Origin: Microthyrium microscopicum
Lineage: Eukaryota
Direction of reading: 5' to 3'
Assembly: GCA_010405405.1 (NCBI GenBank)
Contig: MU004232.1
Span: forward strand, 7,540 to 71,539
Length of the DNA: 64,000 nt
Numbering within the stretch: position 1 is the first letter of the stretch; every line of letters starts with the position of its first letter. Positions 1-64,000 of this stretch are shown one piece after another. Below the pieces are notes generated by a model. The model was not told where the DNA came from and ran no database searches. It worked only from the letters and a program-made list of their open reading frames with translations. A program made the translations under genes and the position numbers.

Positions 1-1105
1 AAAAATATAAACTTTTAGTAGTCTAATATTTTACGTATAGACTAATCTAACTCTAGCTTACAAACGTCTACTATTTAAGTTTTACTATAAAAGTATAACT
101 AAATAGCTATATTATAAGTATTAATAGCTAGATATAAATAGAAGATACTATTATTAAATCTTACTATTAATATATATACTATAATACTTTATATACTTAC
201 TTTCTAATTAATAATATTAAAAGCTTTAACTATAAAGTCTTACTAAGTACTTAATATAGTAATATAGCTAAAATAAGGTTTATAGATTAGTATATATAGT
301 AAGACTTTTTATATAAAATTAACTTACTTATTTACTTATTTTATATATTACTATAATATAAACTATTATAAAAAGTAAAGAATAAAAAAGAAAAGAATAA
401 AGATAATAAAGTAAAGAAGAAAGAGAAAAGTATAAAATAAGAGAAGTAAAAAAGAAAGCTATAAACGTAAGTAATATATATATTAAGCTTAGCTAAGGTA
501 TAAGTAATACTATAATTACTTTTATAGATAGTATAGTAAACTAATACTACTTTAAGAATAATAGTTAACTTTATATATAAGTATAGAAGCTAGAAACTAA
601 AAAGAAATATTAAATATTAGTATTAGAAGTTAAAGTAGATATAAATAAATATATAAATACTAGTAGGTATCTTTATACTTAAAGTAATAGTAAAACCTTA
701 TAGAAATTAATATTAAAAATATTATTTACTTAAGCTAATCTATCTATAAATATACTTTAAAGCTTTTTATCTAAGTCTTATAATAAGATTAATATATTAT
801 TTAGAAATATCTACTAAATATATTATTTTCTATTTATTTCTAAATATAGAAAATAGTTTCTAAATAAAGTTAATTAATTTAGAAATAATAAAAAATAGTA
901 TTAGAATAAAGTATAGTTCTTATACTTTTAAAAATAAGATACTTTAACTAATATTAAGGTTTATTACTAAGATATACTACTAAATTTAATTTAGTAACTA
1001 ACTATAATATTAAAAGAAGAAGTACTTAAGTATATATTAGTATTAGAAGTTAAAATAAATAAGAGTTAAAGTAGATAGAAGTTAACATATATAGAAGTTA
1101 AAGTA

Positions 1106-1179
1106 CTAGAAGCTAAAAGCTAGGAGCTAGAAGCTAAGAGCTAGGAGCTAAGAGCTAGGAGCTAGAAGCTAAAAGCTAG
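1106..1179. repeat. 7-bp tandem repeat (CTARRAG, ~10 units)
   Basis: ctagaag ctaaaag ctaggag ctagaag ctaagag... units differ only by G/A. Confidence 0.9.
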
Positions 1180-1635
1180 ATTAGAGAGTAAATATTAAAT
1201 ATATATACTAGTAGTTAAAGCTAATAAAAGCTAAATATTAAGAGTATATATTAAATTTTAGTATTAGAAATAGATACTAAATATTAGTATTAAGAGTTAA
1301 AGTAAATAGCTAAGAATTTTTTTAGAAAATTTTCTTAAGTTTATTTTAATTTTAGCATATTTTTACTAAATAAATTTTAAGTAAAAGGTTTAGGTAGAGC
1401 TAGAATTAAGATAAATAGTAGCTAAATATTAATAGTAGTAATATATAGTAGTATATATTTAAAAACTATAAATCTTAACTTTAAATTTATTCTAACTTTA
1501 GTACTATAGTTTAGTCTAAAATTTTACTACGCTAGTATAATAGTAGTATATAATTCTACTATTATATAAAGTTAAGATTATAAATTTAAATTTTATATAT
1601 AATAGAGTTATCTATTTAATTCTTATAAAGAACGT

Positions 1636-2090
1636 TTTTTTTCCTATTATAAAAAAATATAGAAAATAAGTAACTTAATAAGCTAAGTATAGATATATTA
1701 TTTATTTATTTTTTAGCCTTATATTAGTAAAAATAGAAGTAATTTTATATATTTTAGTAACCTTAGTAGTAGTAAAGTTACTAAATTAATTTCTATAGAG
1801 AATATTTTTTTACTATAATAAAAAGATATAGAAAATAAGTAGCTAAATAAGCTAAGTATAGATATATTATCTATTTCTTTTTTAGCCTTATATTAGTAAA
1901 AATAAGAAGTAATTTTATATATTTTAGTAACCTTAGTAGTAGTAAAGTTACTAAGTTAATCTCTATAAATAATATTTTTTTACTATAGTAAAAAGATATA
2001 GAAAACAAGTAGCTTAATAAGCTAAGTATAGATATATTATTTATTTCTTTTTTAGCCTTATATTAGTAGAGATAAAGGTTATTTTATATA
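1636..2090. repeat. ~170-bp tandem repeat, ~2.7 copies
   Basis: AGCTAAGTATAGATATATTA anchors at 1681, 1850 and 2020 (period 169-170). Confidence 0.9.
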
Positions 2091-3722
2091 CTTTTATAAT
2101 ACTTTTAAGTAGAGGTAACCTTAGTAGTTATAAATAGATATTAGAATATATTAAAATTAAATAGCTAAATTTCTCTATAATTAGTATATATAACTTTATT
2201 AATATTAAAGAAGTAATATAAGTCCTAGAATAAAGATATACTATAGAAGTTATTAATATTTAGTAAGATATAGTACTAAAGTTATATAGTAAATAAATAG
2301 TAAGAGCGTATAGAATTTTATAGCTAATATAATTTACTAAATAATTATTAAGTAAGAATAATATAAAGTAATTTTATACTAAGTAATAGAAACTACTTTA
2401 ATATACTTATTAATTTTATATAGACTAGTAAATTTATCTTTATTATTATATTCTTATATCTTAATATACTTTAATACTCTATAAGTCTAAGCGTTTATAT
2501 CTAAGTAGTATTAATATTAAAAGTATAATAAATCTAAAGAAAGTTTATATAGTAAGAGAATATAGAGTATATATAGAGTAGTATTATTAGTAAGATAGAA
2601 GGGCTTATTACTTAATAATTCTCTAAGTTTTTCTAGGATATATTCTAAGCTACTTTAGTTAGTTAGTATAATAAGATTAATATTAATATTAAGCTTTATT
2701 AAGTATATCTACTTTAATATATTTTATAGTTTTTTTAGAAACTTACTTATCTCTTTAAGGGCTAATTTATTAAAGTACTAGTTATATATATATTTATTAT
2801 AGTTTTACTATATTTTGTAAGTAGTATATTACTATTATAAGTCTTTAACTAATATAATTAATAGTAGAATAGGTAGTTTTCTTTTATATAGAGTTTATTA
2901 TTAAAAAATATAAGAGAATAGTATTTTTATAATTACTAAGTAGAAAAAAGTAGTAGTATTAAAAAGTAAAGTTAGTAATATTTTAGTTTAGAATTAGGTA
3001 AGAATTTAGCTAGGGTTAAGAAGACTAGTAAACTTTATAATAATATATTCCTTCCTCTATCTTCTATATCTTAATTATTATTTATACTATTTTTTTTAGT
3101 ATATATAAATTATTTAATATTTACTATAATAGATTAGAGTAGTACTTATTATTACTATATCCTAGTCTTATAATAAAGTACTAAAAAGCTATTTAAAGTC
3201 TATAACTTAGTTATTTAGTAGTTTTATATTATAATAGTTAGTAACTATAATATATAAAATAAATATATTTATTTAAGACTATTAACTTTTAGCTTAATTA
3301 TAGTATAGTATAATATAGTATAGTATATTAATAATCTAGATATTACTATAGGCTTCTTAAAAACTATAGCTTAAAAGAAATATTAAAAAAGCTAGGTTAT
3401 AGTTTTTAAAAAGTCCTTTAGAGTAAGTTACTAAAACTACTAGAATTAAATAAAGAGTTAACTTTAAATAAAGTAAGTATAAGTAAATAATATATAGAAC
3501 TATAAAGTAGAGTAGTATTATACTATTAGGTATTAATTTAGTAAGTATTATTACTAATAGTTAAAAAAGAGATTATATTCTATTAGTAAGTTACTTTACT
3601 AAGTCTTTCTAATATAGTATTTTAATAATAGAATTTTTACTAAGTCCTAACTTTATACTATTAGATCTATTTACCTAACAAAAGTACTATATTATATAAA
3701 ATTATATATATTTAATAGAGAA

Positions 3723-3881
3723 TATTAACCTAAGTAATATAAGCTTTAGAGTATATTTATTAAGTAAGTATTAAAAGAGTTATAAAAGTATAGAAGTATC
3801 TCTTTACTAAAAATATAAACTTTTAATAGTCTAATATTTTATATATAGACTAACCTAACTCTAGCTTATAAACGTTTACTA
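3723..3881 (+). repeat. Putative 3' LTR of the first element
   Basis: 3809-3881 matches 1-73; the start at 3723 is inferred from the PPT-like tract. Confidence 0.6.
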
Positions 3882-5430
3882 TAAGATTAATACTAGTTAA
3901 TAAAATAAGTAGTTAAATTTAAAATACTTTAAATAATAACTTTCTTATTAATTACTAAGTTTATATTTAGTAGATTTCTAAAAATAATTTTAATTAAAAA
4001 CTTTTATTTACTACTTTTTTTTTCTCTTAACTTTTTATAAACTATACTTAGGTTTAGTTAAAAAGAAAAATAAATATAGTTAAGCTAATATAAATTTAAG
4101 TTATTTTTAAAAAAAATATTAGTAATGTTTCTAAGGTTTTTACTAAAGATTTTATTACTAATATTAAAAAAAATATTATAAATTATAATAATATAAGTTA
4201 TAATATTAAAACTTACTTTTTTAAAATAAGAAAGCTAAATTTAGTAAGTTTTATAAATATTATAAAAGTTTTTAAAAGTATTAAATTTAAATTAAATTAT
4301 ATTTTTATTATAATATAAAGTAGTAAAAAGACTAAGAATTTTAAAAATATATTTTCTAAACTTTTCTTTAATATAATATAAAAAATATTCTTTATTAATA
4401 GCTATAGTATATTTACTAGTACTATTAGTATCTTTAAATTTAATAGTTATAATAAAGTTAATTTTATAGTTTCTAACTAAGTTTAAAAAATCTAAAAGGC
4501 TTTACTTTAGTAGATTTTTAGTAGTAGTAATTAGTTTAGTAGTTTAGATTTATTATATTAAAAAGAAGTAGTTAGCTTATATTTAATTATTATAAAATTA
4601 TTATTACTAAAAAGTATTATATTCTTTTACTATAATAGCTCTTTCTTTAGTAATATACTATTCTAAATTATTAAATTACTATTATTACTAAATAAATAAA
4701 TTTATAAAGCTTAATATATTTCTAAAAGCTTTCTAACTATAAATTAAAATAAACTTACTACTAAACTTAGTAATTATATAAAGGTTTTAGTTAGTATTAA
4801 CTTTAAAAGCTTTTATATAACTTACTATAAAGTTATATATAGTAAGTTTAATTTATAAGTATATTCTTATATTTTAATCTTTATAGTACTAGCTAAATAA
4901 ATCTATAAAGTTTAAAATAAAAAGTATTTAGCTTAAAAAACTAAGAAGAATTCTAGCTATAAATATAACTAAAAAGAAAAAAATAGTAATAAAGTTTAAA
5001 AATATTTTTAGTAGTAGTAATAAAGCTTAATAGTTAGTAAAGAATAAAATAGATTTAGTTATCTAATACTTAAAGAATAATAGTACTAGTAAGTAAAAAA
5101 AAGTAGAAAAAAACTTATTTCTATAGTAAAGTACTTATTAGATAATACTTTAAGTATAGAATTTAGCTAGTTAAATAGCTAACTTAATAGTATCTTAAAT
5201 TAGAAATAAATAGAAAGTAATATACTAGTAAGTTTAAAGTATAGATTTTAATAATTAGTTAAAAAAGAAATAATTTTATAAAAATAGATTAAGATACTAA
5301 ATTAATAATTAAGTATTTACTAGAAAATACTTTTAAAAATATAACTAAATAAATAATATATATTATTTTAATAGTACCTTAATAGGTTTAGAAATAAAGA
5401 ATATAGTTAAACTTACTATAGTTATCTAGA

Positions 5431-6336
5431 TATATATTAATAGTAAAATTATTAAAAATTTAAAAAATAATATAGTATAGAAAATAGTATTTTTTATATA
5501 TATTATAAAAAAATTATTATTAATCTAAGTTATCTAATAGTACTAATAATACTTATAACTATTATACGTAGTACTTTATCTAAGGAGTTAGAAATAACTT
5601 TAAAATAACTATAATAACCTATAATAACTTTAAGATTAATAAAATAAATAAAAGGATTTTAGTAAAGTTATAAGTCTAATAACTAATTAAGTAATCTAGC
5701 TAGGCGCCTATAGACCTTACTATAGGCTAAAATATAGAATTTAGTACCTTTAGTCTAATCTAGAAATAAAACAGTAGAAAAATAATAGAGTTAGTAAGAA
5801 TTCTAGAAATAAATAAAAAAAGGAATATTAAAGTCTAAAAAACGTTTTTTAGCTATAACTAGTAACGACTAGATAATAAATTCTAATTTAAATTATAACT
5901 TACGTATCTAAATAAGGGCTATCTAATAATATTTATTTTATTATTATAGTAATTATATCTAAAAAGTTATTAATAGAATTTAGAGAGTAAAAAATATATT
6001 TATCTTTTAATAATTATAACTTAATTAACTTTTAAGATATAAAAATAATAAAACTATATCTAGATAGAGCTTAATGAGCTCTAAATAGTAATATAAAAAT
6101 TATACCTTAAAGTTACTTATTTAGGTTCTAATGTCTCTAATAACTATAATAGATTTTAAATAACTACAATGAATTTTAAATAACTATAATATATTTTTAA
6201 TATATTTAAAATAACTATAATAAGTTTAAAATAACTAGAATAACTAGAATTATTTAGTACTTTATCTAATATATATCTAATACGTATCTAATATCTTTAG
6301 AATAACTAAAATAACTATTTTACTATTAAATACGTA
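5431..6336. mobile_element. Possible non-autonomous TIR element (MITE-like) with internal short repeats
   Basis: Imperfect ~19-bp inverted repeats at 5431-5449 and 6317-6336; many internal AATAACTATAAT and TATCTAA repeats. Confidence 0.3.
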
Positions 6337-8957
6337 GTTTAATATATAATATATAATAATTTTTTTACGATATAGTAGTCTATATTCTAAGGTTATCTAT
6401 TAAGAAAAGAATAAAGATATATACTAGTAAGAGTAACTAATAATACTTCTCTATTCTAGTAGCTAAGTTAGTATTTAAAGAAGGAAAGAAATCTAGTATT
6501 ACGCTATATAAAGAAGCTAGTATACTATGCTCTTCTTAATAAAATATAAGCTTAGCTAAGTAATCTAGTAGTAATAAGGCTCTACTAAGTTATATTTAAT
6601 AATATTATCTAGGTAGATATCTATACTCTAGATTATTTAGAAGAGTTAAATTTCTTTATTAGAAACTAATTTATAGTATTTTAGAATACTTTAAAATAAA
6701 TTATCTATATTATATTATATCTTAAAGGTGTACTTATACTAAGTTTAAGTATTCTATAAATCTAATTCTTATAATATTTCTAGTTACTAGTCCTACCTAG
6801 TCCTAGTATAATTTTACTAGTTTCTTACTAGTATAAAACTATATTATAAACTTATACTTTACTTAAACTAGTAAGAGTTATAGCTTAGCTAATTATATCT
6901 TTAAAGCTTAAAGTTATTAAATCTAAGCTAAAGTTAGGTAAAGGAATACTACTATCTAGCTCTCTATTAGTAGAAAGATTAATACCTAAAGGCCTAGTAG
7001 GCTCTAGTCCTACTAGTGCTTAAATTTACTTAGTAAGAATCTAAGCTATAAACTAATACTAGAAGTTACTAAAAACGTAATAGCCCTTATTTATTAAATA
7101 AATATAATCTTAAAGTAATTTTATAGAAAATATAGTAAAGTTAATAGCTATGACTTTACTTCCTATAAGATGCTATTACTAGACTACTCTTAGAATAAGA
7201 GATTAAAATACTACTATAGCTAGTTATTATACTTAGTTATCTGTTTTTAATAGTCTAATTAAGAATTATTAGTTTATTTTATAAGTAGCTTTATAAAATT
7301 ATTAGATTCTTATATTTATTAATCTATTAATACCTATAGAGTAATATATATCTAATATAAGAGCCTAGTTAAGGTAAGAGATATAGTATAAAAAGTAGTA
7401 TAGCTTAATAATAAGATAATATAAATAGTAATAAAGCTATATAATTTTTAAAAGAAAGTATTTTAAATAAAACAACTTAGATAGCCTTTCTTTATATACT
7501 TAAAGTTAATTTCTTTAATTAGAATATTACCTCTATAATATAGATTAGTAGAAGTAGTTCTAGTACCTATTCTAGTAGTATATAAGTCTCTAAAAGTAAT
7601 ATAGCCTTAAGTAATTACTTACTCTACTAAGCTTCTTTTTAGAAAGCTAGGATAAAAAGAAAGTAAGAATCTAATAAAGTAATAAATAGATATAATTAAA
7701 GTAGTTATACTTAATAATAAAAGCGTTTGTAGTTATTTTCTTTTAATATTTATATTTAACTATACCTACTACTTACTTATATTTTATTCTTAAACGAAGT
7801 AACTACTAAAGAGGTACTAAGATAGAGAATTTAACTACTTTCTCTATACTTATATATACTATAAATATATAGGCTTTACTTATATAAATTAGTAAATTAC
7901 TTATTATTATATTCTATTATAATAAATTTTAAATACTATTAGTATATTAATACTACGAAAAAGTATAGTTATTCTAGAAAAGAGTAAAGAGTAGCTTATT
8001 TTACTACTTTTATAAGTAAGAAATAGTATACTTATTAGCTTAACTATAAGTATATATTATATAAATCTAATAAAGAAAGAAGTTTACCTTAAGAATATAC
8101 TAGTAATATCTATAATCTAATAAATTTCCTAATATAGTATAAGTACTAAGCTTAAGGAAAACCGTAGTAAATTAGTAATTTATATTATATAAGTCTTCTT
8201 AAAAACTAAAAAGAGTTTTTTTATCTACTTTTTTATAGTAATACAAATTAGATAAAAGTAGATTACTTAAGAGGTTTACTATACTATACGATTATATTAT
8301 ACTTATTTAGTTAATATATTAAGACCTAACTAGACTATTACTATTATAAAATATATAAATTAGTAGTTATAGTAAATATAATATATAAGTAGCCTTCTTT
8401 ATATCTATTAGTAAGTTCCTTAAATCCTTTAATAATTTATAAAGTATACTTATATATTAGGCATTATAGTATAATAAGCTAAGTCCTACTAACTTATTTA
8501 ATTATTAAGAGACTTTACTATAAGAGTACTAGTATTTCTTTTAGAGAGTAGCCTTTATTAATTATAGCTATTTCTTAAATTACTAGCTTTTATTATAGTC
8601 TAGATATATTAATAGTAGTTTAGTTAATAGTAGGTACTATAAGTACTAGGTCCTTCTAGCTATAGTACTATAGTTAGAACTAGGTAAGTACTTAATTTAC
8701 TAAGTACCTTTCTTCCTACTAGGTAGCTTTTTAACTTATTATTATGAAGTAGTAATATACTAATAATATTAATAGTTTATAGCTAGATAGGAATTTAGGC
8801 ATAAGATAACGGATTATAGGAGATAAAAAGAGGCGCTAATAGAATTCAACTTATAACTACGTAGTCTATATAAATAAGAAAAATTTAAATATATTAAACT
8901 CTTTATTTCTAGCTAAAATAGTACTTCTAACGTATAACTAAGCTCTTCTAAAGGGGT

Positions 8958-9199
8958 TAATAGCTAGATTACTAACCTATAGTCCTTAGTACTATATAGA
9001 CTTAATAGTATAGACTATATCTAAAGGTATAGAAATAGGTAAGATCTTAACTTACTTTAATTATTAAGATATATATTATATAGCTAAATTAAGTATGTCT
9101 TCTATATCTAATTTATATCCTCTTATTCTCTAGATTTTATAATATATATTTAAATATATAGTAGAAGCGCTAGCCTATTTAGAGATTTATATATAAATA
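8958..9199 (+). repeat. 5' LTR (fully RIPed)
   Basis: Aligns to 31827-32068; begins TAATAGC (inferred TGACAGC) and ends TA (CA in the other copy). Confidence 0.9.
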
Positions 9200-10932
9200 A
9201 ATTAAGAGCTAAACTATAGATCTTCTAAACCTTATATAATTAAGTAATATAATTAAATAATAAATAATAAGCTCTAATAATAAATAAGCTATTAGATAAA
9301 TAATAAATTAATATAGAATAAATACTAGCTATAGACTAATAGAAAGTAATTCTAGACGATCTAGTACGCTTATAGTAGCTAATATAAAATAATAAATAGC
9401 TATAAGTATTATTAAACTATTAGGCGTATTTAAAGCGTTAAATTTAAATTAATAAATAGTAATTATTTATAAGAAATATAGTAATTATTAAAATATAATA
9501 AGAAAGTAAAAAGTAACTAAGCTAGTAAAATATTAGTATTCTTATTACTATTAGTTTAACTATATACTTTTAAAGTAGTTTTTACTATATAAAATAATAG
9601 TTCCTATATATAGTAAGGATATATAGCTATACGCTAGTTATTTATTATAAGTAGTCTAATTTTTAATATTATAGTTAACTTTCTAGTTAGAATAGAGTTG
9701 TTATTAAACTTATAAATAACGCTATAATTAGATTATTAGTAGGTAAATTTTTTAAATTTATATAAGTTTAACTACTAAGCTATTATTTTATAATTTAGGT
9801 CTACTATTATAACTTCCTTATTAGAAGGTATCTTATAAATAAGACTTCTTTAGGTTAGATTATTTACTAGTTTATACTTTTACTCTATAACTACTAGGCT
9901 AAGATTAGAAGACTTTAAAGACTTCTTCTTCTCTTAATCTTTATTACCTTAATCTATTATACTTTTTATATATATTATTCTATACTTATTAATTTAATTT
10001 AATACTATACTACTTTATCTTTTAAGGTTAGCTTTAAGAAACTTCTTACTTCTTATTATTATTATAGCTAGCTTATTGTTTTAAGTAGTATAAAAATAAA
10101 TAGAGAGAAAGAGTTATTTAGCCTAAATTAAAGTTATTAACTATAGTTTAAAAACTATTAATAAGATTTATTACTCTTTTAACTTAGTACTCTTATTTAA
10201 GAGAAAGTATTATTAGCTTTATTAAATATTAATTTCTTAGTAACTATGCCTAGAAAGTCTTTATAGATTTTATTATTATTATTAATAAAAATCTAAAGCT
10301 TTTATATATCTATTTTACTAGATATACCTAAGTTTCTATTTTTTAATATTATAGTAATTAAGGCTACTTATCTTCTTAGAACCTTTTATAAATAATACTA
10401 ATAGTATACTTTATATTACTCTAAGTAGAACTTTAGCCTACTAGTTAAAATTAAAATACTAGTATCTTTTAAAAGATCTCTTTTAGTTTCTTTTTCTAGA
10501 AAGAGGAAATAATTATCTATATTATTTATTTTAGATAGTAAATTTAATAAATAATTCTTTACTACTTTTCTTATTATAAAAGATTAAGGTAGTGCTTATA
10601 CTATAAGCTAATATAGTAATTTAGATTCTTTAATCTATTTATTTACTAAATCTATCTTAATTAATAAATTTAATAGCCTCTATAACTAAGATATTTAAGC
10701 TTATACTAATAGTTATTATTAATTAGCTAAAATCTTACTTTATAATAATAGTTTTAATTAAGATTCTAATAAAAAGATTAAAAACTTAGAAAATAAGATT
10801 ACTAAAGGCTTTATAGTTACTAACCTTACTTTACTTATTTAAGAATAGAACTAAGTATATAATATTACTTAAGGCTATATATATAATAACTTTATATAAA
10901 TATTAACTATTAAAATAGATAGATAAAATTAA

Positions 10933-13900
10933 ATGCTAATCTCTAATATTTTAAAGAAGACTAAAACTATAATTAGAAGAACTATATTTATTAATAATTA
11001 TATTAATAAGTTTTATAATCTCTCTTATATTATTAGGAAATTATATAATTAGAATATTTATTCTAATATAGTTTATAACTATAAAGAGATAATTATAATT
11101 AACTATTACTCTAATTAGGTAAAGTACTATAATATTATCTTTAAAAAAGCTATAAAGTTTATTACTTATATCTTTAATAAGGCTTACTTATTTAGAAAAA
11201 TTAAGACTAAAGACTAATTATATACTAACTTATAGATTTAAGATCTAGCTAACTTATTAAGATAAATAGTAATAATACTAATTCTAGCTTTATAATTATA
11301 GCTAAGATAAAATCGTCTTTAGAATAACTAGAATACTTAAATAAATAATTCTTAGCCTTTATATAACTAGAGTAGCTAACTTAACTAAATAGGAGGCTAG
11401 TAAGGATATATATAGCTTTAATAATAGTATTAATTAATCTATTTTTAGTAAGGACTTAGAAGCTACTTTATATAGCTAGCTAATAATAAATAATAGTACT
11501 AGGAAGATTTAAATTCTTTAATATTAGCTTTATCTACGTTATAAAGAGTTAGCTAGCTAAAACCTTCTAGTAATACTTATAACTATTTAGATAATTAGAA
11601 CTAATTAGGTTATTATAATTCTTATAGTATTAGTAAATATTAACTATTAACTTACTTTAATTATAGCGTACTAAGTATAAAAAGGAGTAACTATCTAACT
11701 TAGCGTTAAGAAGAATAACTTAATAACTAATAGTAGTAACTTTCTTTAAACTATTCTACTTTTATAAATTCTTTAGTAATAGTAGTAGTATAAGTATTAT
11801 AGTAGGAAGTAAATAGAGTTATTAGAGATTATTACTCTAGTATTTAGAGACCTAAGATTAGGAATAGATTTTATAATATTAATAATAAAGATTAGAAAGA
11901 GCCTACTTAGTATAGATATATTAATAGTATAAATATTTTTAGTCTAGACTAAAGTAAGAATAAAGCTAGTAAGTTAACTCTCTAGCTAGAAGATATAGAA
12001 TTTAAAAATACTACTTTAGCTAATGTAGTTAAATATACTTAATATAATATTAATAATAATAAAGATAAAGATCTACGCTCTTATAAAACCTAAGCCTAAC
12101 TAGATAATTAGAATCTAGATATAAATAATAATTCTAAGTTCCTTAAAGGTACTAAGATTTTAAAATTTTAATCCTTTAAAGAAATAGAGAAAAAGGGCTT
12201 TATAGATATTACTAAAATCTTACTTAGGCGTCTTATTAGCCTAGAAGATAGTATTATAGTAAGAAATATTATAAATTACTCTTTTTACCTTATTTAATAG
12301 CTAAGTATAGTATTATAATAAAATAAAGTAATCTCTCTTATAACTTAGTCTTATAAAGATAAGATTTAATAAGAAAATAAAACTTAAATAAAGAAATAAA
12401 TAGTAGTACGTAATATCTAGCTTAAGAAAGTAATTTCTATTACTAAAAAATATATTTAAAGCTTAACTTTCTTATAAGTAACTCTAACTAATACTAATTA
12501 TTATATACTAATAGTAAAAAAAGATTAAATAAATACTTTAAATATAGTATATAGAGTAAACTTTATAAATACTAATAAATAATTAATAAAGACTATTACT
12601 AAGAATACTTTATATAGTTATCTAGTCCTAGATACTAATATATTAAAATATATTTTCTATACTTAAGTATATATTACTATACTAGCTAGAAAAGAATATA
12701 TTTTATATAAAGTTTTTCTAAATAAAAGCTCTATTATAAATCTTATTAATATTTATATAGCTAAGAAGATAAGTCTTAAAAAGTAAAAGTTTAAGCTAAT
12801 ATACGTTATTTTCGTTAATAGCTCTTAATTTACTCTAAATATAGAAATAAAAATTATTTTTAATATTAATAGTATTATTTATAACGTTTAATACTATGTT
12901 GTTTTAGAAATAGTTTACTATAATATCTTTTTAAGTTTCTATTAGTTTAAAAGTATAGGTATACTAAAGTAGAGTAAGTATAGACTTTCTATAGTAGTTA
13001 ATAAAAAGAATTATTAAGTTACTCTAGATTTTTATTATTATAATAGAATAAAGAGAAAGAATTCTAAGATATAAGTTACTTTAAAAAATTTACTTTCTTA
13101 AATAAATAAACTTATTTTTTTAATTTATAAATTAGTAAAGGTAGTCTTTCTATAATTTCTATTAGTAGTTTAATAAATTAACCTAACCTTAGATACTAAA
13201 TATTATATTTACTTAGTAGATAATAAGGAACTAATAACAATTATAGATAAAGTTTATTAATAAGTCTTAATCTAAAACTTAGGCAAAAAGGATTATAAAG
13301 CTATAAAGATACTATTAATTAGTACTTTAGAGTTAACTTAAGATATACTAATAAAGGTTATTTAATAGCTTTTAAAAGTACTTTACTAGTAAATATCTTA
13401 AAGATTACTAACGTGCTTAAATATATAAAGTCTTATATATATACTTTATTTATAAAATATACTTTTATTATAGATATAATATATAGTATAATTATAGAGT
13501 ATATAAGTATTAGTAATCTTAAATCTAGAAGAAAGAAAAAAATTAAGTAAAAGACTAATTCTAAAGATTATATTAACCTTAATAATATTAACTATAAGAA
13601 AATATATAATTATAAATTTTATTTAGAAGTAGTATACTAAGAATATTTAATAAATTTATATAACTACTACTTACGCTTATTTCTCTTCTTTATAATAACT
13701 TAAGTCTACTATCTTAATAATTTAGTAATATAAAAGATTCTTAATTATTTAGTATAAATTTCCTTAGACTTTTTACTTAGCTAAAAAGCCTAATTATAAT
13801 AATATTTATTATTTATATATTTAAATATACTAAATAAAATAAGCCTAGTTAAAAGAATATATTTAAATATAGATAAGTTATTATTTAAAGAAGAGTCTTT

Positions 13901-15984
13901 AATATAGCTTAGAGTATATTTAAATAGATAGAAAGAAAGAAAGTTATAACGCGTAAAATAATAAGAAAAATTATTTATAATATATTTAACTATAGAGCTT
14001 CTAAAAAGCTTAAGTATTAACTAACTAATAGTTATTCTTTATAATTAGGATAAATAACTAGTAAAAAAAGGCTATATATAATTAGTTATTAGAGAACTTC
14101 TTTATAAAATAGAATTTAATAGTATTAATTTTAAGCCTAGAAGTATTCCTATTTCTTTAAATATAACTAAAAAAGATATATTTATAGAAGAGTTAAATAA
14201 AGACTTATTATAAAATCCTTATTAAGACTTTATATATATACTAAAAGATTAGCTCTATATTAACCTATTAGAGGCGTTATTTATAAGTTTAAGTATATTT
14301 AATTCTTTATAAAATTTAGTATATTAAGAATCTCTTATACTAAGACTAAGTAATACATAATATCTATTTATTAGATAGGTATTCTTATATAAATATTACT
14401 TAGAATCTATTACTAATAGTATAAATATACTTTCTCTAATACTTAAAGAATTAAGATAAAGAAAAATAGAAAATTAGTTATAAATTCTAATCTTTTCTTT
14501 AATAAAGAAAGAATTAAATATATAAAATAGATAAATCTTTACTACTATTAGTTTAAATATACTATTTTTAGAAGCTAAGAAAAAATCTACTTAGTAAAAA
14601 AATCTAATTATTTAAGCTTTTTTACTTAATTCTACTATAGATTTAATAGAGTAATTAAAAATATTATAAAACTATAAAAGTAATATTTTTATTATAGATT
14701 ATAGAAATAATTTAAGCTTATTAGATTAGTAAGATCTAATAAATACTACTATACTAATAATATTAGAGTTAATTAGTAACCTTAACGTAAAATATTCTAT
14801 ATTTAAAGCTACTTAAATTATATAGCTTAGCTTAAAAAACTTATAAAAGAAGGAATAGTTCCTTTTTAAAGAACTTAAAAAACTAGTATAGAACTATATA
14901 TAGATAGTAAGTATATATTATCTAAAATATTAAAAAAATATAAAGATTTTAAGATCTTTAATAATTAAAACTTTTTAAAACTTATTACTATAATGTAATT
15001 TAAGTAAAGAAAGGAATACTAATTTAAAAAGCTAAACTATATCTATTCTTTTAATAATAACCTAGATCTTATAAGATTTTCTGTAGAATTTTAGAAAATA
15101 GATAAGTTTTAAATTTAGACTAAATACTAACCTTAAAGATAGAATAATACTAGTATAAAGATTAACTTAAGTAGTATTAAAAGGGAATAAATCCTAAAAA
15201 GCTACTCTTATATATTTAAACCTACTTAATTTCTATATTTCTTAATAGTATTAAAATAAATTAGCTTTAAAGTGTAAAAACTTATTATTTATACTAACTT
15301 ATACTATTATTATAAACTTTAATAAAATACTTAAAAAAAGAAAAGACTATAAAAAGGAAATTAGGAGTCTAACTATACTTATTAGTTTAAATATAGCTTT
15401 AGAAATAGACTTTATCTAAGACTTAAAAGATTTATATATAACTAACTTTATACTAAATAGGACTTACTTTTAGAAAGAAAAAAAGCCTAACTAAAAAGAA
15501 GCTTTTTTTATTTATAGATTAACTTATATACTAGAGAAAATAAATTCTTAAGATCTTACTATAATAAAGTAGATTCTACTATACTAATTACTTAATAAAC
15601 TTCTAGTAAAACCTTTATTAGATAAATATTAGTTAATAGTTAATATAACTAAATTATAAAGAGTAAGAACGCTACTAGTAGATATAATAGTAAACTCTAT
15701 AACTAAAAATATAATAAGAATAAGACTAAAATAATAAATTAAATAACTAAAACCTTTATATCTTAATAATATACTATAAGGAATCTAAAAATATTACCTT
15801 AATAAAGTAATTAGTAAAAAAAAGTCTAAATCTATTAATATAGTAGTAAAAGATAAAACTATAACCTTAAAGAAGATCTTATATTAAGAGAAAGAAAAGT
15901 AGTCTAATTTATTAAAAAAGTACTATTAGTATAAAAAGCTTTACTTATTCTATAAACTTTTATTAAGAGTTATATATAAATCTT
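10933..15984 (+). pseudogene. Gypsy gag/aspartic protease relic plus long spacer (start approximate)
   Basis: 12712-12747 reads V F L N K S S I I N L I, consistent with RIPed VFLDGGSxxNLI retropepsin motif; codon-like + strand bias. Confidence 0.65.
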
Positions 15985-18900
15985 ATTTATTATTTTTTAG
16001 CTACGCTAATGAGCTATATAGACGCTACTCTTACTTTTAGAAAAACCCCTATAGAGAAACCTATAGTATTCCTTTAGTTACCTTCTAGTAGCTTTATTCT
16101 ATTATTATTATAATACTCTTTTAGTCTACTACTTCTAAATAGAAGGACTTATATTATCTCTCTATAAACTATAAGCCTACTAAAGAAATTCTAGTTAGTA
16201 GGTTAATATAGTAGATAACTAGTAGTTACTAACTACTAGGGGCTCTATATAGCTTAAGTATACTATACGTTATATAGATTCTATACTACGCGTTAGAATC
16301 TTAATCCTTAATATTATCTTTATTACTAGTTTCTCTTTTAGAACTTATTTATTACTTAATTGCTTAAGGCTATAGTATCTTCTAGAATAGATTAGATTTA
16401 GCTTCTTAATACCTATTTTTATTTAGTATTACCTTATTATTAAGTTTTGCTATTATAGTTTAATAAGTTCTTATTAATTTTTCTCTTCTTAGAAGCCTAT
16501 AGCTATTATCCTTATATAGTTAACTTTCTATATAGTTTTATAATAAATACGTATAATACGTATTTTTAAGTTTTTATAATTAATTTTTGCCCTTAATAAG
16601 CTTTAGTATTACTATAGCTCTTAACTATATTAAGCTCTCTCTTTTAATACTTATTAAGTAGGATATCTATAATACTCCTTAGCTAAGTTTTCTTTATTAA
16701 TCTATACTCTTTAATATTATATAATAGGCTATTAAATAGTTACCTTTAAGTTTCTAGTAGTCTATATAGTCTACTTCTAAGGTATAAAGTATTTTAAATC
16801 TATATAATTTTAATTACTTTTTTCTTTCTAAGTTTTTATTATGCTTTCTACTCTTTCTAATTCTTTTTCTAAGAGTAAGTTCTCTATAAGCTTTTCTTCC
16901 TTTTCTTCTTCTTACCTTTAAATACTTAGTAAATATCTTATGCCTATAGGTACCTTCTTTCTATTATCTCTAAAGAAGGTAAAAACTACTTTATCTATAA
17001 ACGTTAAAAATACTACTTTATTTTTAGACGTAAAATTAGCTAGTTCTATTCTAGCTTCTATTATAAGTCTTTTAGTATTTTTTTATATATAGTATTAACT
17101 ATTATAATATAGACTATATACGCTTCTAGTATAAGAATTTATTTATATTATCTTTAAGCGTTATAATATTATATAGAGTTACTTAATAGTAAGTACTTAA
17201 TTAGTCTTAGTATACTTACTATAGTAATTACTTATATCTATAGTTAGACTAACTCTAGCTAGCGTTCTTACTTTTATTATAAAAAGTAACGTTCTAAGTA
17301 TAAGGCTATAAGTATATTCTTACTCTTAATCTTTTATCTTTTTTAATATTATAATAAGGTACTAATAAAATTAAAGAAGTAGAATAAGTACTTTTAATAC
17401 GCCTTTAATAAGGTAATAGCTAACCTAGTTAATTCTTATTAAGGTATTAAAAAGTACGTATTATTAAATATAAATAAAGAGGCTACTAAATAGGTAGAAG
17501 TTATAAAAGGTTTAGTAAATAAGTTTACTAGCTATAAAGCTTAGTTTACTTCTACTATAGCCTTACTAACGTAATAAAAAAAGAAGAAGCTAAAAATTAA
17601 TATAGCTATACTAGCTACTAATTTAGCTTATCTATAAGCTATCTTGCTAAAACTTTATACTTAAAGTATAAAGATAAATTTATTAGTAAAAATATTTTAG
17701 TTATTAAATAGAGTAATATTATTATTTAATAAAGAGTAGTAAATAAATATAGAATAAAATTAATTACGTTTCTAAATTTAGCTATTTTCTTTATAATTAT
17801 ATATTACTAGCTTATTAGTACTATAGTATTATAGTTAGTTATTTATAAGATCCTTAAGTTTTAGTAGTTCTCTATACGCCTTAAAGTCTATTTCTATAAT
17901 CTTTTTAGTTAGTCTAAATTACTAAAAAGCTCTACTCTTTAGTAGCTATCTAGCTACTACCTAGGTATTCCTTAGATTAGAGAATATATAAGCCTTATTT
18001 AGTATTATTACTTATTTTAGTAATCTTTTTCTATAATATTATAAATAGTTTAGTAGTATATAATAAACTATTTATTACTAATAATTATATAGGTACTATA
18101 GTAGAGAAACTATTAGTACCTATATACTATATAGTTAGTTATTAAGTTTAATAACTTCTAATTATATAAGGAAAAGCGCTATTACTTATACTTTATTAAG
18201 ATTATTATAAAGCTTAATTAATTAGTTACTTTATAATATTCTCTACGTTATAGTAGTATATTATTACGTCCTTATAAGCTATATCTAAGCATTTATCTAG
18301 AGCCTATAGTAATATACCTTAATTAGAAATATCTCTAGTTCTAGTTTAATTTTTATTTCTTTTTTCTTTTATAGTATACTATTTATTAGTTATATTACTT
18401 ATTTATAATTAGTATCTTGCTTCTACTTTATTTCTAATCTCTTCTTTTATTACTTTAGTACGTTAATTCTTTAAGCTATAACTTTAGTTATATGTATCTA
18501 TACTAGTTTAAGTATTACTAGGCTTCTTAATTATTATTACTAAGAAGATATTCTCTAGTTCCTTAGGAGATTTACCTAGTATACTTTAGTAATAATTTTG
18601 CTTATCTTTTATATTATTATTAAGTCTTTATTCTTATTAGTATATTTCTCTACTAAAATTATAGTATTTATCTAGAGTAGTTTAACTTCTATTTCCTTAT
18701 TTAATAAAGTAATAAGAGTTCTTTAGTATCTTCTTATTATCTTATAAAGTATATTATTCTAAACTACTACTAGTAGTTTATAATAATCCTTTAGTATCTT
18801 AAGGAATAGTAATCTTAAATTCTATACTTATACTCTATATATAAAGGTTAGCCTAATAACTACTATATAAAGGAGCTTTATCTTTCTAAAGACTAGTCTT

Positions 18901-21900
18901 TATCTTAACTATACTATTCTTAAAAATACTACTACTTACTTAAATCCTTTAGTTCTAGTCTTTTTAATATAGTCTTTTTAGTTTATTCTTTTATTTACCT
19001 ATATACTTAGTACTCTAATACTCTTTAGTATAAGTTTAGTAAATATACTATCTATTATTACTATAGATTATAAGTCTATTTCTAAGTAGTAAATATTCTA
19101 AGTAAAGTATATTACTTAATACTTATTAAGGATAAACTTTACTCTATACCTATTTACTTAGTTAGTATACTTTTAATAAGCTTCTTCTAGTCTTATATAG
19201 TTCTTTTAAGTAGTATTACCCTATATAACTAATATAGTATTATTTATAAAGCTAAATCTAAAGACGTTATTACTTATATCTTAGAAGTATTCTAATAGTT
19301 TTAATATAAAGAAGAGGAAAAGAATAAGTAAGAAAAAGAATCTCTAGAGGATTCCTATATTAGTTATTATTACTAGGCTTTAGTACCTAGTAAATATAAT
19401 TTAGGTTATATAATTAATAGTAAAGCTTACTATTATATTAATTAGCTACTAAGAGACTTTCTTTATCTCTAGAATATAAAGAAGCCTTCTTAAATTAATG
19501 TTATTATATACTTCTTAAAAGTTAAGGCTAAGTACTAATACTATAGCTTTTACGTTTTCTTTTTATACTATCTTAATAGTACTCTTTAAGAGCTATACTA
19601 CTATTAGTATTAACTATCTTACCTTAGCTTTTATTTAGTTCTAAGGTAGTAAGTTATTATCCTTTACGAGTTAGGTAAGTTTATTAGTAATAATCTTTTT
19701 AACTAACTTTATTATTATATTTTTAAAGATAATTAGCTAGTAGGCTACTAATAGTAAATAGTTTTTCTTACCTAGCTTTTTTAATATTAGTATATAAAAT
19801 TACTTTAAATATTTTAGGATTATGCTACTTATTAGTATTTTACTAATTATAAGTACTAGTTTTTTACTAAATTCTATTAGTTTTAGATTATTATCCTTCT
19901 TTTCTAGTTATACTTTAAGCTTAAAAGCCTTTAAGACTTTATTTAGTATATTAATAGGTCTTATTACTTTATAATTTAGGAGGCTACTAATTACGTAATC
20001 TATCTTTTCTACTATTATCTTATAATTTATCTCTAGTTCTAGGAGTAGAATAGCGTCCTTTATATTACTAAAGTCTACTACCTCTATTTAAGGGAAGAAC
20101 TTTATAAATAGTATATCTATTTTACTTTAATTATTATAAGTATAGTTATTACTAGTAGTTTATCTAAGTGCTAATAGGTATAAGTCTTTCTTTAATCTAC
20201 TAGCTTTAGCTTTTATTTATTTACTTATTCTCTATAAGCCTTAATTCTTATAGCGTTTATAATTCTTTATAATCTCTTCTATAAAGGTTTACTAAAATAC
20301 TACTTTATCTTAATATAGAGATTTTCTTAGCTAAGCCATAACTAACTTATATATATACTTATTCTAGTTAGTTCTTATTTAGAAGTATCTTTATTTTACG
20401 TAGTACTTCTTTTATATTAGTAAGGTAATTATAAGTAACTATCTATATAAAGCTTACTTTAAGGATTTTACTTTTAGGTAGTAAATTTTTAGTACTTTTA
20501 TTATTATTCTATATAGGGCCTTTATTAATATATCTTTAGTATCCTATAAGCTATTATTTACGTATTTAATAAATTATTCTATATCTAGTTTTTATATATT
20601 ATATTATACTTTTAGTATATACTTCTCTTATCCTAAGGTTAGCTAAATTAATACTAAGATATAATCTTTTATTAGTACTTAAGTATTAACTAGGCTATAA
20701 AACTCTAATCTTTCTTAAAAGAACTAAAATAAGAACGTAAAGTTAATTACTATCTCTACTACTCTTACTCTCCTTTCTTTATATAATTTATAGGTTAGTT
20801 CTCCTTCTAGTATATATAGATAGAGCCTTTACTTAATTATATCTTAGAGTAAGGTATTTACTTAGGGTTTAGTAGCTAATACTACGCCTTTTTATTAATA
20901 ATAATAATAGTTAAAGTCTTTTACTAATAGGATCTCTTCTTCTACTTTATTAATTATCTTTATTAGTATTAGGTATTTAGTAATATAGTTATAGTTACTT
21001 ACTACTAAGCCTTTATTATATATATTAATAATTATTAGTATTATATACCTATATTAAAGGCGTAGTATTAAGATAAATTAGTTATAATATCTTACTTATT
21101 AGTCCTTTATATTAAGTACTTTACTTATTATAAAGTATACTCTTAATTAATTATTTTAGTTATATATTAGTACGTAGCTAAAAGAGTAGTATATCTCTTC
21201 TAGCTTTATAATTCCTTTAGGGTCTTAGATTATTATAATTAGTTACTTAGTATTATTTAATATATTAAAGAATAGTCTTACTTCTTTCTTATTTAATCTC
21301 TTATAATTATATTATATAATATTAATACTATTTATCTAAGTCTATTATTTAGATTCTATTTATTTTATTATTAGAAGTTAGCTTAGAATTATTTATAGTC
21401 TATCTTACTCTTCCTTAATTATTCTCTTATTAGTTTTTTAGGGCGCTATCTCTTATAGTCTATAAGCTATTATTACTTTTATTAAAGTTAAATATACTTA
21501 TAATTAATTTCTAAGTATCTTAGACTAAGTTATTATATACTTTATTCTTTATTTCTTATAATACTAATAGTCTTCTAAGGTTCTTAGTTTCTACTTTTCT
21601 TTTCTTTATACTATTTACTATAGTATATTTATTATTATTTATAAGCTAGATTAGTATAGTTTAAGTAGGCGTTATAGCTTTTATCTATTTTATATATCTT
21701 TTATTTACTACCTAGAATCTTTTTATACTCTTAAAGTAGGTTTAGTATACTTTATATATATTTTTCTACTATATATAATATCTTTAGGTTTACTCTTTTT
21801 CTTTTCTTCTTTCTTTTTTATTATTTTTATAGTTAGAGTACTAGACTAGACTTATTCTAGTATAGTTCCTAGTATTATAATTACTTATATATTTACTATA

Positions 21901-22948
21901 ATTTAGTTTATACTAAGTATAAGCTATTTACGTATAGCTTTAGACTTAGTAATAAAAGTACTATTTAGTAGTATATTTTAAGTTATATAATCTAATAAAG
22001 AGCTTCTTTACTCTAATAATAAACTTCTTCTAAATAATCTTGTCTCTTATTACTATTATTAGGTAGTATAATATAAGTAATTCTTTAGTATATACCTTTC
22101 TATACTTTTCTAGTTCTTCTTTTACCTATTTATACTCTACGCTTTTATAAAGCTACTAAACTACTTCTATTTCTAGGTATTTAAACTTTATTTTATTTTT
22201 ATTAACTAGTTCTTTAATTAGTTTACTATTATTTATATTCTTACTATAGGCTATATTTAGTTTAAGTAGAGCCTTTAAGATCTTTACTAGATAGTCTTAT
22301 TATAAAAGTTAAACTTTATCTAAGTCTATTTAGTATAGCCTATTTTAAATATAGTCCTTATTTAATTATATATTAACTATAATGTTAATATTCCTACTAG
22401 GTAGTAGCTTAATAGCTATTACTTATAGAATAGTTTCCTTAATCTTTTTAAATAGCTTTATCCTATCTTGCTTATTTTCTTCTAATATATTTTTAACTAC
22501 TTTTATAATATTAATTTAGACCATTAAGTTTATAAAGAGGGCCCTTTAGTTAAGGATTAGTAGGTTAGGTTCTTTTATAACCTTTACCTAAGAGTTAGAG
22601 GTTATTTTAATCTTAGTAATCTACTTTATAATTATATTAAGTTTTTAGTTAAGACGCGTCTTAAAGCGCGTTAGTAGAGAGGCCCTATTTATAGTTAAAG
22701 CTATATAGAATACTAGTTATTTAACGTAGTCTTATACTATAACGAAGGATATATAGTATTATACAAAATTAGCTATTAGTTAGTTAAGGAATAGTTATAT
22801 TAGATTTCCTTTTTTAGATATAAGTCTTCCTAATAGTACTTTAATTCTTCTCTATACTCTTATAAGTAGTAGTTTTAAGTTATCTTTTCGTTTCTATATT
22901 ACCTCGTTTTTAATATAGGTAGCCTTTATAGTAATAATAGCTATTTAC
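15985..22948 (-). mobile_element. RIPed Tad-like LINE (non-LTR retrotransposon) nested in the Gypsy element
   Basis: Minus-strand RT motifs after de-RIPing: LPNxKAxGPxxIPNEALK (~19935-19985), YRPIALEN (~19720-19745), LSLDFQGAYDNI (~19497-19535), GIPQGSPLSPILF (~19310-19355), GFGFVDDT (~19240-19262); A-rich tail at 15985-15998; 10-bp TSD TATAAATCTT at 15975-15984 and 22949-22958. Confidence 0.9.
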
Positions 22949-22958
22949 TATAAATCTT

Positions 22959-25900
22959 TATTTATCTTTATAGCGCTAGCTATTACTTACGTTTAGTTAA
23001 AAGTTATACTATTATAATAGTCTTAATAAGACGAATCTAATAATAATAGTTTTATAGAATAATTCTAAGAAATTAATCTTTTAGTATAATAATACTTTTT
23101 TTTATTAAGAGTTAATAAGGTAAAACTAATCCTTTCTACTAGTCTAGTACTAATATATATATATAATAAAACGTATAGATAAGTAATATTAAGATTTTCT
23201 ACTAACTACTAATCTAAAGATTCTTAGCGCCTAATATTAAGTATATTTAAAGGTATAATTATAGCCTAGATCTTTACCTAAATTAAGGTAAGTCTAGACT
23301 TTATTAATAGTATACTAATAACTAATACGTAATAAAGAAGGCTTTACTATATACTATATATTTAGAGAGATTTCTTTATTAAATTATTAAAGTATATCTA
23401 GATAATAAATTTTATTATATATTATATTTTAACTTATTTAGAAGCTATATTAAAAGTAATACTACTTAAGATTCTAATAAAAAAAGATAAAGCCTACTAG
23501 ATAGTAGTTATTCTAAAGCTACTAAAAGTAATAATTATAATATACTATATCTTAAATTAAGCTATAAAAGAATAATTAATACTTAAGAAAAGATATAAGT
23601 ATAAGCCTATATAATTTATAAATAGATAAACCTATAATTTTTAACTAGTTAATATAGTAACTATTAAAAGCTACTATTTAATAAAATAAAGTAAGCTTAT
23701 TCTTAATAAGCTTTATAAGTCTAATTATAAAATATTTTTTAAGATAAATATAGCTAATAAATACTAGTTAGTAGGTATCTATATAAATAATATTTATAAA
23801 ATAGCTTTTAATATAATATATAGTTAAATAGTTTAGACTTAGATAGGATAAAAATTAATAAATACTTATAAGACCTATTAGAAGTTAAAGGATTTTATAT
23901 TTAGTTCTATACTAGCTTTTAGCTTAGAATCCTTATTTCTAAACTATTATAATAAAGCTATAGTAGTTAACTTTATAGATAATAATATAAGAAGTATAAA
24001 AGATATAGATGTAATAATTAAGTTTTTATATAAATATTACTTTCCTTATATAGCTTAAGTAAAGCTTATATTTAATCTAGATAAATATTCTTTTACTTAT
24101 TCTTTAATTTACGTCTTAAGTATATAAATAAATTAGAAAGAAATTAAATTAGATAATATTAAAATTAAAGTAATTATAGAATATTCTATACTTATAAACT
24201 AAAAGTAAGTTAAGTAATTTAATTATATACTACTATTTTTATAAAATAGAATTCGTAAGTAATTAGAATTAACTTAGATCTTTAAGAGAGTTACTATAAT
24301 AATTAGAAAAAGAGTTTAGAACTTAGTTATATAAAAGTATTAGATATATAAAGAAGTTAAAGCCTTTAAATAAAAAGTAGAGTAATAAAAAATATTCTAA
24401 AGAATAAAGAATATAATTACTATAAGAACTAAAAAAAATAGGAATTTAAATCTATAATACTACTTTAGTACTAACGTATTTAAGACAAAATATAGTAAAT
24501 ATTTATTCTAGCTTTCTAATTACTTGCTAAAAGTTATAGAAAATAAAGTTCCTATTAAAGAATACTCTCTAGTCTTATTCTATTTAGTATAATTCTTAGA
24601 TACTAAAAGAAACTATAGGACTATAAAAAGAGAAGTACTAGTCTTATTAAAAATAGTAAAATATTTAAGTTAGCTCTTTATTAGTACTTAATTTCTAGTA
24701 ATAATCTATACTAACTACTTTACTATTATTTAAATTATTTAGGAAGATATAGTTAATATAGCTTAAATTACTTCTTAGAAGTAATAACTACTTAAGTATA
24801 ATCTAAAAATTATATATATCCTTAAAAAAGATATTACTATTATAAATAAATTATCTTAAGTTAGTAGTAATCTAGCCTTATAAGATACTAAAATATATAA
24901 AACTTCTAAAGTTAATATAGTTACTAATAAATCTAGAACTCTTTCTAAATATTTATATTCTTAGGAACTAAAAAGTAAAAATCTTTAGAAGAAGATAAAT
25001 AAAGATCTTAAGTCTTAGAATAACTAATTAGTAAATTCTTAGTATAAGGAGAAGGTTTTCTTTCTCCTAACTAAATAAATATAATAAATTTTAGTAATAA
25101 GTAAGAATATACTTAAATAAGTTTAATAAAAGCTAGTACGTTAAATAAAGTATTTTTAACTTATTTAGAAATCTAAGCTTTACTTAGCTTATTATAAAAG
25201 AAATAGAGAGCTAGCTTATTACGTTTCTAGTAATTAACTCTACGTAGTACTTAAAAGAACTTATAATATATATAGATATTAGATAGTAGATAGAACTCTT
25301 TAGTCTATTATTAGAAGATATTACTAGCCTTTATAAATTTAGAATATTTAGTAATATACCTAGAAATATCTTACTTATTAACTATTTAGACCTAAGTAGT
25401 ATACTAAGAATCTAACTTTAATTTTATAGCTATAACTTTAGGACTATATTTTTTTTAACTTACTAAGTCTAATCTTTCTAATATTAAAAAAAGGAAATAG
25501 ATATATTATAGTCTTTTAGGACTATGCTATATAATTCTTTACTAATAAAGCTATACTAAAATATAAAGGTATTTATATCTAGAAAGTATTCTATAAGAAA
25601 GTTCTTTTATAAGCTAGATATTTACTAACTACTTTCTTAAATAATAGTATCTAATTCTAAGATAGAAAGTTTATAAATAAGCTTAAGCTTAATACAATAA
25701 AGATATTCTTTAGTTTATTATATTATCCTTTTTCTACTAGTTTTATTAAAAAGCTAGTCTATATAATTAAGGTAGAGATAGTTAAATATATTCTTAATTA
25801 TCCTAAATAGCTAAAATATTAGTATAAAGTAGTAAACTAGTAGTTTAAAATACTAATAAGTAGACTATTAAAAATAGAGAAATATATACTTAAAATATTA

Positions 25901-26400
25901 TTATATAGATTTTAACTTTAAAGAATATAGGACTTTATAGTTAATAAGAAACTTAGATAATTAATAATAAATCTAGGTTTATAAAAGAAAGTTATCTTAT
26001 TAAGGCTTAATACTATAGCTTAAGTAAATTAGATAGTAAAGCTAGCCTAACTAGATAAAATTAAAGAGTATACTATAGAAAATTACTTTACTAAAGTAAT
26101 ATAATACTCTAATAAAAACCTTTTAATAAATAATAATAATATAGAGCTAGGAGATCTAGTATTTATAAAGAAAGTCTATTTAAATAAATAAAAAAGCTAA
26201 GCCTTTTAGCTATAATAGGCTAGGCCCTATATAGTAAAGTCTCTTAATAATAATAGCTAAATAGTTATAATAAAAAAAATCTTCCTAGATTAAACTTATA
26301 AAGATATATAATAATATTTAGATAATCTAAAGATTTATCTAAAAAAAGAGAAATCTTTCTAAATCTTAAAGAATCTAGAAGAATAAATAAAGGAATTATA
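22959..26400 (+). pseudogene. Gypsy pol relic: reverse transcriptase, RNase H, integrase
   Basis: De-RIPed motifs: LYxxLYIWRDFF (~23340), FxDD (~23972), DxxKIKAIxEYPxPTN (~24151), STDASKTGYGGxLFQ (~24467), RNYxTTEREAL (~24609), IYTDH (~24704), HIPGKDxxxADGLS (~24813), integrase FLDNGxQF (~25634) and YHPxSTG (~25722). Confidence 0.85.
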
Positions 26401-27409
26401 AAGTAATATACCTATTTAGTAAAACGTATTAAAATAAGAATAGTTACTAGAGTTTAAAGAGCTTAAAAATAAGAAAGTTTCTAAATAAAGATAGGAGTAG
26501 TTATAAAAATCTAAATAATTTAGCCTAAATAATAAGAAGGATAATAATCTAGAATATTAGCGTTATTATAAACTAGATTTAAATAAAGTAAGTAAGAAAG
26601 TTTATAAAACAAAATTAGTATTTCTATATAATAAGCTATTAGATATATTTAGTTCTTAAAGTATAAACTAAGTAGAAACTATAATAAGTAAGTTACTAGT
26701 AAGGATAGCTAACTAATAAAATATATATCTATTATTAAACTATTACTTCTATTTTATAGAGAGACCTAAATTATATAATAACTAGACTAAAAAACTAGTT
26801 AGAAGAAAATCCTAACTTAGTAAATTATTTACGCCTATTTATTTAATAATAAGGCTAGTAAGCTATTTTCTATTTTAATAGATTATTAAGAAATTTCTAA
26901 ACTATAAAGAGTTAAATTACTACTATTAGTTTAAATATACTATAATAAATATTAAAATATAATATCTTTCTTTTATAATATATAATTTAGAATATTACTT
27001 TTTAAATAAATAGTTAAGATAATACTAGGTATTATATAAAAGAGTATCTATTCTATAATACTACTCTTTATAGAAATATAGAAATACTATATATATATTT
27101 ACTATAAGTTTAAATATACTTTAATGTATACTAAAATAAAATAAATTCTAAGTACTTAGAAAATATAATAAACTATACTTATCTATTTAATAATAAGGCT
27201 ACAAAGTACTTAGTAAAAATAGAATCTAGGTATAAAATAATACAAATACTTTATAAAGAATAATAAAAGAAGTAAAAGATTAATAGATCTTTTATAATAT
27301 AACTTAGAATAAAGTATTCTTCTATAAGACTAGATATACCTAAAATAACTAAAGATACTACTATAGGTTTAATAATACCCTAATAGAGAAGATTATATTT
27401 CTATAATAA

Positions 27410-27530
27410 AGAAAAATATTCTAAGTATAATATTCTAAGAGATATATAAATATCTCTATACTTTTAATAGAAAAAAATATTCTAAATATAATATTCTAGG
27501 AAGTATATAAATAATCTTATACTCCTATTA
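27410..27530. repeat. ~60-bp tandem duplication inside the Gypsy 3' region
   Basis: AAAAATATTCTAARTATAATATTCTA...TATATAAATA repeated at ~27412 and ~27473. Confidence 0.75.
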
Positions 27531-28399
27531 GTTTAAATATAATATCTTTATATTATAAATATTAATAAATTTATAATTAGCTAAGATACTATTTAATATT
27601 TATATTTTAACTAAACGTAGTAGTAAAAATTCTTAAGAAGAGCTATAGTAATATATTTTCTTAGAAAAAGCTATATAGCTAATTTAGGCGCTACTATACC
27701 TTTAAATATACTATTTCTAACTAGGCAAAATATATATAGAATTCTATAAAACTTAGAGAATAAAGTTAACTCTCTATACTATTTTAGAAACTTAATAATA
27801 ACCTTTATTATCTATAAGATAACTTAGCTATAAAATCCTAATATTCTATATCCTTACTTATTTAATAATAATTTTTCCTTTAGAGTTATATAATAAGAAT
27901 TTAGATATACTAAATTAAGAAAGCTAGATTTTAATAATATATTTATAAAGAAATATAATTAATACTAATAAGTAAATAAAAATCTAACTTAATAATATAA
28001 ACCTTTAGGAATTTAATAACTTAAGAGCTAACTTTAGATTTCTTACTATAGGAGATAAAGTTACTACTTCTATATATTTAAATGTAATTAAGAACTTCTA
28101 ATTTTAAAAGCTATAATTACTTTTTAAAAAGGCTAATAAAGAGTTAATAAAATATTTAGCTTTAAAAATCTAAGGATCTAAGTATAACCTTCCTAAGTAG
28201 GTACTAATATTTAATTAAGAAAGAAATAAATTATTTACCTACTAGTATATATTCTACTTCTCTAAATTAAATTACTCTATTCTCTTTATACTATACTTTA
28301 TAATAAGATATTCTAAAATTATAAGAATAGATACTATATAAAGATATATTAATAGATTTTAGTATTACTATTAAAAATAGTAGATTTAGTAAATACTAC

Positions 28400-31300
28400 T
28401 AAGTAATGATAACTTATATTAAAAATTAATATAGTACTTTAGCTAAAAGATTTCTTAAGAAACTTCTTAGAGAGCTTATTTATTAAATTAAGTATAAATA
28501 ATAAATAATTATAAAATAATTATTATAATTCTATATATAAAGTATAGAAAGTAGCTAACTTAACTTATTTATATCTAGCATAATATATATAAACTAAAAA
28601 GTATTTTCTAATAACTAACTCTAGCCTAAATCTAATTAAAGAATATAAAAGAAAGTATTAGTTAGTAAAAGAAATAGACGCAAGTAATTAAACTTAATAA
28701 AAAAAAGAACTAAATATTCTAAAATATAATATACTAGATTATAATAAATAAATAGCAAAGCTTAATAATAAGTAAAAGCTAGAAAAAATAGTAGACTATT
28801 TTAAGAAAAAAATCTAGTAAAGACTAGTTATTTTTAGGATAATAAATAAAGAAAAGTAGAATACTTAAGATTTAATAGACGAATTAAATAAAATATAAAA
28901 GCGCCTTAACCTATATCTAAGAGTTCTTATTTAATACGAAATATTTATATTTCTAATCTATTAAGGTTAAGTATAAAAGTATATAGTTATATATAACTTA
29001 GATTCTACTAAACTCTAAGAATAAAAATATATAAATTAAGCTAATATTAAAACTATTTTTAATTAGTAATAAGCTAATATATATAAGTTCCTATATATCT
29101 TAAATAATATAAGAGAAGCTACTTATTATACTTAACTCTATATAGAGAACGTAATTTCTCCTAATTACTAACTTAAGATACTTAACGCTTAGTATAGTTT
29201 ACTATTATACTAATAAGTTAATATAAAAAATAACTTAAAATTTAAAAATAATAACTCTTTTCTCTAATAAGTAGAATATATTTTATAGGTATAAATATAT
29301 AAAAAAGATAAAGAAGAGTTAAATATTTTAATACTCTAAAGTAAAGTAGTAAATTTAAAAAGAATTAAATAACTTTAATTATATTAAGATATAACTAATT
29401 CCTATATAACTATTATAGAATCTTCTATTACTATTTATAAGCAAAAAGTCTAAGTTTAAGTAAATAGATTACTAGTTAAACTAGTAGCTAAATAAGTTTA
29501 ATTTAACTTAATAGCTACTAGTAAAGAAGATAAAGTTATTCCTAAGCTAGAAACTATTACTATATTCTAAAATCTACTAGTTAGGATTAATAATTTAATA
29601 TTACTATCCTTTATATAACCTTTCTTATAAGAAGAGATAGAAAGTAGAGCCTCTTTATTATATTAGAAAATAAAGCAAATTAATAAAAATTTAATTCCTT
29701 TAAGCTTATTTAATTTAGAAGTAGAACTAGGTTTATTACTAAACTTTTTAATAAAAGATATATATACTACTATATAAGCTCTTAAGAATGCTTAAATATA
29801 ATAAGAATAACTAAAAAACGAGCTAAAGAAAAAAATAAAATTAAAGATAATATATAGCTTAGATTAGGATAAAGATAAGTACTATATATTAAAAGAATAA
29901 CTATAGAATTATATAGATAGTAAAATTCTATAAATATAGCTTTATAAATTTAATATAGAAATTAAATATTTTAAGATAGATTTAGGAATTTTATTAGTAG
30001 TAAAATATTCTTTATAACTAAAGCCTTCCCTAGAAATCGTAGTTACTATTAAAATAATTATATAATACTATATATTAAAGAAGAATAAAAATAAGATAAG
30101 TCTTTAGAAGCTAAATATCTTTATTAAATATCTAATCTAGATAAGAACTTAAGTTTAACTTTAATATAACTATAAAACAATAAGAGGTTAATTAGTTTAT
30201 AAGAATTAGGAATACTACTATTTTTTATAATAAGGTTAAATTATAATTAGTAGGCTCCTTTAAGTATATATAAGACGCCTAGAGCTAATTAAACTATTAC
30301 TAAAATTTTATAAGATCTATATAAGTAATAGAGTAATTTAAGAACTTATATATAAAAAGAAGAATTTAAATTTTATTAGTAAATTACTAGTACTACTAAA
30401 TAATACTAAGTATTTTACTTAGTATAAAAAAATTATAAAGCTATTCTATAATACTAAGAATAAATTTATAATTACTCTTCTAGAATAAGTAGTTTAAAAT
30501 ATATTTACCTATCTTAGACTAGAAGGCTTTAATTTTATTAATATTATATATAATAATCTACTTTAGTATTAGTAAAATATAATATTTATTATTAAAAATA
30601 AAAAAGTTACGTATTAAGACTTAAGACTAGACTATCTTAAAAATACTTAGAAATAGCTAATAGATATAGCTAATAAGATAGCTATAACTAAGTTTAATTA
30701 AAACTTAATACTAAAATAAGTTTAAAAGTAAATAATAGAACGTAATAAATAAGTTTAATAGTACGTTAAGGCCTTACTATAAGAAAATAATACTATTTAA
30801 TAATAACGTAATAAACTTATAGACTATATAATAAAGTACTTAGATTATTTACTATTAAACTACTTTCTTAATAATCTACTAGTTTAGTCTACTCTATTTA
30901 TAAGTAAATATAAAAATAAATAGTAGTATAATAATAATTATCTACTATAGCTATAAGATTATATAAATATTAACTTTAGTAGTAACTAAATAAATAATAA
31001 TAAAAAAAATTATAATTATAATAATTAATTTAAATTCTATACTAATAAACTACTTAAAGAAACTAAGTACTATAATAAACTATTAAATAATACGCCTTAA
31101 TTAATAATAGTATCTTAAGAGAATAATATTATATTTAAAAAAGTACTAGTTAAAATATCTACTTTAGTTAACTACTTTATTATAAAGAAAGTTATAATAA
31201 ATAATTAATATAAAGATTATAATAATCCTAAGAAATATAAATACTTTAATAATTTAGAGGCTAAATAACTACTTAATAAAGTTAAGTAGTAAAATCTATC

Positions 31301-31790
31301 TATATAATAGGTTTATAATAATATAATTTAATAAAAAGATATATAGCTTTATAGTCTTTAGTTTATATATTATCTAATATAGTAAAAATATAATTAGATA
31401 AGCTTCTTATTCTTAAAGCTAGTAATATTTTTTAATACTATACTACTAATTATTTATAACTTACTATAACTCTTACTTACTTTATAATAAAATAAAGTTA
31501 AGAACCTAAATATAAGTACTTATTATCTAATACTATATTTAATATATATAAAAATATATAAGATTTTTTATAAAAAGGAATAGCTTAAAGAAAAATATAA
31601 CTTATTATTAACTATTTAATCTAAATAGGAACTATTTCTAAATAATATACTAAAGGATAGTAAAAAAAAAAATAAAGGTACTAAAAAAGAAAGTAAGAAA
31701 ACTAAAGGTAGTAAGTTTACTAAAACTAATAAAAAGGAAATTAAGTAATAAAAAATTTATTAATAAAAGATTTATTTATATATAAAGTTA
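28400..31790 (+). pseudogene. Relic of a long extra ORF of unknown function between integrase and 3' LTR
   Basis: One + frame can be read for several kb with GAA/AAG/GAT-rich codon-like structure; stops are TAA/TAG (typical RIP products); K-rich end. Confidence 0.45.
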
Positions 31791-31826
31791 AAATTATATC
31801 TTAATCTTTATTATTTATAAAATAGT

Positions 31827-32068
31827 TAATAGCTAGATTACTAACTTATAATCCTTAGTACTATATAGACTTAATAATATGAACTATATTTAAAGGTATA
31901 AAAATAGATAAGATCTTAACTTACTTTAATTATTAAAATATACGTTATATAGCTAAATTAAGTATGTTTTCTATATCCGATTTATATCCTCTTATTCTCT
32001 AGATTCTACGACGTACGTTTGAACGCACAGTGGAAGCGCTAGGCTGTTTAGAGGTTCACACATAAACA
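31827..32068 (+). repeat. 3' LTR (left part RIPed, last ~100 bp unmutated)
   Basis: Aligns to 8958-9199; ends ...CACACATAAACA, followed by GGGTT. Confidence 0.9.
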
Positions 32069-32193
32069 GGGTTCTTTGACAGCTTGAAAGCCGCCTCTCT
32101 TGTTCTTGTTCCGATACTCAAACACCACACATCAGTTGAGAGCTTGGGAATAGACACACGTGGTCCATATATGTGCTGTGTCCGACAGCCACG

Positions 32194-33142
32194 ATGAACG
32201 GGCAGACTTTTCCAGATTGGCTGCGACTGTAAGTCTCAACGCAGTGAAGATGTTTGAGGCGACTGCTAAGACAACCAGTTCAGTCTTTTACTGATATTTT
32301 CTCTTCTATCTTTTCTACCTCAAATTGAGCGGATTGTATCACGCAAAGAGTGCAGCATCTTGGCTCCTAACTATATCCTCTTCAACCTCATTACTGCTAC
32401 TGAGCACTTCGCCTTTTACCTTCTTTTCATTATTGACTACCCTCCACCGACCGATGAGCCACATGATGACTTACTAGTTGGCAGTCCACCTTCAACAGGC
32501 GACTATTTGAATTTGGCCCAGTTCGCTCTTACCGCTCTTTACCATTTAACATTGTAAGTACAAAAATCGTGCGTATGTCTGTCAAATCGAACTAAATCAT
32601 CATCACTCAGATTTGGGCTGTACCTGTACTTCCCTCAACATGGTTCAAGAACAGGATTTTCGAAAAGTAGTATGGTTGCATTGTACTTATGCTTCCTTTC
32701 CATATCCGTCATGCCAGTACTCCTAGAGCTCCCAAACAAACCACCTCAAAAGGGGGGAAGCATGAGTTTTTTTGGCGCCATGATTGCGGGACCTCATGCC
32801 CACATCGTCCACCCGCTTGTCACTGCATTTGCATCCGCCTCACTGGCACCTCAACTTCGTGCAATTCGGGCTGGTCCAGGCCCGGGAGCACTTAGCATTC
32901 CTAGCTTGTTGCTGCAATCGGTCACGTTTACGTTGCTTGCATTGAGCTGGATGATTCGCCTGCCTTTACCACGGGGCTATACTTTCATTCCCTGGTGGTA
33001 TTGGTATGCCTTGGTAGGATGGGCGGCAGTAGATGATGCCATATTTGCTATATACCAGGGCGTGTTGTGGTGGACGGCTAGTAGCCATGGAATCGCGCAG
33101 ATGGTGAGCGAGGCACAGCCGTTACTGAGCACACCAGGGTGA
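32194..33142 (+). CDS. PQ-loop-type multi-pass membrane protein (3 exons)
   Basis: ATG 32194, GT-AG introns ~32229-32278 and ~32553-32610; two PQ motifs (SFLPQI, LAPQL) each followed by hydrophobic helices. Confidence 0.7.
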
Positions 33143-33183
33143 AGCCTCGTTGTTGTAATTATTGCAGGTGAAGTAAGTTGTTG

Positions 33184-33573
33184 CTAGGTAACATGGAATA
33201 ATAATATAATGCAGTTACTGATAGACTTAAAAGGACACTGCGTGCAGGCTACTCCAGGCTGCATAGCAAGGTGCGGGTGAGAGGAAGAGTTGTCTGGACG
33301 AAGATCAAGAGCATTGGGATCATGAAGTTGAAGAGAGCTTATGAATAAACGTAAGCCTTTGCGGGCTCTAGCAGACACTGAAGGCTTCTCAGCAAGATGC
33401 TTTGACACTCTTTCTCCCAAGGGTTTCAGAGCGTACTTGCATGTTGTGCATATAATTGTAGGTTCAGGAGTATTGAGGTAGAGTCCTAGAGTAGCAAGTC
33501 GTGAGAATACATCATCCGAAGAAAGAGCATCCCAGCTCTGAAAGTCTTGCAAAGGAGTACTGGTAATGGTCAT
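33184..33573 (-). pseudogene. Truncated DUF3505/OrsD-like zinc-finger fragment, probable mobile-element relic
   Basis: IICTTCKYAL...VSKHL and GVACTQCPF match the two C2H2-like fingers of DUF3505; ORF stops right after the second CxxC. Confidence 0.65.
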
Positions 33574-33818
33574 GATCTTGTTTAGTTGTCAAATGCAGCT
33601 CAAAATTGGTTTTGGTAAGGTGAAATTGAATGGTGGTCGGTAAAGATGGATGGAAATGGAAAGAAATAGAATGTTTATTTCAAATATAGTCTCTTTTGAG
33701 GTTCGATCGGGAGTTAAAAATACTTGAGTAGGGTGGGTGGGCAGGATTCCAGAATGAACTCCCAAGTTGCTACGGAATGTCAAATCCCATTACTCTAAGA
33801 AACTAAAAGCCATAACAT

Positions 33819-34996
33819 CTAGACTGAAGATTGATACTCCGAGCTTTGCGCCTTTGATACAACTGATTGTGTTGCTTGTCTGGAATGATTTGGTGTAAGC
33901 TTCGAACCATTAGGTGTCTGCTTCGAATTATTGTTTGTAGTAGACATCCAACTTGATACCAGTGGTTTGAAGGTTCCAGCGGCAGTGGCAATCAAGCTGA
34001 CACCAACTTCAACAATAGTCCACATACAAATTGGCATATTGTCATACAAAAAGTCCTGAGCTCTCATTTTGTGAATATAAGGAATTCTAGCAATGGTTGC
34101 AATACTCGCACTGAAGACAAGTTAGCACACAAATTCAAGGATACGCCGAAAACTTACATTGAACCAATTGCCAGGAGGATAGAGATCGAAACTTTCTGCT
34201 TTCTTCGCATTTGCAACCTGGAGACCATGATTGTAGGTATGATTGCAAGGGCCATATCACATGTGGCCACCGAAACCCCATGTGCATATCTTGTCTTGAT
34301 GAGAACTTCGACATCTAAACAATGCCCACTCGTATCACCAAGTAGTCTTGTCCAGAAAAAGTGTATTGGGTGACAGTTGATCATTAAGGTAGTGAAGTAT
34401 ACAATCGTAATACTTATTGCCAAGCCAGCCACAGCATATATTGCGTAAATCTCGGCTTTTACGTTCGATATTCGAAGTAGTGTGGACGCAAACGATAGTT
34501 TAATGACGCAGGTAGCGAAAACGTAAAGGTTTTCGGCAATGAAAACATCCTTTCAATACAATCAGTCGGTATGTCCCAGAGCTATGCAAACCACAATTCG
34601 CACAGAATTGGTAAAGACAAGGAACAAAATGTTGACTTACTCTGATACCTCTAGCAAAAGCCTGGGGCTGAACACTCCAAACATGTCGAGCAAAAGCATC
34701 ATGAGCGAGACCGTTCATTAGAATGATGCAAAAACCGCTGTAGAGAAACTGGTTCAAAGCAGGTCACTTAGCAATGATTTGATCAAACAAAGCACTAAAG
34801 ACTTTGAAAAGGGTAGAAACTATACCAGAGCAGCTACAGCAAGGTAATCATCTACTCCCAAATGAGAATAACGAATCCTTGTATAACATCTTGTAGCAAC
34901 GAAACACCAGCTAAGAGTAAAAAATATGCTGAGTGTAGCTGCAACTTCAGGAATTCTGGTGTGAGTTGAAATGCTTGATGATATTGGAGCTGACAT
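33819..34996 (-). CDS. PTH11-like fungal rhodopsin-domain integral membrane protein (no CFEM), ~4 exons
   Basis: ATG 34996; RCYTR..LGVDDYL, IKLSF...LLRI, NCHPIHFFW...GHC, DMALAIIP, LQMRRKQK, WTIVEVGVSLIA motifs. Confidence 0.85.
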
Positions 34997-35295
34997 GTTA
35001 AATGATGCTGAGGCTAGTACTCAAGACTATGAAAGATTTGAAGGCCGGTCTTCGAAAGGGATAACAATTGCTGATATATAGCAAGTCGTTCAGTGGGAGT
35101 TGGAATACGTCGGTCCCAAAATTTAGGCGTAGCAGTGGCAGGACCCCTGATGTTTGCAGCTCGAAATCCTTCGAAAGAGTCGTGAATTGCAAAGCTCAAT
35201 CTGTATTAGGTAAAATGGCTAAAAAAAGGAGAACAGCAATGAATCATAGGAATTGACTAGAGGAAAAGGATGGTACGCTGTTACTGACAGTACCA

Positions 35296-37077
35296 ATGGC
35301 CAGCCTCCCTACTTCACTACAGGAGCATTCGAATGAAACCGTCAAGAATATAAGTCAGGTAGGAAACTTGATTGCCCAGACAAATCGAAATATTGTTTTC
35401 TATTCCCAAAGCAAACAAATTGATCTAGGAGGTAGTCAAGTCAAGACAGAAAAACCATCAAAGTGCCATACTCATGGCTTTGAGTTGTATCATCCAGTGA
35501 AGATGGAACAGCAGGTTTGAAAAAAGCATGCCGTTTTGGTTTTTAGCTCAAAGAAAACCTACTTCAAAACAATTGTAATTCTTAGAGAGCGTTTTTAGCT
35601 ATACTAACATCTATTAAATAGCCCAAAATCCGATATCTTGGCCAACAAGTCGTAAGGTGTTTGTTACGTAGCTATCATGTCTCTCAACATTCTTCACCAC
35701 ATACACGCCCGGCGCCTATACTGCTGGTTTGGACCAATACAAAATGGAATGGCAAATTAGCACCACTGCAGTATATGCTGGTATTACAACTTTCACAATG
35801 TGCTTTGCTGTTGCCGCTATGGTTTTAGCACCGTTTTCTGAACTCCAAGGACGCAGACCTGTTTTCCTGGTTGCCGGTGTTGTGTACTGTATCTCTCAGA
35901 TTGGCTCAGGCGCTACAATGTCATTTGTTGGAATGCTGGTTACACGCGCGATAGCAGGATTCTCATGCTCGGTGTTTTCGACAATGGTGGGCGGCGTTAT
36001 TAGCGACATCTACATCTCCAAGGAGCGCAACACTGCGATGGCAATATTCTCGGGAACAGCTCTTGCTGGTGCAGCATTGGGGCCCATGATATCGGGGATC
36101 ATTGCACAGCATTTGAATTGGCGCTGGATATTCTATTTGCAAACAATCACTTGCGCTATAACAGTTTTTGCACTGTTCCTGGGTTTTCCGGAGACAAGAG
36201 GTAGTGTGCTACTCAGTCAAAAGACGCAAGCTCTGAACAGATGGTATGAAGAAGTTGAAAAGCAGCCATATCATAAGCCAGACGAGAATACAGGCAATGA
36301 AGGTCGAGGAACCGATGTTAGCATCCCTGTATGTCATGGACTGCGTTGGAAAGTGAAGGAAGATGAAGATCGTGCATTTATTGCAATACTTATCCGCATA
36401 TCGCTGACTCGACCACTTTTTCTTCTTTTTGCCGAGGGCATCGTCTTTTGGCTCTCCTTGTGGATGGCGTTTGCATGGACAATTGTATATCCGACCTTCG
36501 AGGCCCTTCCACTCATGTTTAGTGCGACGTATAGATTCGACAATCAGGCCAACGGTTTGGCTTTTCTTGCAGTGCAGTTGCCTCCATATTATCTGCTATT
36601 TTGGCGGTTTGGCAAGAATCGTCATTGCCTCGAATCGAATGGCTACCCGGCAATTTAAGAGACAAGCCGGAGCGACGACTCTATTTCTCTTGCTTTCAAA
36701 GCCTACTTCTACCTGTCGGTCTCTTCTGGCTGGAAACAACGATGAGACCTTCTATTCCTTGGATTGTACCGGTGCTTGCATTTGATTGTTTGACCATTGG
36801 AATATTCAGCGTCTACCTGGCAGTGTTCAATTATCTGGCTGACACTTACCATGCTTATGCAAGGTCGGCCATTGCCGCGCAGAGCTTCACCAGAAATGTC
36901 TTTGCAGCATGCTTGCCACTGGCAACAGCGCCCATGTTCAGCGATCTGGGATTTCTGAATGCAGGCTGCTTGTTGGGTGCTGCGGATATTGCTTTGAGTG
37001 CAGTTCCATGGGCGTTAGTACTTTGGGGCGAAAAAATAAGGCGGAGGAGCAAGATTGCCAGTCAATCAGCAGAATGA
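35296..37077 (+). pseudogene. MFS drug:H+ antiporter (DHA1-type) pseudogene
   Basis: NPISWPTSRK, APFSELQGRRPV, WRWIF, PETR, PERRL, YLADTY motifs; in-frame TAG at 35669-35671 and frameshift near 36570. Confidence 0.85.
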
Positions 37078-38114
37078 TTCTTAGGCTGTATTCAATATAG
37101 AATCCGTTCTCATCAGGTCTGACTTACTCCTCGAGCTGCCAGTGTGTTACCTGAAGCATTAACGATGCGGACATGGCTTTGAGGGGAGCAAGTCTTCGAT
37201 CGCCCAAGACATCAGATTTAGGACTAGAAATTGAGAGAGATGATGGCCCAGATCAGTCTCTGGTCGTTGAGTGCTCTAGAGTAGAATGTGACCGTCTCTT
37301 CGAACGTTGAAGTAAAAGGGAGACGCGAGAAGAAAGTAGCCTCCCATTTAGGTCTAGCGCCGAGCAACCATAGCAACCTCCTTTTCTTCAACTTCTCCGT
37401 AAACAATAAACCTGCATCATCAACATGTCGCGCCCAACACCATCTTGATCTTAGGATGCCATTACCATCGTGAGAGATCGTTTGCTCGCCCATAAGTCCA
37501 TTGGCGCTGCATCTGCAATTGAGATCGTCAGCGGATTGCGGCCAGGACAAACAGCTGTATCAAAAGGTGAATCATCAATGTAGTAAGAAACCAGCAATAT
37601 GATCAAGAGATCCACCGCAACGCGAAACCATAGAGGATATATGCACGCGATTAGTGCGTCTTTAATCGAGTTGTTGGTATTTACACAGTATGGATTTACG
37701 ACTTGCTGCTCCACTCTGAATGACCTCATACCGCAGTACGCAACCTGCGAATAAATGCAACTCGCCACATAATCCTTAGATAGGAGACGGCGGTATTAAT
37801 TAGCAGTAACTAAAGAGCGATCAAGTGCTTTTATCCTCCACTGCTCTAGGTATCCGAAACCAGGATTTAACTAATTACGAATTTATGCCACACGAAGATA
37901 TGGATGTGAAAACAAGATGCGATGCTAACTTGGTAAGTTGGTAGTACGCGCTACTCCAACACTTATGACGACGCTTTCCCAGCGCCGCTTCTGTAAAACC
38001 TCACCTACTACTCTACTCCCTTGAACGTTGACATTTGTTTCTAACAATTCAGTTTTCGAGCGAAATTTGAGAGCCGGTTTTCAAGAAAAGACATTACATC
38101 TCTTGGTAGTCGTC

Positions 38115-39675
38115 ATGTCCAATATGGAACAGGAAATCCCACACAAACACCAAGTTCACCGGTATGTCTCTTAGTTCCAGACATGTTGGCCCAAGAATAA
38201 TCCCATTTGACAATTACAGAGTCGGCAATTGGCTGCCAAATGACCATCGTGTACATGATAAATGGCTATCCGAGGTCATCGATCATGTCGGCCAAAATCC
38301 CAAGAACTTACACCCAGTCCTTCAAGAATTTGAGAAGCTCATCGAAAACAACACGAGAGTTTACTTGCTAGTGCAATCAATGTTCCAGCAGGTTCCCAAA
38401 AAAGCGCCATACAACAAAGATCCCACTGGTTCTTTCGCTAGGATCAAAGATTACAAGGTTCGTGTCTTATCCCGCTTTTACTTCAATCCGCCATTCTCTT
38501 CCCAGCACATATGACATTCAGGTTAGGATTTTGCTCAGATATAAAACGAGGCCCGAGCATCTCATTTGCCTTCTCTCGACTATTTTTTTCACACGTTCAC
38601 AGCCATGCTAACACCTAGATAGCATATGCTGCATGTTCTGAACCATTTGATGACCACGGCTCCTACTTGGACTGATAAGGCGGACCGAATGGGTATGGTA
38701 GGCCTCCCCATCAATGCCATTTTCGATTGGCCTATGGGTACACCAAGTGGCTTCGCCTTATTCCTCGATCCAGAAGTTAATGCCATGCTCAAAAAAATCC
38801 TCAACGTATGGGGTGACTTTCTCAAGTCTCCAGCCTCAACTTACGTATTGGAAAACAACTCAAATGCGTGGTTCGGCGATTTCGGAGTGAGTGAGCTAGC
38901 AAAGACTGCAAATCTGGGAGTTGGTACCAAGACTTTTGAGGAATTATATATCTGCGATTCTACGCAATCATATCATGGTTTTAAAAGCTGGGACGATTTC
39001 TTTACTCGCCTCTACCGTCCTGGTATACGACCTATCGCTTCGCCGGACAACGACGATGTCATCGCAAACGCATGCGAGTCGAAAACATACAAAGTCGCTC
39101 ATAACCTCAAAGCACGCGATCAGTTCTGGGTAAAAGGTCAGCCATATTCCGTCACAGACATGCTCGCCCAAGATCCATTAGCAGCCCAATTCGTAGGCGG
39201 AACCATCTATCAGGCATTCTTATCGGCACTAAGCTACCATCGTTGGCACTCCCCAGTCTCTGGCACAATCGTCAAAGCCTTTGTTCAGGATGGAACATAC
39301 TACTCAGAGCCGCTTTTCGAAGGGCTGGGAGATGCTGCAACTAAGACGCACGGCATCGATTTTCATGGAGAAGCAACAGGTCAGGGATACATTACTGCTG
39401 TGGCTACACGAGCAATCATCTTCATCAAAGCTAACAATCCCAAAATCGGGCTGATGGCTTTTATTGGTATAGGCATGAGCGAGGTTAGCACATGCGACAT
39501 TCAGGTGAAGGATGGACAGACGGTGAAGAAGGGCGATGAGTTGGGTATGTTCCACTTTGGTGGAAGCTCACATTGCTTGCTCTTTAGAAAGGATGTCAAG
39601 GTTGGTGGCTTTCCAGAGCCTGGTCGAGACCACAATGTCCCTGTACTGAGTCAGGTCGCGGTTGTTGAGGCATAA
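38115..39675 (+). CDS. Phosphatidylserine decarboxylase family protein with PsiD-like N-terminal domain (3 exons)
   Basis: GLPINAIFDWPMGTPSG, SWDDFFTR, YHRWHSPVSG and GMFHFGGSSH self-cleavage motif; introns ~38162-38219 and ~38458-38622. Confidence 0.9.
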
Positions 39676-40015
39676 ACTCGGTATACGCTTAGAAAAAGGC
39701 ATTGGTGGCAGCAATTCAAAACAGCATTTGGAATAACAGAACAGCATTTGAGCGCTCTCAATGTGTAAACTGTCGGCCAGAATTGGTGAGTACAATGAGA
39801 CTCACCAAATATGTGGTCAGGAACATTTGTGTGGGCCAAGTCATTGAGCACAATAAGAGTCCAAATTGACATATAGCAGGTGGCGCATAGCGCTATGCTC
39901 CCGGTACTTCCGCAAAGAAAATATATAAATATGATTCAGTCTCTAAATACATCACAGTGCAGGAGTAGTCCTAATTGTCTTTGGTAGCGGACAGTGATCG
40001 TGATCCCATTAACAA

Positions 40016-40674
40016 TCATAGGTACTCCCATGCACCAATACCTTGCACTGGCTCAGAAATCAGAACAAACCGCGTACAAGCATTTTTGTCTCCTTGTCCA
40101 CCAATTCTAATCGACCCTTTCTCGTCTTCATATTGTAACCATACCTGCCAAACATTCGAATCCTCGGGCAGATTACACATCCAAAAGGTATAGTATCGGT
40201 TCAATTGTGCAGTCGTAGCATTGACGATCAAGCCGGTAGTGAGAGAGCCTTCAGGTATGTTCCCGCTATGCGGTACGGTGTATTTAAGCAACCCATTCGG
40301 AGCAACATACACTGATTAGCAAGTCAGCTCGTGAATACCAAAGAATAATTCGCAATATCTTTGTGTCAAATACCTTGCTGTCCACCCGGCACCTCTGTGT
40401 TCATGAAGAGAGTTCCAGCTTGACCCCCAGCAACGAAGCTAGTTCCATTTCCTAATGGGCAGGTTGTGATATTGGCCACAGAATCAGGGCAATACGATTG
40501 TGTTGGCTTATGGATCCAGAATGAGCCGCCTGACGCATTAATAGCCGGAGCACCAAGTCCAGGGTAATTGGTGTAGTATGCGTGCAATTCGAATCCTGCT
40601 GGTGAAGGGGCTGCTAGAACACCACTGGCTGAAGCTATGAATGCGTATAAACGAAGCATGTGTATAGAAAACAT
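40016..40674 (-). CDS. Small secreted Cys-containing protein, IgE-binding-protein-like (2 exons)
   Basis: Signal peptide; INASGGSFWI..TQSYCP...CP.GN.T; VPGGQQ/YVAPNG.L.YT.PHS signature; ends GAWEYL. Confidence 0.8.
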
Positions 40675-41186
40675 TGTTACAACCGTGACCAGATATGACG
40701 AAATTAAGAGAATGAGGATGAACAGAAATAGAATGGAGCGTTAGGGTACAGCGACACGCAGGTAAGGTATGGAAGCGACTGCCGAAAACTTGTAGTGTAT
40801 GCCGAATTAATAAAAGGAGAATACCTTATTTATATTGCGTGAACCAAAAACTGGGCCGACATGTAGGAACTTATACTTCATAGCGTGCTTGGGCCAATAA
40901 GAAATATACTAATGTTGATTACTTCCACCAACATCAGTCAAGCACAGCCCATTAACCTACGGTGTTTCAAGAAGGGGCCGATTGAAAGTTGCCTTGAAAT
41001 TATGTGTGGCACAGCTCTCACCATATTTGATAGACTATCGTCTTGCCGATTTCAAATGCTTTCGTTCTTATAAAGTGCATGGAAGGTAGATAATCGAGTA
41101 CAAAGAGAAGATATGTCTCGTGCTGGATTTCCTGAGAGTGCGCTGGGCAGTAGAATATTTCTCGATTAGCAAGTGCTTCATCTTGT

Positions 41187-44100
41187 TCAATCCAGCAACC
41201 TCAATATTGCAGCATTGTCATCGCAATGCTTCCGTGCATAATCCGCAGGCGTAAAACCACCTTTGTCAAGCACATCTTTGGGCAAACCTTTCTGGATTAA
41301 ATGTCGCGCAACATCTGTTGCTCCTTGTGCCGCAGCGAAATGCAACGGTGTCGCTCCTTGCTCACCACCTTTGACACTCACCTTTGCACCTTTTTTGATT
41401 AGAAGCAGTGCTACGTCCCAAAGAGCATGGTATGAAGCGATGAGTAGTGGTGTCAATAGGTCCTTTCTTTTACATTCTGTATCCGCCCCTCGCTTCAACA
41501 GTAGCAAGGCCAGACTCTCCATCTTCTGATCGATAGCGAGGTATAAAGGCGTGGAACCATCTTTGAGTGGGATATTCAAGAGTTTCGGCTCATGATCAAG
41601 CAATTTCTCAACAATGTTCAGAGGTACACCTTCAGTTTCTACTGCAGCGTGCAAGGAATTGATCTTCCTAGTTCCGCATGTGACTGTAACGCTGGCTCCG
41701 TACTCAAGCAATAATTCTACCATCTTCAGGTCCTTTGCGATGATGGCATGCATGATAGGTGTTTCTTTGTCCTTGTTTGGCGCATCTACTTTGGCTCCTC
41801 GTCTCAGCAGAATACGTGCGGCTTCGTGTCGTTGTTCGTATTGAACCATTCGATGTAAAGGTGTCTGAGACCACTTGTTCCAAACCTCCAAGGGCGCTCT
41901 ATGAGAAAGTAATGTATCGACTGATTCCGCACCACCAGCAAGATGAAGCGGTGTATCATTTGTACTATTCTTTGCTTTCACAGAAGCACCCTCTTTGATA
42001 AGGAGGCTGATAAGCTCTGGCGAATCTTCCTGAGCAGCAATATGAATTGCTTGGTTGTCTTCCTTGTCTGTTGCCGTGATTTTGGCCCTATTCTTGAGAA
42101 GCAATTTTGCAGCCTCCAAGTGCTTTTGCTGTGTAGCAAAATGTAGTGCTGTGAGGCCAATATCTGTTTTCATATTGACAATTGACTTGTCTGCTTTCGA
42201 GAGCAACGCTGCAAGAACTTGAACATCTCCACCAAAAGCGGCTCTATGAATGGGTGTTGCAAGATTGATATCTTGCACGTTGACGGAGGCTCCGTGACGT
42301 ATAAGCAGATTGACGATACCTGCATTTTTGACCAGAGTTGCCTCTTGTATTGCAGTTGTAAACTCCGGTCCGGATCTCTGATTGATCGGAACTTTTCGTT
42401 CCAGAAGGAAAGCTACCATTTCTTCCTTATTTGCTCGAGCAGCGAGTGAGAGAAGACTGAACTTCTCATGCGTTTCCGTGATATCAGCTCCACTCGCAAG
42501 CAGTTCTTTAGCAATTTCGACTTGACCATCAAAAACAGCAAGTGTCATGGCTGTAAATTCTGTTGTAGTTTTGGCTGCCAGGCTGGCTTTCCTCTTCAAT
42601 AGGGCGCGCACTATATCCAGGTGCCCGCACTCGATCGCCCGGATAAGAGCTGTTCTTTTCCATTTTTTGTCGACAGCTTCAATATCAGCCTTTTTGTCAA
42701 GAAGTAAGTTCAGGTTATCAACACGATTGTCTGAAGCGGCGTGGTGCAACGGATATAAGCCTATTTCATCCTTGGATTGAACATTCACGCTCGCCGCTGT
42801 TCGTGACAGGACAGATAAAACATCAATACTCTCCCTTGAAGCTGCCCAGTGAATCGGCAGGTATCTCTCATCGTCCAGTGCATTCGTATCTGCTTGCCAA
42901 CGAATAAGGAGCTCAACTGCTGGGGCACTTTGGCTCACTATAGCCCAGAAAAGAGCAGTACGATGAGTTTTGTCATACACGTCAACCTTCAAGAGTAAGC
43001 GAAATTCACCTTGACCATCTGTTGGGTATAAGACCACAAACCTTGGCTCCATTCTTCAAAAGCACTTCCATGGTCTTGTAGTGGCCAAACTGGGATGCAT
43101 TATGGAGTGGCGTGAATTTGTCATCGTCCAGAGTTTCTATATCAGCTCCATGTGCCAGCAGAAGTTCCACAAGCTCGAATTTCCCGGAGAAAGCTGCCTG
43201 GTTCAGTGTGTCCATACCCTCCTTTCCCGGCGCATTGATTGATGCGCCTCTTTCGATCAGCAATTTCGCTATGGGCATGGATCCATTCTCGCAAGCCCAA
43301 ATCAGAGCTGTCTTGGCTTCGTTATCCTGGATTTCCGGAGCAGCATCACAGTCCAGAAATCTCTCTACTAATCCAATGTTGTCCTTTTGAACTGCAGTAA
43401 TGAGCGGAGTGATATTTCCAGGGGCCAGATAGTTCACGTCATAGCCTCTCAATAGAAGCCGATCAATCAGGTCTGCGTCATTACTTTCTATTGCTTTGAT
43501 CATACTAGATGCCAAAAAAGCAGTGGTTTCTTTGATTGGTCCTGTCTGGTCCACTAAGACAAAGATTAGAGTCATCTAGCTGTCCAAGGTAAATATTCAC
43601 ACGTACACATGCTGATTTGTGGTGCTTTTGCGGAAGTTGGTATCATTCCCCCAATACTGAGACGGCCAATGCCCGCGGACGCACCGCTGGTAGTAGGTGA
43701 TGGGGGACTTGTCGTCAAGTTTGGGTTAGCTTTCCGTAAAGTACCAGTTCTTTGAGCGATATTGTTCAGGACACTGGTATTTTTATGAAGAAGGTCCTTG
43801 ATACCAGCAAGTGATTCTCTGATACCAAGTCAGCCCATGCTTGCATGAAAGAATGCTTTACTAACGTTTGCAAAGCCGATAACAAGAGATTCAGGCCAAT
43901 TTGTTGGCCTCTGACTTGAGCAAGCAGCTCTTTCAGATGATCTTGTTGCCATATTACCGTGACTTTGGAATACCTCGTCAGTTGACTAGCCTCTTTCCCA
44001 TTGGTTATTTTCAATAACTCCTTTTCCAAGACGGATAGAACCAGCGTACATCCATTTAAACCTGTATCAAATGCGGTACGAAAATTGATCTGGCTAATAC

Positions 44101-44372
44101 CAGACAATCGTGATGTTAGACTATCAGGGTTATGGACGGCAAGGCTTTCGATTTGCGAGAGGGCGGCTGAGAGAACTGTAGTTTCTGAAGAAATGGACGA
44201 GATAGCAAGGGGCGCGTCATTGTAGGCTGAAATAAGATCCGATGTGTATTTCGCAACCTGTTCATCTTCTCATCAGCCCACGAGTTGGAGTAGTAGGGAA
44301 ATATTTGCAAGAAACCTTTGCGCATGTTCCTATCAATCCACCGACGGTGGTTGCAACCGAGATCGGATCCAT
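41187..44372 (-). CDS. N-terminal HeLo-like/SesA-like (fungal STAND N-terminal) domain fused to a long ankyrin array (5 exons)
   Basis: MDPISVATTVGGLIGTCAK...YNDAPLAISSISSETTVLSAALSQI...LVLSVLEKEL...IW..DHLKELL; about 20 or more TPLH/TAL-type ankyrin repeats; no P-loop seen. Confidence 0.85.
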
Positions 44373-45099
44373 ACTTTACCCCTGCTTCCAGTCCTGCCGG
44401 TGTAACATAAAAGTATAAAGATACGGGAGCTTGGCAAAGCTTGTTTTGCTCGGTGCAGAATGCCCAGATTCAGGGGCGCGTCACGGCGTTAACAGGTCAA
44501 CTCGGTACCGTATGTGCAGGAGGTTGGGTTTCGATAGAACAAGTCACGAAACTCTTTGCTTTGAAGAAGAGATCGAGATAACCCAAGTATCACGTGTAGG
44601 AGTAGTCTAGAACCGATATATCTAGGTATCCCAATACACAGCCAACCACGCGTCCTTCTTCAACAACAAATGGGGCTGGAGATGAACTAACAACCAACAT
44701 CTTCATAGCCTACAGCGCACTCAAAAAAGCATACAATAGCTGGAGTAGCGAATGGAGTTGTACGCATGTTGGATGAAGCTTAATTCGATGGCTAAGCCTC
44801 CTTCTGCAAAAGCGCACTACGACAAAAGAAGCTAATGCATCACTCGACGCGCCCACTGCCACTGGGCCACTGCATGTGGAATCAATCCCGTTTGAGGCTA
44901 TGGGAACCTGATTTGGACAAGTCTTCGACTAGAAGTAATCATGCACCTTATTACATGTCGGAAGCAATATGGACCTGGATATGGCAACTGAAGTATCACT
45001 CGCACATGCCGAGGCGTAGGTATATTCCTTATAAAATAATTCTAACATTACTCCCAGAAAACAATAATCATCTCCAGTCAGGAGTCAGTATGTCACAGG

Positions 45100-47359
45100 C
45101 TACGCAGTACCTTGCGTCCGCTTTCTACGCTTCCCTTTCATGTCCTTGGATATTTGCTGAATCAACTCCTGGAAAAATCGCGCCGTTTCAGCAATGGGCA
45201 AAATGATACTGATTGCCGCACTACTAAAAACCCACAAGAAGCTGATGACGATCCATCCAGTGAAAAATCCTTTGGAAAAGACGTAATGGCTTAGAAACAT
45301 TGGAATAGGAATCAAGAAGTCCATCAAGAATGTCAGTATACCAGATGCCCAGCATGCAAGTTTAAAGGCTGATGCGAGCTCTGAAGGATGATGTTCAATA
45401 TTTGCATCAAATGACGCTTCGTACTCTTCGTCCCGGAGGATTGGGTCTTCTGTGGTGGATTTCTTAGGTTCGGCCTCCTTTGGCTTTTCCAAGTCGGCAT
45501 TGCTTTCATCTGGTGTATCCAATCCGCTGTTCTTCTCAGTTGGAGGAGATACGCCATCCAGCGTCCTTGGAATTGGATTAATGTTTCGAGTTATTTCCCA
45601 GTCAAAATTGTCCGGTTTGATCAAACTGACGACAACAGTAAGTATCAAACCTGTCATTACCGCTGCCAGATTTCCAGCCAAAGTAGGATAATTCTGTCCC
45701 GTTGAACTGACGGTAAGTTCTCCATAATATACTTTAGCTTCGATCAACCAGGCTGCAATGCCCGCAATCAGACCTCCAACTGCTCCAGCGATTGCACCTG
45801 CTTTACTTTGTTTCTTCCAGGTTATGGCAAATGCTGCTGGAAAGACTGCACCTCCAATCAAAAGTCCCATGACTAAGAAGAGCCAACCAAGGTCGATACC
45901 AATAGCATTCCATATGATTGCGAAGATGGCCATAACCAAGCCGAAGATGCAGATATTGACATGTGCAACAAGAATGAGACTCTCTGGGGAGGCCGCTGGC
46001 TTGATGTATGATTTGTAGACGTCGAATGTCAAAATGGAGCTTACTGCAATGAGCTCTGCGGAAGCGCAAGATGTGACAGCCATGAATAGAGTGATGAGTA
46101 AAGCGACCGCTCCGGATTTTCCGAGAAGTGCACTAGCTGCAAACGCAGAAGCCAATCCAGCTGATACTTGAGATGAAGTCATGGCATCAGGATAGGTTGG
46201 AAACTTGGGGTTGTCAGTCAATGCCGCGGCAGCCAGGCCTAAGGTGGTTGCAAAACCAAATGGAATGGCAAACCAAGCCATGCCTCCAAGAATGTATGCT
46301 CTAACGGCTGTTTTAGGTCGACTTGCAATGGCGCGTTGCCAGTAAGCTTGGTCCAAAAAGACTGTTCCAGAGCCGGAGCAAAGTTGAATGATACCAAACA
46401 CAAGAGCTGAGTTCGACTTCATTGTGAGATACGATCCATCTTGATTGCCATCAATAGGACGCTCAGAGCTTGCTTTCTTGAGCAAGTCATACATCGCCGA
46501 AGGGGATCCAATCAGGCCATCTCCAGTGTATACTTCAAACATAAAGTATAGAATGATAACCATGAGAATAAGCGTATGCGAATAGTCACCTAGGGCAGTA
46601 TCAGCATTTGTCGACTACCAATGCATAACATGATTCAAGGGGCTTACAAAGAAAGGTAGCTCTCAAGCCACCCAGAACGACATAAACGCAAACTCCCAAT
46701 GGAATGAGAAAGATAGCAGCATAAACATTCATCCCAGTTAAAGCTGTAACCACTGCACTTCCACCAAGCAATAGCTGACTGCCAACCAAGATATTCGTGA
46801 CCAATGCGAAGAATAGGAATACCCAATGAGTAGCAGTTCCATATCTTACTTTGATGATTTCTAGAAATGTATGGCATCTTGGAGCGTTCATCTTGGTTTT
46901 ACAAGCAAGGACTGCAAACATCAGGATTTGGACAGTCGCGCCAGCCGCATACCTTGATCAATTAGTTGATGATCCTCACCTCCATCCTCACTGGAGTCCA
47001 GTCTCGCTATAGAAGTATAGAGTGCTTACCAAAAAGGACCAGCTACACCATATGTATACGCCACCGTACTGCTCTGTAGCAAAGTTGCAGCCCATGTCCA
47101 GGCAGATACAATACCCGCAGCGATCAGTCCTGGTTTCACTGATCTCGATGCAGTGTTGAATTCTTCACTGGTCTTTGTCGAGAAGCTGGTATATTTATTC
47201 TGCCTGATATTAGAATCATACACTCTTGGCGCCCATCAATAAGGTACTCGCCTGAAGTAAAGATATTCCCATCATAACGAAAGCAAAGAAGAAGCCGATT
47301 CCAACCACAACTCCATAGCCAGCTCCCACCGGAAGGATTGGCGCAAGCTCAACAGCCAT
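45100..47359 (-). CDS. DUR3: Urea active transporter (sodium:solute symporter family), 4 exons
   Basis: [64 protein letters not shown] motifs. Confidence 0.93.
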
Positions 47360-47559
47360 GATGAAGTATACTCAGCCTGATGGCTATTACTCGATCTATA
47401 TCTGTTAAACAGAAGCCACTTGGCCGGTGCCTAGTATTAACGAAAAAGTGCAAAGACCAAGTTAAAAGGAGAAGTTCAAAGTAGAAACATATTCATTCAT
47501 TTGGGTAGTACTAAATACTACCTAGTACTGTACTAAAGGTTCTCTGAAAACGAACTTAG

Positions 47560-48085
47560 GTTGATTTCCTTATCAAAACGCCCCACACTTGTGATACATG
47601 ACGTCGGCCATGAACTGGAAGATCAACTAAAAGCGGGTTGGGACTGTCAGCATCGGCTGATTATTGCGATAAGGGGAATTGGCGAGCTTTTATCAACGTC
47701 GCTTCAATGCCTAGTAGTGATGTCTGTGGCCTCGATTATTGGTGCCATGCCTGGCAAAAAGCGGCATTATCCTTGGAATCATGCGGCTTGTATGCCAATC
47801 TGCGGCATCAACGAAGATCGCCGCCTGGGTTACAAGCTAAATATCATTATATGAACCACAATCAGCAATCCAGGGCCCAAACTGTGACAAGTCTCTTTCG
47901 TTAATTTTGATATCTTCATACTGCAAAATGTCCGGATATAAAGGAGCTCCCGCCGTCGGTCCAACTTTGCCCTTGTCTCATATTTTATCACTCAAGTTCA
48001 CCTTGAGCTCATTTGAAGTGAGACTTCTTATGGCAGCCTGGAATTGTATTCGATTTGCTGGCTGGCCATATTGGGATAAGACCAA
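47560..48085. promoter_or_regulatory. Cluster of GATA sites upstream of DUR3 (putative AreA/NIT2 nitrogen regulation)
   Basis: CTTATC 47569, GATAAG 47668, TTATCA 47690, TTATCA ~47985, GATAAG 48075. Confidence 0.5.
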
Positions 48086-48387
48086 TTTTGTACGTGGGAT
48101 TATTTGACGTGCGATTTTAAGCGAGCTAAATAGAATCCCAATTTACCGAGTAGTCGGGCAACTTGTTGAAATGGAGTGGCCATTTACGGTAGAAACCAAG
48201 GGCGGGAAATCGGGAAGGGGTATGTCACATGAAGAAGCGATCACAGTATACCTGAATGGGACTGCTATGGAATGACAAGTCATAAAATTTGCTTACTTGC
48301 TACAAGAGCTTTTCTATCTTTCGCTATTTGTGGTTATGAACCTGGTATCTTGCGCCAATTTCCAGTGCAAAAGCTGCTTAAAGATCG

Positions 48388-50448
48388 TTAGGCAGGCTTT
48401 CGTCGAGGAATTGTCGAATTTGGCTTCAGATTTGGCTGACTAGATGAGGAGCGCAAAGAAGATTTAGGAATATTCAGCTTGTTTGAGGCGGCTGGAGCTG
48501 CCGACTTACCTTCTCTTCCTTGATAAGTGACTGATTGGTTCTTGACAGTCTTGCCCACAGTAGAAACTTGACTAACCAACATACTAAAGTCCATTGTATG
48601 AATAGACTCTTGCAGTTCACCCATACTTGCTGTTTGGATGAAGAGAACTTTTCCTGCGGTGAAGCCATCATGTAGTAGACGTGTGAGCTGGCTGTCTCGC
48701 CATGGGACAATCGTTTTCGGCTTTGAGGAGAGCTGAGCTAGAGCAGTCAGTACTGTCTTCAAAGCTGAAAGACTGGAATTGATAGCCTGGGTTTCGGCTC
48801 GGTCGATGGTTACATTTGCCAGAGACTCTGAGCCAGCGAGATCAACAAATGTGATAGCGCTACGAGTGGTGGTCATGGCATCGTTTGCACCTGCTGAGGT
48901 GGAAACCATTTCGAGGCTAAGGAACATATGAGATCGAGAACTGGTCAAGTTCTTTTCTGTGGAAGCTTGCGATCTGTTTGCTGATGCGAGTTCCAGCATC
49001 TCTGTGACAGCTGCAGGAAACTCGAGAGCCATTGTGTTCACACCGAGAAGTTCTGAACGGATTGGCCACATGCCACGGCAATCACTGGAGACTTTCTGAT
49101 TTTGACGTCCTTCTGGTGCTAACAAATCATACACCTTGTCCTTGTAAACCTCAATACAGCGACCTCGGACTGCGAAATTTGTCGCCTCACTTTGCAATCT
49201 CTCGAAAACTTTTGCTACGCTCTGGTCAAGCATTGAGCTCATGGTATATGTTTTTCCACTACCAGTTTGACCATAAGCCAGGACCGTGACATTGTGGCCT
49301 TGAAGAGCAGCCTCAAGCATCTCAGATAAATCGCCAAAGAGGCTAGAGTTGGAAACTTCTGGAGTGAAGACGCGATCAAACGTAAAGACCTTGTCAACAT
49401 TGCGAACATCCTTTACGCTGATGCTACTACCACCAGTAACAGTAATGGGTTGTTTCAACATACCCGCTTGTGCTGGACGTAATCGAAGCCAGGAGCGGAA
49501 ACCTCCTTTACTGTCAATAAGATCGAGTTGAAGCGCTTTGATCTGGGCTTCCATGGCACTCATCTTCTCAAAATTTGCGCTACGCTCTGCGGCGAGGTTA
49601 TGCTCGTACTCGATTGCCTTCTGTTTACATTGAACGTTAGCAGCGTTAAGTTCCTGATTCAACATGGTAAGAGTTGTTTGCAAATTATGTGAGGCTCGCT
49701 CGTTGCTGTAAGACTTGACGACCAGTAACGCATGCTCACTTTCAGTTTCCCGCAATTTCTTCTTCAGCTGGGATACTTCCTCTAGCGTCTGAGCATCATT
49801 GATTAACTTCTTGTCGTTAGCATCGGCTTCGGCCTGGGCATCTGAGAGTCGTTGCTGGAGAGAGTCCACCTGCGCCTCAAGATCATTGATTTTCTTCTCA
49901 AGATCAACGTTGTCTTTCGCGAGAGCCAACAAGTCGTTTTCAAGTTCAACTTTTTCGGCTGCCAGCTTTCGGTAGTCAGCAGTAGCTGAATGCAATTTGG
50001 AAAGTGTTTGGGCATGGAGAGCAGATTCTTGGTCAAGTTTTGAAGTCAAACTTGCAACGTCTTTCTGCTTGCTCCCCATCATCAGATGAATTTCATCTTG
50101 CGAGTGCTCTAGGTATTGCAACTCTTTTATGAGTTCCACAAGTCTAGCTTGATTGGCTGCACTATTCCCTTGTAGTCTGAGATTTCTAATCTCCATTTCT
50201 TTGTCCAAGGCATTGTTCTTAACCTGGCAGCGAAGTTCTGTCAAGAACACATCGAAATCAGAATCAGAAGTGTTTCTCGTACTCTTGTCATTCTCTCGAG
50301 AATCGAAGCGATTGGATGTTTGAGGTTCAGAATGGGGACGATCAGGAGACGGGTCGTTGGGGGCCTCGATAGTGATGGTTGGCGGAATGTTGAGGTCTTT
50401 AGGCTTGAAGAACTTCTTCATTGCGGGAAAATTGATGCCGGGAAGCAT
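48388..50448 (-). CDS. Divergent C-terminal-motor kinesin (kinesin-14/Kar3-like), single exon, 686 aa
   Basis: Coiled coil then KGGFRSWLRLRP neck, FTFDRVF, AYGQTGSGKTYTM P-loop, NLTSSRSH switch I, VDLAGSE switch II, VPWRDSQLTRLL. Confidence 0.9.
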   Translation of the reverse strand: MLPGINFPAMKKFFKPKDLNIPPTITIEAPNDPSPDRPHSEPQTSNRFDSRENDKSTRNTSDSDFDVFLTELRCQVKNNALDKEMEIRNLRLQGNSAANQARLVELIKELQYLEHSQDEIHLMMGSKQKDVASLTSKLDQESALHAQTLSKLHSATADYRKLAAEKVELENDLLALAKDNVDLEKKINDLEAQVDSLQQRLSDAQAEADANDKKLINDAQTLEEVSQLKKKLRETESEHALLVVKSYSNERASHNLQTTLTMLNQELNAANVQCKQKAIEYEHNLAAERSANFEKMSAMEAQIKALQLDLIDSKGGFRSWLRLRPAQAGMLKQPITVTGGSSISVKDVRNVDKVFTFDRVFTPEVSNSSLFGDLSEMLEAALQGHNVTVLAYGQTGSGKTYTMSSMLDQSVAKVFERLQSEATNFAVRGRCIEVYKDKVYDLLAPEGRQNQKVSSDCRGMWPIRSELLGVNTMALEFPAAVTEMLELASANRSQASTEKNLTSSRSHMFLSLEMVSTSAGANDAMTTTRSAITFVDLAGSESLANVTIDRAETQAINSSLSALKTVLTALAQLSSKPKTIVPWRDSQLTRLLHDGFTAGKVLFIQTASMGELQESIHTMDFSMLVSQVSTVGKTVKNQSVTYQGREGKSAAPAASNKLNIPKSSLRSSSSQPNLKPNSTIPRRKPA

Positions 50449-51690
50449 TTTCGAGGATATGGCTCCACTTGGTACTAGAATTGTGTGAGGTATCGATGAT
50501 ATAGGGTCGGCCTGCGACTTGAATGTATATCGAGTCCACGGGTTGCTTTGAGCAATTCAGACAGTATGCTGATCTGAGGGTATATATTTGCAAAGTTTTC
50601 AACCAATGCCTTTGTCTTCTGAAGTGTATATCTTTTCTTTATGGAACACAATGACTTTTCAGTTCTTTATCCTGATATCGTCATTTTGACATACTACAAG
50701 CGCTTGGTCCTAGGAGTTGTAGTCCACTCTTGTTCTGAGCTCTAATATGAGAGAAAGGAGACTCAACTATGATGCTCTAGATGATTCTGATTGAGGTATC
50801 CCTCCTTTTTCACTAGAGCGTCTTTTAACTGGTATAATTGGCACTGCGTTTGCATGAATGACAAGATTGCTATATATGATAATCAGTAGCGTGATTGAAT
50901 GGTTGCAACACCGGCAAGTTCGTTATGAGAAGAAACTGATTATTAGTGATTATGTCGTACTTGCAAAGTAATTCATACTGCTTTCTTGACTCCCGTTCTT
51001 CCAATTACTTATTACCACTACACGCTTATGAGTTAGTTCCCTCTTATCAAAGTTGCACAATGGCATCATATATACCATAGCGTGGGAGGGGGGGTAGAGG
51101 GAATGATATCAAGTGATTTCTAGATAGACATTTTGGCGTCATGAAGTCCAAAATAGTGCTTTACAGAACTAACCTGTCTTTATTTAAGATTATGTCTTAA
51201 CAATGTCTAGCAAGAGATTATGTTAGTAGCGAAGAAGGATCACGACAAGAGACGAGGAAGGAGCAAAAGTCATAATAGGTAAGAATAAGTAAGAGAAGTT
51301 TTGCCTAGTCTATATGTACTAAAATTGCTTATTTGCATAATTAGTATTCGTGAAACTAGTAGAACTTTGACTGCTAAATCTTGCTCATAAGTAAAATACG
51401 AGCCTAGCCTAATTTGTAGAGTAAATTACCGTAATATAAAGAGTCATAGTTCTGACATTATAGAGTTTTCTTAGCCACTTTGTAACTTTATAACTTTAAT
51501 CACGATTGCCTATTTAGGCAATCTTTTTTTATATTTTCTAACGCCTTAACATTATCTAGACATGTCTTTTTGCAAAAATGCTGTTAATCCTTAGACATAA
51601 TATCAAAATTTGGCATGAATTCCTTAGGGGATACAGTGGAGAGAACCCTTGCACAAAATAGTAGAGACATAATACTAGACATTATTTGCT

Positions 51691-53429
51691 CTACCCCCCG
51701 TTGCACGCTATAGTAGGCTTGAATATCCCGCAGCGATAATCAACCACCTGTGGATCAATTGCCACTAGACCTCCACTACCGTCAGCCCCCAAGTCGCCGA
51801 GATCAAGAATAGATGCATTTGTTGAGGCAGACCTGGCAGCCACCTCTTTCCAGCCGGGTCCACCCAATGGGTCTTTTGCAAAAGATGCCCAAGCATGTCG
51901 CATGTAACTTCCCAGTTCAATTTCTTGTGTAGTAGAAGTATTGAGCGGGAAAGTATTGAACACCAGAGACAGTTCGGAAGCATGATATACTCCAAGATCA
52001 AATCCTGGAACTGGCTGTGCGTTCGGGAACGAGGCATTGTAGTAATACCGCCAGGAGGGTATTCCTACTTCCACTGAAGCATTTGCGAACAAAGCAGCTG
52101 GCTAAAGTAATATCAGTATTTGCCACATTCTGCTTATGGCTTTCACACTCACACATTGAAAATAAACCTCTGTCAAGATTTGAGATGCTTGCAAATATGG
52201 AGTGTCGAGACCATCCTTTCCAATAGGATATGCTTCATCCAGGAGCGGCCAAAGCTGTGGAAAAGGACCAAAGTACTCTTCGTAAAAGTCCGTGATGTTA
52301 TCAATGCCAACTACAAAGACTCTGCCTTCTTGAGCGTTTGATCCGATCAAGGTAGGAATATTTGCAATCAGTCCTGCTTCTCTTGCCAGTGCAGGATGTG
52401 CGACAACAGTTTTGTTATCAACTATTGGGTCGAATATAAGTTCTTGATGCTCAATGATACTCTTAATAGTTGCCGCAGGCGCAGCTCTGACACATTCCAG
52501 TTCGCTTCCTTCTGTGCAATTTAGTGCCATTGAAAGGTTATGCCATTCTTCAGTGCTCGGTGTCCAAACTTCGGGGCGATAGGAGATTTGACCACTTTCC
52601 AGAATTGCGGCTCGGAAGGGAGGATGTGATCCATTCGGATAGCTTGTCAGTAATGCGTCAATAGAAAAAGCTCCGGCTGATTCTCCAAAGATGGTGACTT
52701 TTTCTGGACTTCCGCCAAAAGCAGCAATGTTTCGTTGAACCCAATCTAGTCCTGCTCTTTGATCCAAGAATCCAACATTCTTTTCGTCGTCGGGAATTTC
52801 TGGTGAGTTTGGAAATCCGAAAACTGTATTCTTTAAGTATCAATCTCAAGATCAAGACACGAAACTTACCATTCGTACGGTAATTACTGGTGACAACGAT
52901 CACATCCTCGTAGGCTGCAAAAGCTGAGCCGTTATAGTATATTGATCCAGCATTGCCGAACTCGAGGGATCCTCCAAAGATCCAGTACATGACTGCCCGT
53001 CCTCCAGTGGGGGCAGGGGTTGAAGGTGCATAAACATTCAAGTATAAACAATCTTCGCTTTCTTCTGGTGGTGGGTTATTGAAAACTATTTCCGTAAAAT
53101 TCCTACTGGCCTCTGGGTCTTGAATGCCGTTAGCGAATGCCTTTCCAAGGCCTCTTATCCTTACAAACGAATTCCTGTATGCAAGCTGGTTTCCATGCTG
53201 TGGTCAATAGTGGTTGATCCCACGAGTCAGGGAGCTCTGGCGGACTAAATCGCTCTGGAGGAGAATCCGCGAAAGGTATTCCTAAGAACTGATTGACTGC
53301 GACTGTAGAATTTGGTAATGTCACCGAGACTCCGATGACAACACCGCTGTCTATTGTAGCCGACGGCTGTTGATAAAGTGTTCCACGAGCTGCAATGCTC
53401 AATGAACCAAGTAGATGATTTACCCTCAT
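51691..53429 (-). CDS. Type-B carboxylesterase/lipase, probably secreted (4 exons)
   Basis: FLGIPFA, SEDCLYLNVYAP, NYRTN, FGGSPEKVTIFGESAG nucleophile, SNAQEG, GVYHASEL. Confidence 0.92.
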
Positions 53430-54400
53430 TTTCACTTAGTTCGTTTTGAGTGGAAGTTGAATTAACGAGCTCTTCATTTTTCAACATGCAGTTCGGTCCA
53501 GATCTTTTTAAGGATTAAGTCTGTCATTCTCACAACGACACGCCAACTCATAGCTGGCAAGGCTGGCTAAGCGCCATGCATTGTCATGTTCACATGGACA
53601 ACAAACTTGAACAGGATTAGTTTCAATTCTCGCTCATCCATTTTTAGCGCGTTATGAAACATCGTGGACCAAGTCATTGGTGTATTTGGGCTCGAACTTT
53701 CGAACTTTTGACTACTCATCCCAGACACTGCCTGGTGTATTCGCCTCTACTTGACTTTTTCTTACCACCAGCCTATTTCGGAGCCTAGTGCAGAATACAT
53801 GATGATGGCGGAGCTAGGTGAAGATCTACTCCATGTATTCGGTTGCGATGAAAATGTTCCGTGATAGGTCACTTAAACCGAATGCCGGCGACGATCTTCC
53901 TTTTGACCAGGTATTGAACCGTCAATAACTCAGACGACCAACACTAACTGACTCGAAGTTCTTGAATAATAGATGCTCCTAGTAGTAGCACGACCATAAC
54001 CGAAATGCTGTGATGACATGTTCCTTGTCCAATATTTCAGCCTCTCTGCGTTGTTTTCTTGAGCTACCTGTTACGTAGCCGCCTTTTGTCAAGAGTACTC
54101 TGGTATAAGCGAGTGAAAGCCTTTATGACCTATCAGAGCTACCGCTACCCACAAATAAATTAAGGAAGTTGTGAAGCAGCGTATCCTCTTGCTGTAATTC
54201 TCTTTGAGTCGCCCTCAGATTCTCGGGTCATTGGAGAGTAAACGAAGTCACATTGAAAAATTCGACATCAACTGATAGCGAAGAATCTGTTTCTTGTTTT
54301 TTGTTATCATTTTGAAGCACTATTAACATGTGAGTTCCTAAGTCTACTACGCAACGATAGTCAATTTAAATCTAAATTCCACTGCGACATACTCTTTTAC

Positions 54401-56972
54401 TTAACCCTCGTGGTTTATTGTTGGCTCATAAACATTTGAATAGTATCCTAGAGCCCAAATTGGGAAGTAGTATTTGTAGTTTGGATAGCCAATCATGCTA
54501 ACCAAGAGTTATTGTTAGAATTGGAATGCGTTGAGAAATTTCATCGCCAGTTCATTGACTTACCAAGTACGATTGAATACTCCTTCGATGTCTTCTTGTA
54601 ACCACTCACCACTTTTCTGTTGTCGTGACTGGATCAACTGTGATTTCATTAGTATTGACCTGACATTCTCTGAATTATACCCACTTTTAATCCTCTTTCA
54701 ATAGCCTTTCGGTCAGGGCAACCAGCATACATCAATCCAAGAACAGCCCAAGCAGTATTCACAACTTGACTATTCGAACTGTTGATATACATGTTCTCTT
54801 CACAAGAAGAAAAGTGCTCACCCCAGCCACCATCTTCCATTTGTTTGCCCAACAACCATTTACAGCTTTTTTGGACGAATTCGCTGTTTTGATAAGTCTC
54901 GCCCACGGACTCCAATGCCTGAAGAGAGAAAAAAGTAGCATAGGTAAAGCAAATTGCCCAAGATCCATACCAACTCCCATCCCGTCGACGATCCCGCTTG
55001 ATATACTCAACTCCGTGGCGAATACTGTTGTGAACTTCCTGTCTTCGATATTGGGGAAAGTGTTTTCTGAATGTGCTCAATGCTGTTACGACAGCTGATG
55101 TGCACTCTGGGTATGAATACTCGACCATAATCCTCTCAAAGACGTCTGCCGGGTTGAAGAATTCAAGCAGTGAAGATGCGCGGGTTTTCTCATAAGTACC
55201 GAATCCGCCGTTAGGGTTTTGCATCTCGAGAAGAGAATCTACACAATCTTGCAGACGCCCATCCGATATCAGTTGAGGGAAACTATTTCATGGTCAGTCA
55301 AGTCAATGATAAACACTACTACCGAAAAGAAACACTAACCCAGAGCTTTGCAGTATCAAGACGGCTTTCAAGGATTCTGCTGAACAATCTGAAACAATGT
55401 AACCATTGGACTTGGTACTGAAAGGCCAGCCTCCCTTTCTTATCTGGCGATATGGATCTTCCAGATCTTCTGTGATTTGAGATATGTCAAGGTATCCAAG
55501 GGCATTTTCCAAGCTGGCTCGAAACTCGACTTTCTGATGTAGTCCACCAGCTGCAATCGCCTGAATGCAAAAGGCAGTGTCCCATACTTGTACTCCATTA
55601 GTACCACTACAAGTCATTCCGTCTTTATCCATCCACAGATACGAGCCTAGATGTTGTCGATGCTGATTTAGTTCCACGCTGTCAATGCCTTCCAGGTATC
55701 TTAGGCAAACCATGTGTAGGGCTTTGTTGACAGGAGCGATGCAGTTGTAATCAGTATTTTGATCTTCTCGTTTAATCAGCTCCGTGACTTTCCTATTGGC
55801 GTTTTGCACCAGCCTATGCCTTGTTAATACAGACCACAGTGGCATCAACGTGATGAGATCTATCAGAGCAGTCACTCACCGGTGTGGACGTAGGTATAGT
55901 ACCCAGACCCAAAGTATCTGATTGAAAAGCCAAAGTAACCACGACGGTCTTCTTTTGCAATCACGGCGAGACACATTGTCTCTGTTTCGGGAGAAAATAA
56001 TGGTGTTATAGGGTTCCAAATAAATTTCCGATCGTAAAGCTTTCATCAACGGATCTAGAGGTATTGACTGGCGATTCGTCCAGAGGTAAGATATTGGCAG
56101 GTACACAACTCGGCATTGGACCCAGTATCGCCATGGATGGAATGGAATCCAATCTGGAAGAAGCCTAAACCCAATTATTATCTTGCTTTGGGGATATACT
56201 CCCTGTTCAACTTGAAATTCACACTGTTATCTTACCACATTTCGACAGGTACTGGGTTTATACCAGACCAGTCGTACAAGTTCAGGCAAGCAAGCCATGT
56301 CTTGCCCCATTGTGGTATTCCTAGCGCTCCACCTAATGTGAGGTAAGTGTTTGATACATCATGGTAGTTCCTTACTTGGTAGTTCTTCACTGACCAAAAG
56401 ATCTGATACACGACCTAGCATTTCTGGTCAGAGGATGATCGATATCACAGCCCAGAATTCGAAGCGAGACATAGTATAGGACGGTAGCAAAGACTGTGGA
56501 ATCACCAGCGTCATGAAGTCCCCAACCACCGTCAATATTTACAGTGTGAGCAAGATATCGAATCATCTCGATTCTCCACTCATCAGGTATTGGCGACTCC
56601 GTAATGTACATTGCGAATATGATTCCTGGAAGTAAGAAACTTGGGCCTCCGTAAGCACATGCCCAGTGCCCATCATCGAGCTGCATTCGTTCAAAGTATT
56701 GGTAGCCATTTTGAGCAGATTGGAGAAAGGTTGCTGCAGGTGTCAAGGCGACATTTCCCTTTGTGGAGTAAGTATGGATCTTTTCTAAAACAAGATTGTC
56801 GGCTTACGACGGGAAGTCCCAAGAAAGACTTTTCGGCAAAGGATTGAGGGCTATTCTGCTTGTCATCTTGTGACAAATATGTCCACCAGTGCTCTCCCCC
56901 TACACTCTTCAATCGCCATCTGGTTAGATCAGTAGACTCAGGGGTATCTTCTAATAAAGAAGTACCTGCCAT
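54401..56972 (-). CDS. 2,3-oxidosqualene cyclase (lanosterol-synthase family), non-canonical paralog, multi-exon
   Basis: [92 protein letters not shown]. Confidence 0.92.
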
Positions 56973-58958
56973 GCTCGAGTCTAGGGAAGTGACACTTTTA
57001 GACTTGAGATTGGTTGAAAATGATGCAGGTTGCTGACTGAGATGTTCAAGATGAGAACAGACCGCGGCAAGGGGGTGATACAAATTACTTGATCCTGCGA
57101 AAGGATTCTGTAAATGGCTACCTAAATTCTAAAAGCCCTGGAATCCCAGCCTTCTAGAACGAATATGCTGTTGAAACGTCCAAAGCACACCGATCTAGCG
57201 TGATGGTATTTTTTGAGTGAAGCTGACTCTCTTCAAGAGAGAATTCGGACAATAGCATAAAGTGTTGTAGTATTTAAAGCACCTGAAGAAACAGTAGCAC
57301 GTCCATACAATCGCATGCATTCTAGATACCAGATACCTACCTCCCGAATAAGCTCTTAATGCAGCTGTTTATCCACCAGCAGTAACATTCTCTATAGTAG
57401 TATTGCTCTCTGTCTCCGATTCCTTTGCGAAGAAAGCAAAACTACATCTGCATGCCGGGTATTTGTCTACATAAACGTTGCCTCTATAGGGTCGAGTGTC
57501 TGGTCTGTTAGCCAGTACTGAAAGAAGATTGGGGGTGCCTGTGGTTTGAATCGAGTAATATAGTACACAGAGATAATGATTGCAACCGGGATATGGCACT
57601 TTCTGTTGCTCCATGATATCTTCAAACCGTCGAATACCTTTGCTGCTGATATAACAATTTTAAATCTGGAAAGCAACGGCACACACAAGTTCGAGGTTTG
57701 GCCATTTTATCTACCTAGGTACCTAACCAAAGTACACATATCTCGCTTTGTCTGGTTAACATTGAATAACAAATCGTTTATTCTTTTGTCTGATTTATCA
57801 GATGAGAAAGATTTCGATTTTCCTTTGTCCTTTTATCCTTGTTCGCTCGTTTGTGACATTGTAGGTCTGGACAATGCTTTCAATGGTGTTTTAACTCCCT
57901 CGCCCATGACTCGGGTTTCATGGTAACGTCCATCTCCTCAGGACACAGATAAGCTTCTACAACTCACTGATCTTCATTCCATTCCCTTCACATTTGCGAT
58001 TTTTTATCACTGAAGAAAGATCTCCACATCAATAGCTTTCTACCACGCATCGACCTACTGTGCTGGAACAAAGTGCATGTACTGCGATGAATGAACATTT
58101 TACTCTTTGTTTGGTCAGTTGTGTCACTGCGGCCCGCTTGTTTGTTTCATAGGTTGTTCTTCAATGTATGAGGGCTATGTACTGTACTTGGAATCATCTT
58201 CAAGGTGGAGGTCATTTTAAGACGATGAGACCGAGAGCCTTGATGATTAGCTTTTTTTATTAGAGGGATATCAAAGCTACCTTACTAAACACCATTTGAA
58301 TCGATTGCCCGGAGGTCATATTGAATTATTACTTCGCTATGAGAGTTTCTGTAAGAGGAGATGTCTACAGTGACATGACAGAATGTATCACTAAACTCAC
58401 TATGAAAAGTACCTAATTTAATGCTGTTGTCTCCACCTCTCGGCTTGTAAACAAGCTTAAGGTCGTTTCTTGAGCACTTCTCGTTTCCATCGAGCATGCA
58501 TTTGCATGTATACGTAAACTCTGGATACATTCGCTTTCTTGTGTAGCGGATAGTGCATAGAAACGGCCTGCATCGATGAGAAAGTACATCGAAAACTGCA
58601 GCTACAGCACAGGAGAACATCTAAAAGATTAAGTTGAATAAAAACCCCACAAGAGAGCCATGGAATCTGAAGCCTCATCTCCTGCGGATTTTCTAACAAC
58701 AGCTGTTTGTGAAGAGTCCCATTGTATACGCAGCCAACCCCAGTGTCTGTGCCGTGCATCACTTCTGACGATGTTTCGTGCAGCAACCTAGTACCAAACT
58801 GCTTGTTGAAAAACTACATTTATTGCCCTCCTGCCACTTGTTTGTATTGTTTCTCGATCATCAAATTCAATAATCTTTTCTCTGATCCTGTCATTTGTTC
58901 TACCTGTATTGTTTGTGGTACTTCTCCTTAGCTCCACCTCTCTCCACATCCGACCAAA

Positions 58959-59544
58959 ATGATTCTCTCGCGGCTACTCTCATTTGTCTTTCGAGGCTTG
59001 GAGTTTGTATGCGCCATTGTGGGTTTTTTTCTCCTTACCTTTCTAGCAACGCAATTAATTGTTCTATCCAGATCATTCTAGGCCTTGGCGGCCATTTTAT
59101 CTGGCGAATGAACCGCGACGGTCCAGGTCCTCGAGGCCGTCTAATTTACACTGAAGTTGTAGCGACATTTGCAGCATTGCTCAGTTTAATCTGGCTTGTG
59201 CCATTCACCTGGACATTCTTACACTACCCCATGGATATCATCCTAAGTCTCGCCTTCTTCGCCTCCTTTGGCGCTCTATTCGACTGGATCCATATCAATG
59301 GACTAAATTGCAGCGGTATCTTCGGTGTCTGGAACTGGGATGGAAACTCTCATAACAACTACTGTGCGGAGTGGAAAACACTTGAAGCTTTCACCTTTAT
59401 GAGTGGTGTCTTTTGGCTGATTAGCGCCTTCTTGGTAAGACTGGTCGGGAATTTGGTATATGGTTTACTAATATGGTACAGAGCATTCATGTGTTCCATA
59501 GAGTCCGTGGCCGAAATAGTCCCAAGGCAATTACTGCCGCATAA
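58959..59544 (+). CDS. MARVEL-like four-TM membrane protein (3 exons)
   Basis: MILSRLLSFVFRGLEFVCAI/IILGLGGHF...RLIYTEVVA...DIILSLAFFASFG...CAEWKTLEAFTFMS; GT-AG introns. Confidence 0.8.
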
Positions 59545-60055
59545 TTGACAAGCGAGATATTGAGATGTTGGGACTGTTGTGTGGTAATGGTTGCTTATGT
59601 GTGATTATGCTAGGTATGAGTCAAGTTTTAATGTAAATAGTAGTCTCAATGATGCTTGCTCTTTTCCATCACCTTCCAAGGTTTGATCTGAGTGAAATAT
59701 TAGCCTGCATGTGCTTCTCAGCCTTGCGCTCAGCCTTATTCTTATCTAACTGCTCAAAGCCAATCGGACTTAATCTTCATGTTGTTCCCGGGAGGGGTTG
59801 TTTGCAGCTCCCATACCTCTTACAGTACTCTACTCCCACGCTCCTTCTATCCATCAATGGCGATACCTCTACCATCCTCCCTATTCTACTACATTTGACT
59901 ACTAGTAGGTTTCTTGAATCTTTTCTGGCAATTAGAAAGCTTCTCATACTTGGTAGAGTTTGTGTCTGATGTTTGTGTAGGCTTTTGTCACTCTTCCAGA
60001 GCACCTAGAGGCTGAGACACTACGTCGGCTGTCCACTGCTTGCTTCAGGCCAGAT

Positions 60056-60075
60056 GACTGACTGACTGACTGACT
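60056..60075. repeat. (GACT)5 microsatellite
   Basis: gactgactgactgactgact. Confidence 0.85.
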
Positions 60076-60215
60076 CCCTGCGCCTTGACTGATATTGCTG
60101 GACTTTCTACCAATATCCTCTTGGCCTATCTGTAATTCTACTTGTTCCAATATCCCTCTGCTATTTCTCAAGACAACACGCCCCAAATCATGTACGAGCT
60201 CAATCCAACTTCATC

Positions 60216-61904
60216 ATGACAGATCCACCAGTCTATACCATAGCTCAGGGAGATTCCCTTGGGCCCTTTTGTATACCACCCTCTCCTCACCACCAAAGAA
60301 TATCTACTAACACATCCATAGATCTCGGCGCATCCATCCACGACATTCTCGCCCGCATCAAATCCCTCCCTCTAATCTACCCCAACATCCAAATCTCCTA
60401 CTCCCAAACCCATCCTCTTCTCGCCCCAATCACAGTCCTTCTCCCCGCAAACGGCGTCCGTCTACGCTTCGACGGTCACGACCAGCGCCTCCGCCTGATC
60501 GAAGTTCTCGACTTTTCCAAATCCCAACTAATCTACAAAAACCAAAAAGTCCGCTACGGCGACATCTATAACACTCAAGGTGTCAAAGAGCCTCCCGCAA
60601 AACACGGGCCTGACTTCAAAAGTGCCTACAAGATCTTTGGGCCCACAACGCCAGGCGAATACATACCTCCAGGGAAGGGAACGAGAACAGATACGGGGAC
60701 ATATGTGCTGAGTTATCCGGGGCTGGCATGGAGCTTTCCGTTGAAGGAGAGTGTCTGGAATGCGGATCTCACATGGGCTGGCGCGGTGAGCGTACTATCC
60801 AGTACTGCGACGAAGCCTGCACTAGCGCTCAGTCTGTTCGTTGGAGAATCATGGGAGTTGGCTAGGACGGGATTGTTTGATGTTGAGATGTTTGGGCACC
60901 TAAGATCGCCCTTGCCACAAGGTGTTAAGCGCGAGACGGTAGCGAGGGAGATTGAGCGTGCAAAGGTCCATGAGCGCGGACGTATCGAACTGCAAAGACA
61001 CGATGCGCCGAGCTTCTGGATTATTTTGGGTGAAACGACTCCACAGGATTTGCTGACGGAGCTGGGCCCGCCCGATAGTATCAAGAAGAAGAGTGAGGAT
61101 GGGCTGGGAATTCATCGACATCGCAAGTATAGCTCGGCTGGTAATTCCAGAAGAGGGAGCTCGAACGTCGACATGACGCCGCCAGATCACCAGAGTAGAA
61201 TGCCTTATGATTCCGGAGCTAGTAGCCAGGCTGAAGAGAGCGAACTATCTGAGGATGAGGAGGTGATTGATGACAAGAACCAAAACGCTGAGCAGGTGTT
61301 TTACAATTATTATTCACACGGCTTTGACATCCTAATATCGAACCCCACGTCTTCCCCATCTTTCTCGGCGAACACAAACAGCAATGGAGGCTCCAGAGCC
61401 GCATCACCCTACGCCAACCAAACCACCGAAAAGCGCGAGCCCGTATTACCAAAATCTCATCTCGTCGCCACAAAGATACTCATTCACGGCAACGTACCAG
61501 GAACTTGGTCCTTCAACAAACATCGCCGTCTCCGCTGGACTCTCGACCTCTCTCCACCCTCGGAGGACGAATATGATCCCATCACGAGCGAGAGTCCATT
61601 CCGCGACATCCAAGACCGCCTTCACGAAGTCTTCCACAATAGCTACCAGACCGATGAGGAGGAACGCGCAGCCGGCCGTCCCATGGCCATCAATCGTGCA
61701 TTTGCACGCGAAGAGCTCAGCGCGGGCGGCGAATATGGCGTGATTGGTAGCTGGGAGGATGGCGGGACGAGTAGCGTGAGACGAGATGGTGATGATGGAA
61801 AAGGCGAGAGCGAGAAGATGGGTGGTGCGGAGCTTTATGGATGGCCTGGATTGGTCTTTGAGGTGTTGAAGAATGGTGCTGTGAGCTGCTTGATGGTTTA
61901 CTGA
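60216..61904 (+). CDS. UPF0183 / PHAF1-family protein
   Basis: LGASIHDIL, NGVRLRFDGHDQRLRLIEV, FGPTTPGEY, YVLSYPG, TTPQDLLTELGPP, FYNYYSHGFDIL, LYGWPGLVFEVLKNG. Confidence 0.85.
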   Translation: MTDPPVYTIAQGDSLGPFCIPPSPHHQRISTNTSIDLGASIHDILARIKSLPLIYPNIQISYSQTHPLLAPITVLLPANGVRLRFDGHDQRLRLIEVLDFSKSQLIYKNQKVRYGDIYNTQGVKEPPAKHGPDFKSAYKIFGPTTPGEYIPPGKGTRTDTGTYVLSYPGLAWSFPLKESVWNADLTWAGAVSVLSSTATKPALALSLFVGESWELARTGLFDVEMFGHLRSPLPQGVKRETVAREIERAKVHERGRIELQRHDAPSFWIILGETTPQDLLTELGPPDSIKKKSEDGLGIHRHRKYSSAGNSRRGSSNVDMTPPDHQSRMPYDSGASSQAEESELSEDEEVIDDKNQNAEQVFYNYYSHGFDILISNPTSSPSFSANTNSNGGSRAASPYANQTTEKREPVLPKSHLVATKILIHGNVPGTWSFNKHRRLRWTLDLSPPSEDEYDPITSESPFRDIQDRLHEVFHNSYQTDEEERAAGRPMAINRAFAREELSAGGEYGVIGSWEDGGTSSVRRDGDDGKGESEKMGGAELYGWPGLVFEVLKNGAVSCLMVY

Positions 61905-62000
61905 TGGGGACTGTTGCATTCAGTTGATTGACCTCATTCTTGTTTTCGACGCGTAGAATCTGTTGTTGAAGCAATGGATACCCGCATTTCATCCTCATCT

Positions 62001-62662
62001 TCATCCTCCTTTCATACTCCCCAAACTAGCTTCCCTTAACGCAGCGACTCCCGAATGGCTCGCGGGTCCAACCCTCTTCAATTCTCTTGCGCCTTCAGCA
62101 ACACCATCAACAAGTTCCCCGGCTTCATGTCGTCTAACTTTCTCTTTCGCAATCTTCAGCTCCTCTTTGATCTTCTGTACTTTATCCCCCGTCGCCACAC
62201 TAAGGAGTCGTTTCAACATAGCTACCCTCTTCTCCGGAAATGATTGTATGCGCGTTGGGTTAACGAAAAAGCGTTGTTGGTCAAGATATCGACCGAACAT
62301 GAGATATTCGTTGGTTCCGCTCTTGATTAGCCATGCGCGTCGTTGGGAGTCGTACTCGCGTTTATTGCGTTCGAACTCGGTGCGGGCGTGGCGGTATGTG
62401 TCGTCGCGGACGGAAGAGGGTGGTGCTCCTGATTATATATATTAGCATGCAAAGGAACGGTACAGAATAGTCGTGTATGGAAGGGTTTCGCATGACGGGT
62501 AGTGGGTGGCGTACTGTAGATGGTTCGTATGATTTTACGGTACAGGGAGAGGGCGTTGGCGCGGAGCTCTTCTTGTGTGTATTCGCCGTTGCCTTGAAGC
62601 CGTCGGAGGACTTGGAAGGCTGAAACCTTTTTGCCCATGTGGGCGGGAAGTTTTGTTGCCAT
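62001..62662 (-). CDS. Mitochondrial LYR-motif protein, LYRM2-like, with C-terminal extension (2 exons)
   Basis: ALSLYRKIIR...ARTEFERNK...LIKSG after splicing the GT-AG intron ~62429-62514. Confidence 0.7.
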
Positions 62663-62948
62663 GTTGGCGGATTGATTGCTGTTGCTGTTGCTGTGCAGTG
62701 AAGCATGAATTTCCAATGTCGATGATCCGAAAAGTTGTATGATTGCGGACATAGTCGGACATAAGGACGTTCAGAATCGATCCCTGCAAGTTTGGACATT
62801 TAGGGCTAGGGTTTTAGTGCGATTTTCTCGCGTCTGCCGTCTGCTAACAGCCAACATCTAAAAGCCAGACAGCTTCCAAGCTGTAACGAACAACCACTAA
62901 ACTCCCTCTTCTACCCGTACATACTCACACCACAAGTCAAACCTTCCA

Positions 62949-63866
62949 ATGCCTACAGAAACTCGCGCCGCCAAGCGCAGCAAGACCTCCAATGCTCCAG
63001 CCCAAGCGTCTGTTGGTCCTGGCGATCTTCAAACGCGTCTTCGAGAGCTCAATACATTGTCAACAACCGAGTTTCAACAAGAGCATATCCCTAAACATCT
63101 CTTGACCTACAACTCCACCAAACTCCCAAGCGGCTCCATCACTCTTGAATACTGCTCCGCCTCCGAACTAAGCAAACAAGACCTGGACAAATGCTTCCAA
63201 TTACTAGTCCAAACCAGCCGCGAAGACTATGAAGATAGCTCGCGCGGATGGCATCCAGAGCACAAGCGCGCCGAGATGCTAGACATGAACATGCGCTACT
63301 TGATCGTCCGATCTTCCCCTTCCAAGCAACAACAACAACAACAACAACAGACTCCTATGACTGCTTCAACGCCGATTGCTGCCTCACGCGTCTCGCAAGT
63401 CGATGGCTCACACACAACTACCTCAACACCAGCCTCGACATCCTCCCGCACATCCACAGACACCATAACCACCACTAATCCCGCCCTAGACACCTTCGGC
63501 TTCCTCTCATTCCAACTAGACGATGACTGGACGCTGTCTGGCTACCGGGTGCCTATACTCTATCTCTACGAGATCCACCTTGGCCGCAGTCTGCGTGGAA
63601 CAGGTCTTGGAAAATACTTGATGAACCTCGCAAGGCACATCGCCGCCGCCACCAGCATGGCCAAAGTCGAACTCAGCGTCTTTCGATCCAACATGCACGC
63701 CGAGGACTTCTACCGTGGCCTAGGATATGTGACGGACGAGACGAGTCCACGAATGGTGAAGAAGGGCCGGAAGAGAATGAAGCCGGATTGGTTGGTTCTT
63801 AGCTTGCCCATCAAAACCGAGCCGAGCAGTGAAGAATCTGATGACGAAGGCCCTGGTCCAGCTTGA
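62949..63866 (+). CDS. NAT4: N-alpha-acetyltransferase 40 (NatD, GNAT fold)
   Basis: TSREDYEDSSRGW..K..EM...MRYL, LYLYEIHL..RGTGLGKYLM, KVELSVFRSN..A..FY..LGY..DETSP. Confidence 0.85.
   Translation: MPTETRAAKRSKTSNAPAQASVGPGDLQTRLRELNTLSTTEFQQEHIPKHLLTYNSTKLPSGSITLEYCSASELSKQDLDKCFQLLVQTSREDYEDSSRGWHPEHKRAEMLDMNMRYLIVRSSPSKQQQQQQQQTPMTASTPIAASRVSQVDGSHTTTSTPASTSSRTSTDTITTTNPALDTFGFLSFQLDDDWTLSGYRVPILYLYEIHLGRSLRGTGLGKYLMNLARHIAAATSMAKVELSVFRSNMHAEDFYRGLGYVTDETSPRMVKKGRKRMKPDWLVLSLPIKTEPSSEESDDEGPGPA
63327..63350 (+). repeat. (CAA)n microsatellite encoding poly-Gln in NAT4
   Basis: caacaacaacaacaacaacaacag. Confidence 0.9.
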
Positions 63867-64000
63867 ATTTGTTGGACTTTCGGCCAGCTTGAATGTGTTG
63901 GATATTATTCTGTTCGTTCTTCTACGCATTATACCCCATAGTTTCGCCATACATAGGCCAAATTCAATTATTCGTTGGTGTTATATCTGTCTCGCTTCCT

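Follow-up and report, generated by a model that had tools for sequence, protein, structure and literature searches.

The 64,000-nucleotide stretch of Microthyrium microscopicum DNA analyzed here (the window) carries, between pol and the 3' LTR of a Ty3/Gypsy retrotransposon, the remains of a large additional gene that we call ORF3. We are confident that ORF3 was a real sense gene carried by the element and that it is now dead. Fungal Gypsy elements are usually depicted as gag and pol alone, and here a fifth of the element's 16 kb is given over to one large extra gene without a detectable relative.

RIP-saturated fungal DNA, with a GC content of 14-24% and CpA and TpG nearly gone, makes up the first 32 kb of the window, and host genes at a GC of ~45% follow past that point. 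A repeat search of the window returned the pair 8946-9197 and 31815-32066, which marks the LTRs of the element. The features of this copy are as follows.

8954..8957, + strand: left 4-bp target-site duplication, with the identical four bases at 32069-32072
8958..9199, + strand: 5' LTR, ~242 bp
10450..13050, + strand: gag-protease region, RIP-decayed, approximate limits
13150..15972, + strand: 5' part of the pol frame, ~900 codons before RT
15973..23102, - strand: separate 7.1-kb RIP-decayed insert, at the pol site in the window copy only
23103..26550, + strand: pol (RT, RNase H, integrase; non-chromoviral fungal Ty3/Gypsy clade), RIP-decayed, approximate end
26550..28300, no strand: non-coding spacer with short tandem duplications, spacing 179 and 61 bp
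28300..31750, + strand: ORF3 relic, ~1130-1150 codons in a single frame, that of 28401
31827..32068, + strand: 3' LTR, with a short purine-rich stretch just before it
32069..32072, + strand: right 4-bp target-site duplication

Two TG...CA LTRs with a target duplication and the order RT - RNase H - integrase identify the element as Ty3/Gypsy. The genome holds five full-length copies (that of the window, C3 at 1.70 Mb, C11, C1, and C2), and the three uninterrupted ones are 15.8-16.0 kb long. Each of the five ends in TG...CA and is flanked by a separate 4-bp target duplication, with one transition difference in two of the five duplication pairs and some terminal LTR bases altered by RIP; RIP decay is seen in every copy. 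Three sequencing runs showed no intact copy, the differences there being almost all transitions, and one presumed-RNA run matched the LTR only. A guessed tRNA-primer pattern had no match in the genome. Two LTR-only matches of the ORF3-bearing family, at G000:C10:1555724-1555961 and C3:2740386-2740582, are possibly solo LTRs.

Several other structures were observed in and around the copies. Upstream of the element, the RIP-decayed DNA of the window contains a three-copy 170-bp tandem repeat (1560-2068) and an 87-bp repeat pair (1-87 and 3809-3895). A protease-like stretch lies near 12710, as judged by eye against locus L127. The protease-to-RT linker in the pol frame (13150-15972 plus 23103-23680) spans ~900 unassigned codons, several hundred more than in intact metagenome relatives; a long linker occurs in Metarhizium album KHN95785.1 as well, with no detectable similarity to that of the element. 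The insert at 15973-23102 shows LINE-like RT motifs by eye and a flanking duplication of roughly 12 bp, and Pfam gave no match on it. In the C2 copy, ORF3 is interrupted by 7.9 kb of inserted, RIP-decayed DNA that gives an RT match (G000:C2:1286238-1294108, L031). The same copy was also hit by a Gypsy element that is intact and free of RIP (G000:C2:1270095-1277759, L029 and L030), with a GC of ~50%, identical 226-bp LTRs, and open gag and 1443-codon pol frames, so a second Gypsy family has been recently active in this genome.

To score ORF3, we used a codon model trained on seven host ORFs from the window to which simulated RIP had been applied. Over 28401-31790, the + strand frame of 28401 scored +0.014 per codon, against -0.061 to -0.108 for the remaining five frames and -0.009 for the best frame of 200 shuffles; pol scored 0.000 in its own frame, and the spacer was at chance level. 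On the mean of four copies, the ORF3 frame was the best of six in most, though not all, 240-nt windows from ~28260-28380 to 31740. The distribution of surviving G, which is model-free, was 141/54/98 over ORF3 codon positions 1/2/3 (chi2 38.8) and followed the same order in pol (116/59/91), with the spacer flat at 47/47/40. Four ORF3 copies are uninterrupted and align without a gap over 3391 bases. ORF3 of the window copy now contains 127 stops, 117 codon columns are a stop in all four copies, and the exact start and stop codons are no longer readable. These results bear out the earlier note on this DNA, which had described a sense ORF relic of ~1100 codons at 28400..31790. The C-terminal tail is charged, the last 80 residues being rich in charged residues. 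The most pronounced heptad rhythm of the frame, at residues 106-190, is not significant, as 36 of 300 shuffles reach it.

That the stretch represents non-coding DNA or the shadow of an antisense gene, possibly an intron-bearing one like brtn, rather than a sense gene is scarcely credible. One antisense frame does have fewer stops than the sense frame (103 vs 127), but simulated coding DNA and pol likewise have their second-lowest stop count in that frame. In addition, every antisense frame scores -0.06 per codon or lower, and the + strand G1>G3>G2 pattern matches that of pol.

ORF3 also belongs to the element. Searches of the genome at the DNA and protein levels, each scoring the best candidates, placed it in all five full copies and nowhere else. 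Twelve weak DNA matches were rejected as AT-rich noise save one, which lies inside a copy; the others fail the ORF3 profile. No terminal inverted repeats stand out around ORF3, also in purine/pyrimidine space, where six overlapping inverted-repeat windows at two places compare with about seven expected. Since ORF3 is found only inside the five copies and is without terminal repeats of its own, it travelled together with gag and pol when the element retrotransposed. The earlier note had placed it between pol and the 3' LTR as part of the element and had named a match to a separate known transposable element with its own ends as one finding that would overturn this; the location holds, and neither the ends of such an element, nested DNA transposons included, nor copies outside the host element were found.

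An unlikely alternative, though one that deserves weight, is that ORF3 was a passenger, either picked up from the host by transduction or left over from an older nested element, useless to its carrier and taken along in a short burst of five insertions. The four copies vary at 615 columns, of which 602 are transitions, and the remaining 13 split 8/3/2 by codon position. The copies hardly differed before RIP, so they cannot show selection on ORF3, and this leaves room for a useless sequence. LTR elements are also known to acquire ORFs behind pol, according to the accessible text of PMC6431247. The inverted repeats, however, do not exceed chance, and a 3.4-kb frame that was of no use, and so old that all its relatives are gone, should show frameshifts. 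None is present in the 3.4 kb of ORF3, whereas the spacer differs in length between copies. Within the spacer, the tandem duplications fall at 26900-27530, where two other copies are shorter by ~200 bp and ~60 bp, or about one unit.

The search for homologues bears on the same alternative. A five-copy ORF3 profile, run with HMMER against 1,835,955,588 cluster representatives from a parent collection that includes fungal proteins from NCBI, returned no match at E 0.001. This result carries weight because of a control and a set of simulations. At the same library size and with default filters, the decayed pol profile scored intact relatives down to E 4e-31. When five RIP-mutated copies of host genes were used to seek simulated relatives, 10 of 10 were recovered at 35% identity over 620-720 residues and 8 of 10 at 35-40% over 300 residues, with few recovered at 25%. 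A distant or small domain in ORF3 would thus escape the search of representatives. A recent capture, by contrast, should leave a homologue in the host genome or among the representatives, and neither yielded one; since a search able to detect 35-40% identity found no relative, recent capture of an ordinary host gene is unlikely. The earlier note had suggested a captured or element-specific gene, and its second half agrees with the presence of ORF3 in five of five copies, while its first half, in the form of recent capture from the host, is made unlikely by this search.

Other searches of ORF3 were less informative. Stop-as-X copies gave nothing in Pfam beyond PriC at E 0.025 and CAP_N at E 0.17 on one piece, and this blank says little because RT and integrase were missed in the equally decayed pol, where RNase H alone was found. 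With that reservation on its Pfam part, the absence of any match to gag, pol, chromodomain, or transposase in ORF3 agrees with what had been noticed before. NCBIfam, PHROGs, and PDB sequences yielded nothing, and no relative of ORF3 was found in viral_contigs. A word-indexed homologue search was blank for ORF3 and equally blank for decayed pol, which makes it uninformative. AlphaFold runs on the five copies gave no usable model (mean pLDDT 24). A candidate RT thumb at ORF3 residues 388-421 reached a probability of 1.1 and was rejected, as the pol alignment gives nothing there.

We then compared the element with its relatives, which were fetched by a short RNase H pattern and comprise at least 118 metagenome loci, 80 of them with full flanks. 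The decayed pol profile recovers intact fungal-type relatives among the listed loci, and hhalign of decayed against intact pol gave a probability of 99.9 and an E of 4e-35 over 853 columns. The sequence of pol places it in a non-chromoviral fungal Ty3/Gypsy clade with the RT motif D[AG]ANG[FY]W, whose members include the intact metagenome loci L070-L145 and, more distantly, M. album KHN95785.1. In the one intact relative that we scanned, RT, RNase H, and integrase are present and a chromodomain (PF00385) is absent. The element is kept apart from the chromoviruses by the grouping of its pol with this clade, the decayed copy itself being unscorable for a chromodomain. Among the listed matches, an LTR pair could be placed in 5 of the 23 clade loci longer than 8 kb. 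In all five, the 3' LTR begins 2.0-2.3 kb past the RNase H motif, compared with 7.2 kb in the ORF3 element, and the element ends right after pol with no ORF3-like ORF. Three intact relatives with readable flanks (L084, L094, and L138) have 4-bp target duplications, CCGG in two of the three. None of the 118 listed metagenome loci scored with the ORF3 profile (best E 0.11), and the 65 ORFs that lie behind pol in the listed clade loci belong to the host or to other elements, or have no assignment. A 923-codon ORF in L127, at a similar distance behind pol, was considered as a counterpart and proved to be a host NACHT-ankyrin gene. Because the relatives' 3' LTR adjoins pol and no listed locus matches the ORF3 profile, ORF3 is not general to the clade; being missing in all five intact relatives with a placed 3' LTR, it is not a clade-wide need either. 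This absence among the listed matches is a further point in favor of a passenger.

The position and orientation of ORF3 are those of an env gene, and its size fits the range of large viral fusogens. Were it an envelope or fusion glycoprotein, the element would be a retrovirus-like agent of fungi, a reading that we consider very improbable. The highest 19-residue hydropathy in the least-mutated ORF3 copy is 1.50, compared with 1.48 in pol, and no more than 16 residues in a row (15 in pol) are free of K, R, E, D, and stops. In a control of 2600 simulated membrane segments from two host transporters, 98% stayed above 1.5 and 1.8% fell at or below it; these scores are somewhat inflated because the segments were mutated harder (GC 0.17) than the ORF3 copy with which they are compared (GC 0.24). 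The window copy has one hydropathy window of 2.53 (residue 1000), which is absent in the least-mutated copy. ORF3 therefore lacks a membrane-like segment, its C-terminal tail is charged, and an env identity is unlikely; the envelope sense of the earlier note's env-position protein thus finds no backing. Neither an anchor nor a signal peptide was found, the latter observation being the weaker since the true start codon is unreadable, and no Cys codon in ORF3 survives RIP, so its cysteines cannot be judged.

The explanation that we favor is that ORF3 was a genuine gene of the retrotransposon family and was reverse-transcribed with gag and pol into five sites, after which RIP killed every copy. 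Its product is likely a soluble accessory protein specific to the element, and would have been large and intracellular. Expression may have come from a transcript of its own, by way of an internal promoter or a splice signal in the 1.8-kb spacer, and the gene is probably old and fast-evolving rather than freshly captured. The most likely job of such a product would have been to aid the element against host silencing through chromatin, DNA, or RNA; the earlier note's chromatin modifier or anti-silencing factor is likewise a conjecture. This function is argued by analogy because no domain, motif, or fold was identified in ORF3, and we put it forward tentatively, as somewhat short of an even prospect. 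For the explanation as a whole, an element gene with an accessory and possibly counter-silencing job, we see about an even chance.

A special case of this explanation, which we judge quite improbable, would make ORF3 a distant PhyH-like Fe(II)/2-oxoglutarate dioxygenase. All four copies are compatible with Y/H-x-D at six columns, two of which (504 and 813) keep the His codon in a copy, but Y/H-x-D triplets are common after RIP. Furthermore, hhalign against an alignment of six host PhyH-domain stretches gave a probability of 0.02, and none of the 10 matches of PF05721 in the genome falls in an ORF3 copy, although Pfam is insensitive on decayed DNA. In the listed clade loci, 0 of the 65 ORFs downstream of pol match a dioxygenase family.

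With every one of the five copies dead, the function of ORF3 cannot be learned from this genome alone. If an intact relative showed selection together with chromatin or RNA activity, ORF3 would be a new retrotransposon tool against fungal genome defence. That the element stands for a branch of non-chromoviral fungal Gypsy with a 1100-residue counter-silencing protein, one with no detectable public relative and distinct from brtn and from the dioxygenases, seems to us rather unlikely.

Additional ORFs behind pol, both sense and antisense, have been described before, and for most of them the accessible portions of the sources give neither origin nor function (PMC7264820; bioRxiv 10.1101/2021.04.13.439636; PMC6431247). 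As a sense additional ORF between pol and the 3' LTR, ORF3 falls into the aORF-3S class. Our searches of the openly accessible literature turned up no description of a sense third ORF of such size in this clade. Precedents for counter-silencing cargo come from elsewhere. A Phalaenopsis Gypsy element with an AlkB-type m6A demethylase ORF, as presented in the available text of PMC9289625, is likewise oversized with an additional ORF and serves as our model for such cargo, whereas no 2-oxoglutarate dioxygenase domain is demonstrable in ORF3. TET/JBP genes ride fungal DNA transposons, and no retrotransposons carrying them were found, according to the accessible part of PMC12730594. Among fungal elements, the Ylt1-like ones are non-chromoviral, per the available text of PMC3248453. 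The D[AG]ANG[FY]W clade shares with our element pol homology over 853 columns and 4-bp target duplications and differs in the distance from RNase H to the 3' LTR. Plant Ty3/Gypsy aORF-3S genes, the "env-like" ORFs of Athila and Bagy2, resemble ORF3 in position, in sense orientation, in their presence in all family copies, and in their unknown origin, as far as the accessible text of PMC7264820 describes them. ORF3 differs from them in its fungal host, its lack of a membrane-like segment, and its length of about 1130 codons, and no sequence kinship has been shown. In Botrytis and Sclerotinia, the fungal Gypsy element Boty/BcGypsy1 likewise has an extra gene, brtn, downstream of pol, according to the accessible parts of PMC7264820 and bioRxiv 10.1101/2021.04.13.439636. 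As described there, brtn is antisense whereas ORF3 is sense.
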